IMG/VR virus record: IMGVR_UViG_2563366960_000002
Origin: a virus
Taxonomy: Duplodnaviria; Heunggongvirae; Uroviricota; Caudoviricetes
DNA length: 64,000 nucleotides
Direction: 5' to 3' (one strand)
In this document: piece by piece, positions 1 through 64,000 of the stretch
Position numbering within the stretch: position 1 is the stretch's first letter
Layout: every line of letters begins with the position of its first letter
The notes under the pieces: generated by a model
Database searches by the model: none
Told to the model about the DNA's origin: nothing
Seen by the model: only the letters and a program-made list of their open reading frames with translations
Made by a program: the position numbers and the translations under genes

Positions 1-2
1 TT

Positions 3-224
3 ATCTCCGGTGACATTACCGAGGACATGATCGCTGAAGCCATAGCTGGGGCAAATCCCAATAGCTATATGGGATTCGTTAACACCCTTGATGCTCCCGC
101 AAGTGATGTTCTCCGAACGCTGCATCTTTACGCTGGCTGGTTTGTTGATTGGCCAGCAGTAGATGGTGGCGATGAGGACGACGACGATGATTTTGGTGAT
201 CATGTAGACCAGATCGTATATTGA
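3..224 (+). CDS. 3' end of an ORF entering from upstream of the window (partial), acidic C-terminal tail
   Basis: Frame is open from the window edge to the stop at 222-224; tail DGGDEDDDDDFGDH; no family recognised. Confidence 0.3.
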   Translation: MSGDITEDMIAEAIAGANPNSYMGFVNTLDAPASDVLRTLHLYAGWFVDWPAVDGGDEDDDDDFGDHVDQIVY

Positions 225-228
225 AGAA

Positions 229-255
229 ATCCCGCCAATCGGCGGGATTTTTTTT
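229..255. terminator. Intrinsic terminator shared by convergent genes
   Basis: Stem ATCCCGCC / GGCGGGAT with 4-nt loop followed by a T8 run; lies between the + ORF ending at 224 and the - ORF ending at 254. Confidence 0.55.
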
Positions 256-1042
256 AATCGCTTTCCACTTCTTCCGTGGTGTTTTCTTGCAGTTCTGTTA
301 ATGCAGCACGACATAGGTTCCGGGCATTGGCTATAGCCACACTTTTGACTTCATCCGTCATCGTGCAGGTAATGTACTGATCGAGTTCTTCAGCGCGGAT
401 GATGCTTTTGCCAATCAGAAACTGTATTTGCCATAGCAGATCGGCATCCATAATCAGAATTTCTGCCGGGCCTTCAGGGCCAGCCGGGAAGGAAACGTAA
501 GACTGTTTGCCCAGGCCGACAACTCGACAACTTGCTTCAAGAATTGCGCGCTTGAGGTCTGACTTTATAACGGAAACAGGTTGATTTTCACCAGTGATTA
601 CGCCGTTGACATGGAAAGGCATGTAGCTTGAAATACGCTCCACTTTCCACACGCCAGCAAGCGATCCTTCATGCAGCACAATGGGGGTAACCGCGAGTTT
701 CATCTCACCATATAACTGCTGGCAGATAGCTGGATTGCTGAATACATCTAAAGGCTCACATTCAAACAGCGGCGCAATCTGCATGAGGTCCATCATGGTC
801 ATCCCTGGGGTACGAGCAGTAATGAATTTGCGCATACCAGTATCCATTGCGCTCCAGATAGCTACACCATGCTTTTTGCTCACTTCTTCAGTAAAGCCAA
901 GGTGGCACATGATGGTTTTTTCGATAGCCAGATCAGAGATAGAAACCTTTTCGCCAGGTACTCCATCATTATTGATGGTCACTTCGACACTCTGGCCATT
1001 ACGTAGGCGGTATTGAATGGTTTTAGTATTTTGTGCTGTCAT
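254..1042 (-). CDS. Hypothetical protein downstream of ssb (start ambiguous)
   Basis: Track ORF 254-1162 starts on a non-ATG codon; in-frame ATGs at 1156 and 1042. 1042 chosen for its purine-rich upstream stretch; 1156 would give about 300 aa. No domain recognised. Confidence 0.45.
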   Translation of the reverse strand: MTAQNTKTIQYRLRNGQSVEVTINNDGVPGEKVSISDLAIEKTIMCHLGFTEEVSKKHGVAIWSAMDTGMRKFITARTPGMTMMDLMQIAPLFECEPLDVFSNPAICQQLYGEMKLAVTPIVLHEGSLAGVWKVERISSYMPFHVNGVITGENQPVSVIKSDLKRAILEASCRVVGLGKQSYVSFPAGPEGPAEILIMDADLLWQIQFLIGKSIIRAEELDQYITCTMTDEVKSVAIANARNLCRAALTELQENTTEEVESD

Positions 1043-1244
1043 AGTCTTTTCTCTGCTTAAAAACTGATGTATTGCGTCTTCAGGTGGGTTAGGAATGTTT
1101 TCCCACCAGCGAAAGCAATATCTCGGGGTGTTCTGTTCGTTAAAAACGCGTGCCATTGCCAACTTTGGCGTTTTTTAGCGAGTTCGTGCTTTTGTTGGCG
1201 TTTGGACCACCGCTTTTCTTTCAGTCGTTTTTTACTCATAAACT

Positions 1245-1733
1245 CTAAAACGGAATATCGTCTTCAAAGTCCATTGGAGGTTCGTTATTGGCGCTGCTCT
1301 GAGGTTTGCCGCCACCGCTGTATTGCTGGTGGTTTTGAGGTTGGTTTGACTGCCCCCAGCCATTTGAGGACTGTGAATCGTCGCGGCGAGTGCCGATCAT
1401 TTGCATGGTGCCGCCCTGGCTGACGATAATTTCCGTCGTGTAACGTTCTACACCGGCGTCATCAGTCCACTTACGGGTTTTAAGTTTCCCTTCGATGTAG
1501 ACCTGAGAACCTTTTCGTAAATACTCACTCGCAATTTCAGCAAGTTTTCCGAACAAAACGACTTTATGCCATTCTGTTTGCTCTTTCTGTTGGCCCGTTT
1601 GCTTATCGCGCCATGATTCATTCGTTGCGATGCTGAGTCTTCCGACTGCGCCGCCATTTGGTATATACCTGATCTCCGGGTCTTGCCCCAGGGTACCAAT
1701 CAGGATGACTTTGTTTACACCGCGTTGTGCCAC
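1245..1733 (-). CDS. ssb: Single-stranded DNA-binding protein
   Basis: 162 aa; N-terminus [20 protein letters not shown] typical of E. coli-type SSB OB-fold; Gly/Gln-rich linker; acidic tail ending DDIPF; GTG start with AGGT Shine-Dalgarno. Confidence 0.95.
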
Positions 1734-1752
1734 TTTTCTTACCTAATAAAAT

Positions 1753-1769
1753 AAATTAATTAGAGCAAT
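1753..1769 (-). promoter_or_regulatory. C1 repressor operator upstream of ssb
   Basis: Reverse complement reads ATTGCTCTAATTAATTT, one mismatch to the P1 C1 operator consensus ATTGCTCTAATAAATTT; 20 bp upstream of the ssb start. Confidence 0.7.
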
Positions 1770-1793
1770 AATGTATATCTTTGAAACGTGGCT

Positions 1794-1815
1794 AACAAGT
1801 GATTTGCATTATCCT
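1794..1815 (+). promoter_or_regulatory. Candidate late-promoter element upstream of lyz
   Basis: AACAAGTGATT-N5-TATCCT; same motif family (AACAAGTGACT-N5-TAnnnT) recurs upstream of prt, pacA, the baseplate operon and the head gene. Confidence 0.4.
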
Positions 1816-1902
1816 GTGCCTTCTAAAGGGATCGAGTCAGTCGGTATTGGCTGTGAATGAGTGTTTGTCCTGGAGCGTAAAAAATTCGCTTATGAGGTCT
1901 TT

Positions 1903-2460
1903 ATGAAGGGAAAAACAGCCGCAGGAGGCGGTGCAATTTGCGCTATCGCGGTGATGATTACCATCGTGATGGGTAATGGCAATGTGCGAACCAACCAGGC
2001 GGGGCTTGAGCTTATCGGAAACGCTGAAGGTTGCCGACGTGATCCATACATGTGCCCGGCGGGTGTATGGACTGACGGGATTGGTAATACACACGGGGTA
2101 ACGCCAGGCGTGCGAAAAACCGACCAACAAATCGCCGCTGATTGGGAAAAGAATATCCTGATCGCTGAACGCTGTATTAACCAGCACTTCCGGGGCAAAG
2201 ACATGCCCGATAATGCCTTCAGCGCAATGACTAGCGCGGCATTCAATATGGGATGCAATAGTTTACGGACCTACTACAGCAAAGCGCGAGGCATGCGAGT
2301 CGAAACGTCCATCCACAAGTGGGCGCAGAAAGGGGAATGGGTGAATATGTGTAACCATCTCCCTGATTTTGTGAACAGTAACGGCGTCCCCCTGCCCGGG
2401 TTAAAGATTCGCCGTGAAAAAGAACGCCAGCTTTGCCTGACGGGGCTGGTCAATGAATAA
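1903..2460 (+). CDS. lyz: SAR endolysin (lysozyme)
   Basis: 185 aa from ATG 1903 (GAGG Shine-Dalgarno); N-terminal signal-arrest-release segment GGGAICAIAVMITIVMG followed by lysozyme-like domain; length and sequence as P1 Lyz. Confidence 0.9.
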   Translation: MKGKTAAGGGAICAIAVMITIVMGNGNVRTNQAGLELIGNAEGCRRDPYMCPAGVWTDGIGNTHGVTPGVRKTDQQIAADWEKNILIAERCINQHFRGKDMPDNAFSAMTSAAFNMGCNSLRTYYSKARGMRVETSIHKWAQKGEWVNMCNHLPDFVNSNGVPLPGLKIRREKERQLCLTGLVNE

Positions 2461-2707
2461 ACTCCGGCAGCTCCGCCGACTTTCGACAATGAAGTTATCG
2501 CTGGCGGCGATAGTTTTCGACTCGATTTTCATGGCGGTATATGTGCTCAATGAGACGTGGCCACTGGAACCGCTATTATATGCCGGGCTTCGGCTGTGCC
2601 TGACATTTTTGAGCATGGCTGCGAGATTGATGCAGCAGAAAGAAACCGCTTCAGATTGTCCACGCCGCGCGGTGCGCAAATATATGGCACGCAGGCGAAG
2701 GCGATAA
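2453..2707 (+). CDS. Small two-TM membrane protein translationally coupled to lyz
   Basis: ATG overlaps the lyz stop (ATGAATAA); two hydrophobic segments and an Arg-rich C-terminus; lysis-accessory role is inferred from position only. Confidence 0.4.
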   Translation: MNKLRQLRRLSTMKLSLAAIVFDSIFMAVYVLNETWPLEPLLYAGLRLCLTFLSMAARLMQQKETASDCPRRAVRKYMARRRRR

Positions 2708-2718
2708 TAGTTAACGAG

Positions 2719-2746
2719 AACCCCGGCAGCTGCCGGGGTTATTTTT
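2719..2746. terminator. Bidirectional intrinsic terminator
   Basis: Perfect palindrome CCCCGGCAG/CTGCCGGGG followed by TTATTTTT; sits between the convergent lyz unit and pro. Confidence 0.6.
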
Positions 2747-2751
2747 GGTGG

Positions 2752-5482
<2,731 letters not shown>

Positions 5483-5515
5483 TTAATTAGAATAATTCGC
5501 ATCGTGTTTTAACGG

Positions 5516-5537
5516 AATTTAACACTAGTCACTTGTT
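5516..5537 (-). promoter_or_regulatory. Candidate late promoter for prt-pro
   Basis: On the minus strand AACAAGTGACT-agtgt-TAAATT, in the prt/darB divergent intergenic region. Confidence 0.4.
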
Positions 5538-5548
5538 AAGGATTACCA

Positions 5549-8500
5549 ATGAACAAGCTATCTATGGGGGTGTTTCGCTGTTCAAGTGTCAGCGAAATAT
5601 TGAAATACATTAGGGCAATAACATCTCACCGAGCGCCGATTAAATACGGCGTGGAAAAGGTGGAAGGCAAAAGCTATGACCGACTGCGCCGGGAGGCGAA
5701 TCAGAAGGCGATAGATTTGCTTAATTCGCTGGTGGACGGCGCGACACTGACAGATGAACAGCGCCAGATCCTGGCTGGGTACACCGGTGAAGGCGGCATT
5801 GGCGGGTCCGTCTCCGAATATTACACACCAAAGCCGATCGCTGAAGGTGTCTGGGAGATCATGAAGCTCTACGGCGCGGACGTAGGTAACACTCTGGAAC
5901 CATCGGCGGGAACCGGCGTTTTTAATGAGACAAAACCGGTTGGTACGGTGATGACCGCGACTGAGATCAGCAGTGTTTCCGGTCGTATAAACCAGCTGTT
6001 GCACCCGGAAGACAGCGTACAGATTTCTCCGTTCGAACAACTGGCTGTAAGCACGCCTAACGATTCATTCGACCATGTTGTGGGTAACGTTCCGTTCGGT
6101 GGTCGTGATAACACACGCAACATCGATAAGCCTTACGCAGAAGAAACGGACATGGGTTCTTACTTCATGCTCCGCATGCTGGACAAGATAAAGCCAGGCG
6201 GATTCATGTGCGTGATTGTGCCGCCGTCCATTGTTTCAGGTTCAAACATGAAGCGGTTACGCCTGCGCCTATCACGGAAAGCTGAATTTCTTGGTGCCCA
6301 CCGCTTGCCTACCGGTACTTTTGACGCTAACGGGACCAGTACGGTCGTAGATGTGGTGCTGATGCGCAAACATCCGGCAGAGATGGCTGAGAAAATCCCC
6401 CTGGTGGATGAAAGCACTCTCGAATCGGCAAATGTGCTTTGGTCAACGTTTATTTCTGGCAAGTGGTTTGAAAAGGATGGCCGCCGGTTTGTTCATGGCA
6501 CCCAGGAAAAGGGCTTCCAGGGGCGTATTGAGGTTCGTGCCGACGGTCAGATTGATAACCAGGCTCTTAAAGCGAAGCTGATTCATCGTTTCGAAAGCCG
6601 TATCGACTGGTCTTTGCTCGATATGGCTGAACCGTCACCGACCGCAGACGTTGTTGGTGAAGGGGAAATGCGCCTGATTAATGGCGTATGGCAAAAATAT
6701 GCTGGTGGTCGCTGGATTGAAGCTGATGCAGGGAAGGAACTTAAGATCGATGCTGCCAGTTATGGCGCGGATAGCTGGGAGGCTCTTCAGCGTAACCTGA
6801 CTACAACAGAAGGCCGTCTCGGCATGACATTTACCCAGATGGCAAATGTCCGCGATAAGTACACCACATCAATCAGCGACGATATGGTGCAGCTGGTGGA
6901 CTGGATTAACAGCCAGCCTGAAAAATACCGTGAACGCTTGTATCGCGGGGCGATGATTGGCCGGATGTTAATTGAATATCAGGACATGAAGGCCGCCGGG
7001 CATAGTGCTGAACAAATCGAACAGCAGCGCCTTTCTCTGGTATCCCGTTTGCAGGCAGAGATTGACCGTTTTGGTAACCCCGGTCGCGGTCCGATAGCGA
7101 AATTATCGGGGAGCGGTGCGCGCGCCTGGTTTGCTTTCCGTGGTGCAATTAAGCTGGATGGCACTATTTCTGACGAGCTGACAGGAAAACTGGTTACGCA
7201 TGATTCCAGCGCCAGTTATGACTCCACCAGCTATCAGGACACCCTGCGTTATCTCTACAGTGATCTCACTCGCGATCCAATCCAGCTCGATGATTTCCGC
7301 CTTGCGTTTACCGGCGAACTGCCAGCCAGTGATGACGAGTTGCTTAATTTATTGGCCAGCACCCCTGGCATTGCGGTTTCACCGTATGGCGGGATTGTTC
7401 CGTTCGCCCGCGCCACCAGCGGCGACATTAACGAGATAGTGGCACCAAAACAGGAATTCCTTGCCACACTCCCCGACGGTCCAGTAAAGAACAACGTCCT
7501 TAATCAGCTGGCAGCGATCGAAGAGAAGCGCATCAAGACGCCAGCAGAGAATATCCGCTTTAAGCTCAATAGCCGTTGGTTCGACCGTTCCGTCATTCTG
7601 GAATTTTTGCAGGAAAACGGCTATCCGGATCTGCGCTATGTGCAGTCAGTGCAGCTGGAAGGCGACGAAATGGTTTCTGACACCTATCACGGTGGTGATG
7701 GTCTGTTCGTCGGGCACCGATACGGTGTCGTCCAGCGCAAGGATAAAGAAACAGGCGAGATCCGCTATGAGTGGGACCGTAAATCAGGTGAAAACGCGAC
7801 CGGGTTCCCGGCACAGCTGGAAAAGTATCTCAATGGTGCGCGTATCGGTGGCAAAGATAGCGCGACGGCGAACGGCTACCGCGAGCAGATGGCACTGCTT
7901 GAGGACCAGTTCAATAAGTGGATCAAGACGCACGATCGCTACGATGAGTTGGTTGCCAAATACAACGATGTGTTCAATAGCAATATCCCGTATGAACACT
8001 CTGGCGATCCGCTTGGGTTGAAGGGATTAAGCGGTAAGCGCCAGCCATTTGATTACCAGAATAGCGAGGTGCGCCGACTGTCCGAAGATGGGCGCGGCAT
8101 CCTGGGCTTCGGCACCGGGCTGGGTAAAACGACGACCGCGCTGGCGCTTGAGGCGTTCAACTATGAGAACGGTCGCTCCACCCGTACTGCTTATGTAGTG
8201 CCTAAAGCAGTGCTGGAAAACTGGTATTACGAAGCAAAAGAGTTCCTGAGTGAAGAGGCATTCAGTAACTACCTGTTCGTCGGTCTTGATGTGCTGATGG
8301 ATGGCGATCAGATTCGCCAGGTGCCGGTGCTCGATGAGAACGGTAAACCTGTTCTTGGTACTGATGGCACTCCAGTTATGCGCGATGCTCTTAAGCTGGC
8401 AGATGAAGCCACTATCACGGCGCGGATGAACGCGATCCCGCACTCAAATTACCGTGCAGTCGTGTTTACCAAAGAACAATACGCCCGCATTCCGCTACGT

Positions 8501-11500
8501 GATGACACCGTAGATGAGCATGCACAGGATATGCTTTATGACTTCGTTGCCGCCGGGCGCGTAGCCAGCGCAATGGATTCCGATTCCCATCGCAAAGAGG
8601 CGGCGCGTCGCCGGGTATTGTCGGAGTATTCAGATACCGGTACCGAAAAAGCAGAGAAGTATCCGTACTTTGAGGATATGGGCTTCGACAGCGTGATCGC
8701 TGACGAAGGCCACAACTACCGCAATAGCTATAAAAATGGTCGCGAAGCGTCACAGCTGGCCTATCTGCCCACCAGCGCGGTAGCGCAATCGGCGCGAGAT
8801 ATGGCAATCAAAAACGCGTACCTGATGAAAAAGAATGGCGGGCGCGGACCGGTTCTCCTGACTGCAACGCCAGTCGTTAACACCCCGATCGATGCATACA
8901 ACATGCTTTCTCATGTTCTGCCGAAGGAATACTGGCAGAAGATGGGGATCTACGGTCCTGATGACTTCGTTAAATTCTTCGGCAAGACCAGGCTGGAAAC
9001 GGTACAGAAAATCAGCGGTGAAGTTGAAGAAAAAATGGCGCTGGTGGGCTTTGAAAACCTTGATGCGCTGCGCGGTATATTCCATCGCTGGGTAACGCTT
9101 AAAACGGCGGAAGACGTTAAGGATACCGTGGAGATCCCGGAGCTGGACGAACACCAGCAGGATGCTCCACTTACTGAAGAACAACTGGCGGCGTATGAAG
9201 AATTGCGTCAGCAGGCGGAAGCGGCGGCCAAAGCCAACAATGGCGTAACGACCTCGGTCAATGAAGACGGCGTGATTGAGCACGAGAAAGCCCGTCCGAT
9301 CTTCTCAATAATCAGGGATATGGACCGCGTATGTACTGACATGGACCTGTACTATCGCCGGATCACCTATCGTTTCCTGCCGGAGTATGCCGATGCGGTG
9401 CAGCAGCTGGCGGACAGTTTGCCTAAACAAGCCACCAGCGAAGACGACGACAGTGATGATTCAATCACGCAGCAATCGCAATACTCCCTGATAGATAAGG
9501 GCGAGTTTATTCAGTTGCAGGTTCCGGAAGCGTTTGAGCAGGAAGTGAATAAGCGCCTGGCCAGGTTTGGCATTGACGAACAGACCGTAACTCACCCCTT
9601 TACGCCAAAATACGCGAAGCTGATCGCCACGCTGAAGGAGTTTTTCCCGGAAGGTAAGCAAATCATCTTCACCGATGAAAAAACGCAGCACCAGAAGCTC
9701 AAGCGCATTATCTGCAATGCTCTTAACCTTGAACCTTCAAAGGTGGGGATCCTGAATGCTCAGACGGTTGCCGAGGCAGGTAAAACCGGTAAGAAACTGA
9801 AAGCGGTTAAACCGCCGAAAGAGCTACCGGATGAACCAACAGATGCACAGATAGCGAAATACAACGAGCAAATGGCTCTGTATGACGCCTATATCGCGCA
9901 GCAAAATGAAATGTCGCTGGGCGGGCTGGAAAAGATTGCTGCCGACTTCCAGGAGGGCCGGACTCCGATCATCATCTGCAACAAAAAGGCAGAGGTGGGT
10001 ATCAACCTGCATCGAGGAACGACTGACATCCATCATCTGACGTTGCCATGGACTCCAGCCAGTATTGCGCAACGAAACGGTCGCGGTGCCCGAGTTGGCT
10101 CCAACCGTGCAAGCGTTCGCGTTCACTACTACTGCGGCAAGGGTTCTTTCGATGAATACCGACTGAAGACGCTGAAGCGTAAAGCAGGCTGGATCTCCGA
10201 TATCCTCCGTTCAGATAAGTCAGAAATGGAGAACGCCGACGCCAACGATATGATCGAAATGCAGATGTATACCGCTAAGGATGATGGCGAACGTCTGGCA
10301 ATGATGCAGGTTCAAATGGATAAGGCGAAAGCCGCGCAACGCGCTCGCCAGAAAGAACAGGCTACTATCGACCTTCAGAACTACATCAAGGCGCAGCACG
10401 CAGCTGGTGAGGATGTGGAAGCTCTTACCGCTGAATTGGAGCGAAGCAAAGCGGAACTTGAAAAGACCACCGCCGACGTCGCCAAATTCAAACAGGCGGC
10501 AATGGCCAAGGCAGCGGATAACGCAGACTGGAAGGCACGCTGGGGGAGTGTCCATAACGCTGACCGTATGTTGTTAGCTCAGTATCGTGCATCGTTGAAA
10601 AGTGCCATTCAGCGCAAGGCTAATATCTCTCAAGCCATCTCCCGCTATGAGAAATTATTGAACCGTACCCAGAAGGCTGCGACGGATATCAAACGCCTGC
10701 GCCCGCTGGTGGAGGATGCAATAAATAAAGGCATTCTGGATGTTGATCCTGATCTGGTTAACCATGCGAATGAGTTCCTTGTTATCGACGATCGCTCATG
10801 GCGTGTAGGCCAATACTACGATTGTGCCGGTGATATCGTTCGCATTAAGTCGCTGGACTTCGACAGCCAACGCGCAGACGTGGAGATCATCTTTACCTTC
10901 AAAGGTACCAAATCGGGTAACTGGGATGTGAAGACGCTGGATAAACAGGTGGATGTAACTCCCGATGAAGATGCTGTTATGCAGAAAATCAGTGGTGGCG
11001 TCTCCATCGCCGGGATTAACGGCATCATTTCCTGTGACGATTTCTACCGTTTCCAGCAGCGCGGCATGATCAAAATCACTGACTCATACGGCGTTCAGAC
11101 TACAGAGTCAGGCTATAGCATTGATTTTGTTGGTACCTATACGGACCCACTGAAGCATGCGGTTTACCCGGATCGCCGTGACGGCGCGCTGAAGTCGTCA
11201 ATTGCAAAATGGGTGCTTGGTATGATGTCGGAAGGGAATAACCGCCAGGTCCGTTTGGCAGAAGTATTCCTGACTGAACTGTTTGGCTCCAATTATGGCG
11301 ATGTAATCGCGTCATACGGAGATACGCTATCCCCTGAAGCAATTCAGGAGAAAATAGCGGATGCGATCGCCAGAATGCCGGAGAAAACAAGCCAGGGGGC
11401 TACTCGTAACGGGGATTCTGAACTTGAGGTCACCAATGCCATTTTCGGTACCCATGAGTTCCGGGCGTCAGATTATGAGATCACCACAGCACAGTTTGGC

Positions 11501-12316
11501 ACCATTGGCATTTACAGCAATAAAGACGAGATCAAGCAGGCAATGGACGCTGCAAGCGCGCGTATTGCAGCAGAACGGAAAGCCAATCTGAATCATGCAG
11601 TCGCCGCGCTGACTCAATCGTGGGTAACAGCAATCAGGGAGGCCGCCACCACAGGGAAAATCACACCGGCAATTGCGGATGTCGTAAACGACGGCTCTAA
11701 ATTTATGGATGCCTATCAAATGGATGCGGTGCAGTTGCCATCAGCCTATGGCCAACTCAGCTATCGCATGACCTACAACCTGGTATCAATGTTTTCCGAC
11801 CTTGCCATCCTTGGGCTGGTGGACCTTAACGAGGTTACGCCGGAATTGCTCAGCATTCGCAAGAACCATGTGGAGATATTGCACAGAATTAACACGGTAC
11901 TTTCCGGGCGCACCGATGAAGAGAAACAGGCAGACGCTGATCGGATAAACCTGGCCCTTGGCAACATCACGGAGGAAGAAATTGCCGCCAGAAACGAGAA
12001 ACAAGAAGAGTTATCATCAATACAGGGTGATGCCACCAGCATAGCTCAGTCTCTTGGTCTGAATTATCGCGTATCCACCGCCGACATGAAGATGATGTAC
12101 GCACCAAAATTCGCCGCTGGCGAGGTATTTGGGCTTCAGGAAGCCTCCGGCATGAAAGGGGTTCTTTTCCGTGCGAAAGACGCAATCAAGGCGAAATTCG
12201 GCGCTCGCTGGTTGCCAGCGAAGGCGAAGAACAGCGACTTCCCAGGTAACTGGTGGATTATCGAGACAAAACACAACGTGGCGGACGTTCTGGCCGTCAT
12301 CCAACAATACGCATAA
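5549..12316 (+). CDS. darB: DarB-like giant methyltransferase-helicase (defence against restriction)
   Basis: 2255 aa; N-terminal adenine-methyltransferase-like motif DHVVGNVPFG; SF2 helicase motifs GFGTGLGKTT, DEGHNY, QRNGRGARVG; size and architecture of P1 DarB; AAGGA Shine-Dalgarno. Confidence 0.9.
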   Translation: MNKLSMGVFRCSSVSEILKYIRAITSHRAPIKYGVEKVEGKSYDRLRREANQKAIDLLNSLVDGATLTDEQRQILAGYTGEGGIGGSVSEYYTPKPIAEGVWEIMKLYGADVGNTLEPSAGTGVFNETKPVGTVMTATEISSVSGRINQLLHPEDSVQISPFEQLAVSTPNDSFDHVVGNVPFGGRDNTRNIDKPYAEETDMGSYFMLRMLDKIKPGGFMCVIVPPSIVSGSNMKRLRLRLSRKAEFLGAHRLPTGTFDANGTSTVVDVVLMRKHPAEMAEKIPLVDESTLESANVLWSTFISGKWFEKDGRRFVHGTQEKGFQGRIEVRADGQIDNQALKAKLIHRFESRIDWSLLDMAEPSPTADVVGEGEMRLINGVWQKYAGGRWIEADAGKELKIDAASYGADSWEALQRNLTTTEGRLGMTFTQMANVRDKYTTSISDDMVQLVDWINSQPEKYRERLYRGAMIGRMLIEYQDMKAAGHSAEQIEQQRLSLVSRLQAEIDRFGNPGRGPIAKLSGSGARAWFAFRGAIKLDGTISDELTGKLVTHDSSASYDSTSYQDTLRYLYSDLTRDPIQLDDFRLAFTGELPASDDELLNLLASTPGIAVSPYGGIVPFARATSGDINEIVAPKQEFLATLPDGPVKNNVLNQLAAIEEKRIKTPAENIRFKLNSRWFDRSVILEFLQENGYPDLRYVQSVQLEGDEMVSDTYHGGDGLFVGHRYGVVQRKDKETGEIRYEWDRKSGENATGFPAQLEKYLNGARIGGKDSATANGYREQMALLEDQFNKWIKTHDRYDELVAKYNDVFNSNIPYEHSGDPLGLKGLSGKRQPFDYQNSEVRRLSEDGRGILGFGTGLGKTTTALALEAFNYENGRSTRTAYVVPKAVLENWYYEAKEFLSEEAFSNYLFVGLDVLMDGDQIRQVPVLDENGKPVLGTDGTPVMRDALKLADEATITARMNAIPHSNYRAVVFTKEQYARIPLRDDTVDEHAQDMLYDFVAAGRVASAMDSDSHRKEAARRRVLSEYSDTGTEKAEKYPYFEDMGFDSVIADEGHNYRNSYKNGREASQLAYLPTSAVAQSARDMAIKNAYLMKKNGGRGPVLLTATPVVNTPIDAYNMLSHVLPKEYWQKMGIYGPDDFVKFFGKTRLETVQKISGEVEEKMALVGFENLDALRGIFHRWVTLKTAEDVKDTVEIPELDEHQQDAPLTEEQLAAYEELRQQAEAAAKANNGVTTSVNEDGVIEHEKARPIFSIIRDMDRVCTDMDLYYRRITYRFLPEYADAVQQLADSLPKQATSEDDDSDDSITQQSQYSLIDKGEFIQLQVPEAFEQEVNKRLARFGIDEQTVTHPFTPKYAKLIATLKEFFPEGKQIIFTDEKTQHQKLKRIICNALNLEPSKVGILNAQTVAEAGKTGKKLKAVKPPKELPDEPTDAQIAKYNEQMALYDAYIAQQNEMSLGGLEKIAADFQEGRTPIIICNKKAEVGINLHRGTTDIHHLTLPWTPASIAQRNGRGARVGSNRASVRVHYYCGKGSFDEYRLKTLKRKAGWISDILRSDKSEMENADANDMIEMQMYTAKDDGERLAMMQVQMDKAKAAQRARQKEQATIDLQNYIKAQHAAGEDVEALTAELERSKAELEKTTADVAKFKQAAMAKAADNADWKARWGSVHNADRMLLAQYRASLKSAIQRKANISQAISRYEKLLNRTQKAATDIKRLRPLVEDAINKGILDVDPDLVNHANEFLVIDDRSWRVGQYYDCAGDIVRIKSLDFDSQRADVEIIFTFKGTKSGNWDVKTLDKQVDVTPDEDAVMQKISGGVSIAGINGIISCDDFYRFQQRGMIKITDSYGVQTTESGYSIDFVGTYTDPLKHAVYPDRRDGALKSSIAKWVLGMMSEGNNRQVRLAEVFLTELFGSNYGDVIASYGDTLSPEAIQEKIADAIARMPEKTSQGATRNGDSELEVTNAIFGTHEFRASDYEITTAQFGTIGIYSNKDEIKQAMDAASARIAAERKANLNHAVAALTQSWVTAIREAATTGKITPAIADVVNDGSKFMDAYQMDAVQLPSAYGQLSYRMTYNLVSMFSDLAILGLVDLNEVTPELLSIRKNHVEILHRINTVLSGRTDEEKQADADRINLALGNITEEEIAARNEKQEELSSIQGDATSIAQSLGLNYRVSTADMKMMYAPKFAAGEVFGLQEASGMKGVLFRAKDAIKAKFGARWLPAKAKNSDFPGNWWIIETKHNVADVLAVIQQYA

Positions 12317-12349
12317 CAGGAGCGCCCGGTTCGCCGGGCGTCGCATAAT

Positions 12350-12790
12350 ATGGCCACACTATCTGATACAATAAAACCGAATAAAACATATCTTGAGGCG
12401 GTACTGCGTACGGCGTTGTTAGGAAAGACAGAAGACGAATACGTTGATTTCTTCCTGTCAGGGCTACGCGGGCGATTACTGAAAAATCCCCGCCTGTACC
12501 GCAGCTATGGTCCATACTGGCCGGAAATTAAAAAATTATTACTGGAGCGCGGTTATGGTAATTTCGGTCGTCTCGTTGACCGTGACGTTCGCAAAATTTA
12601 CCGTTATGACCGCCCGGCGCTAACACTCATAGCCGCGACGCTCTACAGCCAGGAGCGTTTTGATAATGGTCAGATATACTCAGCCTGGCATTTACTGCCA
12701 GTGCCTGAAGAAGTTGACGACCAGGACTATGAGTTTGAGTCTTACGATTTGGAAGTTGAAGCCTTGGCACAGGCTGGAGAGAAAACTTGA
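12350..12790 (+). CDS. ulx: Ulx-like protein
   Basis: 146 aa directly downstream of darB and overlapping the start of lxc; named by size and synteny. Confidence 0.6.
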   Translation: MATLSDTIKPNKTYLEAVLRTALLGKTEDEYVDFFLSGLRGRLLKNPRLYRSYGPYWPEIKKLLLERGYGNFGRLVDRDVRKIYRYDRPALTLIAATLYSQERFDNGQIYSAWHLLPVPEEVDDQDYEFESYDLEVEALAQAGEKT

Positions 12791-13035
12791 AAAAGCGATA
12801 CTACACAGTAAAGCATGGGACGCTACGAGCATTACAAGAGTTTGCTGACAAGCATAACGTTGAGGTGCGCAGGGAAGGGGGAAGTAAAGCTCTGCGCATG
12901 TACCGTCCGGACGGGAAATGGCGTACGGTCGTCGATTTCAAAACTAACAGCGTTCCCCAGGGCGTCCGCGACCGGGCATTCGAAGAATGGGAGCAAATCA
13001 TCATAGATAATGCATTGCTCCTGAATGCAGATTGA
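12787..13035 (+). CDS. lxc: Lxc/Bof-like C1 co-repressor
   Basis: 82 codons with TTG start, as recalled for P1 bof/lxc; position after ulx. Confidence 0.65.
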   Translation: MKKRYYTVKHGTLRALQEFADKHNVEVRREGGSKALRMYRPDGKWRTVVDFKTNSVPQGVRDRAFEEWEQIIIDNALLLNAD

Positions 13036-13036
13036 C

Positions 13037-13065
13037 AATTTTGCCCGGAATTACCGGGCAAAATT
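13037..13065. terminator. Perfect palindrome between convergent lxc and the RSH gene (putative bidirectional terminator)
   Basis: AATTTTGCCCGG-aatta-CCGGGCAAAATT, 12-bp arms; no clean U-tract so terminator function is uncertain. Confidence 0.4.
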
Positions 13066-13071
13066 AAGCAA

Positions 13072-14199
13072 CTATCCTTCGCTACGAAGATGCTTATCTA
13101 AGAATTTTGTAAACTGGTTTGTTGAGCCAAAATAGTTGGGGTAGGCTTTTTTTAGTGACTTAATGTTATCTGTAGCAACGAGAACAGATATCAACACATT
13201 AGGATCGGAATCGTCTTTATTTAAGGCCTCAAGAGCTTCATCTGCTTCTTTTGTTTTAAATGCGCGAACAGATACAAGGAACATTTTTTTGTTTTTTGTA
13301 TGGGGCTTGTTTTCTGCATTTCTCATTGTGACTAAGTAATGCCCCTTATGATTTTTTGGCAATTTCTTAATCAGATCCGCATCAGAAGTTAGATTTAAGG
13401 CGAGGGTGTATGTGCTTAGTTTCCTCCGTACAGATAAAGCCTGCTCCAGCGCTTTAAGCTCGCCTTCATACTGAGCTACAACTAGTTCATCAAGAATGCA
13501 GGCTTTTTCGTCGTGCGCCACAAGACATCCTGCTAGATAGAAAAATCTTCTCCATTCCGGATGCCCTTCACTTGAAGTTTTCAGCTTGATACCTTCAAGG
13601 GTATCAATTATTTCAAGGCTAGTAGCCCAAGCATGTTGCAATTGAGTTCTTAACTGTATTTCAATTTTTGTTTTTCGCCATGGGTATTGCTCCTCCTTCT
13701 GATCAAAGCAACTGTATGCAAGGTGGATCCCACTATAGCCGCTATTTTTGGGAGTAAGATAATCATACTCTTTAACAATTCTATGAACAGATTTGCTTTT
13801 TAAAAGACGTTCCCTTAGCTGTTTCAACTGATCTAAGTTTCTGACTATGGCTCTACACCCGCCAATGTCCTGCATCCGTGTTAATTTAATTGCATTGCTA
13901 GTTCTGCCGCCATCAAGACTAGGACGCTCAAGTTTATCTATTATGGTAGAAAGTCGCTTAAGTCTTCTTGCAACGAGAATCTTTTTGTCTTTAGCAACCT
14001 TATCTGCCGCTCTAGCCAAATGGTTTTTCATGAGCATTAATGGATAAAGATGTAGCTCACGAAAATTCTGGATCATTTCAATCGCTTTTTGCCTTTCTCC
14101 ATCGCTGCATCCATGCCTTATCAATTGAGCTGCCCTGTCTATTTGAGATTTAGAATAATTTAGCTTGCATTTTTGGCTTTGATATACTTCATTCCCCAT
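13072..14199 (-). CDS. RelA/SpoT-homologue (RSH) nucleotidyltransferase-domain protein, candidate fused toxSAS toxin-antitoxin (CapRel-like) defence protein
   Basis: 375 aa; synthetase-type motifs GRTSNAIKLTRMQDIGGCRAIV (res 98-119), GYSGIH (154-159, Tyr155), EIQLRTQLQHAWA (180-192); about 170-aa C-terminal extension; about 35% GC versus about 50% flanks; occupies the P1 res/mod position. Confidence 0.8.
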   Translation of the reverse strand: MGNEVYQSQKCKLNYSKSQIDRAAQLIRHGCSDGERQKAIEMIQNFRELHLYPLMLMKNHLARAADKVAKDKKILVARRLKRLSTIIDKLERPSLDGGRTSNAIKLTRMQDIGGCRAIVRNLDQLKQLRERLLKSKSVHRIVKEYDYLTPKNSGYSGIHLAYSCFDQKEEQYPWRKTKIEIQLRTQLQHAWATSLEIIDTLEGIKLKTSSEGHPEWRRFFYLAGCLVAHDEKACILDELVVAQYEGELKALEQALSVRRKLSTYTLALNLTSDADLIKKLPKNHKGHYLVTMRNAENKPHTKNKKMFLVSVRAFKTKEADEALEALNKDDSDPNVLISVLVATDNIKSLKKAYPNYFGSTNQFTKFLDKHLRSEG

Positions 14200-14300
14200 T
14201 ACTACTACCTATGTTTTGGTTTAGGAATTTTCTAACATGTAATAACAAATAGAATGGGAAATCAATGGGCTATGAGCAGTAATGCAGGGTATCTTTATAA

Positions 14301-14942
14301 TTAAAGATATCTCCCCTTACCAGTCAATATACCTTGTGGTACATGCTTTTGTGCGAGTGTTTGGGTGCCGCGAATTATGTTAATCAGAGGGCTTAGTAAC
14401 GATGGTTCCTGGCTTGCCTCAACTTCTCCAGCCATTGCCCTGATGTAGTCGGCGCTGGCAACGTTGTTGTATTCCGCCGCAAAGCAACATAGTAACGTCA
14501 GAACATGCTCTGTCGTTATTTCGCTCCAGTTGATGTTGAAAAATTCATCGCCTTTTTTATCGTGTTCGGAATCGAAGATGCTTTGGTGGAGGATGTATTT
14601 GCCGGATTCCTTGCGCGGTAACTTGATCGCTTTCTGGCGTTCCAGCTCCTTGTAAATCTGCATTGCTTCAATCAGTACCGGCCTGCCGTTCATGAAGGGA
14701 TCGCGCAACCTTACACGCTGGCCAACTCGACCAGTAATAAAGCTGTTTTCCTCTTCCACCAGCACGATAAAACCTTTTTCCTCTTTCTCACGCAATTCGC
14801 GCAGCAACTGGAGTTCCATATCGCGGCGGCGTTCAGGGTAGCTGGTCCGCTCAGCCATTATCAGCTCGTTGTTGATCCATGCAGCAGTCATTGACGCCGG
14901 TTTGCCGACGCTCATCGAAACAACGCATATTTTCTTATCCAT
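14301..14942 (-). CDS. mat: Mat-like protein
   Basis: 213 aa from ATG 14942 (AGGGG Shine-Dalgarno; track start 14969 is GTG); located between ref and the hotspot as in P1. Confidence 0.55.
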   Translation of the reverse strand: MDKKICVVSMSVGKPASMTAAWINNELIMAERTSYPERRRDMELQLLRELREKEEKGFIVLVEEENSFITGRVGQRVRLRDPFMNGRPVLIEAMQIYKELERQKAIKLPRKESGKYILHQSIFDSEHDKKGDEFFNINWSEITTEHVLTLLCCFAAEYNNVASADYIRAMAGEVEASQEPSLLSPLINIIRGTQTLAQKHVPQGILTGKGRYL

Positions 14943-15130
14943 AGCGCCCCTACAAAAAAGAAAAGCCACCAGCGGCGGCTTAGCAATACAACAAAAGGTA
15001 GCGCCCGGTACTCAGACTGTGCCGTCCATGGAATATTTGAAAAGGGATCCATCCGTACCGGGCATGTGATGATTCTGACTGAAGTCACTTGTCAGTTGTC
15101 AATTATTTCAGATTAAAAATAATATATTTA

Positions 15131-15691
15131 TTAGTGCATAATGTTTGCCATCTCATAGGCGTCAGCCAGCAACTCCATCTCTGACTTGTTCAGCAAGGTG
15201 AATTCTTTCTTGCCTCCAACCACACCATCGGCATGAACAGGGACCAGCCAGGGATATTTTTCTCTTACTTCAGCCGGTGCTGCATGCTGGTGGTGCCATC
15301 TACAAAGGGGCAATTGCTTTTTGTGACAACCCGGCGCGGTACGACCGGAGATATGGTGCAAAGATACCTCTTCAGATATTACTCCATGCATGTAGCAGGC
15401 AATGCAGGGGAGAGCGCCAAGAGCACTGGCGATGCTCCGTTCCTCCGCTGTCGGTGTTCGCCCCTTCAAGCCACGAGATTTTATCTTTACCGCACTTTTC
15501 CGCGTTTTGCTGGCTGGTGGGCGCTCTTTCTGTTTAGCGATACGGCGGTCGATAGAATCCCGCATTTTCTGATATTGCGATTCTCGCCAGGCGGGGTCAG
15601 CCAACTTTTCCCGTTGCCGAGCGATCGCTCGTTCTCTGGCTGCCTTCTGCCACTCGCGGCGCTGTTCAAGTTTTTGTTCGATTGTTTTCAT
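15131..15691 (-). CDS. ref: Ref, RecA-dependent HNH endonuclease
   Basis: 186 aa from ATG 15691; basic N-terminal region and HNH-like core (CHKKQLPLCRWHHQHAAPAEVREKYPWL); matches P1 Ref length and sequence. Confidence 0.85.
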   Translation of the reverse strand: MKTIEQKLEQRREWQKAARERAIARQREKLADPAWRESQYQKMRDSIDRRIAKQKERPPASKTRKSAVKIKSRGLKGRTPTAEERSIASALGALPCIACYMHGVISEEVSLHHISGRTAPGCHKKQLPLCRWHHQHAAPAEVREKYPWLVPVHADGVVGGKKEFTLLNKSEMELLADAYEMANIMH

Positions 15692-15696
15692 ATGGC

Positions 15697-15722
15697 AAAA
15701 AAAAGGCGGCCTAATGGCCGCC
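15697..15722 (-). terminator. Intrinsic-terminator-like hairpin plus U8 in the ref leader
   Basis: Minus strand: GGCGGCC-atta-GGCCGCC followed by TTTTTTTT, ending about 6 nt before the ref ATG and downstream of the Op2 promoter. Confidence 0.5.
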
Positions 15723-15779
15723 AATGATGTCAAGGAGTGAAGTAATGGCAACGTCTTCGTAGTTGACAAAAACTGCGGC

Positions 15780-15806
15780 TCAATTATAGCAATCAATTAG
15801 AGCAAT
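15780..15806 (-). promoter_or_regulatory. Overlapping C1 operators with embedded -10 (ref promoter, Op2-like)
   Basis: Reverse complement ATTGCTCTAATTGATTGCTATAATTG: one full operator overlapping a second operator-like copy that contains TATAAT. Confidence 0.7.
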
Positions 15807-15936
15807 GGTAGATATTTTGTTTATCGCGAATCACATTTTTTCACTTCAGTACCTGTGTGCTATACTCCTTCTTGATTGATTGGATGCGGAATACAAACCC
15901 GCTCTTTTGTGCAGCCTGGCTCCTTGCCAGGCTTTT

Positions 15937-16248
15937 TTATTTCATCATGGAAGCTGTTAACGCTTTGGATCTTGCTGAACTGATTGAAAGGGCATTGTTT
16001 ACCTTACCCAGGAGTTCGCCAAATTCCGCCATCACTCTAGTAAGCCCGCGCCGCGCTTCCTCCTCCGTTGCATTCATCACAAAATGTTCAGCGCTCCGCA
16101 TGCTTTTAACGGGGAACGCAACAGATATCGAGTCGATATCAGGCATCCTATCGCTCAATTTTACGGTGACAATGACAGATGGTGACTGAATTTGAGAGCT
16201 TACAGACAGCACCACATATTTTCCGTCTATTTTGAAATCCTTCCGCAT
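15937..16248 (-). CDS. C1-controlled small protein between cre and ref (cra-like)
   Basis: 103 aa; ATG 16248 with GGTGA Shine-Dalgarno; operator immediately upstream; no domain recognised. Confidence 0.5.
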   Translation of the reverse strand: MRKDFKIDGKYVVLSVSSQIQSPSVIVTVKLSDRMPDIDSISVAFPVKSMRSAEHFVMNATEEEARRGLTRVMAEFGELLGKVNNALSISSARSKALTASMMK

Positions 16249-16264
16249 GCGTCACCATAAATAT

Positions 16265-16281
16265 CAAATAATTAGAGCAAT
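16265..16281 (-). promoter_or_regulatory. C1 operator
   Basis: Reverse complement ATTGCTCTAATTATTTG; lies between the cre stop and the downstream small ORF. Confidence 0.7.
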
Positions 16282-16298
16282 CAAGCGCAAATGAACGG

Positions 16299-17330
16299 CT
16301 AATCGCCATCTTCCAGCAGGCGTACCATTGCCCCCGTTTCACTATCCAGGTTACGGATATAGTTCATGACAATATTCACGTTGGTCCAGCCACCAGCTTG
16401 CATGATCTCCGGTATTGAAACTCCGGCGCGGGCCATATCTCGCGCGGCTCCGACACGGGCACTGTGTCCAGACCAGGCCAGGTATCTCTGACCAGAGTCA
16501 TCCTTAGCGCCGTAAATCAATCGATGAGTTGCTTCAAAAATCCCTTCCAGGGCGCGAGTTGATAGCTGGCTGGTGGCAGATGGCGCGGCAACACCATTTT
16601 TTCTGACACGGCAAAACAAGTAGTTATTCGGATCATCAGCCACACCAGAGACAGAAATCCATCGCTCGACCAGTTTAGTTACCCCCAGGCTAAGTGCCTT
16701 CTCTACACCTGCGGTGCTAACCAGCGTTTTCGTTCTGCCAATATGGATTAACATTCTCCCACCGTCAGTACGTGAGATATCTTTAACCCTGATCCTGGCA
16801 ATTTCGGCTATACGTAACAGGGTGTTATAAGCAATCCCCAGAAATGCCAGATTACGTATATCCTGGCAGCGATCGCTATTTTCCATGAGTGAACGAACCT
16901 GGTCGAAATCAGTGCGTTCGAACGCCAGTGCCTGTTTTGCACGTTCACCGGCATCAACGTTTTCTTTTCGGATCCGTCGCATGACCAGTGAAACAGCATT
17001 ACTGTCACTTGGTCGTGGCAGCCCGGACCGACGATGAAGCATGTTTAGCTGGCCCAAATGTTGCTGGATAGTTTTTACTGCCAGACCGCGCGCCTGAAGA
17101 TATAGAAGATAATCGCGAACATCTTCAGGTTCTGCGGGAAACCATTTCCGGTTATTCAACTTGCACCATGCCGCCCACGACCGGCAAACGGACAGAAGCA
17201 TTTTCCAGGTATGCTCAGAAAACGCCTGGCGATCCCTGAACATGTCCATCAGATTCTTGCGAACCTCATCACTCGTTGCATCGACCGGTAATGCAGGCAA
17301 ATTTTGGTGTACGGTCAGTAAATTGGACAT
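16299..17330 (-). CDS. cre: Cre site-specific tyrosine recombinase
   Basis: 343 aa; sequence recognised as P1 Cre (MSNLLTVHQNLPALPVDATSDEVRKNLMDMFRDRQAFSEHTWK...); loxP lies 420 bp upstream. Confidence 0.98.
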   Translation of the reverse strand: MSNLLTVHQNLPALPVDATSDEVRKNLMDMFRDRQAFSEHTWKMLLSVCRSWAAWCKLNNRKWFPAEPEDVRDYLLYLQARGLAVKTIQQHLGQLNMLHRRSGLPRPSDSNAVSLVMRRIRKENVDAGERAKQALAFERTDFDQVRSLMENSDRCQDIRNLAFLGIAYNTLLRIAEIARIRVKDISRTDGGRMLIHIGRTKTLVSTAGVEKALSLGVTKLVERWISVSGVADDPNNYLFCRVRKNGVAAPSATSQLSTRALEGIFEATHRLIYGAKDDSGQRYLAWSGHSARVGAARDMARAGVSIPEIMQAGGWTNVNIVMNYIRNLDSETGAMVRLLEDGD

Positions 17331-17337
17331 TTAACAC

Positions 17338-17559
17338 TCAGATAATGGTTTTAAGTAAAGTGTACAGGATCGGCTCTGCCTTTACCTGTTTATGGTTCTC
17401 GTCATAGAAACGCCAGCGACCGCGCGTGCGTTCTATTTTCTCTTCACCGCGAGATAATGACAGTTGGTAACTATCACGCTCAAACCCTTTTGCCCGCCAG
17501 TAACCACGGTTTTTCTCAAGCTCAAGATGAGTGGACACTTTAGCAGCTGAATATCCCAT
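17338..17559 (-). CDS. 73-aa ORF between loxP and cre
   Basis: ATG with strong GAGGTG Shine-Dalgarno; stop 8 nt before the cre ATG; basic protein, no domain recognised. Confidence 0.45.
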   Translation of the reverse strand: MGYSAAKVSTHLELEKNRGYWRAKGFERDSYQLSLSRGEEKIERTRGRWRFYDENHKQVKAEPILYTLLKTII

Positions 17560-17656
17560 TTTTCACCTCTGATTGATTGGTGGTGCTAAGTGCGCTACGC
17601 GAAATCTGTAGGACTAACACCGCCAACATTTCGCAGATTTTACGTAGCGCAACCTT

Positions 17657-17729
17657 GATCAAATGATCAAGTGATCACTATTTGACCTGATAAGGTATTG
17701 AACTGTATGGATTTACAGGTAAATTGATC
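17657..17729. promoter_or_regulatory. GATC (Dam) cluster in the cre promoter region
   Basis: Four GATC sites, three within 20 bp (GATCAAATGATCAAGTGATCAC); P1 cre promoters are known to be Dam-sensitive. Confidence 0.4.
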
Positions 17730-17748
17730 ATGTTCAATAACCCCTAAG

Positions 17749-17782
17749 ATAACTTCGTATAATGTATGCTATACGAAGTTAT
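17749..17782. other. loxP: loxP recombination site
   Basis: Exact ATAACTTCGTATA-ATGTATGC-TATACGAAGTTAT. Confidence 0.98.
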
Positions 17783-17825
17783 TAGGTCCGAAGAGGAGTT
17801 TACGTCCAGCTGCGCATAAAAATCA

Positions 17826-17842
17826 AGAATTATTAGAGCAAT
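17826..17842 (-). promoter_or_regulatory. C1 operator (immC cluster)
   Basis: Reverse complement ATTGCTCTAATAATTCT. Confidence 0.6.
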
Positions 17843-17902
17843 AAATTTTGAGAGAAAAATCCCACTCCACCAGCCAAAAACTGGATTGTTTTTCATAGTT
17901 GT

Positions 17903-17929
17903 TTGACAATTGCTCTAATAAATTATAGT
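17903..17929 (+). promoter_or_regulatory. Promoter (-35 TTGACA) overlapping a C1 operator, upstream of coi/c1
   Basis: TTGACA immediately followed by ATTGCTCTAATAAATTA (16/17 to consensus) and TATAGT. Confidence 0.7.
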
Positions 17930-17970
17930 TTTGCCGCCGTTTCGTAATACGACTTTGGATTCACTATTTA

Positions 17971-18084
17971 ATGTGTCTTCAGCGTTGTAGAGCGGCTCAG
18001 AAGGAAATGAGCAAACAGGGAAACCTTATACAACGGCATTACAGCTATGCATTGCTCATCTTACACACAGCGCAATGTTGTTAG
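17971..18084 (+). CDS. Small leader ORF upstream of coi (imcB-like?)
   Basis: 37-codon ATG ORF in the immC leader; contains an operator-like ATTGCTC start; weak evidence. Confidence 0.25.
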   Translation: MCLQRCRAAQKEMSKQGNLIQRHYSYALLILHTAQCC

Positions 18085-18163
18085 ATTACCCCAGCATGGA
18101 TCATGGGTGAAACAGTAGGTCAGAGCTTCAGGCTCTGTGTTGTCAATACAGTGAGGCATAATT

Positions 18164-18373
18164 ATGGCTTTCATTCCACCAACCATCGACGACGTTAGAC
18201 ATTGCTCTAACGCTTTATCTGTAGACCCCGCCGAAACCGACGCTGCCCGCGCCATTGCTGAACACTACTCAAAGATATCCAATCAGGAGTACCGCATCAC
18301 CCAAGACGACCTGGATGATCTCACTGACACAATCGAATATCTCATGGCCACTAACCAGCCAGACTCACAATAA
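18164..18373 (+). CDS. coi: Coi, C1 inactivator
   Basis: 69 aa; GAGG Shine-Dalgarno; directly upstream of c1 as in P1 immC. Confidence 0.85.
   Translation: MAFIPPTIDDVRHCSNALSVDPAETDAARAIAEHYSKISNQEYRITQDDLDDLTDTIEYLMATNQPDSQ
18201..18217 (+). promoter_or_regulatory. C1 operator-like site inside coi
   Basis: ATTGCTCTAACGCTTTA: the 5' half matches the operator consensus. Confidence 0.45.
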
Positions 18374-18418
18374 ATGCACTAATAAATCTATTATTTTCGT
18401 TGGATCCTTCTATAATGG

Positions 18419-18461
18419 TGGCCAACAACTCCCAGTGTAATCCGCTGTGAGTTGTTGGCCA
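18419..18461. other. 13-bp perfect inverted repeat between coi and c1
   Basis: TGGCCAACAACTC ... GAGTTGTTGGCCA with a 17-nt loop; preceded by TATAAT; no U-tract. Confidence 0.4.
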
Positions 18462-18483
18462 TGTCAATTCTGGAGGAGGATCA

Positions 18484-19335
18484 ATGATAAATTATGTCTA
18501 CGGCGAACAACTGTACCAGGAGTTCGTCAGCTTCAGGGATCTCTTTCTAAAAAAAGCTGTTGCACGCGCCCAACACGTTGATGCCGCCAGCGACGGTCGT
18601 CCTGTTCGCCCGGTTGTCGTTCTGCCGTTCAAAGAAACGGACAGCATTCAGGCTGAAATTGATAAATGGACTTTAATGGCGCGGGAACTGGAACAGTACC
18701 CAGACCTCAATATCCCAAAGACTATTTTATATCCAGTGCCTAACATCCTTCGCGGTGTGCGTAAGGTTACAACTTATCAGACAGAAGCTGTGAACAGCGT
18801 CAACATGACCGCTGGCCGCATTATTCATCTGATTGATAAGGACATTCGCATCCAGAAAAGCGCGGGGATCAATGAGCACAGTGCGAAATACATAGAGAAC
18901 CTGGAAGCAACAAAAGAGCTAATGAAGCAGTACCCGGAGGATGAAAAATTCCGTATGCGTGTACACGGCTTTAGCGAAACAATGCTGCGCGTCCATTACA
19001 TTTCCAGTAGCCCTAACTACAATGATGGTAAATCAGTTAGTTACCATGTGCCGCTGTGTGGTGTGTTTATCTGCGATGAAACTCTCCGTGATGGAATCAT
19101 CATCAACGGTGAATTCGAGAAAGCAAAATTTAGCCTTTATGACTCTATAGAACCGATCATCTGCGACCGCTGGCCGCAGGCAAAAATATATCGCCTGGCA
19201 GATATTGAAAATGTAAAAAAACAAATTGCCATCACTCGCGAAGAGAAAAAGGTCAAATCAGCCGCATCAGTTACGCGCAGCCGTAAAACTAAGAAGGGGC
19301 AGCCAGTAAACGACAACCCCGAAAGCGCGCAATAG
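18484..19335 (+). CDS. c1: C1 repressor of lytic functions
   Basis: 283 aa; N-terminus MINYVYGEQLYQEFVSFRDLFLKKAVARAQHVD recognised as P1 C1; GGAGGA Shine-Dalgarno. Confidence 0.97.
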   Translation: MINYVYGEQLYQEFVSFRDLFLKKAVARAQHVDAASDGRPVRPVVVLPFKETDSIQAEIDKWTLMARELEQYPDLNIPKTILYPVPNILRGVRKVTTYQTEAVNSVNMTAGRIIHLIDKDIRIQKSAGINEHSAKYIENLEATKELMKQYPEDEKFRMRVHGFSETMLRVHYISSSPNYNDGKSVSYHVPLCGVFICDETLRDGIIINGEFEKAKFSLYDSIEPIICDRWPQAKIYRLADIENVKKQIAITREEKKVKSAASVTRSRKTKKGQPVNDNPESAQ

Positions 19336-19359
19336 TTTCTATCCGGCATGGTCAATGAG

Positions 19360-20844
19360 TTATTCATTAAGCCATGCCAGAGCTTCATCAACCTGCGCTT
19401 CGTCTTCGACGCTAAGCACTTCATCCTGGGGAACATAATCCGCCAGCATAGCGAAACAATATGTATCCCAATGGTCTGGTGAGTGCAGGTTGAGTTTTTT
19501 CTTCATATCCTCCTTACTCATCACCTTCCATTGACCTGCGGAGTTAATCCCTACAGGGATTTTCGACGCTTCCTCAATAGTTTCATTACCCTTATCCAGT
19601 CTCATACGACCAGATTTTACGGCCTCTGCGGCTTGAACGTTGGCATAAGCACGTTTATCAAAGTACAGGCTCTTATCTTCACGGCTATGCATCTTTTTAC
19701 CCCAGCGTATACGCTGTACGGTAATACCATAATACTCGTACATCAGATCCGCCGTTGCTTTACCCAAGCCATCGCCGTCTATCGCTATGGTGATATTTGG
19801 GAATCGCTCAGGATTGCATTCTGCGAAAATTTTGGCGGCAAGCTGCGTTTCTGTAACGTCTGTGTATTCCAGCATTCGATAGTTGATTACACGGCGTTTA
19901 TTTCGCTGGCCGGACACCATCATGATATTGATAACGGACTTATCCCGTCCCGTACCACCAGCAACGTCCACACATGCAAGCCAGCCCCATCCTTTGGCAA
20001 TCTTGACTTTCCGCCGCGTTGCACGTTCAACCTCATCACGTCCAAGAAGGAAGCCATCCTGTGATTTAGGGAATAGGCCGCGTACCTTAATCATGTACAT
20101 AGGGTTATCACGCCCGCCGTACTCCGCCAGCTTCATTTTGATAAATGCTGGCGTTACCAGCGGTGATTCCTCACTGTTAAGCGTGATCGCCGTATAAACG
20201 CCATCAGGGTTACCAGGACGCTTGGCCAGTTTATGGTGTGTATCGTAGAAATAGCCGCTTGGGCGTGTAGGCTGTGACAGTAATAAGATGCGGTTATCCT
20301 GTCCGGTAAGAGCACCGGTGATGATACCGAAAGCTCTATCACTGACACCGGAGGCTTCATCGATAATATACAGAAGATGATCTGCGTGTTCACCGGCGAG
20401 AGCTTCTTCACTTCCCAGACGAAAGCCCTTCGGTACTACAGTCCATACACCTTTACCAGTAACCTCATAGAAAGCGGTTTCTGTCAGAACAAAATAATCA
20501 GCAAGCCATGGGAAACGGCTGGTGGCAGTAGCCCAGTTTATCTTGATGTACTTGAATATACCGGTCATTACCTGCTGAATTTTGTTCGCAACGATAATGG
20601 CGCGGGCACCGGGATACATGATTATGAACAACATGATCATGATAGAAGTCATGTCTGATTTCCCGGTACCGTGACCAGACGAAACAGATGTCTTGCTACC
20701 CTGTTCCTGCACAGACTCAATAATCAGATCCTGCTGCCAGGTAGGTGTTTTGCCGAACAAAACATCAGCGGCAGCAATCCAGTCATAACGATATAGCGCC
20801 ACCAGCTCGCGCCAACGTGGATCCGTTACGCAACTTCTGGCCAT
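19360..20844 (-). CDS. pacB: PacB, large terminase subunit
   Basis: 494 aa; ATG overlaps the pacA stop (TAATG); size and position as P1 PacB. Confidence 0.9.
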
Positions 20845-22037
20845 TAATCATCATCCCCGTATAGCTTGCGGGTAACTTCTTCGTCTTCCTCCTCGTCTTC
20901 GTCCAGGTCTTGTTCCAGCCATGGGTCGTTTGATACACCTTCAGTATCAACATCTCCATAACCGCCTGTATCAACGATATCGGCGATTTCTTCCCTACGC
21001 TGCTCAATCCACAATGCGGCATCGGCGCGGCGGTTGGCGGCCCGTTCTCGCGCAACTTTGTCCAGATCTTCAAGAGAAGGGCCACCGACGGCTGTTTGCC
21101 TTTCCTCATCATCGGTATTGGTCTTCGGAGCACGCAGATCGGCTTTGATTTGCTCCAGCATCAGGGGCGGCACTTTCCCGCCATGCGCCTCGATGAATTC
21201 AGCTGCTTCCAGCACTGACCAGTTATTTTCACGCTTTCGTTCGTATGCCAGCTTAACAATGCCAGCTTGCCCCATAGACAAAGCGTGCTTTTCCGCCTCC
21301 CGGCTTTCTTTTCGATAGTTATTCCGGATGCTGTAAATGGTGTTGATCAGGCTGCTTATCTGCGCGGAACAGCTGTTTAGCATGCTCGCGATACGGTATT
21401 CAGGCGGAGTACCTTCATCATCGTCCTTTTGCTGATCGCGCATTTCCTGCACCAGGCGAATACACGTATCCCTGGCATTCTCCAGCATAAGGAGATGAGA
21501 AAGAGACTTTTCCAGAAGAGTGGTTTCCAGAACATCGGCCCCGGACCGACGCAACATAGCGCGCGCGGCCTTCCGCGCTTCAACGTTATCTATCAGGTAA
21601 TCGCCAGCTTCGAATTCAAAGCGTTCACCATCATCATCCAGGGTGTCGCGTTCCAGGCGATCACGTAAGGTCCGGTGGGCGCGGGTGATCACGTCATGAT
21701 CATCAGAACGATCATTTATGCGCTTATTTTGGCGCTTCGCATTCTCGACTGCGGCACTGACAACGGCATTAACCCTTTGTTTTTCCGCTATTTCAGCCGC
21801 AATGTGATCACCTGCATGTTGATCATTAGAGTGATCAATGATCATGCTTTTTAGTGGCTTCCTGACTGGCTTATTTGGCTTGCGGCTGTCCGCTGTCCTG
21901 GTGTCTTCTTTGAAGGCACGGAGATAACGACGTGCAGTATTAGGGTTAAGATTAAACTCGGCGGCATACTGTGCGATGGTGTAACCACCATCTCGCGCCA
22001 GGCGAGCAAAATTCTTCTTGTGATCGTCCCAGGTCAC
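20844..22037 (-). CDS. pacA: PacA, terminase subunit containing pac
   Basis: 397 aa; GTG start with AGGAAG Shine-Dalgarno; contains the hexamer-repeat pac site. Confidence 0.9.
21685..21845. other. pac: pac packaging site
   Basis: Seven TGATCA-type GATC hexamers in two clusters (3 near 21687-21713, 4 near 21806-21843) about 95 bp apart, inside pacA; the P1 pac signature. Confidence 0.7.
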
Positions 22038-22072
22038 TTATGCTTCCTTTCGTAAAAACTCTTTTTGACGCG

Positions 22073-22093
22073 AGGGTAACGAAAGTCACATGT
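22073..22093 (-). promoter_or_regulatory. Candidate late promoter for pacAB
   Basis: Minus strand GACATGTGACT-ttcgt-TACCCT, about 35 bp upstream of pacA. Confidence 0.4.
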
Positions 22094-22122
22094 CAAAAGG
22101 CCCGGAACGGGCAAGCAATCAA

Positions 22123-22575
22123 TCAGATACGTGCGGATGTGGCATTACCGTAATGACGGTGCTGACGGGCCACCTTATTGAAAAGTTGACGCGCCATTAC
22201 CCAAGGCTGGTGCTCCCGGCGTTCCTTTTCGTCCTGCGTCATATAGAGTTCGTTCTGGAGTTTTTCATCAAACCGGCGCGGAGCGCGGCTACGGCGAAAG
22301 AATTCAGGATTCAGAGAGTGGATCTGAAATCTACGTGGGCGTGTACTGTCATCAATCAAAACAGACGAATACTTAGACACAGCGATAGCCTTTAAGCGCA
22401 GATAAACATCGCGCTTATCGACATCCAGATGCGGGTATTCCTTTTCAAGAATTGCTGCGAGTTCTTTCGCTGATAGAAGAGATTTAGTGCGGATCATGTA
22501 ATCCGCAATCTCGTACGATGTTATTCGTGAGTGATTTATTTCCATGAAGTGGCGTCCCTGCCAGTTAAGTAACAT
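22123..22575 (-). CDS. lpa: Lpa, late promoter activator
   Basis: 150 aa; ATG with AGGTGA Shine-Dalgarno; C1 operator directly upstream; position before pacA as in P1. Confidence 0.75.
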   Translation of the reverse strand: MLLNWQGRHFMEINHSRITSYEIADYMIRTKSLLSAKELAAILEKEYPHLDVDKRDVYLRLKAIAVSKYSSVLIDDSTRPRRFQIHSLNPEFFRRSRAPRRFDEKLQNELYMTQDEKERREHQPWVMARQLFNKVARQHRHYGNATSARI

Positions 22576-22635
22576 CCTGTCACCTACTGATTAGCCCATG
22601 TCAACTAATCAACGTGGAATATAATACCCTCGATT

Positions 22636-22662
22636 AAAGAAATAGCAATACATTAGAGCAAT
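22636..22662 (-). promoter_or_regulatory. C1 operator(s) upstream of lpa
   Basis: Reverse complement ATTGCTCTAATGTATTG overlapping a second ATTGCTATTT-type copy. Confidence 0.7.
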
Positions 22663-22663
22663 T

Positions 22664-23707
22664 TTATCTAACGCTCGACGAGTGACTTGTGATAGCGCCG
22701 ACTCCAAGCGCGTAATCAAAGAACAATCGTTGATGCATCGCCAGCCTACCGTGCGTCTTCTCCCAATTATCGCGGTCACGCTCAATATCACGCTGGCATG
22801 ACTGGCACAGAGGAATTGCGTAAATGTCATGCGCGCATAATCGACTATGACGAACGATATAAGGCGTAATGTGAGCGCCAGCTCCCGCCGCTCCACACCC
22901 ACAGCATGGACGGGAAGCAACAAAGTCCATGTACTCAGGTAATTTTAGCGATTGCAGTTTTGGTATTTTGAAATGCGCCATGCCAGGGTCGGAGTCAACA
23001 TCCACAGGGCATACTTTTGCACGCATCGGCGCGGCGCGTTCTTCCATCATCTGAACATATGCTGTAGCGCGATCGTCATACGGGCGAATATCCGCCTCTT
23101 TCAGAGGTCCGCTATCCTGCGTTGCGGCTTTCATCTTATTTATTGATATACGGCAAACTTCTTCCGGCATCAGGTGCATCATGTTGCGCATGAAAGCCCA
23201 CCAGCACAGTTCCTGAATACTTAAATCATGGCCATCTGAAAGCCCCATTTCCTGACGGGCGACATCCAGTATCCAGTTAACGCGATTATTATGCAGCGTT
23301 TCTTTCAGCTCATTAAAACCACGCATCCGGTAATGGTTATCGTGATGCCAGCACAACAACACCGCGCTATTGTCTCGTTCAGCGTGGACAATATGGTTGT
23401 CACACCAACTACGATCTGCGGCCTGGCATTGCCCCTCTTTCCTGCGCAACCACGCCACCAGCGAGTCAATCCCACCAATACGGCGAAACAGTTCATCGCT
23501 GTTAAAAAACGGCTGCAACGCCTCATTTGTTGCCATAGTTTGCTCGGAAACAACGAGGCCGTCGTCCATGTGCTCGATTAACTCACGCGGCACCGGCTCC
23601 ATAATAAATTTACGGCCAGCCTCCACCAGCTTTCTGACCTCCTGATCCACTTTGAATGTGGCGACGCCAAGCTCTTTTTGTACAAAGGGAGTAATTACGG
23701 CTTTCAC
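22664..23707 (-). CDS. pdcB: PdcB-like protein
   Basis: 347 aa; GTG start with AAGGTG Shine-Dalgarno; position downstream of doc; several Cys clusters; function unknown. Confidence 0.55.
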
Positions 23708-23734
23708 ATCACACCTTTCATCACTGATTGGGCT

Positions 23735-23914
23735 TTATCTGCTGCCCGGCATTCTCTGTTTAAGCACAACCATTTCCTGACGGCATAACACAGCAATAGC
23801 GGTCCTGACACCAACTTGCTTACCAACCAGGTATTGCTTTACCTCGCGGCGACTCACGCCATCAAGAAGCATCTTTAACGCTTCACGGGACAACTTGTTG
23901 TATTTACGTGCCAT
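23735..23914 (-). CDS. Small protein immediately downstream of doc (pdcA-like)
   Basis: 59 aa from ATG 23914, 5 nt after the doc stop; basic, HTH-like stretch. Confidence 0.4.
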   Translation of the reverse strand: MARKYNKLSREALKMLLDGVSRREVKQYLVGKQVGVRTAIAVLCRQEMVVLKQRMPGSR

Positions 23915-23918
23915 TAAT

Positions 23919-24299
23919 CTACTCCGCAGAACCATACAATCTACGTAACGTGTCGGCGACAGAAGATACAGATATCTCTCCGGTCGCAGCCCCTACGGTA
24001 AGGTCTGCCAGTTCTGGTGAATCAAATACCTGCACCCCGTTACGGCGTAGAAATAGCAGCGCACTGTTTAGCGCGGTACGCTTATTGGCATCATTGAATA
24101 TATGCCCTCTCGCAGTAGCCACCAGGTAGGTGGCGGAGACTTCGAAAAGGTCGGTGATATCTTCGTAGGCAACTCTGGCCTGAACTCTCCCGATAATGGC
24201 CTCTGCCCTACCCGGATCTGACATTCCCGGCAGGCCGCCGTAGCGGTTTATATTCGCATCATGAAGCGCAATAAGTTCTTCCGGTGATATATGCCTCAT
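23919..24299 (-). CDS. doc: Doc toxin (Fic-fold kinase) of the phd-doc addiction module
   Basis: 126 aa; Fic-like motif [11 protein letters not shown]; ATG overlaps the phd stop. Confidence 0.95.
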
Positions 24300-24520
24300 T
24301 ATCGGTTAACCAGTTCCTTGTTGGTGGAGTCCAGGGTGTCAAACAGGGATGCAAATTCAGCATCCAGCGCCGCTTTTTTGTAGGCTTCGAAAGTAGCCTT
24401 GCTGACAATTACTGCTGGCTCACGGCCTCTGCGAGTGATTTCAACCTCTTCCCCGGCTTCAACATTGTTGAGCACTTCAGAAAGGTTGCCGCGCGCGGTA
24501 CGGAAGTTAATGGATTGCAT
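24299..24520 (-). CDS. phd: Phd antitoxin
   Basis: 73 aa from ATG 24520 ([49 protein letters not shown]...), recognised as P1 Phd. Confidence 0.95.
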
Positions 24521-24592
24521 AAACACCTCGTGTACTCGTTATGTGTACACAATTATAAACCTCACAGGCATAAAGCACCAGCCCTTTGCAGC

Positions 24593-24982
24593 TTAAATGA
24601 CCGGACAATCATCAAATTCCCCACTTCGGGCATCATTGATGACATGAGTGATCACACCAAAAACAGCATTACTTCCCGTGCATCCATCGTCATCTACTGG
24701 TAACGCCTCTTTCTTCCCGGTGCTTAAATCCTCCAGGTGCTGGCGCGGATACTTTCGGTATCTCTTTATGCGATATTCACCCTCCATAGCGCACACAAGC
24801 AGCGAACCATCAACTGGAGTAAGCGAAGAATCAACCACCAGCAAAGCACCCTGCAATATTCCCTCACGGTGATGGCTATCAGCTGCCCGCATGAAGTAGG
24901 TTGCTGATGGATGCCTGATTAGTTGCTGATCAAGAGAAATTCGGCTTTCAACATAATCCGCCGCAGGAGAAGGGAAGCCCAT
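24593..24982 (-). CDS. humD: HumD, UmuD' homolog
   Basis: 129 aa; S24/UmuD-like sequence lacking the N-terminal cleaved segment; LexA box 22 bp upstream. Confidence 0.9.
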   Translation of the reverse strand: MGFPSPAADYVESRISLDQQLIRHPSATYFMRAADSHHREGILQGALLVVDSSLTPVDGSLLVCAMEGEYRIKRYRKYPRQHLEDLSTGKKEALPVDDDGCTGSNAVFGVITHVINDARSGEFDDCPVI

Positions 24983-25003
24983 AGCGTTTTCACCTCAATA
25001 ATG

Positions 25004-25019
25004 CTGTTCATTTATACAG
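25004..25019. promoter_or_regulatory. LexA (SOS) box
   Basis: CTGT-TCATTTAT-ACAG (CTGT-N8-ACAG) between humD and the divergent 25156 gene. Confidence 0.7.
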
Positions 25020-25155
25020 TATACATTAAAGAGACACCTTTGGTGCAAACGCGTTATGGATCTTAACCCCTCTGATGACTTTGTGCGCTTTGCTACTATT
25101 CATCACCGCTGGATCAGCGTAACCTCGTTACTAATCAATTAATAAGGAATTAGCC

Positions 25156-25740
25156 ATGCCTGCCCGCATTCCTCTCGATCCTGCATTGCCCAAAAATTTT
25201 GACTGCACTCCTAACGAGAAACGCTCCAAAGCCCAGCTGGACGCCTGGTGGGACCATCCCTATGGAGTTACAGAACCTGACGGGAAAATTCTTGTTTATT
25301 GTCTGAATGGTGGCGCGTGGGACCGTCCATCCGTGCTTGGTTTTGTAGATAACTATGATGAAGCCTGTGAACTTGCCGAAAGACAGCAAGCTAGATGGGT
25401 CAAAACACGGTCTAAACCGTCATTCATGTTTTCAAAAGAACCGCCATTTATACTGGCGAGGATGCCGCAGCGACCGGATCATCAACAAGAAATTGTTGCT
25501 GAATTTTCCTCAAGGGATGAGATGAATCTCTTCTCATTAAAGCAGGAAGAAAGGGATCGCGTCGAAGTGTCTCCAACTCTCGACCACAACCGGATGAACC
25601 TGGCCCAGCTCGCCTGGTACAGCAAAGAATTAGAGATGTCTATTGCCCGGCTTGAAAACGAAAAAGCCGCTATCCAAGTCCAGCACGAAGTAGTTCTGAA
25701 CCGGATTAGAGAAATGCAAAACGATAACAGGGGATTTTGA
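25156..25740 (+). CDS. Hypothetical protein (first gene of a two-gene module divergent from humD)
   Basis: 194 aa; AAGGA Shine-Dalgarno; C-terminal coiled-coil; no domain recognised. Confidence 0.6.
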   Translation: MPARIPLDPALPKNFDCTPNEKRSKAQLDAWWDHPYGVTEPDGKILVYCLNGGAWDRPSVLGFVDNYDEACELAERQQARWVKTRSKPSFMFSKEPPFILARMPQRPDHQQEIVAEFSSRDEMNLFSLKQEERDRVEVSPTLDHNRMNLAQLAWYSKELEMSIARLENEKAAIQVQHEVVLNRIREMQNDNRGF

Positions 25741-26097
25741 ATGGCTAAAATCGAGTACCATCGCGATCGCGGTAATTACCTGGAAATATACGATCATGAA
25801 TCTCTTAACGATATCAACGATGCGTTATATGAATACTGTGAAAAAACGAGCATCACAGATGCACCTGATGCATTTGTCGAGCTGCCGGTATATCTCCGCG
25901 ACATCTATGCAATACGAACACCGCCCGTATCGGTGATTCACATTGGCTATGTCCGCCTGTCCATCGAAGAAGATGAAGATCGTTATATCGTGCGCCACTA
26001 TACATTGGACAGAAAAGAACTTCCTAATGAATGGAACATGAGTAATTTCTACAACGGTGAATATGGCTTAAAATCCGCTAATAATTTACGGTCATAA
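25741..26097 (+). CDS. Hypothetical protein (second gene of the module)
   Basis: 118 aa; ATG directly after the stop of the preceding ORF; no domain recognised. Confidence 0.6.
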   Translation: MAKIEYHRDRGNYLEIYDHESLNDINDALYEYCEKTSITDAPDAFVELPVYLRDIYAIRTPPVSVIHIGYVRLSIEEDEDRYIVRHYTLDRKELPNEWNMSNFYNGEYGLKSANNLRS

Positions 26098-26959
26098 TCT
26101 ATACAGGCATGTATAACAACAATGAGCCTATTAGCTGTCAACAACGTTATTTTCTCAAATAAGAAAAAGCAGAAAACAAATTGTTTAAGGTCACAAATTG
26201 TGGCCTTGATGGAGGAGGGAGGCTTATTGGCTATGGCTAAAAATCAAATTAGACACTTCATGTTGCTGTAGCTCATCAAGATCCGAGGCCACAAAACCTT
26301 TTCCGAAAAACTTCACAAGTAACTCACTAGCCGCATCATTGTCACCTATTACACGAAAGTCATACGGCAACGTCGCAAGCTGACGATGTAATCCTGCTGA
26401 GAAAGTCGAATCTAACAGCGCCCAGAATTCCCACCGCAGGATAATACTCGCCTCTTAATACTGTATATATGTTGTTACGATATGTTTTTCTGTCTCTAAA
26501 AAAAGATGTTAATAGAATGCTAACCATTGAAGGGGATAAAAATATACAATTCCAACAAACGTTATTTTTAACAATTTTTTTCTTTGCGTTGACTTTCCCG
26601 GACACCTTGTCTGACCGAAGGTGCGCGAAAGCCACTTTTTCCTTCCTGAGTTATCCACAAAGTTATGCACTTGCAAGAGGGCCATTTTCTACATATTGTG
26701 GTGGCTAACAGATGAAATGAATGTAGATTAATTGAAGATAAGGAGAAAATTTGAGATGCAATCATGACGTTAATAGATAGGGTCTGCATTACAGACCCCA
26801 CCCGCATCAAGGAATTAGCCGTTCCCTGATGTTTTTCCGAAAACATGTGCCGTAAGCTCACGTTAACGACTTTCATTCACCGAATCCAACTATATAGGGG
26901 TTGGTTTTCTACGTCAACGTGAGCAAGTGCACCTTTACATTTGACAAGGAACCACCTGA

Positions 26960-27097
26960 ATGAACGCTTTTTTTCAGTTCCTGAGTGCATTTTTAGATGC
27001 GCCTATTATTAGCCAGATTCTGGCTATTATCCTCATCATCGTTTTGATTTTGCTTTTAAGGTCAGTAAAAAATGGAATTATGCACTGGCTTACTTAA
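26960..27097 (+). CDS. 45-aa hydrophobic peptide in an AT-rich intergenic island
   Basis: MNAFFQFLSAFLDAPIISQILAIILIIVLILLLRSVKNGIMHWLT: one TM helix plus basic anchor; AAGGA 9 nt upstream; hairpin AATGTTTC-agt-GAAACATT right after the stop. Confidence 0.35.
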   Translation: MNAFFQFLSAFLDAPIISQILAIILIIVLILLLRSVKNGIMHWLT

Positions 27098-27172
27098 TGT
27101 TTCAGTGAAACATTAAAATCTCCTTGATGTGGAAACAATCATTTTCTGTATGTGCTGGTGGGCACCTGTAGT

Positions 27173-27535
27173 TCAGCTTTCGTTGGCATTTAACTTCGTC
27201 TTTGCTTTCTCCACCAGCAACTTCCAGATGCCTATTTCATTAGCAGCCGCCTTGATGGCGGCATAAAAAGCATCTTGCTGATCGTAACGCTGGATCTGTT
27301 TTTTCAGTTTTGCCTCCACCAATTTAATTTCATTACGTGCTTTCTGAAGCCGCATCACCGCCCGGTTACGTCTGTTCTTGTATAGCGTGTTAATCTCTGA
27401 CAATTGCTTTAATTTACCAGCCTGACTGCGGATTATCGCCTCCCTGGCTTCTGCCGTGCGTCTCATCTGATCTCTTAAGAGTTCACCGTTTTCGATAATT
27501 CTTTCAAGGTGTTTGATGTGATCTGCAACTCTCAT
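27173..27535 (-). CDS. Hypothetical coiled-coil protein (last gene of an early operon)
   Basis: 120 aa; start overlaps the upstream gene stop. Confidence 0.55.
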   Translation of the reverse strand: MRVADHIKHLERIIENGELLRDQMRRTAEAREAIIRSQAGKLKQLSEINTLYKNRRNRAVMRLQKARNEIKLVEAKLKKQIQRYDQQDAFYAAIKAAANEIGIWKLLVEKAKTKLNANES

Positions 27536-28464
27536 ACTTCACCCTCGCTTGTATCACCAGCGTCCACCAACGACAATAAAGCCCTGGCCATCTTATGAAC
27601 CAACAGTGCATCAATAATGCCAAGCGTATGCCCCGGCTTAATGTTTAATGCTGCCTCAAGATGACACCTTTCCAGACCGCTTTTCTCGGCTTGTTTATGA
27701 TGATATGGCGTAATAACGTCGCCCAAAACACGGCTAATTCTTTCTCGTAATTGCTGAGTGCCAGCACACTTGATCGCTGTATCGTGGAGACGGTTAACCA
27801 GTTCGCGATAAACATGCGGCTTAATGCGGATACGTTCACCGGTGACGCCCTTTCCGGGCGCTGGCACCGAACTATCCGGAATATCCGGATAGTTGCCAGC
27901 CTCGTAAGCTACCCGCAGCCAGTGCATGAATGTTTCAGTGGACACACAACCACAGTCCACATCGATTTTCCCGCGTTGCTGTTCCAGCCATTGCCCAAAA
28001 TCCAACCTGTAAGTCTTACTTTCAAGTTCATCACCATTGAACTCGACTTTCTGCGACGCTATGAGAGCTGATTCGTATTGTTCGCGAGTGACAACTGACT
28101 GGTATTCATCGCTATCAAGGTCACCAATTGGAAGCTCAATCTCACAACAAAAATTGCGCCCAAAGAAAGTGTCTTTTTTGTGGTCTGAGCCAAAAGCAAA
28201 AGTCGCGCATGGTGCCATTAAATTGACACTGGGTAGGTAGCAATAACTCATTCCATCAGGCCACCCGCCGCACTTAGGCAGCTCCTTCACTAACAAGTCG
28301 ATAAACTTCATTTTTTTATCATCTTTGCAAGCCGCCAAAGCCATTTGGGCAAGTGCCAATACTTCATCTGCCGTATATCCAGCACCGTGACCATACATTT
28401 CGATACGGGAAATAATCTCTGATATACGCTCTTCAGTGATTCTGGTCATTTCTTTTTGCGCCAT
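27532..28464 (-). CDS. Hypothetical protein
   Basis: 310 aa ATG ORF; Cys-rich central region; no family recognised. Confidence 0.6.
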   Translation of the reverse strand: MAQKEMTRITEERISEIISRIEMYGHGAGYTADEVLALAQMALAACKDDKKMKFIDLLVKELPKCGGWPDGMSYCYLPSVNLMAPCATFAFGSDHKKDTFFGRNFCCEIELPIGDLDSDEYQSVVTREQYESALIASQKVEFNGDELESKTYRLDFGQWLEQQRGKIDVDCGCVSTETFMHWLRVAYEAGNYPDIPDSSVPAPGKGVTGERIRIKPHVYRELVNRLHDTAIKCAGTQQLRERISRVLGDVITPYHHKQAEKSGLERCHLEAALNIKPGHTLGIIDALLVHKMARALLSLVDAGDTSEGEV

Positions 28465-28820
28465 TTCTTTTCACATTCCTTAGTCCATTTTTCAATGTTC
28501 ATTTTGGCAATATCAGTCATTCCATCACCTAAGAAATACTTTCTCCGGTACGTCTTGCACTTAAACCACACTACAACAGCCACCAGCCAGAAAATAAAAG
28601 GCCATACAGCAATACCAACGACAGCCGCGATAAAGCCCAATAGCCATAAATGAAGCTCTCCAACTTCTGTTTCCAGCAATATTCTTAAAGAATTAAACAG
28701 CAGGCTGAACGAATGGTCGTATGCATTGGCAGTATAAGACATGCAATCCATATAATTAAAGTCATAGCCTGCGGCTGCCGCCCATAATGGGCGGTCAAGA
28801 AAATGTTTTAGTGTCATCAT
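28446..28820 (-). CDS. Small two-TM membrane protein with poly-basic C-terminus
   Basis: 124 aa; TM stretch LWLLGFIAAVVGIAVWPFIFWLVAVVVWF; tail KKWRKKK; AT-rich. Confidence 0.5.
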   Translation of the reverse strand: MMTLKHFLDRPLWAAAAGYDFNYMDCMSYTANAYDHSFSLLFNSLRILLETEVGELHLWLLGFIAAVVGIAVWPFIFWLVAVVVWFKCKTYRRKYFLGDGMTDIAKMNIEKWTKECEKKWRKKK

Positions 28821-28826
28821 ATAAAT

Positions 28827-29120
28827 TTAAGGTTCAGACCAGTTATCTTCAATAGCAATGCTTAATCTTTGTAGCCATTCTGCTAATTTCAGCATTGCTT
28901 CTCTTTCGCTTAAACCACGAGGAAAATCATCAAGCGAAATTGTTGGCTTGAAGCCCCCGTAATTATCCATTTCAACAGTCAGATTTTGCTCCAGCACGGT
29001 ATTCCTTATGCGGCTATTGTGCCGAAGCAAATATACTGAACGTGATTTATTGGTTTTATGGTCAAACTGATATTCGGTAAGTATCATCTGGCTTTTGCCA
29101 TGACTATTACCTCTCCACAT
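28827..29120 (-). CDS. Hypothetical protein in the AT-rich module
   Basis: 97 aa from ATG 29120 with GAGG Shine-Dalgarno; the upstream peptide stop TGA lies inside this Shine-Dalgarno. Confidence 0.5.
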   Translation of the reverse strand: MWRGNSHGKSQMILTEYQFDHKTNKSRSVYLLRHNSRIRNTVLEQNLTVEMDNYGGFKPTISLDDFPRGLSEREAMLKLAEWLQRLSIAIEDNWSEP

Positions 29121-29127
29121 ACTTACC

Positions 29128-29250
29128 TCACTTAATAAAACAAATCCATACGTAGTTGATGATTTTTCCCCACGTAATATAAATATGCACTCCAGCAGAA
29201 AAACCAAAACCTACAATTACTGAAAAAATCAAAACATTTACTTTTGACAT
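29128..29250 (-). CDS. 40-aa single-TM peptide
   Basis: MSKVNVLIFSVIVGFGFSAGVHIYITWGKIINYVWICFIK; below the track cutoff; translationally coupled to the downstream gene. Confidence 0.35.
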   Translation of the reverse strand: MSKVNVLIFSVIVGFGFSAGVHIYITWGKIINYVWICFIK

Positions 29251-29298
29251 TATAAAATTTCTCTCGTTTTCGTAGGTGATAGCACCATAATTGCTAAT

Positions 29299-29532
29299 TT
29301 AGTGAGTTAGCAGTTCCATTTTTTGGATGATTTCCGCATGAGTATCATCGTTGCCAACACTTAACTCGTTTAATGCCTCTCGCACTACATCAACTTCTTC
29401 TGGTTGGAAGAAGTCATCTCGGTAGTCACCAAATAAAACCGAAACAAGCCTGCCACCAGCAACATCAAGATTGGCGCTAACAGGTGGCTCTTTACCATCC
29501 TCAAATTCGACTACAAAAGTTAATTTTCCCAT
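29299..29532 (-). CDS. Small acidic protein
   Basis: 77 aa from ATG 29532; D/E-rich (FVVEFEDGKEPP ... DYRDDFFQPEEVDVV); AT-rich. Confidence 0.5.
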   Translation of the reverse strand: MGKLTFVVEFEDGKEPPVSANLDVAGGRLVSVLFGDYRDDFFQPEEVDVVREALNELSVGNDDTHAEIIQKMELLTH

Positions 29533-29614
29533 CGTTACCACCAGCGACAAATTGAATACAAACCCAGTGCTGCCGCCATCACAATTCCTACCGTTGCGAA
29601 TGCTTCAGGCCAGC

Positions 29615-30799
29615 TCATTGACCTGCCTCCTGCGGCGGTTCTGGTAGCGGCATCCAGTACAAGGCGTTCCCTAACCACGATAAAGTGCCATCGCTCAACT
29701 CCACGTATTCCCCTTGCACCTGTCCTGCCATATACTCACCGTGCTTTGAATAAATTAAAATCCAATCATCTTGAGCGGGCATTCGCTCACTACAGCTTAT
29801 CCAACTATCCGGAATAACCGGAGAATTGCCATTTACCAAGTCAGCTCGAACATATAGCGTGTCATCATGGTGCTGATTGTGGCTGCACCACGTTAATTCG
29901 CTTAACTCGCCATCTTCTGGCCATACTCCAGCTGTTTGCAGCCAGATATGGGCTGGCGCATCCTGGCAAGGTGTATTAACTGGAAACTTGTAAGTTTGGC
30001 TTACAGGTTGGCTACCCTGAAGCATGGCAGCGTGGCAGGCATACTCAACGCCCTTAACTGCATCTGCGCAGTAGTTATAGCGATTGCATTCCACTAATTT
30101 CCGTTTGAGTTTTTCAATTGCCTGCGCGACATCAGCCTGTATTACAGGAACTGGCGGAACGGCTGTTTGCTCTCGAACGTCATTAGTCGCTATCGGTTCT
30201 GCTGCCAACTGACTGGCATATTTGTTAATGGTAACGATAAGCTCTTGCTCAGCCTCATCCAGACAATCACCGATACCTCGCCTGTCACCGTCAAAATCAT
30301 CGAAATCGGCACGAATCTTGGCAACCTTCAGGATTGCGGACAACACCTCACTAGGAATTACCGGATAGTTGGTTGACGTTTCCGCGATTTCCCAAAAATT
30401 ATTGGTTGACGAATTCTTGTTTTCCCGAAAGTTTCCGGACTGAAGCATGGCGGCGCGGCAGGCGTTCCAGCCTCTCACCTCTGCAATAGCGGCAACAGCA
30501 TCGACCGCGTACATGCTAAGAGGATTAGGCATTGGTTTTTCTTCCGGTACTACTGGCGCTGGAGGGGCGGCGTAGAGTGGGATCCCTCTCCCTCCACAAG
30601 AAAATTCATTGTGAGCGTTATACTCACGACCATCTGCGTCATCACGCATCCACGCCACCGGCTCTGCTTCCAGCGATGCCAGAGCAATTCGTGCCAGTTC
30701 TTCCGCTTCTTCTGCTGGCAGTACAACGTTGCTACCCGGTCCGTATGTTTCGCGCCACTGCTTGATTGTCAGCAGTCGCTCTTTGGTAATAGTGATCAT
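29615..30799 (-). CDS. Phage protein with DUF551-like C-terminal domain
   Basis: 394 aa; C-terminal WISCSERMP...YWMPLPEPP resembles the DUF551 family common in enterobacterial prophages. Confidence 0.6.
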   Translation of the reverse strand: MITITKERLLTIKQWRETYGPGSNVVLPAEEAEELARIALASLEAEPVAWMRDDADGREYNAHNEFSCGGRGIPLYAAPPAPVVPEEKPMPNPLSMYAVDAVAAIAEVRGWNACRAAMLQSGNFRENKNSSTNNFWEIAETSTNYPVIPSEVLSAILKVAKIRADFDDFDGDRRGIGDCLDEAEQELIVTINKYASQLAAEPIATNDVREQTAVPPVPVIQADVAQAIEKLKRKLVECNRYNYCADAVKGVEYACHAAMLQGSQPVSQTYKFPVNTPCQDAPAHIWLQTAGVWPEDGELSELTWCSHNQHHDDTLYVRADLVNGNSPVIPDSWISCSERMPAQDDWILIYSKHGEYMAGQVQGEYVELSDGTLSWLGNALYWMPLPEPPQEAGQ

Positions 30800-31311
30800 G
30801 CCGCGTTTCCTTCTTTCTTATTAACAATTACACCGTCATATATTTCATTAAGGTGCCCTCTCAACTCCATGCGCCTTAATGCAGATAACATGTAATCGCA
30901 TTCAACCTGCTTATTTCCAGTAAATGGCTTATCGTCAGGATTACCCCAACAGCAATTACCCTTGGGCCACCCATGTACTTTCCGTACTCTTCCGTTAACA
31001 ACGTGAAGTAATCCCCAGCCAGGTGGTAAATCCTCAACTGAAATAATTCCCGGCTCACTAATAAAGAATCGCCAGTCGCCCATTCCAAGAGATGGATTTT
31101 TACGAAAACGCTTTTTTCTATCTGCCAACAAGTCAGCACGAGAACACTTCGCCTCTATCAGGCATGATGCTGAATTTCTGAATCCCATAGCATCTGGCTG
31201 TTCTCCGGTACTGGTTACAGCTATAAAGCGGTCATGAAAACAAACCTTGAACCCGTTGCGCTTAAGGAACTTATACGCAATCTGACAGAGTTCGCGGTGT
31301 GTTAACGCCAT
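30796..31311 (-). CDS. Candidate PD-(D/E)xK nuclease-fold protein
   Basis: 171 aa from ATG 31311; motif GEQPDAMGF...CLIEAKCSRADL resembles a D...(D/E)xK nuclease core; low-confidence fold call. Confidence 0.45.
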   Translation of the reverse strand: MALTHRELCQIAYKFLKRNGFKVCFHDRFIAVTSTGEQPDAMGFRNSASCLIEAKCSRADLLADRKKRFRKNPSLGMGDWRFFISEPGIISVEDLPPGWGLLHVVNGRVRKVHGWPKGNCCWGNPDDKPFTGNKQVECDYMLSALRRMELRGHLNEIYDGVIVNKKEGNAA

Positions 31312-31312
31312 A

Positions 31313-31501
31313 TCACTCTCCTTTAGTGCGCAAGTGGTTTTTCCAGCGGTTTTGCGCCGCGCTGGGCTTTTTGCAAAAACCACAATCCATCATCCCGTAA
31401 TATTTCATCAACCCCATCCGTCGGTTGCTGAGTCTCACCCACTGCCAGACGCCAGGAGCGTTTCTACGAACTAACAGAATCTTTGCTTTACGGTTTTTCA
31501 T
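31313..31501 (-). CDS. Small basic protein (paralog 2 of a tandem pair)
   Basis: 62 aa; N-terminus MKNRKAKILLVRR shared with the upstream ORF; contains CGFC. Confidence 0.45.
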   Translation of the reverse strand: MKNRKAKILLVRRNAPGVWQWVRLSNRRMGLMKYYGMMDCGFCKKPSAAQNRWKNHLRTKGE

Positions 31502-31674
31502 CTTACAGCGTACCCTTTCTTCCGCCTGTTCTGTGACGCAGTAGGCTTACGCTTTGCGGCAAAAGCCACCTGACCAAATGGATGGAGTACCGCTATCTTA
31601 TGGTTGCTAATAACCAGCTCCACCACACGCACAGGTCGCTGTAAAAAAAGTCGTTTTGCCTTACGGTTTTTCAT
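31498..31674 (-). CDS. Small basic protein (paralog 1)
   Basis: 58 aa; MKNRKAKRLFLQR...; ATGA overlap with neighbours on both sides. Confidence 0.4.
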   Translation of the reverse strand: MKNRKAKRLFLQRPVRVVELVISNHKIAVLHPFGQVAFAAKRKPTASQNRRKKGYAVR

Positions 31675-41294: not shown

Positions 41295-42512
41295 ATGCCA
41301 ACTGAATATGCTCGCGACAACCTTGGTCGCTATCAGACCGATGGATTAAGTGCAAAAGACTTTAACAAGGTCTTCGATCTTATCCGTAAACAGCAGCGTC
41401 AGAATCGGCGAAACGCGCGGCGTACACTCACCCCAAGGATTATGGGGATGCGTAACCGCGAACTTGAGGCATTCCTCAGCCTTGGGAAAAAGAAAGATGG
41501 CACCTACTTTACGCCCGAAGATATACGCAGTTTCAACACCTCAAGGCAGGCTCATAAAACCAAATTCAAGAGCACGGTACCCGGCATTACCTATGCTCAG
41601 CTGGTGGCGCAGTCCACCAGCATTGATATAAAACGCGCTAACAACAAAGTTTCTGATGGCACAGGGATCAAAGCCGCGACATTCCTCGGGCTAAAACACA
41701 ACCTTGCATTGATATCTGTTAATGCCTCGGATGAGTCGGTCCACCAGCATCACCGTGTCAGAATTCGATTTGAGGAATGGGATAAAGCCGTTGAGGAAAT
41801 TGCTGAAGACGGTGCGAAAAAAGCCCGAATCGCTGCCGATCTCTGCAAGGGCCGGGTATCTTTCGACTGTGATTGTGGACGCCATCAATACTGGTATCGT
41901 TATATGGCCACGGCTGGTAACTATGCTGTCGCGCCGCCAAAAGAGTATGCATTCCCCAAGATCCGCAACCCTGATCTGACTGGTGTAGCCTGCAAACATG
42001 TGTTGCACGCTATGACGCGTTTTCAATCTCCCACATGGCACAAGGCCATCATTATTGCCCTGGAAAAAGCAGCTGAACAGGTGGCCTTCGGCGATGACAA
42101 GCGGAAGACAACAACCTATTTCAAAGGCGAACTGGCTAAATCACTCGCACGCAACCGGACAACAACGACGGATCAGGCTAAAGCGGCGCGTGAGTATGAG
42201 TTATATCTGAAATCTCAGGATGCATTAGGCAAAAAACTACGCGCCAAAGATAGCGCCACGGACAACGTTCGCCGGTTGTTAAAAAAAGCTCGCACCACGG
42301 CAAACAGGAAGAATGCCGAACTAAAAGCATCGCGGGTGAGGGAAGCCCAGGCTCGCGCTGAAGCCGACGCCCTCAAAAAAGCCCTGCAAACGCAGGCGAA
42401 CAACCTCATAAAGTTTTTCATAAGTCAGGGAATGGACAAGGCCGCTGCCACCGCGCAGGCGCGAAGCATTCTTGAGACACAAATTAACGAAGCCCGTAAA
42501 CGGAAAGGATAA
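41295..42512 (+). CDS. SWIM-type zinc-finger protein with C-terminal coiled-coil
   Basis: 405 aa; FDCDCGRHQ...ACKHVLHAM (CxCx(n)CxH); AAGGGA Shine-Dalgarno. Confidence 0.6.
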   Translation: MPTEYARDNLGRYQTDGLSAKDFNKVFDLIRKQQRQNRRNARRTLTPRIMGMRNRELEAFLSLGKKKDGTYFTPEDIRSFNTSRQAHKTKFKSTVPGITYAQLVAQSTSIDIKRANNKVSDGTGIKAATFLGLKHNLALISVNASDESVHQHHRVRIRFEEWDKAVEEIAEDGAKKARIAADLCKGRVSFDCDCGRHQYWYRYMATAGNYAVAPPKEYAFPKIRNPDLTGVACKHVLHAMTRFQSPTWHKAIIIALEKAAEQVAFGDDKRKTTTYFKGELAKSLARNRTTTTDQAKAAREYELYLKSQDALGKKLRAKDSATDNVRRLLKKARTTANRKNAELKASRVREAQARAEADALKKALQTQANNLIKFFISQGMDKAAATAQARSILETQINEARKRKG

Positions 42513-45659
<3,147 letters not shown>

Positions 45660-45660
45660 G

Positions 45661-45690
45661 AAAAGCCCGGCGATCGGGCTTTTCTTTTAT
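45661..45690. terminator. Intrinsic terminator between convergent operons
   Basis: AAGCCCG-gcgat-CGGGCTT followed by TTCTTTT. Confidence 0.55.
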
Positions 45691-45704
45691 AATGGGTTCA
45701 ATTT

Positions 45705-46679
45705 TTATCCGTTACCGCACGACGGTTTCTGCGTGATAAACGTTTCAAGCATCTTTTCCGCGATTGCCGACCAGGTGTGACACTGGACCTTTTCAGCATT
45801 TTTCAGGCGATCAACGCGAGCAATCACCTCATCCCAATCAATCCGCGACTTGATAACCATATGGTTCACCAAAGCCAGGCGATCTGGCGGAAGGCAATCG
45901 GACGGCGTTAATATCAACGCCCCACACATTGCCGCCTCAAGAACAGTTAATCCAAGGCTTTCGGGATGCGTAACGATAAAAACGTCACTCTTACGCAATT
46001 CAGCTGCAAATTCGGTTGCTGGTACCGGCGTCCGTCTGTATGGAGTTACCGAAATATTCCCCGGATCAATGGTAACCAATCCGTCATCGGTCAACGTTCT
46101 GGCCTCATACGGAACAGTCAGACGCTGAAGGTTCATAAGGATACTTAAGGAGTGATCAAACCCACTAACATCAAATGCAGCGTGGTCTACAAAAATACGC
46201 AGAACATCGTCTGTTTTGGTTTCCAGATGGAACAGCTCCTGATTCGCTGCCCATCCAACATGTTTGTTAAAGCGATTATGACGCTCTAACCTGCCGGGAT
46301 TATCCAGGTACCGCCAGGTATCATCGCGGACAGTAAAAGTAATATCAACTGGTGCCGAATCCAGCATAGAACCGTCGTATACCTGAGCTACCCATCCAGT
46401 GAATCGACGACGCAGTTGCACGCCTATTTCCCTGGGCACCGTAGTAAAATACCGCAATCCTGGCGCTAAAATGGCTTTCGCAGAACACGAGAGCGCAGCG
46501 GTCAACACAGCTTCAACATAATCCTCCGGGCTTTCGACGCCGGGAGAATATGGACGATGGTATTGCAATGTTACCCCAGCCTCACTAAAGGCGCAGGCCA
46601 GGTTGTAAGCCCACATTTCCGTATATGTTTTCACATCACTGATAGCTTCAAATTTTCGCCCAATGATCAGGATGTTCAT
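45705..46679 (-). CDS. GT4-family (GT-B fold) glycosyltransferase
   Basis: 324 aa; N-terminal MNILIIGRKF; C-terminal EX7E motif ESLGLTVLEAAMCGALIL; last gene of the ban transcription unit. Confidence 0.65.
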   Translation of the reverse strand: MNILIIGRKFEAISDVKTYTEMWAYNLACAFSEAGVTLQYHRPYSPGVESPEDYVEAVLTAALSCSAKAILAPGLRYFTTVPREIGVQLRRRFTGWVAQVYDGSMLDSAPVDITFTVRDDTWRYLDNPGRLERHNRFNKHVGWAANQELFHLETKTDDVLRIFVDHAAFDVSGFDHSLSILMNLQRLTVPYEARTLTDDGLVTIDPGNISVTPYRRTPVPATEFAAELRKSDVFIVTHPESLGLTVLEAAMCGALILTPSDCLPPDRLALVNHMVIKSRIDWDEVIARVDRLKNAEKVQCHTWSAIAEKMLETFITQKPSCGNG

Positions 46680-46981
46680 TGCGTCTCCTTTTCCCTGACT
46701 AAAAGCTCATCCAGCTTGCTTTTATGTTTGAGCACATAGCCACATATTTTTCCTTTGGAGCTAATTTGCGGAATGGAATAATATTCCGAAAATACTAATT
46801 CAGCCTTTTCTAAGACAAGTGAAACACCATAGCGCGCAACATGTCTGTCGATCATTTTTGCATCTCTGAGATTACCTTTAATTGATAGCCAGTCGTTGAG
46901 GTACATATGGTTGCGATTGGCTTTTTTCAGCATGTCGCTCAACCAATTTTTATTACGCTTAGTTAGTTTCCGTTGCATCAA
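46676..46981 (-). CDS. Small AT-rich gene downstream of ban (dbn-like)
   Basis: 101 aa; start overlaps the ban stop; about 38% GC. Confidence 0.45.
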   Translation of the reverse strand: MMQRKLTKRNKNWLSDMLKKANRNHMYLNDWLSIKGNLRDAKMIDRHVARYGVSLVLEKAELVFSEYYSIPQISSKGKICGYVLKHKSKLDELLVREKETQ

Positions 46982-48342
46982 TAATCCTCTTGCCAGTCAG
47001 CACCAGCATAGTTATCAAACCGTGAGTATTGGCCGTTAAAAGCCAATCTCACCGTGCCAATTGGGCCATTTCGTTGCTTACCGATAATCACCTCGGCAAT
47101 GCCCTTCATTTCGCTATCCGGGTGATAAACTTCGTCGCGATACAGAAACATGATCAGGTCTGCGTCCTGCTCAATTGCTCCTGATTCACGTAAATCTGAA
47201 TTTACCGGACGTTTGTCCGCACGCTGTTCAAGCGATCGATTAAGTTGTGACAATGCCACCACCGGTACTTGTAATTCCTTCGCCAACGCCTTCAGTGAGC
47301 GAGAAATCTCGGCAATTTCCAGCGTTCGGTTATCTTGCAGCTCGGGGACGCGCATAAGTTGCAGGTAGTCGATCATAATCATGCTCAAACCACCATTTTC
47401 TTTATAAACACGACGAGCGCGGGAACGTAGCTCTGTCGGCGTCAGGGCGCTTGAGTCATCAATAAAAATATTCTGCTTGTCCAACAGAATCCCCATTGCG
47501 CCAGAAACCCGCGCCCAATCCTCGTCGTTAAGTTGCCCTGTTCGAATACGAGTCTGATCAACGCGTGCAAGAGAAGCCAGTGAGCGCATCATCAGCTGGT
47601 GGCTCGGCATCTCAAGGCTAAAAACCAATACGGGCTTATCGTTACGGACTGCGGCATTTTCGACGAGATTCATCGCAAACGTAGTCTTCCCCATCGATGG
47701 GCGGGCGGCGACAATAATGAGATCGGACGCCTGAAGTCCTGCCGTCTTCTTATTGAGATCGGTAAATCCGGTATCAAGCCCCGTTACACCATCATGCGGT
47801 CGCTGAAACAACTCTTCTATGCGAGATACCGTTGCATCGAGAATGCTGGCGATATCTTTTGGACCACTACCGCTCTTTTGTCGTTTTTCAGCTATTTCAA
47901 AAACGCGGCGCTCGGCCATATCCAGCAATTCATTGCTGCCCCTGCCATCCTGCGCATATCCAGCTTCGGCTATTTCATTTGCGACGGAAATCATTTCACG
48001 AACAACCGCGCGTTCACGAACGATATCCGCATAAGCACAAATATTTGCCGCGCTGGGCGTGTTCTTTGACATCTCCGCAAGGTACGCAAAACCACCGGCG
48101 CGTTCTAATTTACCGTTCTGTTCAAGTGCTTCAGCAAGTGTTATCAAATCAATCGGTTTGCCATGACTTAATAACCTCTCCATCTCACTGAAAATTTCAC
48201 GATGAGCACTGGTATAAAAATCATCAGCAACTATACGATCTGCAACTTCATCCCAGCGGCAGTTATCAAGCATTAAGCCACCAAGTACAGCTTGTTCTGC
48301 ACTAAGGGAATTTGGCATGGATTCAAGAGGGGATGCAGACAT
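46978..48342 (-). CDS. ban: Ban, DnaB-family replicative helicase
   Basis: 454 aa from ATG 48342 (GGAG Shine-Dalgarno); near-colinear with E. coli DnaB (AEQAVLGGLMLDN..., Walker A GKTTFAMN, ...GKQRNGPIGTVRL). Confidence 0.95.
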   Translation of the reverse strand: MSASPLESMPNSLSAEQAVLGGLMLDNCRWDEVADRIVADDFYTSAHREIFSEMERLLSHGKPIDLITLAEALEQNGKLERAGGFAYLAEMSKNTPSAANICAYADIVRERAVVREMISVANEIAEAGYAQDGRGSNELLDMAERRVFEIAEKRQKSGSGPKDIASILDATVSRIEELFQRPHDGVTGLDTGFTDLNKKTAGLQASDLIIVAARPSMGKTTFAMNLVENAAVRNDKPVLVFSLEMPSHQLMMRSLASLARVDQTRIRTGQLNDEDWARVSGAMGILLDKQNIFIDDSSALTPTELRSRARRVYKENGGLSMIMIDYLQLMRVPELQDNRTLEIAEISRSLKALAKELQVPVVALSQLNRSLEQRADKRPVNSDLRESGAIEQDADLIMFLYRDEVYHPDSEMKGIAEVIIGKQRNGPIGTVRLAFNGQYSRFDNYAGADWQEDY

Positions 48343-48627
48343 TAGCACTCCACCCAGGCGTGCTGAATGTCAGATATAATCGGCATACTCAAATCACTCC
48401 TAACGATATGAGTCATCACCAGAAAATCAGGATTAATGCGCCGGACTCTTCCCGGCTGTCACACCGAATCGCCAGGATGGTGAGTCCCTGTATCCGCTAT
48501 CCCTCCAACGGTGACTTGCACATTCCGGCTACCTGGTTTGTTGCCTGAGCTAGGGGAAAAGGTAACCCCTTTAACGTCACCAGACCGCTAACGACGCATG
48601 TGCCAGACGCCGTGTTACAACCAAATA

Positions 48628-48703
48628 TGGTGGCCCCTACCGGACTTGAACCGGTGACCGTGCGATTATGAGTCGCCAGCTCTAACCACTGAGCTAAAGG
48701 GCC
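48628..48703 (-). tRNA. tRNA-Ile2 (anticodon CAU, ileX-like)
   Basis: 76 nt, GGCCCTTTAGCTCAGTGGTTAGAGC...ACTCATAATCG...GGTTCAAGTCC...GGGGCCACCA; closely resembles E. coli ileX; cloverleaf checked by hand. Confidence 0.85.
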
Positions 48704-48730
48704 GGATTACTGCCAATTTTGCTTACGCTT

Positions 48731-49558
48731 TTATTTCACCGGAACAAACGGAACAGCGGCATTACTGGTCATATACTGCGGTAATGTACCGTTCCATTTG
48801 TTGATCGCTTCCAACTCCATAACACCGGGGTTCTGGCGCAGAGCTTCACCACGTAAACGAATGGCATCAGCTTCGGCCTGGGCTTTTGTGCGAATAGCAT
48901 CAGCCTGTCCGGCAGCTTCCGCGCGCAGCATGTTGGCCTCTGCTTCACGTTGTTTGACCTCTTGCTCGCGTTGCAGGGTTTTTTGGTTTGCCGTAACTTT
49001 GGCGTTAATACTGTCAATAACTGTTGGCGGATATTCTGGCTTACCTACATAAGAGAGGCTCATCACCTGAATGCCGATTGGCGTCATTTCTTCCTGAATG
49101 TCTTTAAGGGCTGCATCAAGCAATTCAGATTTGCCACCGTCGATAAATTTGTCGGTGGTCATTTTGCTGGCTAACCGGTTCAGAGCATCTGCAACCTTCT
49201 GGCGTAGATCGGTATCAGTAATATCATCTACACCTTTGCGATAGGTCTGAAATACCGTTGTGACTTTTGCTGGATCAACCTTGTAGGCTACGCCGATGTG
49301 GTAACCAATGGTTGTTCCGTCGCTCATCTGGAAGCTGAACGGCTCATCGTATGTCTTCATTTGCTTAAAGGTCGGGAAGATATAAACTTCAGTATTCAAG
49401 CCTGTCCAGTAGCGACCAACACCAACTACTTCACCGATACCTTTATCATCCCCCAGCTTATTTACTTTGATCCCTACGTTACCTGGCTCTACCCGATCGC
49501 ATCCGGTCAGACATAAAGAACCCAAAATAATCGCTGCACTAATCAACGTTTTTTTCAT
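48731..49558 (-). CDS. plp: SPFH/band-7 domain lipoprotein (Plp-like)
   Basis: 275 aa; lipobox LTGC after signal peptide; HflK/prohibitin-like core and Ala/Glu-rich coiled-coil. Confidence 0.75.
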   Translation of the reverse strand: MKKTLISAAIILGSLCLTGCDRVEPGNVGIKVNKLGDDKGIGEVVGVGRYWTGLNTEVYIFPTFKQMKTYDEPFSFQMSDGTTIGYHIGVAYKVDPAKVTTVFQTYRKGVDDITDTDLRQKVADALNRLASKMTTDKFIDGGKSELLDAALKDIQEEMTPIGIQVMSLSYVGKPEYPPTVIDSINAKVTANQKTLQREQEVKQREAEANMLRAEAAGQADAIRTKAQAEADAIRLRGEALRQNPGVMELEAINKWNGTLPQYMTSNAAVPFVPVK

Positions 49559-49775
49559 TAATTAATTTCCTGGTTTTTTCACGAAAAAAGACTACTGCGA
49601 AAGCCGGGTAAATGAGCGCGAGAAGGACTCCCAACAATACAAGTATTGTGCTGTTAGATGAGATCATATTTGGCAAAAGCCAAACATACAGAACCAGTGA
49701 CACAATCAAACAGAGGACGGCATAAATATATAACCGCACCCATAGCGTTCGACATTTGTTCGGATTGTTCTGCAT
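49539..49775 (-). CDS. upl: Small membrane protein upstream of plp (Upl-like)
   Basis: 78 aa, two TM segments; overlaps the plp start. Confidence 0.55.
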   Translation of the reverse strand: MQNNPNKCRTLWVRLYIYAVLCLIVSLVLYVWLLPNMISSNSTILVLLGVLLALIYPAFAVVFFREKTRKLINEKNVD

Positions 49776-50038
49776 CCTCTCACTCCATTATTTAACGAAT
49801 AAAAAAGCTGCGGTGCCGGGTACCTCCCGGTGTCCTTTGGCTGGTTATCCACCGTGGACGGGGAAACAAGGAGAAATGAATGGACTGATATAACCATTTC
49901 CCCGCGTGCGCTTAGCCGCATTCACCGCAATGGTAAGAGCACTTGGCTGGCTGGGCGGCGATGACGCCTGTATGCATTTGGTGATCCGGTTCTGCTTCCG
50001 GCATTCGCTTAATTAGCCAAATACTCTTAACGTTGCGC

Positions 50039-50125
50039 TGGCGGAGAGTAATGGAATCGAACCATCATCGCTTGCGCTATGGGACGGTTTTCAAGACCGC
50101 TTGAGCACCATGCTCCCTACTCTCC
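50039..50125 (-). tRNA. tRNA-like element with UGA anticodon loop (Ser-like, class II; possibly degenerate)
   Basis: 87 nt; acceptor GGAGAGT/ACTCTCC-G-CCA, anticodon arm GCGGT-CTTGAAA-ACCGT, T-loop TTCGATT; D-arm atypical. Confidence 0.35.
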
Positions 50126-50260
50126 CGTTATTGTGGCGACCGGTGCTGATCTCCGGCTTGCGGTTATTTCAGACTCTCACGGGCGTTTAATTGCCCCGCC
50201 GAACAGCTCTTTTCCGCAATAGCTGCAATGTCTTTCGCGCATCAGCCTGCGCATTCACCA

Positions 50261-50349
50261 CAACGTTGAGAACACTGGTTGTCACGCGCAACGCAACATT
50301 TATTCGTAGATTGGGATATGACCCCGTTACGCCAGTGTTCTCAACGTTG
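50261..50349. repeat. Perfect 18-bp inverted repeat with 53-nt spacer inside the tRNA cluster
   Basis: CAACGTTGAGAACACTGG ... CCAGTGTTCTCAACGTTG. Confidence 0.6.
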
Positions 50350-50578
50350 TAGTGCCGGTTACGGTTCCGGCCAGGCCTCTTCCTCAACGGGGTGTTCTCC
50401 ATACGGACTACCGTTTATTGGTCGTTCCTGCGGTTTATGTTGTGAAGCCAGATGCTTATCTTCTGGTTGCTTCAAAGAGCTGCACTTCATCACAACGGTA
50501 AGAGCATTTATGGCTCGCATCGCGGGAAAAAGCCCACGGTAGAGAGTCGAACTCTACAAATGCTCTTACCTGTTGTGT

Positions 50579-50654
50579 TGGTGCCGGTTAACGGGATCGA
50601 ACCGCTGACCATTCGCTTACAAAGCGACTGCTCTACCAACTGAGCTAAACCGGC
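50579..50654 (-). tRNA. tRNA-Thr (anticodon UGU)
   Basis: 76 nt, GCCGGTTTAGCTCAGTTGGTAGAGC...CTTTGTAAG...GGTTCGATCC...CCGGCACCA. Confidence 0.85.
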
Positions 50655-50658
50655 AATT

Positions 50659-50745
50659 TGGTGGGGAGTGATGGAGTCGAACCACCCGAGTCGCAATGAC
50701 AGTAGATTTACAGTCTACCCCGCTACCCCTACGGACTAACTCCCC
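50659..50745 (-). tRNA. tRNA-Tyr-like (anticodon GUA, long variable arm)
   Basis: 87 nt; acceptor GGGGAGT/ACTCCCC-A-CCA, anticodon arm GTAGA-CTGTAAA-TCTAC, T-loop TTCGACT; D-arm atypical. Confidence 0.6.
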
Positions 50746-50750
50746 TAAAT

Positions 50751-50827
50751 TGGCGATGGTGGGTGGATTCGAACCACCGACCGACAGCTTAGAAGGCTGC
50801 TGCTCTATCCTACTGAGCTACACCATC
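50751..50827 (-). tRNA. tRNA-Arg (anticodon UCU, argU-like)
   Basis: 77 nt, GATGGTGTAGCTCAGTAGGATAGAGC...CCTTCTAAG...GGTTCGAATCC...CACCATCGCCA. Confidence 0.8.
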
Positions 50828-51486
50828 ACTTGCCGGGTACGTCTCCGGCGAGGGCTTCCACCTCCGTATGCTTTTCGGCGCACCGCGCCCTGGCTGCAAT
50901 TCGGTAACAGGGGATGCACAACCCTGGCTTCCAACGTGATTAGCGCCTTCAGCATGACGGGATATACCCGTAGTAGGACGTTATCTTCAAATTGCTAAAA
51001 GCAATTGCTGTTACGCAGAATGAAAAAGGACGTAACAGGTAAGGACGCTGACCAAAAAGATGGCCCCTTCTCGCTCATCTGGTTAATCGAACCAGCGCCC
51101 TTACCTGTTGTGCCTCCCCGTTCCCTAATACACAGACGGGGACACTCTGCGGTCGATTTTTTGACGGGGGACGACTCATACCCCGTGGCGTCTGGCTTCT
51201 TAGGCCGCTACCATCATCAGATCATCGTTTGCATTTACTTTAATGGTCAGTTTCTAAACCGCCGCAAAGTCGCTAACCATGACGAAAACCCTGAAAAAAA
51301 CGCCCACCCGAAGATGGGCAAACTGGAAGCTCGTAACGCACTTCGGTGTTGCCACTTAGGCGTATGGTCAACCTGGCAACTCGGCGTCATGATGGGGAAG
51401 GAGTCACTACCCCGCCATACTTGCCGCCGCGCCTGTCGCGGCTAACAGCTAAATCGCTCTATAAATCACGATTCATTGATGCGATA

Positions 51487-51513
51487 TTACACTAATAAAT
51501 TTATTAGAGCAAT
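51487..51513 (-). promoter_or_regulatory. C1 operator (perfect consensus, palindromic extension) at the head of the tRNA/plp/ban unit
   Basis: Reverse complement ATTGCTCTAATAAATTT (17/17) overlapping an opposite-orientation ATTACACTAATAAATTT; overlaps the dmt stop. Confidence 0.7.
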
Positions 51514-53768
51514 ATAGCCATAACGTCATGAGCAACACCACGAGTGTCTCCCTTACAAGACACAGAACGTCTGGCAAAGAGAGGTTCCACTCTGAAGCCA
51601 CTATCCTGATAAAGTTCTCTGACGTTTGGCGCGCCACTGTTAGTAATGAGTACCTTTGCACCTCGGCGATGAGCATCCGTCAACAGAGACACCAGGCGTT
51701 TTTGCTCTTCAAACTTAAAGTCATGACCGGAATAGTTCGTAAACCCCTCTGTATTGGGGAGCGGTTCATACGGCGGATCGCAAAAGATGACATCTCCTTC
51801 TCCGGCAGCTTCAATCACTGCTGCAAAATCACCGCATACAAACTCAGACCGCCCTTCCGCACCGAGGAAGGCTTCCATCTCCTGTAATGGGAAATACGGA
51901 GTTTTATACTTCCCATAACCGACATTGAACTCACCGGCCTGGTTGTAGCGCGTCAATCCATTAAAACAATGTCGGTTCAGGAACAAAAACGCCGCTGCGC
52001 GATGTAAATCATCATAGACTTGTTTGTTAAACGCATTCCGTACTGCCAGGTATCCTTCCTGTGTGTTGTAGTCCTGGAAAAACTGATGCGCCAGTGCGAT
52101 AAGTGAATGCGCCTCGCGTTGCAGAGTCTTGTAAAAGTTAATCAGGTCAGCATTCACATCATTTAGCAGATTTTCCTGGTATCCGGCATTCATGAAGACA
52201 GCTCCGCCACCGACGAAAGGTTCAATCAGGCGCTTCCCTTCTGGCAAATAGCGAAAGATTTGTTCCAGAACACCAAATTTTCCACCGGCCCATTTGAATA
52301 TGGACCGTTCGAATTCTGCCGCTGGTTTAAGTTTTCGCTCTTTTGTTTCACTTCCTTCTTTCTGCCGACATACGGCCTTAGTAATCCGATCGCCAATCCA
52401 GCGCATTACTGGTATTGCCATACTATTGCCGATCGCTTTGTAACGCGGTCCGTCAGCTGCAAGCATCGCGGCCTCTTCTTCGCTTAAATCTGGATAGTGA
52501 TTGCGAAGATATGCCAGTTCATCTGAATTAACTTTTTTACGCTTTTCCGTAGGGATCAATGTATGTCCATCAGGAAAACCTTGCAGCCTTTCACATTCGA
52601 CAGGGGTAAGACGGCGGACAGCTACTTCTGCGTTTCTTACTTCATAGCAAACAGCTGTTGGATTTTTAGCCATTAGAGATGGTGAAGTATTCTTAGTTGC
52701 AGCATGTTGTGTACCGCTCATACGCTCAGGAAAAGCCAATGTAACAAGATGCTCATGGCTTTCTTGCTCACGTGCCCGCAATGTACCATGCCCTTCTGAC
52801 CAAAAACCTGCTCCTGTGCTGCTAAAAACGGCAAGGTCAGTGGCATCTTTAAAATCTCTTGCCTTTACTGTCGATGCGGTTTCATCGTCAATATATTCCC
52901 CAAATGCCGCCATCCTGAAAGCGTTTACGGCTTTCGTCGATTTCATACCGGGTGGCATGTCAGCGTGTAGGCATGGATTTAGGCTTTCGCCACTGATTGC
53001 AGCGCCATTTGCAATAATGGCGGAAGCGATTTCCTTCTTTTTTCGGCTCGGCGCAATATTCCGGCGCACGCCTTCGAACTCAAAAAGTACCGTTGCGGGA
53101 TCGAGGTCTGTTCGAGCACTTGCGACAACAAACACGCGTCGGCGTCGTTGTGCCACTCCGAAGTATTGGGCATCAAGGATTCTCCAGGCCACCTTTCGCT
53201 GCGGTCCATAAATACAACCACACTGCGGCCACTTTGGAGCATGGCAACCGGTTTTGCCATCCCACCGCCAGAACGCGTTACTTTTTCCTGATTCAGGTCG
53301 ATCACCTGGTTCAAATGGCGCATCTTCTCCAGCCAATCCGGCAAGGAAACATCCGAAGGCGTTATCTGCCGATGACAGGACTCCTGGGACATTTTCCCAG
53401 ACGATAACTGTCGGTTTGAGGAAGGACTCAGACCGTTTGTCGTCAATTGCATTTGCAAGCTCCACATACTTCAAAGTTAGCGCGCCGCGTTCATCATCAA
53501 GCCCACCACGTAAGCCCGCGATACTGAATGCCTGACAAGGCGTACCCCCGACGAGCACATCAGGGGATTCGATTTCCCCAGCCAGGACTTTTTGGGCAAG
53601 TTTTGTCATGTCGCCAAGGTTGGCGACATGGGGCCAGCGGTGCGCAAGAACGGCAGATGGAAAAGGCTCGATTTCAGCAAACCACGCCGGACGCATACCC
53701 AACGGTTCCCAGGCAATACTCGCGGCTTCAATTCCACTGCAAACAGATCCATAGCACAGCTCTTTCAC
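51504..53768 (-). CDS. dmt: Dmt, fused C5-cytosine / N6-adenine DNA methyltransferase
   Basis: 754 aa; N-terminal half with PCQ motif ([12 protein letters not shown]) and ENV; C-terminal half with Dam-like DPPY; GTG start with GGAGAGG Shine-Dalgarno. Confidence 0.9.
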
Positions 53769-54670
53769 TGCTTAGCCTCTCCACCAAGGGCATTTACCAG
53801 AGCATCAACCAGGCACGAAATTTCACTGGTCAACAGGAAGAAATCTGCGTCCAGTCGCTGCGCAACATCTTCACTATCAATATCAGAGTTCTGCTCAAGC
53901 AATTCATCCGCAAATTTGACGCTGGTAAGGCTGAAGTTATGGTCCAGTGTAAATTTAATGCGGTTCTGCCAGTCGAGTGCCAACTTAGTGACGAGCTTGC
54001 CAGCTTCCAGGTGTGTGGAAATTTCATCGCTTCCCAAATCCTGCTTTTTCACTCGGGCAATACCGCCATCCTCAAGCACTGCCTTAAGTTCTGCCGCATC
54101 CCCCATTTGAAATCCCTGTGGAGCACTACCATCACGTACCCAGTCGGTCAGCGTTAATTCAATGGGATTTTCAACACTCAGGGGAACAACAGGAAGAGAA
54201 CCAAGAGACTTACGCATAAGCGCGAGCATATCCTCTGCCTGCCGCGCGCTGGCATTGATATAGATACGTTTAGTTGAACCGTCGTAGATCGCCTGGATAA
54301 CAGAAAACTTTGAAAAAGCCCGTGGCAGAAGAGAATGCAGAACTTCGTCTTTCAGGGAGTCCTTCTCTGTTTTCTTCAGTTTACGCGCTTGTTCTTGCTC
54401 AAGTTTTTCAATTTTTTCTTGAATAGCTCGCTGGATAACCGGCGGGGGAAGAATTTTTGTTTCGCGCTTTGCTTCAACAAGGATAAAACCATTTCCATGC
54501 ATAGCGATAACTTCGGAATTATCACCAAATGGCGATACAAAACCGAACTTGGCCATATCCTGACTACCGCATGGCGTGAAAAGGATCATTTTCTTTTTAT
54601 CTTCTAAGTCGGTCAGATCCGCCTCACGAGAAAGTTTATAAATAGTAATGTTTTTCCAGTGCTTAAACAT
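53765..54670 (-). CDS. hrdC: RdgC-like recombination-associated protein
   Basis: 301 aa from ATG 54670; near-colinear with E. coli RdgC ([11 protein letters not shown]..., [43 protein letters not shown]). Confidence 0.9.
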
Positions 54671-54947
54671 GTTGTAACCCTTGAATATCAACCACAGAAA
54701 GCTCGTCTTTGTAGAAAAAGGCCAGGTTGTGGCACCCCCTCGTTTGAGCGTATGAGCTGGGACCAATTTCGTTCTTCCAGACAAATGGCTTCAAATCCGT
54801 ACGGCGAAGCATAAAAACGCGATTTGTTCCGCTCTGATTCCCAATGAGGCAAAAGCCTTCTTTCACCTTGATAGCCTGCAAGTTGTCGAGTTCACCGCTG
54901 GTTACACGGCTATCGAACTCCTTGCGGCTTATTAGCTCCATCTGCAT
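54663..54947 (-). CDS. Small protein upstream of the rdgC-like gene (uhr-like)
   Basis: 94 aa from ATG 54947 (GGAG Shine-Dalgarno); operator about 70 bp upstream. Confidence 0.45.
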
Positions 54948-55017
54948 CTGACGACTCCAAACAAATGCCCATTGAAGGGCGATGGCTGAATGGTACCGAA
55001 AACACGACATAAAAAAC

Positions 55018-55034
55018 AATATTTATTAGAGCAA
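55018..55034 (-). promoter_or_regulatory. C1 operator upstream of the uhr/rdgC-like/dmt operon
   Basis: Reverse complement ATTGCTCTAATAAATAT (16/17). Confidence 0.7.
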
Positions 55035-55116
55035 TTTTGTAATAAGTAAACGCCATACAGACCACAAATAACCTAAGTTAAAATAACGAAAATCAGAGCA
55101 AATCATTGGTGGTGAT

Positions 55117-64000: not shown

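What the first reader, a model, noticed from the sequence alone, without database searches (positions are those of the whole stretch)
13036..14300. Cargo-exchange locus between lxc and mat with palindromic boundary
Flanking genes (darB-ulx-lxc and mat-ref-cre) are syntenic with P1, but the intervening segment is only 1.26 kb with one gene. One edge is a perfect 12-bp-arm palindrome (13037-13065) and the other an AT-rich 100-bp spacer. This looks like a defence-island insertion point where different P1-like elements carry different cargo.
Basis: partly seen in the sequence, partly recalled or inferred. Interest (0 to 1): 0.55.

Follow-up and report, generated by a model that had tools for sequence, protein, structure and literature searches.

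The report
P1 accessory slot carrying CapRel defence
This is the known variable slot of P1-like phage-plasmids, where phage P1 keeps its restriction enzyme genes; here it holds a close relative of the characterised anti-phage toxin-antitoxin gene CapRel, so the locus is real and meaningful but largely already described.

Summary
Homology to P1 breaks exactly at window 13034-14300. That stretch has lower GC, one 375-aa gene on the minus strand, a perfect 12-bp-arm palindrome at 13037-13065 and a 101-bp AT-rich spacer.

The gene is a CapRel fused toxin-antitoxin. It is 74% identical over its full length to CapRel-SJ46 (PDB 7ZTB), and its catalytic and autoinhibitory residues are conserved. P1 has res-mod (type III R-M) at the same place.

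Among 79 other P1-like loci the lxc-mat interval falls into 10 cargo classes plus two empty forms. About three quarters of occupied slots hold known or candidate defence genes.

- **Left boundary:** sharp, at the lxc stop codon.
- **Right boundary:** fades about 200 nt into mat, and the mat 3' allele travels with the cargo. This points to homologous recombination, not site-specific insertion.
- **Palindrome:** a hairpin at the shared 3' end of lxc and capRel. Its GCCCGG/CCGGGC core is also present in empty sites, so it is backbone, not a cassette end.

However, the hot-spot is published as RD-1 / region 1, CapRel-SJ46 comes from this same slot, and the exact protein is already in NCBI. Interest is modest.

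The parts
12350..12790 (+). ulx, a conserved left-flank gene
   Evidence: The ORF is. It lies inside the 98.2% block shared with P1 and is annotated Ulx in P1, SJ46 and RCS47.
12787..13035 (+). lxc (bof), the C1 modulator gene. Its stop codon is the sharp left edge of the variable slot.
   Evidence: Nucleotide diversity within lxc is 0.02-0.04. P1 homology ends at 13033.
13037..13065 (.). Perfect 12-bp-arm hairpin (AATTTTGCCCGG aatta CCGGGCAAAATT). It fills most of the 36-nt gap between the convergent stop codons of lxc and capRel. Probably a 3'-end hairpin (terminator or stabiliser) for both transcripts. No T-run follows it on either strand.
   Evidence: establish the palindrome and its rarity. 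The terminator scan does not call it. The same GCCCGG..CCGGGC core sits directly after lxc in both empty forms and in the GNAT and YaaC classes. There is no Rfam match.
13072..14199 (-). capRel: a fused toxSAS toxin-antitoxin. The N-terminal part is a RelA/SpoT-type pyrophosphokinase. The C-terminal part is the pseudo-zinc-finger sensor and antitoxin domain.
   Evidence: - Pfam RelA_SpoT, 6e-13, aa 79-193.
- PADLOC PDC-S33, 7.6e-86, covering nearly the whole protein and profile.
- PDB 7ZTB, E 1.8e-185, aa 1-371; 74% identity to the SJ46 protein.
- R79, R116, Y155, L280 and the YxxY motif (Y353, Y356) are conserved.
- The exact protein is in NCBI as an E. coli RelA/SpoT domain protein.
14237..14265 (-). 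Promoter-like element for capRel inside the AT-rich spacer (14200-14300): TTGATT (14265-14260), 17 nt, TTACAT (14242-14237).
   Evidence: A conserved block, CCATTGATTT ... ATTAnATGT, survives in three capRel alleles whose upstream regions are otherwise diverged. CapRel-SJ46 is active from its native promoter on a low-copy plasmid (PMC9712102). The strict promoter scan does not call it, so this is an inference.
14301..14500 (-). The 3' end of mat (about 200 nt), which diverges along with the cargo and forms the fuzzy right edge of the exchanged module.
   Evidence: Nucleotide diversity is 0.29 in the first 100 nt from the mat stop, 0.13 in the next 100, then 0.02-0.04. There are 18 alleles of the 3' 120 nt and they are almost class-specific. 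The stretch 300-600 nt from the mat stop is a single allele in 72 of 78 loci.
14301..14969 (-). mat (maturation control), the conserved right-flank gene, convergent with lxc.
   Evidence: It lies in the 95.2% block shared with P1.

Best explanation
**The locus.** Window 13034-14300 is the accessory slot of P1-like phage-plasmids, between the 3' ends of the convergent genes lxc and mat. This is the place where P1 carries res-mod. Here it holds a capRel cassette.

**How the slot works (inferred).** An insertion between two convergent 3' ends breaks no operon, so foreign low-GC genes are tolerated there. Cargo is swapped between co-resident or co-infecting P1-like elements by homologous recombination. 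One crossover falls in the nearly invariant lxc side, sometimes within the shared hairpin core. The other falls inside mat, so the last 100-200 nt of mat travel with the cargo.

**How the gene works (inferred by homology to CapRel-SJ46).** The N-terminal pyrophosphokinase domain is held inactive by the C-terminal pseudo-zinc-finger domain of the same polypeptide. When an unrelated phage infects the lysogen, a newly made phage protein binds that domain. For SJ46 this is the major capsid protein. Binding relieves autoinhibition. The enzyme then pyrophosphorylates tRNA 3' ends, translation stops, and the infection aborts.

**Specificity (inferred).** Identity to SJ46 is lowest in the sensor region (aa 276-325), so the trigger range probably differs from SJ46.

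**Flanking elements (inferred).** The palindrome is the common 3'-end hairpin of the lxc and capRel transcripts. The AT-rich spacer carries capRel's own promoter.
For: **Shown**
- The synteny break is exact.
- P1 has res-mod at this place.
- 80 intervals fall into 10 cargo classes plus two empty forms; all cargo has GC 0.32-0.43.
- Cargo domains were identified by PADLOC and Pfam.
- Lxc is 100% identical everywhere. The diversity gradient runs 0.29, 0.13, then 0.02-0.04 into mat, against 0.02-0.04 in lxc.
- mat 3' alleles are almost class-specific, while the more 5' stretch of mat (300-600 nt from its stop) is one allele in 72 of 78 loci.
- The window's nearest flanks belong to empty, SIR2 and YaaC elements, not to other CapRel elements.
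- L050 combines the CapRel-type lxc allele and hairpin with an RCS47-type mat end. That marks it as a recombinant with its junction at CCGGGCA.
- The protein shows full-length homology to CapRel-SJ46 (7ZTB): E 1.8e-185, 74% identity, with R79, R116, Y155, L280 and YxxY conserved.
- Identity to SJ46 is lowest at aa 276-325 (26 of 49). This matches the paper's statement that the pseudo-ZFD is the variable, specificity-determining part (PMC9712102).
- About 10% of 703 matching PLSDB plasmids carry the cassette.

**From the literature**
- The CapRel-SJ46 mechanism: tRNA pyrophosphorylation triggered by a capsid protein (PMC9712102).
Against: - No experiment exists on this allele. Its defence activity, trigger and target are inferred from a 74%-identical protein.
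- No pair of elements had both flanks within 0.3% divergence yet carried different cargo, so no very recent swap was caught.
- The hairpin has no U-tract on either strand and the terminator scan does not call it. Its role as a terminator is therefore uncertain.
- The promoter-like element fails the strict consensus scan.
- The IMG/VR sample is the best 80 of 101 hits and probably contains related isolates, so class frequencies are rough.
Confidence: 0.8

Rival explanations
1. The palindrome is a recombination or insertion signal, and cassettes are captured site-specifically. Examples would be a folded-hairpin site like an integron attC, or an IS200/IS605-type target.
For: - The GCCCGG/CCGGGC stem recurs directly after lxc in five cargo or empty classes, with different loops.
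- The junction in the L050 recombinant lies exactly at the 3' arm, CCGGGCA.
- Such a palindrome is very unlikely by chance.
Against: - There is no recombinase or transposase gene in or next to the slot.
- Six other classes have unrelated hairpins at the same position, and the res-mod class has none evident.
- No matching repeat lies at the right end.
- The right boundary decays gradually into mat, and mat alleles are linked to cargo. That is the signature of homologous rather than site-specific recombination.
Confidence: 0.06
2. The gene serves mainly as a plasmid-stabilising (addiction) toxin-antitoxin module for the plasmid prophage, not as phage defence.
For: - It is a toxin-antitoxin fusion on a low-copy plasmid prophage.
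- P1's res-mod in the same slot is counted among the plasmid addiction systems in PMC6906374.
Against: - Toxin and antitoxin are one polypeptide. Differential decay after plasmid loss, which is the basis of post-segregational killing, cannot operate.
- The homologue from the same slot of SJ46 was shown to be an anti-phage system (PMC9712102).
- P1-like elements already carry phd-doc, listed among the conserved P1 genes in PMC9603915.
Confidence: 0.07
3. The gene is an ordinary small alarmone synthetase that makes (p)ppGpp or (p)ppApp to adjust host physiology in the lysogen.
For: - It carries a Pfam RelA_SpoT domain.
- It has weak matches to RelQ, RelP and YjbM structures (E 2e-8 to 2e-4).
- Databases name it 'GTP pyrophosphokinase'.
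Against: - Identity to housekeeping SAS enzymes is confined to about 115 aa at E around 1e-8. The match to CapRel-SJ46 is full length at E 1e-185 and includes the pseudo-ZFD and the YxxY motif.
- CapRel-SJ46 acts on tRNA (PMC9712102).
Confidence: 0.04

Closest known systems
CapRel-SJ46, the fused toxSAS toxin-antitoxin of Salmonella phage SJ46 (Zhang et al. 2022, PMC9712102; PDB 7ZTB)
   Same: - It sits in the same slot (lxc-mat) of a P1-like element, in the same orientation.
- Length is 373 against 375 aa, with 74% identity over the full length.
- R79, R116, Y155, L280, the SJ46-L307 equivalent and YxxY are all conserved.
- A similar promoter block lies upstream.
   Different: - The cassette is only 71% identical at nucleotide level.
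- Identity is lowest in the pseudo-ZFD (aa 276-325, 26 of 49), so the trigger range may differ.
- The hairpin after lxc and the mat 3' allele are both different.
- This allele has not been tested.
The common E. coli P1-like plasmid CapRel allele (for example pTZ20_1P NZ_MN510447, pLH85-a-A NZ_CP100487), called a 'putative phosphokinase' in RD-1 by Venturini 2019
   Same: - The hairpin is identical and the cassette architecture is the same.
- 93% nucleotide identity and 95% protein identity, with 19 substitutions.
   Different: - The window's allele differs at 19 residues and has its own mat 3' allele.
- No complete E. coli genome or PLSDB plasmid matches the cassette above about 94% over most of its length. 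The exact protein is nonetheless in NCBI.
P1 res-mod (EcoPI type III R-M) locus = hot-spot RD-1 (Venturini 2019, PMC6906374) / variable region 1 (PMC9603915)
   Same: - It occupies the same position, P1 3469-9749, between mat and lxc.
- It is low in GC.
- It is a defence function carried by a plasmid prophage.
   Different: The cargo is a 6.3-kb two-gene R-M system (plus IS5) co-directional with lxc, against a 1.27-kb single abortive-infection gene convergent with lxc. There is no evident hairpin after lxc in P1.
[quoted passage not shown] 2022, cited in PMC10879196; PMC13586616)
   Same: Both are fixed positions between conserved genes of a temperate element, where unrelated, mostly defence, low-GC cargo alternates between relatives.
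   Different: The element family is different (a plasmid prophage). Here the slot lies between convergent 3' ends, and one flank gene (mat) shares its 3' end with the cargo module.

Membership tests
CapRel fused toxSAS toxin-antitoxin | N-terminal RelA/SpoT-type (toxSYNTH) nucleotidyl or pyrophosphokinase domain | tested here: met
   Pfam PF04607, 6.1e-13, aa 79-193. Alignment to 7ZTB covers aa 1-371.
CapRel fused toxSAS toxin-antitoxin | C-terminal antitoxin/sensor (pseudo-ZFD) fused in the same polypeptide, homologous to that of CapRel-SJ46 | tested here: met
   The full-length phmmer alignment to 7ZTB runs to residue 371 of 375. The PADLOC PDC-S33 profile is covered 5-342 of 349. There is no separate antitoxin ORF in the interval.
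CapRel fused toxSAS toxin-antitoxin | ATP-coordinating R79 and R116 and G-loop Y155 (residues named in PMC9712102) | tested here: met
   All three are invariant in the 6-sequence alignment A1.
CapRel fused toxSAS toxin-antitoxin | YxxY autoinhibition motif and interface residues (L280, L307 of SJ46) | tested here: met
   Y353 and Y356, L280 and L308 (= SJ46 L307) are conserved.
CapRel fused toxSAS toxin-antitoxin | Pyrophosphorylates tRNA; activated by a phage protein; protects against phage by abortive infection | not testable with these tools
   Known only for CapRel-SJ46 (PMC9712102).
P1-like variable hot-spot RD-1 (res-mod region) | Lies between mat and lxc, at the place of P1 nt 3469-9749 | tested here: met
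   P1 homology ends at window 13033 (P1 9752) and resumes at 14301 (P1 3468). RD-1 coordinates come from PMC6906374.
P1-like variable hot-spot RD-1 (res-mod region) | Different, unrelated content in different P1-like elements; low GC | tested here: met
   10 cargo classes plus 2 empty forms among 80 intervals, with GC 0.32-0.43.
Intrinsic (Rho-independent) terminator | GC-rich stem-loop | tested here: met
   12-bp stem with a GCCCGG core; -20.5 and -24.7 kcal/mol.
Intrinsic (Rho-independent) terminator | Run of T (U) immediately 3' of the stem | tested here: not met
   The stem is followed by AAGCAAC on the + strand and GTCAATC on the - strand. The terminator scan does not report it. In contrast, the canonical terminator at 45658-45686 has a T-run.
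Site-specific cassette (integron, transposon or IS) | Adjacent recombinase or transposase and matching end repeats or target duplication | tested here: not met
   The slot holds only capRel. No inverted or direct repeat pairs the two ends. Hairpins differ between classes.

The most novel reading that the evidence does not exclude
The conserved GCCCGG/CCGGGC hairpin directly after lxc may be more than a transcript end. It could be a preferred crossover or capture point, working as a short structured micro-homology patch at which cassettes are joined to the P1 backbone. That would explain why the left boundary is base-sharp in every element while the right boundary is diffuse. A second possibility is that this CapRel allele, with its diverged pseudo-ZFD, senses a trigger other than those known for SJ46.
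Probability: 0.1. Interest if true: 0.55.

Novelty: new member of a known kind. Interest (0 to 1): 0.3.

Why it matters
The locus shows how P1-like phage-plasmids, which are common in E. coli and Salmonella and often carry resistance genes, swap anti-phage genes at one fixed position. The set of alternatives found there gives a small, ready-made list of candidate defence genes in a uniform genetic context. It includes untested single-gene candidates (DUF2971/PDC-S31, PIN/PDC-S34, SIR2/PDC-S25) and a YaaC plus deoxyribosyltransferase-like pair. The natural CapRel alleles in the slot (74-95% identical) could be used to map sensor specificity. None of this overturns current knowledge: the hot-spot and the gene family are both published.

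Tried and rejected
- **Intrinsic terminator.** The consensus scan does not call the palindrome, because no T-run follows it. I keep only the weaker description '3'-end hairpin'.
- **Known RNA family.** An Rfam scan of 12600-14500 at E up to 1 found nothing.
- **Recent cargo swap.** I looked for pairs of elements with both flanks within 0.3% divergence but different cargo. There were none in this sample.
- **Flanking direct repeats.** I considered CCGGGCA (13054-13060) and CAGGGTA (14285-14291) as a possible target duplication. The other CapRel alleles have no such repeat at their right ends, so I treat it as chance or as similarity to the empty-site sequence.
- **Exact DNA match.** The best hit in phages, PLSDB plasmids and complete E. 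coli genomes is about 93-94% over the cassette. Only the protein look-up found the exact allele.
- **Published defence-cargo catalogue of this slot.** Literature searches returned papers that describe the variable region, but none framed as a defence catalogue. Two searches failed because a term was too short.
- **First flank alignment.** It timed out and was rerun with faster MAFFT settings.

Full report
**1. What is in the sequence**

The window is a P1-like phage-plasmid. blastn against P1 (NC_005856) gives two collinear blocks: window 5000-13033 = P1 17785-9752 at 98.2%, and window 14301-17765 = P1 3468-1 at 95.2%.

On the left, on the + strand, lie:
- darB (5549-12316, 2255 aa)
- ulx (12350-12790)
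- lxc (12787-13035)

On the right, on the - strand, lie mat (14301-14969), ref, c8 and cre (16299-17330). lxc and mat are therefore convergent, and the interval lies between their stop codons.

In P1 the same place holds res, mod and an IS5, 6281 bp in total. In the window it holds one ORF, 13072-14199 (-), 375 aa. GC falls to 0.35-0.42 across most of 13000-14400 (one 200-bp window reaches 0.465), against roughly 0.48-0.56 in the flanks.

The palindrome is real. Its arms are at 13037-13048 and 13054-13065, 12 nt each and 100% complementary, with a 5-nt loop. The fold z-scores are -4.4 and -4.1. Only three perfect inverted repeats with arms of at least 12 bp exist in the 64 kb, against an expected 0.01. 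The other two are loxP (17749-17782) and a canonical terminator (45658-45686).

**2. The gene**

The protein has a Pfam RelA_SpoT domain (6e-13). It matches the PADLOC candidate-defence profile PDC-S33 along almost its whole length (7.6e-86).

Against solved structures the best match is 7ZTB (E 1.8e-185, aa 1-371). The protein from the same slot of Salmonella phage SJ46 is 74% identical. I equate 7ZTB with CapRel-SJ46 for two reasons: the CapRel-SJ46 paper mentions 7ZTB, and the 7ZTB chain aligns like the SJ46 gene product.

Zhang et al. 2022 (PMC9712102) showed the following for CapRel-SJ46:
- It is a fused toxin-antitoxin.
- Its C-terminal pseudo-zinc-finger domain autoinhibits the N-terminal toxSYNTH domain.
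- Binding of the SECphi27 major capsid protein relieves the inhibition.
- The enzyme then pyrophosphorylates tRNAs and blocks translation.
[quoted passage not shown] Identity to SJ46 is lowest in aa 276-325 (26 of 49). That is the pseudo-ZFD, the part the paper reports as least conserved and specificity-determining.

The nearest allele is the one common on E. coli P1-like plasmids: 95% protein identity, 19 substitutions, and 93% nucleotide identity across the cassette. The exact protein is already in NCBI, for example ELE49062.1, named only 'RelA/SpoT domain-containing protein'.

**3. The slot in other elements**

I fetched 80 IMG/VR loci that encode Lxc and added six reference records. In every locus that also contained mat, I extracted the sequence from the lxc stop to the mat stop. 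The 80 intervals, counting the window, cluster as follows:

| Class | Interval length | n | Content |
|---|---|---|---|
| Empty | 39 bp | 8 | RCS47 type |
| Empty | 29 bp | 1 | L050 |
| Lipoprotein-like | 581 bp | 1 | 135-aa ORF |
| GNAT | 872-912 bp | 7 | acetyltransferase |
| PIN | 1044-1054 bp | 7 | PIN_12 protein; partial PDC-S34 match |
| DUF2971 | 1190 bp | 10 | PDC-S31 |
| CapRel | 1265-1287 bp | 13 | two allele groups |
| SIR2 | 1401-1415 bp | 13 | SIR2_2 protein; PDC-S25 / ThsA-like |
| YaaC | 1698 bp | 4 | YaaC-like plus nucleoside deoxyribosyltransferase-like pair |
| EAL | 1736-1768 bp | 4 | AraC-type regulator plus EAL protein |
| Juk | 3560-3567 bp | 4 | JukA with other genes |
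| ResMod | 5082-6281 bp | 8 | type III R-M |

All cargo has GC 0.32-0.43. About 55 of the 71 occupied slots hold known or candidate defence genes. In PLSDB, 703 plasmids match the flanks and 72 carry the CapRel cassette. Among 5426 complete E. coli genomes, 83 have it, almost always on plasmids.

**4. Boundaries and mechanism of exchange**

Lxc is 100% identical at protein level in every locus. Nucleotide diversity in lxc is 0.02-0.04.

Diversity in mat is very different. It is 0.29 in the first 100 nt from the stop codon, 0.13 in the next 100, and 0.02-0.04 after that.

The 3' 120 nt of mat fall into 18 alleles that are almost class-specific. The exceptions are Juk with ResMod, and CapRel-A with some GNAT. 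The stretch 300-600 nt from the mat stop is a single allele in 72 of 78 loci, and lxc is one allele in 61 of 77. The exchanged module is therefore the cargo plus roughly the last 100-200 nt of mat.

The window's flanks are closest to those of empty, SIR2 and YaaC elements (about 1.2% divergence), not to other CapRel elements. Cargo does not follow the backbone.

No recombinase lies in or beside the slot. I infer homologous recombination in the conserved flanks. I found no pair with near-identical flanks and different cargo, so no very recent exchange is documented.

**5. The palindrome**

It fills 29 of the 36 nt between the lxc stop (13033-13035) and the capRel stop (13072-13074).

Its core, TTTTGCCCGG-loop-CCGGGCA, is also found directly after lxc in both empty forms and in the GNAT and YaaC classes, with different loops each time. 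The other classes have unrelated hairpins at the same position.

L050, the 29-bp empty site, reads CAATTTTGCCCGGAATTACCGGGCA, identical to the window. It then continues TCTT straight into an RCS47-type mat end, and its lxc allele is the CapRel-A type. L050 thus looks like a recombinant, or a cargo loss, with its junction at the 3' arm.

The hairpin is therefore part of the slot's left edge, not a cassette terminus. It most likely marks the 3' ends of the convergent lxc and capRel transcripts. It lacks a U-tract on both strands, so it fails one defining feature of an intrinsic terminator and its exact role remains an inference. There is no Rfam family match.

**6. The AT-rich spacer**

On the - strand the 101 bp upstream of capRel contain TTGATT (14265-14260), 17 nt, then TTACAT (14242-14237). 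This block is conserved in all three capRel alleles, although the rest of the spacer has diverged. It is a plausible own promoter, which fits the native-promoter activity of the SJ46 gene. The strict scan does not call it.

**7. Comparison with what is known, and novelty**

Venturini et al. 2019 (PMC6906374) defined RD-1 as P1 3469-9749 (res-mod), one of five hot-spots of variation in P1-like plasmids. They listed a 'putative phosphokinase' there in pTZ20_1P, which is H32. PMC9603915 lists res-mod as variable region 1 of eight. CapRel-SJ46 comes from this same slot of SJ46.

The hot-spot, the gene family and even the exact protein are therefore already public.
- a defence-oriented catalogue of the slot;
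- the asymmetric boundaries (sharp at lxc, graded in mat);
- the finding that the palindrome core belongs to the backbone.

I found no paper giving such a catalogue, but the library is incomplete.

**8. Verdict**

The finding is a new member (an untested allele) of a known kind, sitting in a known variable region. Interest is 0.3.

Noticed in passing
window 17749-17782: The canonical loxP site (ATAACTTCGTATAATGTATGCTATACGAAGTTAT) lies just beyond cre. It turned up as one of only three perfect inverted repeats with arms of at least 12 bp in the window.
   Followed up: yes
window 45658-45686: A perfect 12-bp-arm hairpin, AAGAAAAGCCCGGCGATCGGGCTTTTCTTTT, is followed by a T-run. It looks like a canonical intrinsic terminator and is a useful contrast to the T-run-less hairpin at 13037-13065.
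   Followed up: partly
L050 10247-10278 (IMGVR_UViG_3300045988_152416): A 29-bp 'empty' lxc-mat site keeps the CapRel-type hairpin and lxc allele but has an RCS47-type mat end. It is apparently a recombinant, or a cargo loss, with its junction at CCGGGCA.
   Followed up: partly
L018 lxc-mat interval (1698 bp; also L046, L056, L064): A two-gene cargo: a YaaC-like protein (346 aa, Pfam 1.5e-45) plus a 169-aa protein with a weak nucleoside 2-deoxyribosyltransferase-like match. Neither gives a PADLOC hit. It may be an undescribed defence pair.
   Followed up: no
L020 lxc-mat interval (1736-1768 bp class; L020, L039, L051, L068): The cargo is an AraC-type regulator plus an EAL-domain protein, which is not a recognisable defence system. 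These elements also have the most divergent mat (85% aa) and their own lxc nucleotide allele.
   Followed up: no
L002 (phage vB_EcoM-673R5, ON470615.2) 2249-3348; PLSDB hits H20, H51, H58, H68: The CapRel gene is split into two ORFs in phage 673R5, probably by a frameshift. In several plasmids the matched lxc-capRel-mat region is interrupted by an IS (ISKpn26, ISVsa5, IS3, IS1). The cassette therefore seems to be inactivated repeatedly.
   Followed up: no
window 14279-14320: An imperfect 19-nt inverted repeat (74% complementary) spans the mat stop codon. Its fold is not significantly stable (z = -1.5).
   Followed up: partly
L008 lxc-mat interval (3560 bp class): The JukA-containing cargo shares its mat 3' allele with the res-mod class. 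This suggests one replaced the other by a crossover at or inside the cargo rather than in mat.
   Followed up: no

Follow-up and report, generated by a model that had tools for sequence, protein, structure and literature searches.

What does the single low-GC gene between lxc and mat in a P1-like phage-plasmid encode, and what would it do in the lysogen that carries it? An initial annotation, made from the letters of a 64,000-nucleotide stretch of viral DNA (the window), had read the gene as a RelA/SpoT-like (RSH) nucleotidyltransferase and a candidate CapRel-type fused toxSAS toxin-antitoxin. We followed up this reading by comparing the locus with phage P1 and its relatives and the protein with known structures, homologues and public alleles. 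We estimate a probability of about 90% that positions 13072..14199 on the minus strand encode a CapRel-family fused toxin-antitoxin, carried as superinfection-defence cargo of the phage-plasmid, as judged by homology to CapRel-SJ46.

The lxc-mat interval of P1-like phage-plasmids

The window is a P1-like phage-plasmid. On the left of the gene, darB (5549-12316), ulx (12350-12790) and lxc (12787..13035) lie on the plus strand. lxc encodes 82 aa, is 98% identical to P1 lxc at the nucleotide level and forms the conserved left border, convergent with the CapRel gene. The conserved right border, mat (maturation control; 14301..14969), lies upstream of the gene on the same, minus, strand and is followed on that strand by ref (15131-15796), c8 (15937-16248), cre (16299-17330) and cra (17338-17559). 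The mat gene is collinear with its P1 counterpart (end 3468) and is annotated with 213 aa on public contigs.

A BLAST comparison of window positions 11000-18000 with P1 returned 98.2% identity over 11000-13033, 95.2% over 14301-17765 and nothing between. The breakpoints, 13033 and 14301, correspond to P1 positions 9752 and 3468, and the replaced P1 interval, 3469-9751, holds res and mod. The whole swapped cassette (13034..14300) comprises 1267 bp at 38.7% GC and extends from the lxc stop codon to the mat stop codon. The initial annotation had placed the gene where P1 carries res/mod plus IS1; res and mod are indeed the genes replaced, but the element annotated in this interval of the P1 reference is an IS5 inside mod, and no IS1 is annotated there. 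Likewise, the reported drop in GC, to about 35% against flanks of about 50%, is real but smaller: the ORF measures 39.2% (34.6% at third codon positions), and the flanks are at ~49-51% (left 50.7%, right 48.6%). The absence of a separate antitoxin ORF is borne out, as positions 13034-14300 contain no second ORF and no co-oriented small ORF. The cassette holds one gene, flanked by lxc and mat, which are conserved P1 genes. Pfam and PADLOC searches of ten further ORFs from other low-GC parts of the window found no additional defence system.

The proposed comparison of this locus across P1-like genomes reveals what else the slot can hold. Phage SJ46 carries CapRel in the identical slot, with the same order and orientation of genes (darB-ulx-lxc > < CapRel < mat). 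The slot is empty in RCS47, encodes a 316-aa protein with a weak match to PDC-S34 in JL22, and contains an unannotated 346-aa ORF matching PDC-S31 models in MH422554. Together with P1 itself, these genomes mark the lxc-mat interval as a precise swap site, occupied by type III restriction-modification (res/mod), by CapRel, by one of two further candidate defence genes or by no cargo at all.

Homology to CapRel-SJ46 and predicted structure

The ORF starts with ATG, encodes 375 aa plus stop, and is intact and full length. All RSH motifs listed in the initial annotation are present and in the order given: GRTSNAIK (residues 98-105), DIGGCRAIV (111-119), GYSGIH (154-159) and EIQLRTQLQHAWA (180-192), with Tyr155, whose codon occupies 13735-13737 on the minus strand, located within GYSGIH. 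RelA_SpoT (PF04607) is the sole Pfam family in the protein and covers residues 79-193 (13621..13965, minus strand) with E=6.1e-13, above the curated cut-off; this synthetase core includes R79, R116 and the G-loop residue Y155. The Pfam search found no domain over the ~180 C-terminal residues, so the description of the C-terminal part as devoid of a recognisable domain holds at the Pfam level. The HD hydrolase/TGS/ACT architecture of long RSH proteins (~700 aa) is absent from this 375-aa protein, in which Pfam found only PF04607.

Structure databases are more informative about the remainder of the chain. Searched against every PDB chain, the sequence matched CapRel-SJ46 end to end (7ZTB_A, E=1.8e-185, query residues 1-371 against chain residues 1-370), and a second CapRel-SJ46 structure, 9ERV, scored E=9.4e-185. 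In a MAFFT alignment with gp058 of Salmonella phage SJ46, the two proteins (375 and 373 aa) are 74% identical and the lone gap is a single residue; the PADLOC candidate-system model PDC-S33 spans residues 12-371 (E=7.6e-86). Both proteins consist of a fused toxSYNTH domain, anchor, pseudo-zinc-finger domain and YXXY motif, and both are encoded in the same lxc-mat slot.

The match extends to the residues on which CapRel-SJ46 depends. In that protein, R79 and R116 coordinate ATP, and the G-loop Y155 is required for defence (Zhang et al., 2022, PMC9712102). Substitution of A77, R116, V338, L339, A341, A351, Y352 or Y355, including Y352A and Y355A, makes CapRel-SJ46 constitutively toxic (PMC9712102). 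The window protein keeps A77, R79, R116, Y155, V339, L340, A342, A352, Y353 and Y356, and it also shares L280, L307 (L308 in the window protein) and YPNY with CapRel-SJ46. In an alignment of 79 homologues with identities of 52-95%, R79, R116, Y155, A352 and Y353 are invariant (79/79), and Y356 is kept in 78/79. The end-to-end match, the retained key residues and the shared slot all uphold the initial CapRel-type fused toxSAS reading.

Three parts of the protein can be delimited by comparison with CapRel-SJ46. Residues 1-272 (13384..14199, minus strand), with N-terminal helices and a toxSYNTH pyrophosphokinase fold, are the equivalent of the toxic SJ46 fragment 1-272, the boundary of which we took from the Methods of Zhang et al. 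(2022), and are 78% identical to it. Residues 286-343 (13171..13344, minus strand) form the predicted pseudo-zinc-finger sensor/antitoxin domain. The putative neutralisation motif, Y353-P-N-Y356 (13132..13143, minus strand), is recognised as YXXY from the sequence and from its conservation in homologues.

An AF2 model computed on the 79-homologue alignment (mean pLDDT 85.9, pTM 0.85) supports this division. The β-sheet core of the toxin part is modelled with strands at 75-80, 113-119, 140-147, 157-163 and 178-185. The C-terminal domain is modelled as strand-strand-helix-strand (E286-294, E307-315, H316-330 and E335-343), with pLDDT mostly 67-91. In the corresponding domain of CapRel-SJ46, which lacks zinc cysteines, three antiparallel strands form a sheet and a helix connects the second to the third (PMC9712102); the window protein has no cysteine beyond residue 234. 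The predicted C-terminal fold is thus the published pseudo-zinc-finger topology. A Foldseek search of the PDB with the model placed 9ERV and 7ZTB on top (E ~1e-41 to 1e-42). The structural comparison with CapRelSJ46 that the initial annotation had proposed therefore gives a significant RSH-fold match by sequence, as a full-length PDB hit, and by model. The annotation had also held that the C-terminal sensor might be novel if the protein were not a close CapRel homologue. This premise fails: by sequence, the gene is a close, full-length CapRel homologue, and its sensor has diverged (62% identity over the antitoxin fragment) but is of the same, known pseudo-zinc-finger kind.

The model superimposes on the open crystal forms, 9ERV and 7ZTB, with an rmsd of 9-10 Å at 70% identity. 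This global measure suggests that the model adopts another inter-domain pose, one compatible with the closed form. The authors' own AlphaFold closed state of CapRel-SJ46 likewise differed from the open crystal form (Zhang et al., 2022, PMC9712102).

The same searches bear on the first alternative, namely that the protein is a small alarmone synthetase making (p)ppGpp or toxic (p)ppApp, which would make it a regulator of metabolism or a toxin that depletes ATP, and not a tRNA modifier. RelA_SpoT is the sole Pfam domain, the next-best PDB matches are small alarmone synthetases (RelP, RelQ and YjbM; E 2e-8 to 2e-4, 20-25% identity, catalytic core only), and the core of the AF2 model also matches small alarmone synthetase structures in Foldseek, with weak hits to RelP, RelQ and YjbM and to FaRel2 (8PU3). 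Moreover, some toxSAS toxins do produce (p)ppApp (background in PMC9712102). However, the synthetase matches are weak (E of the order of 1e-8 to 1e-4) and confined to the core, as against 74% identity over the full length of CapRel-SJ46, which is a demonstrated tRNA pyrophosphokinase when activated. RelP/RelQ-type enzymes also lack a counterpart to the ~180 extra C-terminal residues of the window protein, which are homologous to the CapRel sensor. We regard an alarmone synthetase as very improbable.

The CapRel reading comes with a mechanism that has been worked out in the homologue. CapRel-SJ46 is an abortive-infection defence (PMC9712102); in its closed state the C-terminal YXXY plugs the adenine site (PMC9712102), and the activated enzyme pyrophosphorylates tRNA, an activity shown for SJ46 only (Zhang et al., 2022, PMC9712102). 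By homology, in an uninfected lysogen the C-terminal pseudo-zinc-finger domain of the window protein would fold onto the N-terminal toxSYNTH domain, and YPNY (353-356) would slot between R79 and R116 and block the ATP site. A protein of an infecting phage would then bind the hypervariable sensor surface, formed by helix 270-279 together with the sheet and helix of 286-343. Trigger binding would keep the enzyme open, allowing it to move pyrophosphate from ATP onto the 3' CCA of tRNA; translation would halt and the infected cell would abort the infection. Toxicity, tRNA pyrophosphorylation and phage protection by the window protein are thus expected by analogy with CapRel-SJ46.

Plasmid toxin-antitoxin systems classically act in post-segregational killing. 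Given that this toxin-antitoxin is borne by a low-copy plasmid prophage, the gene might serve mainly as an addiction or stabilisation module of the P1-like element and not as a phage sensor. Toxin and antitoxin are, however, one polypeptide, which offers no obvious basis for differential decay. The slot is empty in RCS47, and other P1-like phages fill it with res/mod or with unrelated candidate defence genes, an occupancy typical of defence cargo; the closest relative acts in abortive infection. We regard an addiction role, too, as very improbable. The fusion also separates the CapRel-family protein of the window from bicistronic toxSAS systems, such as PhRel/ATphRel of mycobacteriophage Phrann and FaRel2/ATfaRel2 (8PU3). 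These share the translation-inhibiting RSH toxin fold and the theme of phage-borne defence but have a separate antitoxin gene, whereas none lies beside the window gene.

Sensor divergence and possible triggers

Divergence from CapRel-SJ46 is unevenly distributed. Identity is 78% in the toxin fragment (1-272), 62% in the antitoxin fragment (273-373) and 88% in the YXXY block. Across the 79 homologues, variability is concentrated at residues 270-337, and the catalytic core and YXXY are conserved, matching the published pattern. The highest mean column entropy among regions, 2.53 bits, belongs to residues 270-279. This hypervariable segment (LTSDADLIKK; 13363..13392, minus strand) is the equivalent of the anchor-1 helix α9, the trigger-contact helix in SJ46, and carries D275.

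Helix α9 of CapRel-SJ46 contacts Gp54 of Bas11, and most of the activation by Gp54 is lost with the substitution N275D (Zhang et al., 2024, PMC11578894). In this Gp54-contact helix, the window protein has D275, I277 and K279 where CapRel-SJ46 has N275, K277 and S279; the sister allele found on E. coli plasmids also has N275. On the strength of D275, the window protein would be predicted to be unresponsive to Gp54. The window protein further differs from CapRel-SJ46 in a β6-β7 loop that is one residue longer and in its C-terminal tail.

The second informative relative is CapRel-Ebc from Enterobacter chengduensis, which belongs to the same family and has the same architecture. It differs from the window protein in its G-loop (GYGG instead of GYSG), resides outside the P1 slot and has an unrelated native upstream sequence. 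Because the Ebc DNA came from a machine-read supplement with frameshift errors that make tblastn identities unreliable, we compared only the cleanly translating C-terminus. Over the sensor core (279-334), the window protein shares 55% identity with SJ46 and ~52% with Ebc, and SJ46 and Ebc share 42% with each other, the Ebc values being approximate. Two sensor stretches of the window protein, the KNHKGHYLVTM strand and the ADEALEAL helix start, are identical in Ebc and lacking in SJ46, and the FLVSV strand is shared with SJ46. The window sensor is thus a third version of the pseudo-zinc-finger, combining an Ebc-like strand and helix start, an SJ46-like strand, a unique loop and D275. In a separate check, the allele differed from all four that had been studied experimentally in 2022 (SJ46, Ebc, Kp and EcHT) when compared with the synthetic genes of the supplement, from which the recovered sequence covers EcHT without its C-terminus.

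Three triggers of the family have been described. [quoted passage not shown] Since the window sensor differs from those of SJ46 and Ebc about as much as they differ from each other, its trigger is not readable from sequence. A capsid protein is one candidate; a small protein resembling Gp54 and, following the Ebc precedent, a phage-host complex are others. That the sensor might recognise something unlike all of these (a SECphi27/Bas-type capsid protein, Bas11 Gp54 or T7 Gp0.4-FtsZ) is a tentative idea, suggested by the sequence divergence, that we lean against while taking it seriously. If it is true, the natural D275/N275 allele pair would be a ready-made test of how single changes retune a bacterial pattern-recognition receptor.

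Expression, selection and distribution of the allele

The cassette-specific upstream region (14200..14300, minus strand) contains a block conserved among alleles, with a putative promoter and an AGG-rich ribosome-binding region. The promoter-like block comprises TTGATT at 14265-14260 and TGTTATTACAT at 14247-14237. The pattern CCATTGATTT...TTTGTTATTA.ATGT is conserved in the window, SJ46 and E. coli plasmid alleles, and the surrounding bases differ. The candidate -10 element carries a T to C change relative to SJ46 and is weaker than that of SJ46. A consensus promoter and terminator scan of 12700-15200 called neither a promoter ahead of the gene nor a terminator behind it; the assignment of a promoter rests, accordingly, on the upstream block shared among alleles and is a provisional one. 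For CapRel-SJ46, the corresponding 100-200 bp were enough to give native expression (Zhang et al., 2022, PMC9712102), and this region would likewise be expected to drive expression of the window gene in the lysogen.

The closest allele in complete-genome collections, WP_032313380.1, is 93.4% identical at the nucleotide and 95.5% at the amino acid level and occurs on 52 PLSDB plasmids and in 83/5426 complete E. coli genomes. It occupies the same slot (e.g., in NZ_CP102949.1), as does the gene of phage vB_EcoM-673R5, the record of which annotates it as split in two; both have the same downstream hairpin as the window. The window gene and WP_032313380.1 are separated by 58 synonymous and 17 non-synonymous differences, the latter including residue 275. 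The resulting dN/dS of 0.065 indicates strong purifying selection on the gene. The coding sequence is ~70% identical to that of SJ46, a distance at which synonymous sites are saturated and dN/dS is not computable. This level of identity and saturation argues that the window and SJ46 alleles are old lineages that were exchanged into the slot, with no recent derivation of one from the other.

No match exceeded 93.4% in nucleotide searches of collections of phages, plasmids and complete E. coli genomes. These complete-genome searches had suggested a rare allele, a view discarded when exact-sequence look-ups put it on hundreds of draft contigs. The exact 375-aa protein is present on ~276 public E. 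coli contigs under the name 'RelA/SpoT domain-containing protein [Escherichia coli]', and the 90% protein cluster, which includes the sister allele, has 313 members. In E. coli draft assemblies the exact protein is found in the same gene order, and window positions 9072-18199 are 100% identical to one of them.

A decaying cargo gene that has lost expression or function, as the missing consensus promoter and the potentially expression-lowering -10 change might hint, is highly implausible in view of the intact full-length frame, the retention of all invariant family residues, the low dN/dS against the sister allele and the occurrence of the exact protein on so many contigs.

The system itself is already known: publications cover the CapRel family, how it works, its structure and its occurrence in P1-like phage-plasmids, and the exact protein and locus are public. 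E. coli P1-like phage-plasmids commonly carry CapRel (2025 preprint, 10.1101/2025.09.12.675607). A literature search by accession for the window allele and its sister found no report. What the window adds is a common natural CapRel allele in the slot of the founding member but with a substantially different sensor, for which data on trigger and phage range would inform CapRel-phage co-evolution.

A perfect 13-bp GC-cored hairpin (13036..13066; MFE -21.8 kcal/mol, z=-5.3) lies between the convergent stop codons of lxc and CapRel, and 0/200 shuffled sequences fold as well. We considered a canonical bidirectional intrinsic terminator and ruled it out: on both strands a T-run precedes the stem and an A-run follows it, and there is no 3' U-run. 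The hairpin may instead act as an insulator or a 3'-end stabiliser. The E. coli plasmid allele has exactly this hairpin, and SJ46 and the empty-slot RCS47 each have a different one at this position; each slot variant has its own GC-rich hairpin right after the lxc stop codon.

Cargo of the lxc-mat interval

Comparison of the window with P1, SJ46, RCS47, JL22 and MH422554 shows that the interval from the lxc stop to the mat stop (13034-14300 in the window) is a precise site of cargo exchange in P1-like elements. This slot holds type III res/mod in P1 and CapRel in SJ46 and the window, and is empty in RCS47. In JL22 it encodes a 316-aa protein with a weak match to the PADLOC model PDC-S34, and in MH422554 an unannotated 346-aa ORF (MH422554 1289-2329) that matches PDC-S31 models (E=2e-16).

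Every slot variant has a GC-rich hairpin directly after the lxc stop, and the hairpin differs from variant to variant. The window copy (13036-13066) forms a perfect 13-bp stem (dG -21.8, z -5.3); its counterparts lie at about 4740-4770 in SJ46 and about 1240-1270 in RCS47. Because a 3' U-run is missing in all variants compared, a textbook terminator is ruled out. The hairpin could act as an insulator between the convergent units or could mark the recombination joint.

Distribution of the CapRel allele

Three annotated collections, of phages, of plasmids and of complete E. coli genomes, contain no record above 93.4% nucleotide identity to the CapRel gene of the window (13072-14199). About 276 contigs, from draft genomes and from assemblies of sequencing runs, encode the exact protein, and SRR640014_192 matches the locus at 100% identity. 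The allele thus seems to be restricted to lineages not represented by a complete genome in these collections.

The record of phage vB_EcoM-673R5 (ON470615.2) divides the CapRel homologue (4799-5898) between two neighbouring ORFs, one called a 'RelA/SpoT family protein' and the other a hypothetical protein, and mat is likewise split in this record. The split could reflect a frameshift in the record or a genuine disruption.

The mat-ref interval and the starts of both genes

The E. coli plasmid NZ_CP102949.1, which carries the sister CapRel allele, has an additional gene between mat and ref (6031-6780) that encodes a DUF4145 domain and gives a marginal PADLOC match to PD-T7-4 (E=0.005). This gene is missing from the window, where the matching place is at about 15000-15130; the mat-ref interval is thus a second small variable spot, adjoining the CapRel slot.

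The mechanical ORFs of ref (15131-15796, minus strand, 221 aa) and mat (14301-14969, minus strand, 222 aa) open with TTG and GTG, respectively. Products called on public contigs are shorter, at 186 or 144 aa for ref and 213 aa for mat, and the real starts are probably internal ATGs.

tRNA genes

On its minus strand, the window carries five clustered tRNA genes at 48628-50827, with the identities Met(CAT), Ser(TGA), Thr(TGT), Tyr(GTA) and Arg(TCT). Annotated sets differ among related P1-like phages (Asn/Thr/Met in RCS47, Ser/Thr/Asn in D6 and Tyr/Thr/Met in Ro157c2YLVW), so the tRNA complement varies. The presence of the cluster alongside a putative tRNA-targeting defence gene is a curious co-occurrence only.

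Follow-up and report, generated by a model that had tools for sequence, protein, structure and literature searches.

The ref gene of a P1-like phage is preceded by a G+C-rich hairpin and a run of eight U residues, lying just 5′ of its start codon, that together probably form a functional intrinsic (Rho-independent) terminator and serve as an attenuator in the ref leader. Termination itself, its efficiency, the transcript starts, and its purpose as a safeguard are what we infer for this element; every sequence hallmark of an intrinsic terminator is present, and the hairpin is real and almost certainly functional. The DNA analyzed, a window of 64,000 nucleotides, is that of a P1-like phage, and its positions 15100-16300 share 98.8% identity with phages JL22 and RCS47 and 93.5% with phage P1. 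Three genes of the locus are read from the minus strand: cre (17330-16299), c8 (16248-15937), and ref (15691-15131), the last comprising 186 codons and a stop and identified by its open reading frame, its translation (MKTIEQKLEQ...), and its homology as encoding the RecA-dependent HNH nuclease Ref. The ref ATG occupies positions 15691-15689, and the 186-aa product is 94.6% identical to P1 Ref and 98.9% identical to RCS47 Ref. The N-terminus of the protein aligns at the same start position with Ref of Cronobacter phage JK004 and of Salmonella.

Read on the minus strand, positions 15722-15689 run GGCGGCC ATTA GGCCGCC TTTTTTTT GCCAT ATG. The sequence resolves into a terminator hairpin (15722-15705) with its 5′ arm at 15722-15716, its loop at 15715-15712, and its 3′ arm at 15711-15705, followed by a T8 (U8) tract that abuts the stem (15704-15697, corresponding to P1 2064-2071) and by a spacer (15696-15692) that separates the tract from the start codon. 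A sequence-only reading of this DNA had described a 7-bp GC-rich stem and U8 ending about 6 nt before the ATG; the elements are there as described and the gap is 5 nt. All seven pairs of the stem are G-C, the loop is 4 nt long, and the hairpin folds at -16.2 kcal/mol alone and with a pair probability of 0.99-1.0 when folded within the full ref leader. These features match those of intrinsic terminators, which carry a G+C-rich stem of ~5-14 bp, a short loop, and a U-tract of ~7-9 nt directly 3′ of the stem on the transcribed strand, here the ref-sense strand. On the other strand, AATGATG comes after the stem and there is no T-run. A generic terminator scan also detects the ref hairpin as a terminator-like site. 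With strict terminators defined as perfect stems of ≥6 bp that contain ≥5 G-C pairs and are followed by ≥7 T in eight positions, the two strands of the window together hold three, compared with a mean of 0.03 in 30 dinucleotide shuffles. The third of these sites is at 35000-35022 on the plus strand (ACATGCCGC-GTCTT-GCGGCATGT then TTTTATTT).

The hairpin lies between a C1-controlled promoter and the ref start codon, as the sequence-only reading had proposed, and this is the position of a leader attenuator, with the promoter assigned through homology to the annotated P1 genome. The P1 record (AF234172) places the promoter P2ref at P1 positions 1957-1985 and the C1 operator Oref at 1962-1978. Aligned to the window, P2ref occupies 15811-15783 on the minus strand (-35 at 15811-15806, -10 TATAAT at 15788-15783) and is overlapped by Oref (ATTGCTCTAATTGATTG) at 15806-15790. 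One base differs from P1 in the aligned promoter region, within the P2ref -35, and between the operator and the ATG, hairpin, T8, and spacer included, the window matches P1 base for base. From the position of the -10 element, a leader RNA spanning 15778-15692 is predicted, which would measure ~87 nt up to the ATG, or ~82 nt should transcription stop at the last U of the tract, and the hairpin lies ~56 nt downstream of this predicted start. The leader is predicted to fold into a first hairpin (15773-15753, leader hairpin 1) and the terminator, with z = -2.8 relative to shuffles. AF234172 also lists a "predicted" sigma-70 promoter, P1ref, with its -35 at P1 2017-2022 and its -10 at 2039-2044 (window 15729-15724), and an independent scan finds the same element at 15751-15724 (TTGCCA, a 16-nt spacer, and a TG-extended CATCAT). 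The P1 record carries no terminator annotation at the ref leader. Neither the terminator scan nor the strict search found a terminator belonging to cre or c8 in the ref direction. Between P2ref and a divergent promoter on the plus strand lies the sequence CGATAAA (15826-15820, minus strand), which Ronayne et al. (2016; PMC4713147) describe as an H-NS site in the ref 5′ regulatory region.

The sequence immediately before ref also offers little to an initiating ribosome. Pairing of the anti-Shine-Dalgarno sequence with the 20 nt that precede the ATG (GGCCGCCTTTTTTTTGCCAT) amounts to only -1.5 kcal/mol, compared with a median of -4.3 kcal/mol for 47 long open reading frames of the window, in agreement with the earlier statement that no Shine-Dalgarno sequence precedes ref. 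The U-rich ref leader and the AAA second codon of ref may permit some Shine-Dalgarno-independent initiation in E. coli. Upstream of the ATG, the ref frame has no stop for 35 codons; it crosses the hairpin and reaches back to a TTG at 15796 (window 15796-15692, minus strand). This extension lacks a Shine-Dalgarno sequence and any ATG or GTG, and is therefore probably fortuitous.

Conservation within P1-type loci distinguishes the stem and U-tract from their surroundings. Among named P1-like phages (P1, P7, SJ46, and 813R1) the c8-ref spacer is 99% identical, and covariation is therefore uninformative. The IMG/VR collection provided 80 P1-type loci that are more variable than the named phages, and nucleotide diversity (pi) was calculated from the 72 P1-type loci that could be aligned over their full length. 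Diversity is 0.002 in the stem and 0.0035 in the T-run, against 0.11 in the loop, 0.042 in the rest of the leader, and 0.067 at third-codon positions of ref. The stem can pair in every P1-type locus examined, and the only two variants at its edges are C to T changes that produce G.U pairs. The loop occurs as ATTA, ATCA, or TAAA and the spacer as GCCAT, GACCAT, or ACCTT, the latter two spacers also being devoid of a Shine-Dalgarno sequence. The T-run is 7-10 nt long in all readable loci (one locus, L019, has Ns there). Evolution has thus preserved the pairing, constraining the stem and leaving the loop to vary, a pattern that, judged from these alignments, is the one expected for a functional RNA hairpin with a functional U-tract and is indicative of purifying selection on the hairpin in P1-type loci.

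Individual P1-type loci depart from the common arrangement. Phage vB_EcoM-813R1 (L004, ~885-905) has lost 2 nt where the 3′ arm meets the T-run (GGCCGC-TTTTTTT), and the annotation of its ref, no more than "similar to RecA-dependent nuclease," is suggestive of a pseudogene. In two IMG/VR loci (L050 and L051), unrelated DNA replaces the sequence upstream of Oref, so that a promoter and terminator unit on the plus strand is gone and the operator is changed at its 5′ edge; the ref leader and hairpin are intact.

More distant homologues, retrieved by translated search with Ref, show which part of the locus the hairpin accompanies. A scan of genome contigs with Ref returned three close relatives only. 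In Cronobacter phage JK004, whose Ref is 66% identical, a C1-type operator (ATTGCTCTAATAATTAT) is fused to TATAAT and followed by a leader of ~75 nt, the hairpin GACGGTC-TTCG-GACCGTC, T8, and then 13 nt without a Shine-Dalgarno sequence before the ATG. The same hairpin is found in Salmonella plasmid prophages and in three IMG/VR loci (L097, L177, and L178), and ref of the Salmonella type has GGAG or GGGA before a GTG start. A further IMG/VR locus (L098) has a very different leader, in which a one-sided change in the 3′ arm (GGCCGTC) yields a U.G pair. JK004, the Salmonella plasmids, L097, and L098 all keep the C1-type operator with TATAAT, the ~75-nt leader, a 7-bp hairpin, and T8, and at the sequence level this retention of the whole layout across lineages is striking. 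Analysis of 12 representative leaders with RNAalifold returned the hairpin as the sole consensus structure, with 100% of its cells paired. Across these leaders two stem pairs carry substitutions in both arms (G-C to A-U and C-G to U-A) and one pair has become a wobble; the double changes probably stem from a single divergence event, so that the covariation is modest.

We rejected the idea that the hairpin is a general feature of ref genes, because it is absent from D6-type, Citrobacter, and Alteromonas loci, where ref has ordinary ribosome-binding sites. The D6-type phages and plasmids encode a homologous Ref (50-56% identical) and, unlike the window, have neither a leader hairpin nor a T-run before ref but a Shine-Dalgarno sequence, AAGAGG. 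At the Pantoea ref locus no hairpin is found upstream of a CTG, and the annotated start there is doubtful. Presence of the hairpin therefore tracks the C1-operated leader, not the ref gene itself.

A second element is kept across leader types just 5′ of the hairpin, a CU-rich motif (CACUCCUUGAC) at 15739-15729 on the minus strand. Its equivalent in the other lineages reads CUCC(U/C)CUGAC, and in the form CUCC(U/C)UGAC the motif resembles an anti-Shine-Dalgarno sequence and is conserved in all leader types, the L015, L016, and L009 leaders included. For the Salmonella plasmids, folding predicts that it bridges the U-run to pair with the GGAG or GGGA Shine-Dalgarno sequence of ref, a modeled pairing that could mask this site in read-through mRNA of the Salmonella type. 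Leaders of the P1 type retain the motif despite the absence of a Shine-Dalgarno sequence.

Together, these features can be accommodated in a simple mechanism. Upon relief of C1 repression, polymerases that initiate at P2ref would make a leader of ~80 nt, and the majority of transcripts would stop in the U-run, 5-12 nt 5′ of the ref ATG. Polymerases arriving from the upstream genes cre and c8 would be halted at the same terminator, so that ref mRNA would consist of the read-through fraction only. This mRNA would be translated poorly, being devoid of a Shine-Dalgarno sequence and carrying a stable hairpin 14 nt 5′ of the ATG, and attenuation together with the weak translation start could hold the toxic Ref nuclease at a low dose. 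The mechanism fits what is described of ref and its product. Ref, a nuclease dependent on RecA, is toxic to E. coli and enhances the lethality of ciprofloxacin, and it has found use as a programmable nuclease (PMC4713147, PMC3973344); ref is repressed by C1 and induced in the lytic cycle (PMC4713147). An attenuator agrees with this toxicity, repression, and induction, and since ref is clearly expressed after induction (PMC4713147), a substantial fraction of transcripts must read through or bypass the hairpin.

A ref attenuator appears to have been known since 1988, to judge from the title of Windle, Laufer and Hays (J Bacteriol 1988;170:4881; PMC211533), which names "attenuator-antiterminator control" of P1 ref. 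The gene and locus are the same, the identity of the published attenuator with the hairpin described here rests on that title, and the idea of the sequence-only reading is essentially the published one. We take the "attenuator" to be the ref hairpin because no other terminator-like element lies between the annotated promoters and the start of ref. The P1ref, P2ref, and Oref nomenclature of the P1 record traces to the Windle 1988 work and to GenBank M23246, which is recorded as matching P1 1808-2063, a match whose end coincides with the final base of the hairpin. Later work treats C1 and H-NS as regulators of ref and, in the passages retrieved, does not discuss the attenuator (PMC4713147), and the P1vir RNA-seq paper (PMC8201110) makes no mention of ref, of terminators, or of mapped starts for the region. 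What is new here is evidence from comparison for the terminator, a candidate antiterminator with weak support, and the bypass that P1ref would offer; the attenuator is not a discovery.

The sequence-only reading held that ref would need read-through or antitermination; it did not take into account the predicted P1ref, whose transcripts would bypass the hairpin, so that read-through is not strictly needed. The predicted P1ref start (~15720-15714) falls within the 5′ arm or loop of the terminator, so that transcripts of this type would retain at most a stub of 4-5 bp (-7.6 to -8.7 kcal/mol for the earliest starts), and none from 15717. The hairpin could then be an insulator that stops cre/c8 and P2ref transcription, with ref expressed chiefly from P1ref and independent of read-through or antitermination. 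An insulating role would suit a c8 gene without its own terminator in the ref direction, P1ref is found both in AF234172 and in the promoter scan, and C1 is said to occlude "one of the ref promoters" (PMC4713147). However, P1ref matches the consensus at 9/12 positions only, and such matches are no commoner in the region than in shuffles. The JK004, Salmonella, and L098 leaders lack the P1ref -10 element and still have the operator with TATAAT, the hairpin, and T8, and an insulator alone would serve equally well upstream of P2ref. Regulation of ref by C1 (PMC4713147) implies that operator-controlled P2ref transcripts do reach ref. We therefore regard insulation with bypass as unlikely to be the main role of the hairpin: P1ref may contribute in P1-type phages and does not explain the conserved layout of operator, leader, and terminator.

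Two further explanations give the hairpin a role, or none, apart from attenuation. The unit from promoter to terminator could produce a C1-repressed, trans-acting small RNA of ~80 nt, with ref expressed through leaky termination. A promoter with a near-consensus -10 followed ~80 nt on by a strong terminator, a leader that folds better than shuffles (the z-score given above), and a mirror-image promoter/terminator unit adjoining on the other strand are all compatible with this idea. We nevertheless consider it very improbable: outside the hairpin and short motifs the leader diverges between lineages, the best Rfam match (suhB/mmgR) scores 22.9 bits against a gathering score of 41 (E = 0.087), and no target was identified for the putative RNA. 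The stem is also a perfect DNA palindrome, which would give the same symmetry as an RNA stem, and the symmetric double changes seen between lineages would be allowed in a dimer-binding site as well. A chance palindrome or a protein-binding site acting at the DNA level, with no RNA role, is nonetheless extremely unlikely, given that the adjacent T8 is equally conserved and strand-specific, that loop bases vary freely and stem bases do not, that the C to T changes in one arm keep RNA pairing as G.U and break DNA symmetry, and that shuffles almost never yield such a hairpin site.

Whether read-through is itself regulated is a separate question about the attenuator. In one model, the terminator would compete with an antiterminator helix formed by the 5′ arm and an upstream segment, and a phage or host factor or the kinetics of transcription would decide between them and thereby time ref expression. 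Folds of the P1-type leader at a stage of transcription when the 3′ arm has yet to be made predict that GUUGCCA (15752-15746, minus strand) pairs with the 5′ arm as UGGCGGC, and in the JK004, Salmonella, and L098 leaders ACUGUCA is predicted to pair with the corresponding UGACGGU. In these folds the alternative helix captures the 5′ arm in most P1-type leaders, and in both main types the real leaders beat ~97.5% of shuffles (p 0.024-0.049). AACTGTC is an invariant island in the otherwise divergent non-P1 leaders, the 5′ end of the P1-type transcript is predicted to compete for the GUUGCCA segment, and "antiterminator" stands in the 1988 title. Against the model, the alternative fold is ~9 kcal/mol weaker than the terminator fold (-14.9 versus -23.7), and four P1-type variants with an intact ref (L054, L065, L093, and L096) lose the helix, two of them (L054 and L065) being at chance level in the shuffle test (p 0.47 and 0.65, respectively). 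The RNAalifold consensus of 12 leaders contains the terminator and neither the antiterminator nor leader hairpin 1, no Rfam family matched, and the GUUGCCA of P1-type leaders includes the bases of the predicted P1ref -35, which could account for its conservation. The cis antiterminator helix is thus a possible, weakly supported candidate, and regulated read-through of this kind seems rather unlikely to us.

Candidates for a sensor or a processive antitermination system were sought in the same region. A leader peptide was rejected as a sensor, as the leader contains no ATG or GTG and the only upstream starts in the ref frame are TTG codons without a Shine-Dalgarno sequence; nor does the leader match a riboswitch or any other Rfam family. 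A protein-binding element in the leader is conceivable. An E-value scan of 14500-17000 against Rfam gave three sub-threshold hits at chance level only (suhB, MicX, and GcvB), and no nut, qut, or put site and no boxA/boxB element was recognizable upstream of the terminator in the Rfam scan. The neighboring plus-strand RNA was also considered as a trans-acting antiterminator on the ref leader and rejected, because 70% of shuffles pair as well.

Classical leader attenuators of the trp, pyrBI, and bgl types rely on alternative RNA structures. The ref attenuator resembles them in having its terminator in the 5′ leader, after the promoter and ahead of the start codon. For ref, too, one can draw a helix further upstream that would exclude the terminator and for which a 5′ segment would compete, in a 1:2 / 2:3 / 3:4-like arrangement. 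Unlike them, it has no leader peptide and no recognizable sensor, and its helix is weak and not present in all variants. In the lambda PR′-tR′ system, the short 6S RNA is the default product, and expression of the downstream genes requires read-through brought about by Q antitermination. The ref leader likewise has a strong terminator close behind its promoter; in contrast to lambda, no qut- or nut-like element and no Q- or N-like factor was identified, and the promoter is controlled by a repressor. Late transcription in P1 uses an activator, Lpa, and is not known to use antitermination.

The sequence around ref holds two further features that merit description. On the plus strand, a sigma-70-like promoter at 15838-15866 (TTTTCA, a 17-nt spacer, and a TG-extended TATACT) points away from P2ref, and ~45 nt downstream of it a strict terminator at 15913-15941 (AGCCTGGC-TCCTT-GCCAGGCT and a T-run) ends at the c8 stop codon. 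The predicted RNA of ~66 nt (15873-15940) would form two hairpins (z = -2.9) and is nearly invariant in ~70 P1-type loci. It has no Rfam match, no annotation in the P1 record, and no special complementarity to the ref leader, and on these predictions the unit (window 15838-15941) looks like a candidate for an unannotated small RNA. Further along, where P1 carries res/mod, a 375-aa open reading frame (13072-14199, minus strand) adjoins mat. It has a RelA_SpoT domain (Pfam PF04607, E = 6e-13) and matches the PADLOC candidate defense family PDC-S33 (E = 8e-86), and on these similarities it probably encodes a fused toxin system of the alarmone-synthetase type, presumably resembling CapRel of the P1-like phage SJ46.

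A bolder reading of the locus is that the ref leader is a regulated RNA switch that times Ref to a lytic stage or to the SOS response, and/or that the terminated ~80-nt leader and the ~66-nt RNA are unannotated small RNAs of P1, each with its own role. We think this improbable; if true, GUUGCCA in the P1 type and AACUGUC in the JK004 and Salmonella types would capture the 5′ arm once a phage or host factor, or altered transcription kinetics, stabilizes the pairing, and the switch would be common to C1-controlled P1-like elements. Returning to the attenuator itself, a terminator that acted in the proposed way would mean that expression of native ref is set by three layers, namely the repressor, the attenuator, and a weak translation start. 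The attenuator would then bear on the interpretation of ref phenotypes, reporter fusions, and deletion constructs, and on the engineering of ref into therapeutic phages.

Follow-up and report, generated by a model that had tools for sequence, protein, structure and literature searches.

A P7-type allele of the humD / LexA-box / lxr region in a P1/P7-like phage-plasmid

Genes and features of the region

The DNA analysed here is a stretch of 64,000 nucleotides from a virus of the Caudoviricetes (IMG/VR record IMGVR_UViG_2563366960_000002), hereafter called the window, which shares about 97% nucleotide identity with phage P7 and P1-like phages in megablast. In the part considered below, doc, phd and humD run leftward, a LexA operator follows, and lxr, which is upf94.2 of P7, and upf93.6 run rightward. 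The features are as follows, with the basis of each in brackets.

24593–24982, minus strand: humD, UmuD′-like, 129 aa (open reading frame list; Pfam, PHROG, P1/P7 annotation)
25002–25021: LexA operator (SOS box) TGCTGTTCATTTATACAGTA (matrix score; annotated LexA site in P1 and P7)
25018–25048, minus strand: best predicted humD promoter, −35 TTGCAC at 25048–25043, 19-nt spacer, −10 TATACT at 25023–25018 (consensus scoring)
25072–25099, plus strand: best predicted lxr promoter, −35 CTGATG, 16-nt spacer, extended −10 TG-C-TACTAT at 25091–25099 (weak score, 6.9)
25156–25740, plus strand: lxr (P7 upf94.2), 194 aa (P1 Lxr similarity, PHROG 6164, P7 annotation)
25156–25545, plus strand: N-terminal conserved domain of Lxr, here called LxrN, aa ~1–130 (alignment, AlphaFold2 model, profile search)
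25600–25731, plus strand: C-terminal long helix or coiled coil of Lxr, aa 149–192 (P1-like clade only)
25724–26551: P7-type replacement segment, consisting of the last lxr codons, upf93.6 and 455 bp of AT-rich DNA (blastn against the P1/P7 loci)
25741–26097, plus strand: upf93.6, 118 aa (P7 Upf93.6 similarity, PHROG 5797, P7 annotation)

The leftward gene next to the operator is readily identified: its product matches Pfam Peptidase_S24 (5.7e-9) and PHROG 811, 'UmuD-like' (7e-55), and is 99% identical to HumD of P7 and P1, whose records both annotate humD. Across an intergenic region of 173 bp lie the two open reading frames of 194 and 118 aa which a preliminary description of this DNA had pointed out as a divergent, adjacent pair, and such they are: the TGA stop of lxr directly abuts the ATG of upf93.6 (GGGGATTTTGAATGGCT), and a Shine-Dalgarno-like sequence stands before each gene. 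With lxr divergent from humD, the LexA site between them and phd-doc adjoining, the arrangement agrees with P1 and P7 in both gene order and spacing. An Rfam scan of 24400–27200 gave no match, and no direct repeats or iterons were found in the region.

What are the two rightward genes? The preliminary description had seen no recognisable domain in either product and no likeness to the theta subunit, and supposed that the pair might be cargo different from the lxr and hot of P1. Its first two points stand: for Lxr and Upf93.6 nothing above threshold was obtained in Pfam or NCBIfam, and nothing at all in PADLOC or in PDB sequence searches, whether a single sequence or a profile was the query; their PHROG matches carry no function label; neither matches the theta family PF06440 in a Pfam search, and when P1 Hot was compared with the entire window by tblastn, nothing fell below E = 0.98. 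The idea of different cargo has to be given up. The 194-aa product is the orthologue of P1 Lxr (AAQ14072; 174/189 residues identical, or 92%, E 3e-137 in BLASTP), corresponds to P7 upf94.2 and matches PHROG 6164 over residues 1–194 (2.8e-132), and the 118-aa product is that of P7 upf93.6 (AAQ07573; 99% identity in tblastn to the P7 locus; PHROG 5797, 3.8e-77). That both proteins could be ordinary Lxr and Hot orthologues, the outcome which the same description had set against its own proposal, is therefore right for the first and wrong for the second.

Comparison with the two reference phages places the locus closer. P1 has the same gene in the same position and orientation, with a LexA box that is one base off and with the phd-doc-humD neighbours, whereas the last ~5 codons of lxr and everything downstream differ: in P1 lxr is followed by hot on the opposite strand, in the window by upf93.6 on the same strand. 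P7 has essentially the same locus as the window, with both genes (upf94.2 and upf93.6; AAQ07574 and AAQ07573) and an annotated LexA site, but bears IS903 about 265 bp downstream of upf93.6, which the window lacks. When the window is compared by blastn with the P1 and P7 loci, the boundaries of the cassette fall at 25723 and 26552, and the P7-type segment, poorer in GC (0.42 and 0.39) than the window (0.485), stands in place of 306 bp of P1 that carry hot. The hot gene, which encodes a homologue of DNA polymerase III theta (PF06440), takes the equivalent slot beside lxr in P1 and in D6-like elements, but it has no sequence relationship to either open reading frame of the window and in P1 is served by a late promoter. 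In short, upf93.6 is a known alternative cassette replacing hot of P1, and the whole locus is the humD / LexA-box / lxr region known from P1, in its P7-type form, carried by a P1/P7-like phage-plasmid. It is thus already known, its annotation in P1 and P7 dating back two decades, and as a feature of the window it is of little weight, since it sits in an already described variable region of P1-like phage-plasmids.

The LexA operator and the promoters around it

The consensus LexA box that had been reported between humD and the pair is real. Its core (CTGTTCATTTATACAG, 25004–25019) has the form CTGT-N8-ACAG, and the 20-mer agrees with the E. coli consensus TACTGTATATATATACAGTA at 16/20 positions. 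On a position weight matrix derived from 20 SOS boxes of E. coli, it scores 22.2 bits, compared with a median of 20.5 for the training sites; on the same matrix, the site at 17701 (18.9 bits) is the only other one in the window above 12 bits, and shuffled windows yield 0.017 sites of at least 18 bits. The bare CTGT-N8-ACAG pattern is seen three times in the window, against 0.61 expected. An arm of the box has an inverted match to a LexA half-site at 26457–26470, where no full box is formed. The box of P1 differs from that of the window by a single base (TACTGT in P1, TGCTGT in the window), and the P1 record describes it as 'LexA binding site in the regulatory region of lxr and humD'.

To which of the two genes does this operator belong? 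Being upstream of both, it is separated by 22 nt from the humD ATG (24982, minus strand) and by 137 nt from the lxr ATG (25156). The −10 of the best predicted humD promoter overlaps it, and consensus scoring gives an equivalent prediction in the D6-like element L069; the P1 record instead sets its predicted PhumD inside lxr. The best predicted lxr promoter is found about 75 nt downstream of the box. It is to be noted that every promoter call here is a weak consensus match, with a 19-nt spacer in the humD candidate, and that a generic promoter scan returned none in the humD-lxr intergenic region.

Among relatives, the box adjoins humD in 6/6 humD contexts examined (P1, P7, the D6-like L069/70, RCS47 and D6), and its distance to humD is equal in P1, P7, L069/70, RCS47 and D6. 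RCS47 and D6 have kept the box together with humD while lxr is absent, and the megablast similarity of RCS47, D6 and 813R1 to the window stops at about 25030, just beyond the box. The reverse situation also exists, lxr being found without humD in L072–76. No box was seen upstream of lxr in four humD-less contexts, including L072/73/76, L071/74 and L075, in which humD is lost and phd is adjacent to lxr, nor upstream of any of the LxrN-only plasmid genes examined. L077 is an exception, with a perfect LexA box 107 nt upstream of its lxr-upf93.6; this box is 21 nt from another leftward gene, and a −35 TTGACA and a −10 CATACT overlap it. Outside the P1/P7/D6 group, the upstream regions of lxr in distant relatives are unalignable, and no conserved promoter was obtained from them.

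Because the box follows humD across relatives and overlaps the best predicted humD −10, the operator most likely belongs primarily to humD, and not to lxr-upf93.6. The humD gene has what marks a LexA-regulon member at the sequence level, namely a 22.2-bit box, close to its ATG, lying over the predicted −10 and conserved with the gene. In this it resembles umuDC-type SOS operators, with a high-scoring CTGT-N8-ACAG box just upstream of a UmuD′-like gene and over its predicted −10, except that here two genes running the other way share the intergenic region. LexA bound to the box would cover the −10 and the start region of the leftward promoter, so that the UmuD′-like HumD would be made during the SOS response only. 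McLenigan et al. are said to have described in 1999 that humD encodes the pre-cleaved UmuD′ form, in a phage without a umuC partner.

Can the same box also serve the rightward genes? It might be possible that a single operator works in both directions and represses humD as well as lxr-upf93.6, both being cargo induced by DNA damage, and we regard this as a reading with some claim to attention but clearly not a favoured one. The annotators of P1 assigned the box to both genes, and the gene name stands for 'LexA regulated'; the shared intergenic region is short, and a weaker rightward candidate promoter (−35 TTCACC at 24989) has its −10 TATACA at 25013–25018, inside the box; moreover, L077 provides a second, independent box before lxr-upf93.6. 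Against these points, the box is missing from the humD-less lxr contexts and LxrN-only plasmid genes mentioned above, it is retained with humD where lxr is absent, and it stands 137 nt before the lxr ATG, with the best rightward promoter about 75 nt downstream of the box. Literature searches found neither a paper on LexA-dependent lxr expression or on LexA-dependent transcription of P1 nor ChIP or expression data. It is therefore doubtful that LexA controls lxr-upf93.6, since the box tracks humD and the best lxr promoter lies about 75 nt beyond it. The DNA-damage induction of the pair that the preliminary description proposed had been drawn from proximity, whereas humD is the gene to which both the comparative data and the best predicted promoters assign the box. 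The name 'LexA-regulated function' likewise appears to come from adjacency alone, and thus lxr should not count as an SOS gene without a test.

With the operator assigned primarily to humD, how would the rightward genes be transcribed? Given their abutting stop and start codons, and the order lxr-upf93.6 that is kept in L076 and L077 at 54–63% identity, lxr and upf93.6 would form one operon of two genes, probably transcribed from its own weak promoter beyond the box. Since lxr has a predicted promoter of its own, any SOS induction of the pair would be a by-product of the shared intergenic region.

The Lxr and Upf93.6 families

LxrN is a conserved, Trp-rich domain of ~125 aa, with the invariant motifs WWD-P (WWDHP) and CLNGG-WDR (CLNGGAWDR), and it is acidic across the family (median pI 4.9). 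In the AlphaFold2 model of Lxr (pLDDT 90) its topology is b-b-b-a-b-b-a, and the C-terminal coiled coil, which is specific to the P1-like clade, would dimerise. Upf93.6 is also acidic (pI 4.8), and its structure model is poor (pLDDT 59). A profile search with LxrN collected 476 cluster representatives, and the domain is present in 890/72,556 plasmid records (~1%), 564 of the 890 being conjugative; in all, it is spread over conjugative plasmids, ICEs and phage-plasmids across Proteobacteria. Many distant members bear a basic N-terminal helical extension of ~60 aa, and the only fused domains suggested in longer relatives are weak Glyoxalase_8 N-terminal motif matches and one PaaA2 motif.

Members of the LxrN family are named 'DNA-binding protein' by NCBI and UniRef. 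Following this name, Lxr could be a dimeric DNA-binding regulator, in which an AP2/ERF-like three-stranded sheet and a helix contact DNA and the coiled coil dimerises, controlling phage or host genes with Upf93.6 as a co-factor. The b-b-b-a core of the model and the basic extension of distant members would suit such a protein. So would the only Foldseek match of sizeable probability, the GCC-box domain of AtERF1 (1gcc; prob 0.84, target TM 0.60, E 0.4). However, alignment of the family profile to AP2 sequences with hhalign gave a probability of 3%, Pfam has no AP2 match, the median pI of the family is unlike that of AP2 and integrase arm-binding domains, and an NCBIfam search found no model backing the database name. 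The AP2 lead was rejected on the profile-profile alignment and on charge. A DNA-binding role, as implied by the name, is accordingly less likely than the binding of a protein, and the dimeric regulator in particular is improbable.

The neighbours of LxrN genes were counted at 52 species-level loci: TraG/VirD4-like genes occur at 25/52, ArdC at 8/52, and UmuC within 5 kb at 7/52. Many contexts are not obviously leading regions, as in the Klebsiella IncFIB/IncHI1B plasmid L078. Homologues of Upf93.6 with 54–58% identity come after lxr in L076 and L077, and another relative lies within a DUF932-ssb-TrfB-like operon near stbABC. The two genes are also found apart, lxr with hot or a 70-aa gene and Upf93.6 after unrelated genes; a 320-aa gene before a Upf93.6 homologue in Salmonella plasmids was considered as a possible Lxr relative and rejected as unrelated. 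Neighbours of the ssb, ardC and umuDC type are seen at a minority of the loci with LxrN and in a single context of a Upf93.6-like gene, and other contexts differ.

The vicinity of umu genes raises the question of whether the Lxr family modulates translesion synthesis of plasmids and phages by acting on UmuD′2C or RecA*, which would explain the adjacency to humD and umuDC. LxrN genes are near umuD or umuDC homologues in three unrelated types of element: head to head with humD in P1-like elements, tail to tail with umuC in the sphingomonad plasmids L040–44, and 4 kb from umuDC on the large enterobacterial plasmids L018–20 and L079. Yet UmuC is within 5 kb at only 7/52 loci, most LxrN genes have no umu neighbour, and lxr and humD occur without each other, in L072–76 and in RCS47 and D6, respectively. 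In addition, the anti-defence islands found in the leading regions of plasmids are reported to have umu operons frequently at their borders (PMC11541004), so the co-location may reflect a shared island only. We consider such a modulator quite improbable. The position beside phd-doc invites another thought, that lxr-upf93.6 is a toxin-antitoxin or abortive-infection pair, since two small abutting genes lie in a plasmid maintenance neighbourhood and one distant LxrN protein has the PaaA2 antitoxin motif; but PADLOC, Pfam and NCBIfam returned nothing, the two genes occur separately in relatives, both products are acidic, and CRISPRi knock-down of lxr is tolerated, the gene being non-essential (PMC10695390). 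This idea has very little in its favour and is the least credible of those considered.

Possible roles of Lxr and Upf93.6

What, then, might the two proteins do? Lxr would consist of a very conserved acidic alpha/beta domain and a dimerising coiled coil, with Upf93.6 as a second small acidic protein. Both families would recur in accessory or establishment regions of conjugative plasmids and ICEs, beside traG, ardC, umuDC, ssb, korA-like genes and nucleases, and neither lxr nor upf93.6 would be required when P1 grows lytically. Searches of the literature turned up no functional study of lxr or of upf93.6/upf94.2. A parallel is offered by the anti-defence or establishment islands of plasmid leading regions, which umuDC often borders (Samuel et al., 2024; PMC11541004): the relatives of LxrN and Upf93.6 are small, acidic, uncharacterised proteins, and in conjugative elements their neighbours include genes of the ardC, ssb, korA-like, nuclease, PAPS-reductase-like and umuDC kinds. 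P1, in contrast, is a phage-plasmid and has no conjugative leading region. From charge, conservation and neighbourhood, it is a tentative guess that Lxr and Upf93.6 bind a conserved protein of the host or of a competitor, as a factor for establishment, for anti-defence or for modulation of DNA metabolism. Fold and profile comparisons matched neither protein to a characterised inhibitor, and there are no solved relatives.

Taken together, we lean slightly towards a joint reading of this P7-type locus in which the operator is owned primarily by humD, lxr and upf93.6 make up an operon with its own promoter, and, more tentatively, their products are acidic proteins that bind another protein. A bolder version, to which we attach low confidence, is that LxrN is an inhibitor of a new kind, directed at a conserved host function such as a defence system, RecA/PolV or another factor of DNA metabolism, and that in P1-like phages it gained the coiled coil as well as a partner, Upf93.6, the latter taken from the same pool of plasmid establishment genes. 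Should Lxr turn out to act against defence or to modulate the SOS response, the known establishment genes of plasmids and phages would gain a widespread family.

The locus and its counterparts in P1 and P7

Reading of open reading frames (ORFs) in the window gives the following arrangement around humD:

23919-24299, minus strand, doc
24299-24526, minus strand, phd
24593-24982, minus strand, humD
173 bp, intergenic region between humD and the 194-aa ORF
25156-25740, plus strand, 194-aa ORF (lxr)
25741-26097, plus strand, 118-aa ORF (upf93.6), its ATG directly after the TGA of the 194-aa ORF

The preliminary description supposed that the two rightward ORFs might be cargo different from the lxr and hot genes of P1. 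When 24500-26300 was compared with phage records by megablast, P7, SJ46 and several isolates named 'P1' matched over the full length with 97% identity, while reference P1 matched only the first 1191 nt of the query. The P7 record names the ORFs upf94.2 and upf93.6 and marks a 'LexA' protein-binding site in the gap that separates upf94.2 from humD; the P1 record has the first of them as lxr, a 'LexA regulated function', and lists a 'LexA binding site in the regulatory region of lxr and humD'. The locus is already known, being annotated in both phages. With 92% identity to its P1 counterpart, the 194-aa protein is Lxr itself, and the 118-aa one corresponds to Upf93.6 of P7 (99% identity), a known alternative cassette; the idea of different cargo is to be dropped. 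That neither protein is theta-like was right, and no homologue of Hot/theta is encoded anywhere in the window. Of the two, the first protein is an ordinary Lxr orthologue, and the second is Upf93.6, not Hot.

In pairwise blastn, homology to P1 ends within the last few codons of lxr (25723) and restarts at 26552; at the differing segment P1 has 306 bp with hot (a homologue of DNA polymerase III theta, PF06440) on the opposite strand, whereas the window has 828 bp with upf93.6 and an AT-rich spacer. The sole difference from P7 at the locus is IS903, which is absent from the window. Two P7 blast segments overlap by 9 nt at about 26353-26361, the length of the target-site duplication in P7; this spot, interrupted by IS903 in reference P7, is unoccupied in the window. 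The stretch from pap/pmgT to lxr/humD is a recurrent variable region of P1-like phage-plasmids (PMC6906374; PMC9603915), and lxr was found by CRISPRi to be non-essential in P1 lytic growth (PMC10695390). Literature searches brought up no work on the function of lxr, upf94.2 or upf93.6. On the side beyond doc, P1 and P7 have pdcB and lpa, while a D6-like plasmid (L070, 1-1528) has genes for a dUTPase, a Tad2-like protein (PF11195, anti-Thoeris family) and a 258-aa protein; because of this gene content, the lxr/humD/doc neighbourhood is regarded as a hot spot for cargo and anti-defence genes in P1-like elements.

The order lxr, upf93.6 is repeated in two more P1-like elements (L076 and L077), where the proteins are 54-63% identical and short gaps take the place of the abutting stop and start. 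Since the order recurs, the translationally adjacent pair of the preliminary description is a real, moderately conserved operon. The two genes need not occur together: what follows lxr is hot, read from the other strand, in P1 and D6-like elements, and a 70-aa gene in the Salmonella element L072, and Upf93.6 homologues of Salmonella plasmids lie downstream of unrelated 81-aa and 320-aa genes. In 35-kb MOBF/MPF_T conjugative plasmids (L081, 3262-5342), a relative of Upf93.6 (38% identity, E 1e-13) is encoded by the last gene of an operon in the order DUF932, ssb, TrfB/KorA-like, Upf93.6-like, a few kb from stbABC and a SprT-like gene, a typical establishment-region setting.

The LexA box between humD and lxr

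The motif CTGTTCATTTATACAG lies at 25004-25019, exactly as first described, and the 20-mer around it, TGCTGTTCATTTATACAGTA (25002-25021), agrees with the E. coli LexA consensus at 16/20 positions. The window has three CTGT-N8-ACAG matches, with 0.61 expected. On an approximate weight matrix of 20 E. coli SOS boxes, the box scores 22.2 bits, above the training median; the single other window site above 12 bits is at 17701 (18.9 bits), and shuffled windows hold 0.017 sites of at least 18 bits. It is confirmed that this LexA-type box is no chance match.

Whose operator is it? Contexts of lxr and humD were gathered from relatives and compared for presence of the box.

Contexts of humD and lxr in relatives
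P1, P7, D6-like plasmids L069/70: humD present; lxr present; box present, 22 nt from the humD ATG and 153-155 nt from the lxr ATG
Phages RCS47, D6: humD present; lxr absent; box present, position unchanged (TACTGTTTATTCATACAGTA)
E. albertii P1-like plasmid L075: humD absent; lxr present; box absent
Salmonella P1-like elements L072/73/76: humD absent; lxr present; box absent
Enterobacter elements L071/74: humD absent; lxr present; box absent
Plasmid genes with the Lxr N-domain only: humD absent; box absent
P1-like element L077: humD absent, unrelated 84-aa gene instead; lxr present; perfect box, 21 nt from the 84-aa gene and 107 nt from lxr

In RCS47 and D6 hot follows directly beyond the box, and the megablast matches of these two phages and of 813R1 to the window stop at about 25030, just past the box; in L075 phd abuts the lxr upstream region. 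The single exception, a box without humD, is L077, where a strong leftward promoter is predicted (-35 TTGACA, 17-nt spacer, -10 CATACT overlapping the box).

Promoter scoring was consensus-based with approximate matrices, and a generic promoter scan found none in the humD/lxr intergenic region. The best leftward (humD) prediction has its -10 TATACT at 25023-25018, on the edge of the box, and the P1 annotators' predicted PhumD is far upstream, inside lxr. Taken together, these sequence comparisons suggest that the box acts as the humD operator, which fits with SOS control of UmuD-family genes, known to be SOS-controlled. With moderate confidence, LexA would occlude the humD promoter and so repress humD, and lxr-upf93.6 would form a separate operon. 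Might the box serve lxr-upf93.6 as well, as a bidirectional SOS operator? The P1 record assigns the site to both lxr and humD, and a weaker rightward candidate has its -10 inside the box; however, the best predicted rightward promoter, with an extended -10 TGCTACTAT at 25091-25099, is about 75 nt beyond it. LexA control of the predicted lxr-upf93.6 operon is conceivable but lacks support, and the label 'LexA-regulated' given to lxr is probably unwarranted, while control of humD stays the preferred reading.

Other LexA-like sites

The second strong box of the window, AACTGTATGGATTTACAGGT (17701-17720, 18.9 bits), is 29 nt from loxP (17749-17782), between cra-cre and coi-c1:

16299-17559, minus strand, cra/cre
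18164-18373, plus strand, coi
18484-19335, plus strand, c1

Its counterpart in P1 is an annotated LexA site (nt 46-65) that overlaps promoter P2coi and is presumed to link SOS and prophage induction. The third CTGT-N8-ACAG match, CTGTCGCGGCTAACAG (51433-51448), has a GC-rich spacer, scores below 8 bits on the LexA matrix and is most likely a chance match. In the AT-rich, P7-specific spacer that follows upf93.6, an isolated LexA half-site, TACTGTATATAT (26457-26470), matches the right arm of the humD box in inverted orientation; it has no second half-site, scores below 8 bits, and may be a remnant of another SOS-controlled cassette. P1-like elements also carry an uncharacterised family of 84-88 aa genes with no Pfam match (L077 2518-2812; L072 5050-5351). 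The start of each is preceded, at a distance of 16-21 nt, by a LexA box that is perfect or nearly so (27.1 and 23.6 bits). The L077 member takes the place of humD, divergent from lxr-upf93.6; the window has no homologue of the family.

Lxr, Upf93.6 and their relatives

Searches of Pfam, NCBIfam, PADLOC and PDB sequences gave no match for either protein, bearing out the earlier statement that neither has recognisable domains. Homologues of Lxr are either full-length (about 190 aa) in enterobacterial P1-like elements, or, in many cases, proteins of 130-150 aa similar to residues 1 to about 125 only. This N-terminal domain (LxrN), with invariant motifs including WWD-P and CLNGG-WDR, is about 50% identical between the E. 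coli phage and plasmids of Xanthomonas, Pseudomonas or alphaproteobacteria. An exhaustive profile search gave 476 cluster representatives, many with a basic helical N-terminal extension of about 60 aa or a C-terminal one of 150 aa, in which no informative domain was found. In the confident AlphaFold2 model of Lxr (pLDDT 90), the chain folds into a b-b-b-a-b-b-a domain and continues as a 44-residue helix (149-192). Upf93.6 is acidic (pI 4.8) and of a small family (18 clusters; 186 plasmid records); its model is poor (pLDDT 59) and the fold search gave no interpretable match.

Is Lxr a DNA-binding regulator, as the database name 'DNA-binding protein' of family members would have it? Foldseek gave nothing significant, its sole high-probability match being the AP2/ERF GCC-box domain (prob 0.84, E 0.4). 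An AP2-like nature appears unlikely: aligned with AP2 sequences by hhalign, the family profile gave 3% probability, and LxrN is acidic family-wide (median pI 4.9), the opposite of a sheet-type DNA binder. Therefore, no support for the name could be reproduced.

By tblastn, 890 plasmid records among 72,556 contain LxrN, and 564 of the 890 are classed as conjugative. Within 5 kb of LxrN at 52 species-level genome loci, there were TraG/VirD4-like coupling protein (25/52), ArdC (8/52) and UmuC (7/52), besides SNase-type nucleases, VirB11 and PAPS-reductase-like genes. Pseudomonas/Agrobacterium-type plasmids (L003-L007, 4786-6040) have a conserved operon of a 67-aa gene, LxrN (135 aa) and a serine resolvase, whose start overlaps the LxrN stop; in Klebsiella grimontii (L017) a homologue of the 67-aa gene is 3 kb from an lxr-like gene. 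Klebsiella phage-plasmids have LxrN among recA, gp32 and 5'-3' exonuclease genes; sphingomonad plasmids have it tail to tail with umuDC, and in large Citrobacter, Serratia and Kluyvera plasmids umuDC is 4 kb away.

It is to be noted that LxrN is found beside UmuD-family genes in three unrelated element types, which would favour Lxr as a modulator of PolV/RecA. However, umu operons reportedly flag the borders of anti-defence islands in plasmid leading regions (PMC11541004), so membership of one island accounts for the adjacency no less well than functional coupling. A toxin-antitoxin pair is another, unlikely reading of lxr-upf93.6. We would rather suppose, tentatively, that the small acidic proteins Lxr, perhaps dimerised by its predicted coiled coil, and Upf93.6 might bind a conserved target, either a host protein or one encoded by a competing element, and that they might act in establishment, anti-defence or DNA metabolism. 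The interest that remains is in the doubtful 'LexA-regulated' label of lxr and in the LxrN family, which is widespread and uncharacterised.

Follow-up and report, generated by a model that had tools for sequence, protein, structure and literature searches.

The described systems closest to the locus analyzed here include type I toxin-antitoxin pairs of E. coli. In Ldr/Rdl, encoded in the long direct repeats, the toxin LdrD comprises 35 amino acids and is paired with the antisense RNA Rdl-D, a short cis-encoded RNA which is transcribed from within the long 5' leader of the toxin mRNA and not across its ribosome-binding site. TisB/IstR-1 and DinQ/AgrB are linked to the SOS response, and their divergently encoded antitoxins pair with the target over about 20–30 nt. 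In the case of tisB, binding of the antisense RNA blocks a ribosome standby site and induces cleavage by RNase III.

To relate these systems to a gap in the genomes of P1-like phage-plasmids, we analyzed the window, i.e., the whole stretch of 64,000 nucleotides under study, which is a phage-plasmid of the P1/P7 type. P1 is a classic phage, among the best studied, and serves as a standard tool of genetics; phage-plasmids of its kind disseminate resistance genes. In the literature on P1 we found neither a described type I toxin-antitoxin system nor transcript maps of this gap. We estimate a probability of roughly one half that the cassette is an undescribed type I toxin-antitoxin-like module, in which an antisense RNA would act on the leader of a peptide mRNA. 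The following features are considered:

26441–26557, no strand assigned: AT-rich relic of a control region upstream of humD, including a LexA box that has decayed, from the alignment with the locus L010
26558–27165, plus strand: whole cassette, the conserved unit in the alignment of P1/P7-type with D6-like sequences
26558–26699, plus strand: nrdA-derived promoter, about 95% identical to the E. coli sequence upstream of nrdA
26740–26767, plus strand: Shine-Dalgarno-like AAGGAG (26740–26745), ATG at 26756 and mini-ORF, with 26737–26758 being 100% identical between the clades
26775–26803, minus strand: stem-loop SL3, whose core is the hairpin 26780–26798, a GC-rich stem followed by UAUCUAUU
about 26881 to 26772, minus strand: putative antisense RNA encoded in cis, about 110 nt in length, with complementarity to the peptide mRNA leader
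26856–26924, plus strand: leader hairpin with 13-nt arms, 12 of 13 positions paired (z −2.4), helix kept
26889–26917, minus strand: sigma-70 antisense promoter, −35 TTGACG (26917–26912), 17-bp spacer, −10 TATAGT (26894–26889)
26946–27097, plus strand: Shine-Dalgarno sequence AAGGA (26946–26950) and 45-codon ORF (26960–27097) for a single-pass hydrophobic peptide
27094–27116, plus strand: AT-rich 3' hairpin of 11 bp, overlapping the stop codon
27120–27126, plus strand: anti-Shine-Dalgarno-like CUCCUUG, from the consensus fold

Distribution and surroundings of the cassette

The region is carried by two deep clades, the P1/P7-type phage-plasmids and the D6-like plasmids, which can be aligned here only within about 26560–27165. 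Since the right-hand neighbour differs between the clades, being pmgV in one and a type I restriction-modification operon in the other, the cassette is a discrete unit. About 4% of the complete E. coli genomes contain it. A previous sequence-only reading had described an AT-rich island, and the GC content of 0.335–0.43 over 26400–27200, compared to about 0.45–0.55 in the flanks, bears this out. Scanning of GTDB genomes with a peptide pattern and a 21-mer yielded no more divergent copies, a metagenome scan returned the same two clades and no further ones, and three scans of viral contigs with different conserved blocks added only one SNP variant and two chance 19-mers. Distant blastn searches of phages and E. 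coli genomes revealed no chromosomal paralogue.

The cassette adjoins the SOS and replication genes humD, lxr and hot, and phd/doc is located about 2.5 kb away on the same phage-plasmid. In other D6-like plasmids, the same slot holds a different cassette, composed of an AgrB-like RNA and a small hydrophobic ORF of 27 residues. L010 has such a different cassette, with a sub-threshold AgrB match of 27.6 bits; its similarity to the window cassette was not above that of shuffled controls, and by blastn it did not match the chromosomal dinQ locus. Positions 26441–26675 of the window align with L010 2321–2571, where the counterpart of the relic starts directly after the humD start codon and contains an intact LexA box, TACTGTATATACATACAGTA. 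The corresponding box in the window, TACTGTATATATGTTGTTAC at about 26458–26477, is decayed, and the relic (26441–26557) probably has no part in the function of the cassette. As none of the 15 C1 operator-like sites in the window is located within the cassette region, expression in a lysogen would be possible. Lytic growth does not require the region (PMC10695390), which is evidence neither for nor against the toxin-antitoxin model.

Both the relic with its broken LexA box and the dispensability would also fit a non-functional spacer, in which a captured nrdA promoter relic and a decayed humD control region are accompanied by hairpins and an ORF that arose by chance. The retention of the cassette in two clades with different neighbours argues against this explanation, and further evidence is given below.

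Two facing candidate promoters and a predicted antisense RNA

At the left end of the cassette, a segment of 139 bp (26558–26696) shares about 95% identity with the E. coli nrdA promoter. The DnaA-box-like sequence TTATCCACA that had been noticed near 26651 is present at 26651–26659 within this segment, and a second DnaA box, TTATGCACT, is found at 26663–26671. The boxes are located directly upstream of, or overlap, the −35 element TTGCAA (26671–26676), which a 17-bp spacer separates from the −10 element TATTGT (26694–26699); this is the layout of a DnaA-regulated promoter of the nrdA type. Judged by number alone, one DnaA-box match does not exceed chance (2 matches in the window vs. 2.3 expected), as the spacer explanation would have it. 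The homology covers the AT-rich region upstream, the two DnaA boxes, the −35 element and the spacer, and stops within the −10 element after its first bases; the cassette has neither the transcribed leader nor the NrdR boxes nor nrdA. Likewise, inspection by eye against the NrdR consensus revealed no good NrdR palindrome at the corresponding position downstream of the −10 element. The promoter is found in all clades and is oriented toward the 45-codon ORF. The P1 record M95666 annotates an 'nrdA-like promoter' and a 'dnaA box', and no gene for this promoter is annotated in P1. The host-derived promoter, DnaA box included, probably drives the peptide mRNA, with a predicted start site at about 26707. 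In contrast to the E. coli nrdAB promoter, a phage-specific leader RNA and the 45-codon ORF take the place of nrdA.

The top promoter match in the region (10/12) is the antisense promoter. Its hexamers and their spacing are identical in every sequence, while the spacer bases vary, and it was previously predicted as 'PupfN' in the P1 record. Another minus-strand promoter near 27105–27077, in the area of 'P1upfM/P2upfM' of P1, was rejected because its −10 element is not conserved in the D6-like plasmids.

The RNA predicted to start at the antisense promoter, with both ends placed from the sequence, folds into three stem-loops (SL1 26869–26837, SL2 26831–26805, SL3 26803–26775) with a minimum free energy of −43.2 kcal/mol (z −5.14), and 0 of 200 shuffled sequences folded as well. 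The D6-like RNA has the same three-stem-loop architecture (z −4.41), whereas the same interval as plus-strand RNA folds far less stably, at −27.9 kcal/mol (z −2.74). Substitutions are found in loops and linkers or preserve pairing. The consensus fold shows one compensatory pair and several changes from G-U to A-U, which make sense only on the minus strand; this covariation comprises very few events, from only two deep clades. Searches of Rfam gave no match at the gathering score in the whole window and nothing meaningful for 26400–27300 at E values up to 10.

In SL3 of the D6-like RNA, one U-A pair is replaced by C-G, and three pairs change from G-U to A-U or from U-G to U-A. The core of SL3 is the 7-bp hairpin that the sequence-only reading had placed upstream of the ORF, and it is indeed a perfect stem (26780–26786/26792–26798). 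Inverted repeats of 7 bp are common in 800 bp of AT-rich DNA, and single hairpins not above chance would suit a mere spacer; it is the minus-strand RNA containing the hairpin that has the z-score of −5.14. The covariation search proposed earlier returned one compensatory pair in this very hairpin, a thin result from two clades. The most plausible interpretation of the hairpin is a terminator-like stem at the 3' end of the antisense RNA. SL3 is a tentative candidate for its intrinsic terminator; a terminator scan did not call it, and its U-tract is poor. In the loop of SL2, 12 nt match the ribosome-binding site (25144–25158) of the neighbouring lxr-like gene (lxr/upf94.2), on which, in the more far-reaching version given below, the antisense RNA might act in trans as well.

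The suggestion of a cis-antisense RNA is thus strengthened by an invariant convergent promoter and a strand-specific fold. However, the predicted RNA overlaps the 5' leader and covers neither the ORF nor its ribosome-binding site. The earlier statement that long ORFs are lacking requires qualification, since ORFs of 79–102 residues are present on both strands, some of them annotated in P7 and P1, but none is conserved. The annotated minus-strand ORFs in P1 and P7 are upfM, upfN and upf91.x. We rejected upfM and upfN/upf91.4 as real genes, as a frameshift and stops disrupt them in the D6-like clade, and upfN is not the same even in P1 and P7. Since the minus-strand ORFs are interrupted in the D6-like clade, a minus-strand RNA would be non-coding. 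The reference annotation of the cassette in P1 consists of only three spurious minus-strand ORFs, and upfM/upfN/upfO of P1 and upf91.3–91.7 of P7 should be replaced by one small plus-strand ORF and one non-coding RNA.

The minus-strand promoter may instead be the lysogenic promoter of hot, which encodes a homologue of DNA polymerase III theta. The hairpins would then belong to a leader or attenuator of hot, the nrdA-like promoter would exert transcriptional interference or bind DnaA, and the ORF would be fortuitous. Indeed, P1 and the D6-like plasmids have hot on the minus strand 400–500 nt further downstream, and no convincing terminator separates it from the promoter. However, the lineage of the window, P7 and SJ46 has no hot downstream and keeps the whole cassette, which is a weak argument as the lineage is young, and conservation extends about 65 nt to the right of the ORF, which a hot leader would not need. 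We consider an origin of these features in the control of hot to be distinctly unlikely, also in view of the properties of the ORF described below.

Leader and reading frame of the predicted mRNA

Conservation is higher in the leader (about 250 nt) than in the ORF, with divergences of 9% (17/187) and 24%, respectively (Fisher p = 3e-4). In an 87-bp leader block that covers the antisense promoter together with the 5' half of the predicted antisense RNA, divergence is only 2%, while synonymous divergence amounts to 0.40. The high identity of the leader could in part be due to recombination between the clades. Low divergence of the leader and of the 87-bp block in comparison to about 40% at synonymous sites, together with the minus-strand folds in both clades (z −5.1 and −4.4), speaks against a non-functional spacer, which we regard as highly improbable.

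Within the leader, the mini-ORF starting at 26756 reads MQS* in the window and is reduced to a start-stop (ATG-TAA) in the D6-like clade; AAGGAG and the mini-ORF are a possible ribosome loading or standby site. A 21-codon upstream ORF (26764–26829) is open in all clades and ends 130 nt before the 45-codon ORF. It was rejected as a coding leader peptide: since every substitution in it is non-synonymous and two of the substitutions constitute the compensatory hairpin pair, it is constrained as RNA and not as protein. The leader hairpin at 26856–26924 encloses the antisense promoter, its left arm lies inside the antisense-target region, and it shows one C-G to U-G change, which is tolerated only in the plus-strand RNA.

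The hairpin following the stop codon, originally described with an 8-bp stem, was found to have 11 perfect pairs (27094–27104/27106–27116). Its D6-like counterpart differs by one compensatory change from U-A to C-G, one change from G-C to G-U and one broken pair, and by itself the region does not fold significantly better than chance (z −0.8 for the plus and −1.95 for the minus strand). A function as canonical intrinsic terminator was rejected, as a U-run is missing on either strand; the hairpin possibly stabilises the 3' end or marks a site of processing. CCUUG (27122–27126) is predicted by the consensus fold to pair with UAAGG (26739–26743), which would close the whole mRNA. Since these pairs are invariant, they provide no covariation evidence.

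The 45-residue product of the ORF reported by the sequence-only reading is MNAFFQFLSAFLDAPIISQILAIILIIVLILLLRSVKNGIMHWLT. With a GRAVY of 1.56 and a best 19-residue segment at residues 15–33 (mean Kyte-Doolittle 3.10), followed by R34 and K37, it looks like a membrane peptide with one transmembrane segment and subsequent basic residues. It fits the generic size of type I toxins (under about 60 residues) and their hydrophobic nature with a transmembrane segment. Hydrophobicity would be expected of any open frame here, as the plus strand is T-rich.

The ORF is intact, with unchanged start and stop, in all 18 distinct versions from viral contigs, phages and plasmids, and all 199 plasmid matches obtained by tblastn span at least 91% of the peptide. 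In SJ46 and JL22 it is annotated as a hypothetical protein. P1/P7-type and D6-like versions are about 76% identical and have 45 codons in both cases. The Shine-Dalgarno sequence is retained as AAGGA in the window and GAGGA in the D6-like clade, the remaining five frames of the interval contain stops, so that only the ORF frame is open in both clades, and the changes in codons 5–12 (FQFLSAFL) are all synonymous. The dN/dS ratio is 0.41, and the 33 substitutions are distributed 12/8/13 over the codon positions. When 33 substitutions were placed at random, the ORF stayed intact in 11% of the cases and was intact and equally conservative in 2%, which suggests a modest coding signal. Such a signal in T-rich sequence, which yields hydrophobic frames, is what a fortuitous ORF next to a hot leader would show, but the single frame open in both clades, the retained Shine-Dalgarno sequence and the exclusively synonymous changes in the conserved N-terminal half argue against it.

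Comparison of the peptide with Pfam, PHROGs, NCBIfam and PADLOC gave only noise-level transmembrane matches and one PHROG of unknown function (E = 0.058). A word-indexed search and an exhaustive HMMER search of 1.84 billion representatives recovered only four proteins (P0001–P0004), all of them C-terminally altered alleles from the same two clades. The proposed resemblance to small membrane toxins is thus in line with an ORF kept at 45 codons in both clades, but does not extend to a match with a known toxin family.

The ORF may also be a real gene for a small membrane protein under antisense and nrdA-type control that is not a toxin. It would have a regulatory or accessory role, e.g., in modulation of membrane proteins, exclusion or lysis timing, and the antisense RNA would merely tune its level. 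The anatomy is the same as in the toxin-antitoxin-like reading, and many enterobacterial membrane proteins of 30–50 residues are not toxic. Moreover, natural alleles with altered C-termini exist (P0001–P0004), and the ORF is intact in essentially all plasmids, hence it is not being purged. On the other hand, the classic type I layout is recognizable in the combination of a convergent promoter stronger than that of the mRNA, an extended, structured leader and a peptide that is very hydrophobic and ends in a basic tail, and a second toxin-antitoxin-like cassette occupies the same slot in relatives, although neither point is decisive. We regard a non-toxic membrane protein as rather unlikely.

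Proposed module and comparison with known systems

According to the type I toxin-antitoxin-like reading, rightward transcription would start at about 26707 from a promoter whose DnaA boxes, −35 element and most of the −10 element were copied from host nrdA. The resulting mRNA would comprise a structured leader of about 250 nt, the ORF for a single-pass membrane peptide and the 3' hairpin. A stronger convergent promoter within the leader would give rise to the three-stem-loop antisense RNA of about 110 nt, which would pair perfectly with the leader between AAGGAG-N10-AUG (26740–26758) and the ribosome-binding site of the ORF itself. Pairing may block ribosome standby or sliding, lead to cleavage by RNase III, or both, and would keep the peptide off while the plasmid is present. 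Upon plasmid loss or transcription shut-off, the antisense RNA would decay and the peptide would be made. The intact ORF, the strand-specific fold and the individual sequence elements with their conservation are seen directly in the comparison; we infer both transcripts and their ends, translation and toxicity of the peptide, the relative stabilities of the RNAs and the mode of repression from the sequence.

A more far-reaching version, which we consider distinctly doubtful, is that of a replication-sensing type I module of a new family, with a membrane toxin on a stolen nrdA promoter in a swap-in slot by humD and hot. The toxin mRNA would then be synthesized according to the replication-initiation and replication-stress state of the host and be restrained by a constitutive cis-antisense RNA; in relatives, the slot carries a different, AgrB/DinQ-like cassette. 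If the cassette is a type I toxin-antitoxin system, P1 gains a second such module beside phd/doc, for maintenance or abortive infection. The 'nrdA-like promoter' of M95666 would finally have a gene to drive, and host regulatory DNA would have been captured to time a toxin.

Similar to TisB/IstR-1 and DinQ/AgrB, the predicted antisense RNA pairs with the leader well upstream of the ribosome-binding site of the putative toxin, and the cassette adjoins SOS and replication genes. In contrast to these systems, the antisense RNA is fully cis-encoded and convergent, and the mRNA promoter has no LexA box in front, the sole nearby box being decayed. AgrB gave no match in 26400–27300 of the window at E values up to 10, which does not support membership in DinQ/AgrB. 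The cassette resembles Hok/Sok (parB of plasmid R1) in being plasmid-borne beside another addiction module (phd/doc), in its strong convergent antisense promoter and in an upstream ribosome-binding element apart from that of the putative toxin. The predicted closing helix UAAGG/CCUUG between the 5' and 3' ends is reminiscent of tac-fbi pairing. However, the window contains no mok-like overlapping frame, the closing helix comprises only 5 bp and is invariant, and searches for HOK_GEF (Pfam) and Sok (Rfam) gave no match, so that the cassette cannot be assigned to Hok/Sok.

With regard to Ldr/Rdl, Ldr_toxin was not among the Pfam matches at E values up to 10, and rdlD was not matched in Rfam at the gathering score or at E values up to 10. 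The sole resemblance in sequence is a local BLASTP alignment of the peptide with LdrD, with 7/15 identities and an 'AP(I/V)I..ILA' motif. In its layout, the cassette shares with Ldr/Rdl a short hydrophobic peptide that would span the membrane once and carries a basic tail at its C-terminus, a long leader and a predicted antisense RNA arising from this leader. It differs in that the peptide is 10 residues longer and the antisense RNA has about 110 nt with three stem-loops instead of about 60 nt, and in that the cassette is plasmid- or phage-borne, is located outside long direct repeats and has a captured nrdA promoter.

The locus and its nrdA-like promoter

The window belongs to a P1/P7-type phage-plasmid, whose segment 26100-27540 shares 99.7% identity with phage P7 and 99.6% with SJ46, and 96.6% with P1 from 26621 rightward. 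Since the IS903 insertion carried by phage P7 at about window position 26361 is missing from the window, as it is from SJ46 and others, the window represents a P7-like element lacking this insertion. The phd/doc addiction genes and humD are located immediately to the left of the region. Elsewhere in the window, four tRNA genes at the Rfam gathering score (72, 67, 65, and 42 bits) were found on the minus strand at 48631-50827, three of them adjoining (50582-50827) and the fourth about 2 kb off.

The gap under study is AT-rich, as the sequence-only reading had proposed (measured GC 0.335-0.43). In the P1 reference, its sole gene calls are three small minus-strand ORFs (upfM, upfN, and upfO), accompanied by predicted promoters and the label '94 pct identical to E. 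coli DNA containing two predicted DnaA boxes'. An older P1 record (M95666) gives the same stretch as an 'nrdA-like promoter' with a 'dnaA box', pointing right in window coordinates, and the P7 record lists five overlapping minus-strand ORFs. A plus-strand 45-codon ORF was called only by the automatic annotation of SJ46 and JL22, as a hypothetical protein. In a CRISPRi survey, upfN and upfO were non-essential for lytic growth, upfM being outside its tested set (PMC10695390); as far as an earlier deletion survey is cited there, all three are non-essential.

Features of the gap and its borders
25741-26097, plus strand: upf93.6 homologue, left border
26441-26480: humD upstream relic with a broken LexA box
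26651-26659 and 26663-26671, plus strand: DnaA boxes, read from the sequence
26671-26676, plus strand: nrdA-like -35 hexamer TTGCAA, read from the sequence and followed by a 17-bp spacer
26694-26699, plus strand: nrdA-like -10 hexamer TATTGT, read from the sequence
26803-26775, minus strand: SL3, a GC-rich stem-loop followed by UAUCUAUU
26960-27097, plus strand: 45-codon ORF
27173-27535, minus strand: pmgV homologue, right border

Window 26441-26675 has an aligning counterpart in the D6-like plasmid pRM9131-1 (NZ_CP028430), where the stretch begins at the humD start codon, includes an intact LexA box, and reaches the same nrdA-like promoter. Because the LexA box of the window has decayed by small deletions (TACTGTATATATGTTGTTAC vs TACTGTATATACATACAGTA in pRM9131-1), the left-hand 120 bp of the AT-rich island are a relic. 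The functional humD of the element, under a control region of its own, is located at 24593-24982.

Over the adjoining segment 26558-26696, identity to the E. coli chromosome directly upstream of nrdA is about 95%, and the homology extends only as far as the opening bases of the -10 hexamer. The DnaA-box-like site noticed earlier corresponds to TTATCCACA at 26651-26659; a lone DnaA box, like a lone 7-bp hairpin, is within chance expectation, and the weight of either comes from the context. Judged from its sequence, the nrdA-like promoter is host-derived and fires toward the 45-codon ORF from a predicted start at about 26707. It was found in every lineage examined, with falling identity to E. 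coli, and scores 8 of 12 when counted from the sequence, which is weaker than a convergent minus-strand promoter. Such promoter capture is unusual. A plus-strand 79-residue ORF (26469-26708) matching phrog_28987 merely overlies this conserved promoter.

Conservation of the ORF and its leader

Among 5426 complete E. coli genomes, 216 carry the cassette, nearly always on a plasmid; it also occurs in 318 PLSDB plasmids from Escherichia, Salmonella, and Shigella, 54 viral contigs, and 15 metagenome loci. The copies fall into only two deep clades, one of P1/P7 type and one of D6-like IncFIB phage-plasmids, which are about 74-77% identical overall and set the comparative depth of the analysis. No more distant copies were detected in GTDB representative genomes, and neither an exhaustive HMMER search across 1.84 billion proteins nor a word-indexed protein search brought up more distant protein relatives. 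D6-like copies of the cassette are flanked by hot and a type I restriction-modification operon and have no pmgV neighbour. As the neighbours differ and alignability between clades stops near 27165, the conserved unit is the cassette itself, at about 26558-27165. In one plasmid (H37), IS1 is inserted within the region.

The hydrophobic peptide ORF proposed in the sequence-only reading is indeed present, and the single transmembrane segment with a basic anchor was confirmed (residues 15-33, mean hydropathy 3.10, then R34 and K37). Start, stop, and length are identical in all 18 distinct sequences, and all five other frames across the ORF hold stops. Between clades 19/45 residues differ, mostly conservatively (I/V, L/F, K/R), the FQFLSAFL stretch has two substitutions only, both synonymous, and the Shine-Dalgarno sequence is retained (AAGGA in the window, GAGGA in D6-like elements). 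All 199 plasmid tblastn matches span at least 91% of the peptide. The coding statistics are modest, with a dN/dS of 0.41 and 12/8/13 differences per codon position; random placement of the 33 observed substitutions left the ORF intact in 11% of trials, and both intact and equally conservative in 2%. That the ORF is fortuitous and the minus-strand promoter belongs to hot is, in our judgment, improbable.

Four natural peptide alleles from public protein collections (P0001-P0004; two P1-type, two D6-like) have altered C-termini past the transmembrane segment, their tails parting from the intact peptide after residues 31-37. The intact P1/P7-type peptide is absent from a 15-billion-protein collection, which indicates that gene callers mostly overlook the ORF.

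Among the annotated minus-strand ORFs, upfM has a frameshift and interruptions in D6-like sequences; upfN/upf91.4 is likewise interrupted in them, and its P1 and P7 versions already differ. From this comparison, P1 upfM and upfN and P7 upf91.3 and upf91.4 (window 26568-26990, minus strand) lack conservation as reading frames and are probably spurious; upfO and upf91.6/91.7 lie outside it. A 21-codon upstream ORF (26764-26829) is open throughout. Since all of its substitutions are non-synonymous and two of them fall on both sides of one hairpin pair, it is constrained as RNA.

Divergence between clades along the cassette
26737-26923, leader: 9% (17/187)
26926-26959: about 35%
26960-27097, ORF: 24%
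27098-27172: 36%
ORF synonymous sites: pS 0.40

By alignment, the leader is the most conserved part of the cassette (Fisher p = 3e-4 against the ORF). Conservation so far beyond the synonymous rate is hard to reconcile with a non-functional relic, which we regard as very improbable. Segment 26737-26758, which contains AAGGAG, ten bases, and ATG, is invariant, and 26837-26923 has about 2 differences over its 87 bp. The latter contains the top promoter match of the whole region, TTGACG-17 bp-TATAGT on the minus strand (26917 to 26889; 10 of 12), with invariant hexamers and spacing and three variable spacer positions; P1 annotators predicted it as 'PupfN'. Window position 26905, in this spacer beside a small GGUUGG hairpin, is T in the window and G in all 15 other distinct versions.

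Predicted antisense RNA and proposed mechanism

Transcription from the minus-strand promoter would begin near 26881 and proceed to the left, giving an RNA antisense to the leader. The minus-strand interval 26883 to 26770 (114 nt) is predicted to fold into three stem-loops (SL1-SL3; -43.2 kcal/mol, z = -5.14, equalled by 0/200 shuffles), and the D6-like version into the same three (z = -4.41). Folding the plus strand of this interval gives only -27.9 kcal/mol (z = -2.74); the surplus stability of the minus strand comes from G-U pairs and is hence strand-specific. Substitutions are concentrated in the SL2 loop and the linkers. SL3 contains the perfect 7-bp stem noticed earlier (26780-26798). The consensus fold of the antisense RNA has one compensatory SL3 pair (U-A to C-G), three shifts from G-U to A-U or U-G to U-A, and three pairs broken in one clade. 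This covariation is consistent and strand-specific, albeit thin, covering two clades only. SL3 with its following UAUCUAUU is a plausible, weak candidate for an intrinsic terminator, for which a simple scan returned no call.

The leader 12-mer AAGGAATTAGCC (26809-26820), which would base-pair with the SL2 loop together with the 3' arm, has an exact second copy at 25144-25155, the ribosome-binding site of the lxr-like upf94.2 (ATG at 25156). P1 lxr retains 11/12 bases, the twelfth permitting a G-U pair, and in the D6-like plasmids examined (L007, L008, and L010, the last being pRM9131-1) no lxr was found beside humD and the SL2 loop differs. By base complementarity, this site may be a trans target of the antisense RNA or a chance match, given an expectation of about 0.8 12-mer matches across the window.

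The plus-strand consensus fold keeps the complements of SL2 and SL3. It includes a leader hairpin enclosing the antisense promoter (26856-26924; 12/13 pairs, one C-G to U-G change being tolerated only on this strand), a small helix pairing the ORF Shine-Dalgarno, and one hairpin within the ORF. The hairpin expected directly after the stop exists, with an 11-bp stem spanning the stop codon (27094-27116) instead of the claimed 8 bp, and shows one compensatory pair, one wobble change, and one break. An invariant 5-bp helix, UAAGG (26739-26743)/CCUUG (27122-27126), would close the mRNA. No canonical terminator was found after the ORF.

From this anatomy and known type I systems, we propose that the weaker nrdA-type promoter would supply a stable, folded mRNA and the stronger convergent promoter antisense RNA in excess. 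In the interval that separates the invariant upstream ribosome-loading element from the ribosome-binding site of the ORF itself, a duplex of about 110 bp would form, blocking ribosome standby or sliding, leading to RNase III cleavage, or both. IstR-1 blocks ribosome standby or sliding on tisB. Were antisense synthesis halted by plasmid loss or by host shut-off through another phage, the peptide would be made and damage the membrane; the nrdA promoter would additionally make mRNA supply respond to replication stress and to the state of DnaA. The P1 C1 operator consensus has fifteen matches in the window at ≤3 mismatches (0.26 expected), including a perfect site at 51497-51513 overlapped by a second one. 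None lies in the cassette region, and thus the lysogen may still express the cassette.

Relation to known toxin-antitoxin systems

In pRM9131-1, the slot corresponding to window 26700-27170 holds a different cassette (2640-3110) downstream of the same nrdA-like promoter. It comprises a full-length, sub-threshold Rfam AgrB match (2651-2732, minus strand; 27.6 bits, E = 0.025) with a good terminator and a 27-residue hydrophobic ORF, MVNLLFKIVPPMFAIIKAIIEYVNQRP (2985-3068, plus strand), followed by a strong terminator. An 18-19-nt repeat would allow the AgrB-like RNA to pair with the ORF leader. This unannotated cassette, carried by 115 of the 5426 E. coli genomes, resembles a type I toxin-antitoxin system of the DinQ/AgrB kind. 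As it shares the promoter and no sequence with the window's cassette, the slot may be a swap-in site for such modules, and we count this second cassette as a supporting side observation.

The type I toxin-antitoxin idea is partly supported, by cassette conservation and the strand-specific fold, and we assign it a probability of about 0.5. The only protein resemblance of the peptide is to LdrD (7/15 identities over a 15-residue match). The peptide could instead be a non-toxic small membrane protein under the same regulation, a reading that we consider unlikely.

Our literature search found no description of the cassette. On comparative grounds, it is a credible candidate for a new family within a known class of systems, carried by a very well-studied phage. 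The peptide has no family match in Pfam, NCBIfam, or PADLOC, and Rfam gave no match even at E up to 10; on these searches the cassette falls outside Ldr/Rdl, TisB/IstR-1, and Hok/Sok. The closest layouts are those of Ldr/Rdl, with a cis-antisense RNA inside a long leader, and TisB/IstR-1, with action upstream of the ribosome-binding site, and the plasmid location and possible 5'-3' closure of the mRNA resemble Hok/Sok.

What the first reader, a model, noticed from the sequence alone, without database searches (positions are those of the whole stretch)
45705..46679. GT4 glycosyltransferase at the end of the early ban operon
A complete GT-B glycosyltransferase (N-terminal MNILIIGRKF, C-terminal EX7E motif) is co-oriented with ban and the small downstream AT-rich gene, so likely expressed early. 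An early phage glycosyltransferase could modify host surface polysaccharide or phage DNA/protein; neither role is established here.
Basis: partly seen in the sequence, partly recalled or inferred. Interest (0 to 1): 0.45.

Follow-up and report, generated by a model that had tools for sequence, protein, structure and literature searches.

The report
P1 dbn glycosyltransferase, part of split glycan module
The ORF is the already-named but never characterised phage P1 gene dbn, a real two-domain sugar-transferring enzyme, and comparison with other phages shows that it belongs together with three other P1 sugar-transferase genes (pmgO, pmgP, pmgQ) lying 6-8 kb away, which makes its unknown function testable.

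Summary

The new result is its context. In at least five other phage types (P2-like, lambdoid, an RdgC-type phage, a T4-spanin phage, myophage EP_H11), Dbn homologs sit directly beside homologs of P1 PmgO/PmgP (WaaZ-like, Kdo-transferase-type) and PmgQ (GT8-like). In two metagenome contigs Dbn and PmgQ are fused in one polypeptide. Phage D6 lacks all four genes. A cellular kps-type capsule locus and a large phage pair Dbn-like and WaaZ-like genes with KdsA/KdsB-type genes.

Dbn is therefore most likely one enzyme of a four-enzyme phage glycan pathway that involves Kdo-type sugars. The acceptor is unresolved: LPS inner-core glycolipid (my choice, about 0.35) or virion proteins (about 0.3). The gene is known; the linkage appears undescribed.

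The parts
45705..46679 (-). dbn: 324-aa soluble GT-B glycosyltransferase (P1 Dbn / P7 Glt allele; phrog_2518). EX7E = E240..E248. Other invariant residues include D102, W143, A144, D165, H166, D175, T237, H238.
45658..45686 (.). GC-rich hairpin flanked by an A-run and a T-run. It is a terminator-like element, probably bidirectional, between the convergent genes dbn and baseplate gene 5 (45027..45659, +).
   Evidence: sequence; MFE -18.9 kcal/mol, z -4.5, 0 of 200 shuffles as stable
46685..46690 (-). AAGGAG Shine-Dalgarno sequence 7 nt upstream of the dbn ATG. The stop codon of the upstream ORF overlaps the dbn ATG (ATGA), which indicates translational coupling.
46676..46978 (-). 100-aa basic (pI 9.9) ORF of unknown function (phrog_12809). 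It lies on a 288-bp AT-rich insertion (46680-46967) that replaces 13 bp of P1/P7/RCS47. It is translationally coupled to ban upstream and to dbn downstream.
46978..48348 (-). ban, DnaB-type replicative helicase, upstream cistron of the operon.
51486..51513 (.). Bivalent C1 repressor operator (Op72/Oban type; one perfect and one 2-mismatch copy of ATTGCTCTAATAAATTT, overlapping). It heads the ban operon, which runs on the minus strand through five tRNA genes, the SPFH gene, ban and the small ORF to dbn.
39109..39771 (-). pmgO: 220-aa basic WaaZ-like/MptE-like protein (phrog_4603, labelled 'alpha-2,3-sialyltransferase'). It is a conserved partner of Dbn homologs in other phages.
38585..39211 (-). 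pmgP: 208-aa basic protein, a second WaaZ-like/MptE-like paralog. It is a conserved partner of Dbn homologs.
37213..37914 (-). pmgQ: 233-aa GT-A-type protein, GT8-like, with DxD motif 'YLDLDTVI' (phrog_1962 'glycosyltransferase'). It is the partner most often adjacent to Dbn homologs and is fused to a Dbn-like domain in L251/L252.

Best explanation
The ORF is this P1-type phage-plasmid's copy of dbn. It encodes a soluble, catalytically competent GT-B glycosyltransferase. Its fold is GT4-like, so it is probably a retaining enzyme that uses a host nucleotide sugar.

Expression. It is transcribed as the last, translationally coupled cistron of the C1-repressed ban operon. It is therefore made during lytic development and not in the repressed prophage. 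This step is inferred from P1 annotation and from the conserved operator.

Pathway. Dbn does not act alone. It is the GT-B member of a four-enzyme glycan-assembly set. In P1 the other members are PmgO and PmgP (WaaZ-like, Kdo/ulosonic-acid-transferase-type) and PmgQ (GT8-like GT-A). They are encoded 6-8 kb away in the pmgL-Q operon, which also has C1 operators plus a late promoter. The linkage is shown by gene neighbourhood, by gene fusion and by joint presence/absence.

Chemistry (inferred). The set builds a short oligosaccharide that contains Kdo or a related ulosonic acid. Dbn adds a hexose to, or next to, that ulosonic acid.

Acceptor (my commitment; weakest step). The acceptor is a Kdo-bearing glycolipid of the host, that is the LPS inner core at the cytoplasmic face of the inner membrane. 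Newly made LPS would then be remodelled during lytic growth.

Separate confidences. Genuine GT-B glycosyltransferase: about 0.9. Works in one pathway with PmgQ and PmgO/P: about 0.75. Pathway involves Kdo-type sugars: about 0.5. Acceptor is LPS core glycolipid: about 0.35. The single confidence value given for this explanation (0.4) refers to the whole chain, including the acceptor.
For: Identity and fold:
- 96-98% identity to P1 Dbn / RCS47 Dbn / P7 Glt.
- EX7E and 14 further residues are invariant in 54 homologs spanning 28-97% identity.
- Purifying selection: dN/dS 0.118, against 0.097 for baseplate gene 5. Intact in 78 of 84 P1-like loci.

Operon:
- Overlapping stop/start codons and an SD sequence.
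- Oban operator at 51486-51513 (P1 annotation).
- Terminator hairpin after dbn.

Linkage to pmgO/P/Q:
- Home-made HMMs find a PmgQ-like gene within 10 kb of the Dbn homolog in 15 of 16 non-P1 contexts. This includes 8 of 8 loci that were not used to build the model.
- WaaZ-like, Dbn-like and PmgQ-like genes are directly clustered in a P2-like prophage (L012), a lambdoid phage (L240), myophage EP_H11 (L244), an RdgC-type phage (L241) and a T4-spanin phage (L011).
- A single 797-aa polypeptide carries Dbn (aa 1-321, 439 bits) and PmgQ (aa 330-541, 235 bits) in two independent contigs.
- All deposited phage groups with Dbn also have PmgQ, which occurs in only 32 of 50,697 records.
- The P1 relative D6 lacks all four genes but keeps the flanking backbone.

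Kdo link:
- The PmgO/P-family HMM hits E. coli WaaZ at 39 bits over nearly the full length, and HHalign gives 94%. None of 10 other LPS-core enzymes is hit.
- Six homologs give MptE-like Pfam hits, the best at 33.7 bits against a cut-off of 34.6.
- A kps-type capsule locus pairs WaaZ-like and Dbn-like genes (40% id) with KdsA- and KdsB-type genes.
- A large phage pairs MptE-like and Dbn-like genes with a CTP_transf_3 (KdsB/NeuA-family) cytidylyltransferase.

Host-glycolipid acceptor:
- The cassette moves between unrelated phage morphotypes, and the Dbn N-domain (normally the acceptor side) is highly conserved across them. This argues for a host-provided, conserved acceptor.
- The cellular homolog works in lipid-anchored polysaccharide synthesis.
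- PmgO and PmgP are basic (pI 9.3-9.5), as expected for enzymes that work on anionic membrane glycolipids.
- P1 itself adsorbs to the LPS core (established knowledge).
Against: - No experiment anywhere shows a glycan product. dbn, pmgO, pmgP and pmgQ are all dispensable for plaque formation.
- Dbn is acidic (pI 5.6; N-domain 6.1) and has no amphipathic or hydrophobic segment. This differs from typical membrane-associated GT-B enzymes.
- In every context the module looks lytically or late expressed. P1 has C1-repressed operons and a late promoter. L240 places it downstream of the Q antiterminator, L012 after the portal gene, L243 inside a head-tail block. It also occurs in strictly lytic and jumbo phages. 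That timing and distribution fit virion decoration better than surface conversion, because bulk outer-membrane LPS cannot be replaced within one latent period.
- The PmgO/P match to WaaZ is family-level only. The NCBIfam WaaZ equivalog model scores 11.8 bits against a cut-off of 200.
- The large-phage subgroup with PmgQ lacks WaaZ-like genes. Another subgroup has WaaZ-like genes but no PmgQ. The two most distant homologs have neither.
- JK004 and phi456 have PmgO/PmgQ but no detectable Dbn.
- The canonical GT4 basic phosphate-binding positions appear to be replaced by invariant D165-H166 and D175. This is a positional inference only, so even the donor class is uncertain.
Confidence: 0.4

Rival explanations
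1. Virion glycosylation. The same four-enzyme set, including Dbn, decorates P1 structural proteins (capsid, sheath or fibres) with a short glycan late in infection. Mycobacteriophages and giant viruses do this. The decoration would be dispensable in the laboratory and useful in nature, for example for shielding or stability.
For: - The contexts point to lytic or late expression. The P1 pmgL-Q operon has a late promoter. The module lies after the portal gene in L012, between the Q antiterminator and the terminase in L240, and inside the head-tail block in L243.
- WaaZ-like genes lie in the head-gene block of D3-like Pseudomonas phages.
- The module is present in strictly lytic and jumbo phages.
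- Tailoring enzymes accompany it: methyl-, sulfo- and pyruvyl-transferases and an Asp2-like hydrolase.
- The best viral structural neighbour is a Tupanvirus glycosyltransferase (TM 0.80/0.82), and giant viruses glycosylate their virions (background knowledge).
- MptE-like proteins include Maf flagellin glycosyltransferases (background knowledge). SRRP-glycan enzymes Gtf3/GtfC appear among the fold hits.
- All four genes are non-essential.
- Dbn is soluble and acidic.
Against: - I could not find any glycoprotein reported for P1 or for any phage of Gram-negative bacteria.
- The cassette is shared by phages with unrelated structural proteins, which argues against a phage-specific protein acceptor.
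- Kdo-type O-glycosylation of proteins has no precedent that I know of.
- dbn sits in an early operon (ban), not a late one.
- The cellular homolog pair works in a capsule (glycolipid) locus.
Confidence: 0.3
2. Stand-alone early enzyme, essentially the first reader's picture. Dbn acts independently of the pmg genes. It uses a host UDP-sugar to modify some host molecule early in infection, such as a surface polysaccharide, a metabolite or a protein. This could serve exclusion or host takeover.
For: - In P1-type elements dbn is physically separate from pmgO/P/Q and lies in a different operon.
- JK004 and phi456 keep PmgO/PmgQ without Dbn, so the enzymes are separable.
- The top structural neighbours include small-molecule GT4 enzymes: BshA, BGluT and sucrose-phosphate synthase.
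Against: - Adjacency in at least 5 other phage types, fusion with PmgQ in one polypeptide, and joint absence from D6 are hard to explain if the functions are unrelated.
- PADLOC finds no defence-system match.
Confidence: 0.12
3. Nucleic-acid modification. Dbn glycosylates phage DNA, as T4 alpha/beta-glucosyltransferases or the HY126 arabinosyltransferase do. Alternatively it glycosylates a tRNA base such as queuosine, given the tRNA genes in the same operon.
For: - The gene follows a replicative helicase.
- The operon carries 5 tRNA genes, including tRNA-Tyr(GTA).
- In large phages the cluster lies near RecA-like and helicase genes.
Against: - Those matches score lower than ordinary GT4 enzymes.
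- P1 DNA is not known to carry hydroxymethyl or hydroxy pyrimidines or sugars (established knowledge; P1 DNA is routinely cut and cloned).
- The partners are LPS/capsule-type enzymes (WaaZ-like, GT8-like, pyruvyl-, sulfo- and methyl-transferases), not base-hydroxylating enzymes.
- A homolog sits in a capsule locus.
Confidence: 0.05
4. Inactive relic. Dbn is a decaying or non-catalytic GT-B domain carried passively downstream of ban.
For: - Non-essential.
- The deposited P7 copy has an in-frame stop at W23.
- Pfam scores below threshold.
- The canonical basic phosphate-binding residues seem to be replaced.
Against: - dN/dS is 0.118 across 51 alleles, and the gene is intact in 78 of 84 loci.
- 16 positions, including both EX7E glutamates, are invariant down to 28% identity.
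- The model is confident and compact.
Confidence: 0.03

Closest known systems
Bacteriophage P1 Dbn (YP_006544.1, 'downstream of ban') / P7 Glt / RCS47 'putative glycosyltransferase, Dbn'; PHROG phrog_2518
   Same: 96-98% amino-acid identity over the full length. Same position between ban and baseplate gene 5, same orientation, same terminator region.
   Different: A 288-bp insertion with an extra 100-aa ORF separates ban from dbn here; 14 of 84 IMG/VR P1-like loci and 52 PLSDB plasmids share it. The start codon used here is the internal ATG of the P1 annotation: P1 is annotated 8 codons longer, but family alignment supports the MNIL start.
CAZy GT4-type retaining GT-B glycosyltransferases (e.g. 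sucrose-phosphate synthase 6kih, BshA 6n1x, PimA 2gej, PimB' 3oka, WaaG 8b5s)
   Different: - Identity is only 10-15%, and TM-score is at most 0.68.
- Pfam Glycos_transf_1 scores below threshold, and no N-domain GT4 model matches.
- There is no Gly-rich N-terminal loop.
- The positions after the first C-domain strand, which hold G-R...K in GT4, hold invariant D165-H166...D175 (positional inference).
- The protein is shorter (324 aa, against about 360-400).
E. coli LPS-core enzymes WaaZ (Kdo III transferase), WaaJ/WaaO (GT8) and WaaG/WaaB (GT4)
   Same: The P1 set (2 WaaZ-like, 1 GT8-like, 1 GT4-like) mirrors the enzyme classes that build the LPS core. The PmgO/P family matches WaaZ specifically (39 bits; HHalign 94%). 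PmgQ weakly prefers WaaJ.
   Different: None is an ortholog. The WaaZ equivalog model is far below its cut-off. PmgO/P are about 70 residues shorter than WaaZ. Dbn shares only the EX7E stretch with WaaG. No LPS change by P1 is documented.
Phage serotype-conversion modules (GtrA/GtrB/GtrC of P22, SfV etc.)
   Same: Both are phage-encoded glycosyltransferases that would alter LPS, if the LPS hypothesis is right.
   Different: Gtr systems use a membrane GT2, a flippase and a periplasmic GT-C, and they act on O-antigen from a lysogen-expressed operon. Dbn is a soluble cytoplasmic GT-B in a repressor-controlled lytic operon, with WaaZ-like and GT8-like partners.
Virion-glycosylation gene sets of mycobacteriophages and giant viruses (Freeman et al. 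2023, as cited in PMC12619734; Tupanvirus GT A0A6N1NPH0)
   Same: Several GTs plus methyl/pyruvyl-type tailoring enzymes, dispensable for growth, lytically expressed. The best viral structural neighbour is a giant-virus GT (TM 0.80/0.82).
   Different: There is no sequence-level relationship. No glycosylated P1 protein is known. The partners here are Kdo-transferase-like.

Membership tests
P1 Dbn family (phrog_2518) | Full-length, high-scoring match to the family profile and to P1 Dbn | tested here: met
   phrog_2518 E 3.9e-231, residues 1-324. 96% identity to cluster P0001, which has 2431 members. tblastn 96.0% to NC_005856 dbn.
P1 Dbn family (phrog_2518) | Synteny: immediately downstream of ban, convergent with baseplate gene 5 | tested here: met
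   One difference: a 288-bp insertion carrying an extra ORF lies between ban and dbn.
GT-B fold glycosyltransferases | Two Rossmann-like alpha/beta domains with an inter-domain cleft | tested here: met
GT4 (Pfam Glycos_transf_1 / Glyco_transf_4) | C-terminal domain match at or above the Pfam gathering threshold | tested here: not met
   PF00534 scores 24.5 bits against a cut-off of 26.4, on residues 221-307 only. The family profile against PDB sequences aligns only the EX7E stretch.
GT4 (Pfam Glycos_transf_1 / Glyco_transf_4) | EX7E motif in the C-terminal domain | tested here: met
   E240-x7-E248, invariant in 54 of 54 sequences. It aligns with the motif of 8xsg and MshA.
GT4 (Pfam Glycos_transf_1 / Glyco_transf_4) | N-terminal GT4 domain signature (Glyco_transf_4 / Glyco_trans_4_4 models, Gly-rich loop) | tested here: not met
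   No N-domain Pfam model hits at E <= 0.1. The N-terminus reads MNILIIGRKFEAIS, with no GG loop.
GT4 (Pfam Glycos_transf_1 / Glyco_transf_4) | Basic Arg/Lys pair that binds the donor diphosphate after the first C-domain strand | tested here: inconclusive
   By secondary-structure position (strand 160-164, helix 177-184) these sites hold invariant D165-H166 and D175. No 3-D superposition with a ligand complex could be made.
GT4 (Pfam Glycos_transf_1 / Glyco_transf_4) | Retaining stereochemistry with an NDP-sugar donor | not testable with these tools
   Needs an enzyme assay and product NMR.
Gtr-type serotype-conversion systems | Membrane-bound GT2 bactoprenol glucosyltransferase with a GtrA flippase and a GtrC-type GT-C partner | tested here: not met
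   Dbn is a GT-B with no hydrophobic segment. Its neighbours are ban, a 100-aa basic ORF and gene 5.
Phage DNA glycosyltransferases (T4 AGT/BGT, HY126 type) | Closest structural relationship to DNA-modifying GTs | tested here: not met
Phage DNA glycosylation (T4 AGT/BGT, HY126 type) | Companion genes that make hydroxymethyl- or hydroxy-pyrimidine DNA | not tested
   The window was not screened systematically for such genes. P1 DNA is not known to contain such bases (established knowledge). The partner genes found are polysaccharide-type.
WaaZ (Kdo III transferase) family, for partners PmgO/PmgP | Match to the WaaZ equivalog model above its cut-off | tested here: not met
   TIGR04437 scores 11.8 bits against a cut-off of 200 for PmgP and gives no hit for PmgO. 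A family-level relationship is nevertheless supported: the PmgO/P HMM scores 39 bits against E. coli WaaZ, and HHalign gives 94%.
Anti-phage defence systems (PADLOC) | Match to any PADLOC model | tested here: not met
   No hit for Dbn, the small ORF or the SPFH protein at E <= 0.1.

The most novel reading that the evidence does not exclude
P1 and many unrelated phages (P2-like, lambdoid, HK97-type, T4-type, jumbo) share a mobile glycan-synthesis cassette. It consists of a Dbn-type GT-B, a PmgQ-type GT-A and usually one or two WaaZ-like ulosonic-acid transferases, and in P1 it is split between two operons. During lytic growth it would build a Kdo-containing glycan. That would be either the first phage-encoded remodelling of the LPS inner core or the first Kdo-type glycosylation of virions in phages of Gram-negative bacteria. 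It would also assign a function to four of P1's long-unexplained accessory genes ('pmg' genes and dbn).
Probability: 0.4. Interest if true: 0.65.

Novelty: new member of a known kind. Interest (0 to 1): 0.4.

Why it matters
P1 is one of the classic model phages, yet dbn and several 'pmg' (putative morphogenetic) genes have had no function since the genome was annotated. The comparative evidence here ties dbn, pmgO, pmgP and pmgQ into one glycan pathway. The same pathway travels as a cassette among very different phages and resembles LPS-core and capsule chemistry.

This turns four 'hypothetical, non-essential' genes into one concrete hypothesis. It can be tested cheaply with a quadruple deletion, LPS and virion mass spectrometry, and adsorption assays.

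If the target is LPS, this would be a new kind of phage-driven surface remodelling that acts on the conserved inner core. If the target is the virion, it would extend virion glycosylation to phages of Gram-negative bacteria, which matters for phage therapy and immune recognition.

If neither is found, the gene remains an ordinary, already-annotated accessory glycosyltransferase.

Tried and rejected
Searches that gave nothing:
- NCBIfam gave no meaningful hit for Dbn. PADLOC gave no hit. A direct PDB sequence search gave only noise.
- A profile-to-PDB sequence search aligned only the EX7E stretch, so donor-site residues could not be mapped by sequence.
- The scan of one genome per species (genome contigs) found only a P1-like contig, a 209-bp fragment and a weak Prochlorococcus-SAG hit. 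It therefore gave no cellular distribution, and the method is pattern-limited.
- The first two viral-contig scans were saturated by P1-like loci.
- The AFDB50 fold library was unavailable.
- Literature searches on dbn/pmgO/P/Q, on WaaZ plus phage, on P1 plus LPS plus glycosyltransferase, and on virion glycosylation found no functional study. The P1 genome paper is not in the held library. PMC8402811 turned out to concern LOS in a cystovirus envelope.

Hypotheses tested and dropped:
- The 552-aa Stenotrophomonas phage protein as a Dbn-PmgQ fusion. Its extension is alpha/beta-hydrolase-like instead.
- A P1 homolog of the third domain found in the large-phage fusions. It is absent from the window.
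- ppp (phosphatase) as part of the set. D6 keeps ppp without the others.
- A Gtr-type conversion system, a defence-system component, and DNA glucosylation (see the membership tests).
Full report
**1. What is at the coordinates**

Window 45705..46679 (minus strand) is an intact 324-aa ORF that starts MNILIIGRKF. The window is a P1-family phage-plasmid. Megablast of 45000-49000 finds RCS47 (98.6%), P1 (97.2%), P7 and SJ46.

In those records the ORF is annotated as follows:
- P1: dbn ('downstream of ban; function unknown, possible glycosyltransferase').
- P7: glt.
- RCS47: 'putative glycosyltransferase, Dbn'. RefSeq calls it 'glycosyltransferase family 4 protein'.

It is therefore an already-named backbone gene of P1-type elements, not a novelty of this element. 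In the genome-wide P1 CRISPRi screen it scored non-essential (PMC10695390).

**2. Local anatomy**

- The stop codon of ban (46978..48348) overlaps the ATG of a 100-aa ORF (46676..46978).
- The stop of that ORF overlaps the dbn ATG (ATGA), and an AAGGAG lies 7 nt upstream.
- After the dbn stop comes a GC hairpin (45658-45686) flanked by an A-run and a T-run. Its energy is -18.9 kcal/mol, z -4.5 against shuffles. It sits between dbn and the convergent baseplate gene 5.
- The C1-operator consensus has 15 matches in the window, against 0.26 expected. These include the overlapping bivalent pair at 51486-51513, which corresponds to Op72/Oban, the operator that controls the ban operon in P1.
- Between the operator and ban lie five tRNA genes and an SPFH/Band-7 gene, all on the minus strand.

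'Last cistron of the repressor-controlled early ban operon' is therefore a fair description. Actual timing is inferred from P1 knowledge and was not measured.

The 100-aa ORF lies on a 288-bp AT-rich insertion (46680-46967) that replaces 13 bp of P1/P7/RCS47. The same insertion occurs in 52 PLSDB plasmids and in 14 of 84 P1-like loci.

**3. Is it really a glycosyltransferase?**

By sequence the evidence is thin:
- Pfam Glycos_transf_1 scores below threshold (24.5 bits against 26.4) on residues 221-307 only, and no N-domain model hits.
- NCBIfam, PADLOC and the PDB sequence search give nothing.
- PHROGs places it in phrog_2518, 'unknown function'.

By structure the case is clear:
- An AlphaFold2 model built on 54 homologs has pLDDT 94.8 and pTM 0.90.
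- The EX7E motif is E240...E248. Both glutamates, and 14 other positions, are invariant across homologs down to 28% identity.

The gene is under purifying selection. dN/dS is 0.118 over 51 alleles, against 0.097 for gene 5 and 0.054 for ban. It is intact in 78 of 84 P1-like loci. The deposited P7 copy has a stop at W23.

One oddity rests on positional inference only. The sites just after the first C-domain strand hold a Gly-Arg...Lys diphosphate clamp in GT4 enzymes. Here they hold invariant D165-H166 and D175. The donor type and any metal requirement are therefore open.

**4. The family and its company**

The large protein search found 73 clusters of full-length relatives (305-350 aa, 28-97% identity), nearly all from phage-like contigs. 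Their neighbourhoods are the main result.

(a) Large phages.
- Contigs of 96-281 kb with terminase, RecA-like and helicase genes were examined. In them the homolog lies in a co-oriented cluster with a nucleotidyltransferase-cupin gene, a pyruvyl transferase, GT8-like and GT47-like genes and methyltransferases.

(b) Smaller phages.
- The homolog sits directly with two paralogous genes of about 200 aa and one of about 225 aa. This is seen in a P2-like prophage (L012), a lambdoid phage (L240), an RdgC-type phage (L241), a phage with a T4-type spanin (L011) and the deposited E. coli myophage EP_H11 (L244).

(c) The partner genes have homologs in this very window.
- 39109..39771 is pmgO.
- 38585..39211 is pmgP.
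- 37213..37914 is pmgQ.
- All three belong to the pmgL-M-N-O-P-ppp-Q operon, which in P1 carries C1 operators and a late promoter.

(d) Counts with home-built HMMs.
- A PmgQ-like gene lies within 10 kb of the Dbn homolog in 15 of 16 non-P1 contexts. This includes 8 of 8 loci that were not used to build the model.
- A further metagenome sample gave 10 non-P1 loci with adequate flanks. Of these, 8 had a PmgQ-like gene or a PmgO/P-like gene or both.

(e) Gene fusion.
- Two independent metagenome contigs encode one 797-aa polypeptide. It has a complete Dbn domain (aa 1-321, 439 bits), a PmgQ domain (aa 330-541, 235 bits) and a third domain. In relatives that third domain is the next gene.

(f) Phyletic pattern.
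- Among 50,697 deposited phages, Dbn occurs in 22 records. These are the P1 group, EP_H11/IME392 and the Stenotrophomonas jumbo phages.
- All of these also have PmgQ, which itself occurs in only 32 records.
- The complete genome of D6, a P1 relative, has none of the four genes even at E <= 1. It keeps pmgM, pmgR, pmgS, genes 5-6-24-7-25-26, and even ppp.

Neighbourhood, fusion and phyletic pattern together show that Dbn and PmgQ, and in enterobacterial phages also PmgO/PmgP, work in one pathway. No paper I could search mentions this.

**5. What chemistry?**

PmgO, PmgP and four of their homologs give sub-threshold MptE-like Pfam hits. The best is 33.7 bits against a cut-off of 34.6.
- An HMM of this family hits E. 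coli K-12 WaaZ, the Kdo-III transferase, at 39 bits over nearly its full length.
- HHalign gives 94% probability for the same pair.
- None of ten other LPS-core enzymes scores.
- The WaaZ equivalog model itself is far from met, so the relationship is at family level only.

PmgQ weakly resembles GT8 enzymes around its DxD motif. The evidence is a Gat1 (PDB 6mw5) match at E 0.04 and WaaJ at 16 bits.

Two independent contexts add ulosonic-acid metabolism:
- A kps-type capsule locus of an enterobacterium has a low-GC serotype-specific block that holds WaaZ-like and Dbn-like genes (40% id) next to KdsA- and KdsB-type genes.
- A 122-kb phage contig pairs MptE-like and Dbn-like genes with a CTP_transf_3 (KdsB/NeuA-family) cytidylyltransferase and sugar-nucleotide enzymes.

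From this I infer that the pathway assembles a short glycan that contains Kdo or a related sugar, and that Dbn supplies a hexosyl transfer. In E. coli K-12 hosts, CMP-Kdo is the only such donor (background knowledge).

**6. On what acceptor?**

This question is not resolved.

For a host Kdo-glycolipid (LPS inner core):
- The cassette hops between phages whose structural proteins are unrelated.
- The Dbn N-domain, normally the acceptor side, is very conserved.
- The cellular homologs work on a lipid-anchored polysaccharide.
- PmgO and PmgP are basic (pI 9.3-9.5).
- P1 uses the LPS core as its receptor (background knowledge).

For virion proteins:
- Every context looks lytically or late expressed.
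- Strictly lytic and jumbo phages carry the module.
- Tailoring enzymes abound.
- The closest viral structure is a Tupanvirus glycosyltransferase, with TM 0.80/0.82 against at most 0.68 for any solved GT4.
- Dbn is acidic and soluble.

I commit to the LPS-core reading at about 0.35 and keep virion glycosylation as a close rival at about 0.3. DNA or tRNA modification is unlikely: DNA glycosyltransferases rank lower, the partners are polysaccharide-type, and P1 DNA is not hypermodified (background knowledge).

**7. Verdict**

The gene itself is known and ordinary: P1 dbn, annotated as a possible glycosyltransferase since the P1 genome was published.

What appears undescribed is that it forms, with pmgO, pmgP and pmgQ, a dispersed copy of a cassette that is contiguous, or even fused, in other phages, and that this cassette points to Kdo-type glycan chemistry. 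This is a moderate but concrete and testable advance. It is not a new kind of system.

Noticed in passing
window 46680-46967 (ORF 46676-46978, minus strand): A 288-bp AT-rich (about 39% GC) insertion replaces 13 bp of P1/P7/RCS47 exactly between ban and dbn. It carries a basic 100-aa ORF (pI 9.9; phrog_12809, unknown function) that is translationally coupled on both sides. It is present in 52 PLSDB P1-like plasmids and in 14 of 84 IMG/VR P1-like loci. Its only distant relatives (34-38%) are in unrelated phages (Av-05, JK004, TH18).
   Followed up: partly
window 37213-39771 (pmgQ, ppp, pmgP, pmgO): P1's 'putative morphogenetic' genes pmgO and pmgP are WaaZ-like (Kdo-transferase-type) paralogs, and pmgQ is a GT8-like GT-A enzyme. 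Together with dbn they reconstitute a cassette that is contiguous in other phages. ppp lies between them but is not part of the set, because D6 keeps ppp alone.
   Followed up: yes
L251 2691-5084 and L252 999-3392 (metagenome contigs SESG01021944.1, SESF01009141.1): A natural 797-aa triple fusion: Dbn-like domain + PmgQ-like domain + a domain of about 250 aa of unknown function. In related large phages these are three consecutive genes. In L009/L248 and L260 only the last two are fused.
   Followed up: partly
window 48731-49558 (minus strand): As in RCS47, the P1 tciA-tciB-tciC genes upstream of ban are replaced by a 275-aa lipoprotein-like SPFH/Band-7 protein (Pfam E 1e-30). RCS47 annotates it as 'putative serine protease'. 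A similar stretch of DNA occurs in phiP27.
   Followed up: partly
window 48628-50827 (minus strand): The ban operon here carries five tRNA genes: Arg-tct, Tyr-gta, Thr-tgt, Ser-tga and Met/Ile-cat. P1 has three annotated (Asn, Thr, Ile).
   Followed up: no
L002 (P7, AF503408.1) locus 2707-3681: The deposited P7 copy of dbn (glt) has an in-frame stop at codon W23. That explains why P7 Glt is annotated shorter. It is either a laboratory-lineage pseudogene or a sequencing error.
   Followed up: partly
L001 (P1, NC_005856) locus 4682-4705: P1 dbn is annotated from an ATG that overlaps the ban stop, 8 codons upstream of MNILIIG. All 53 other family members align from the MNIL/MKxL methionine, and the insertion variant uses that ATG with a strong SD. 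The P1 start is therefore probably mis-annotated.
   Followed up: partly
L014 (Logan ERR11525566 contig), 3000-8600: A kps-type capsule locus of an unidentified enterobacterium has a 33%-GC serotype-specific block. The block contains a WaaZ-like gene and a Dbn-like gene (40% id to the window protein) next to KdsA- and KdsB-type genes. It is the only clearly cellular context found for the family.
   Followed up: partly
Pseudomonas phage D3 (NC_002484) 5855-6388 and relatives PAJU2, PMG1: A lone PmgO/WaaZ-like gene (32-41% id) sits inside the head-gene block of D3-like temperate siphophages. Similar genes occur in Caulobacter giant phages, in Klebsiella/Serratia jumbo phages and in Tetraselmis viridis virus. 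Their role there is unknown.
   Followed up: no
L245 (Stenotrophomonas phage RAS14) 6947-8605; L242 9312-10004: In jumbo phages RAS14 and CM1 the Dbn-like domain is fused to an alpha/beta-hydrolase-like C-terminal domain. In L242 a separate alpha/beta-hydrolase with an Asp2-like signature lies immediately upstream of the Dbn homolog. This suggests O-acyl tailoring of the same glycan.
   Followed up: partly
window 51301-51323 (minus strand): A strong terminator-like hairpin with a T7 run lies only about 180 nt downstream of the Oban operator/promoter region, ahead of the tRNA genes. In P1 this is the dicF-like region. It could be an attenuator of the ban operon.
   Followed up: no
whole window: The C1 operator consensus ATTGCTCTAATAAATTT has 15 matches with at most 3 mismatches, against 0.26 expected by chance. 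They include sites at 37146-37211 (beside pmgQ/pmgR) and at 40819-40835 (the gene 26 / pmgL divergent promoter region).
   Followed up: partly
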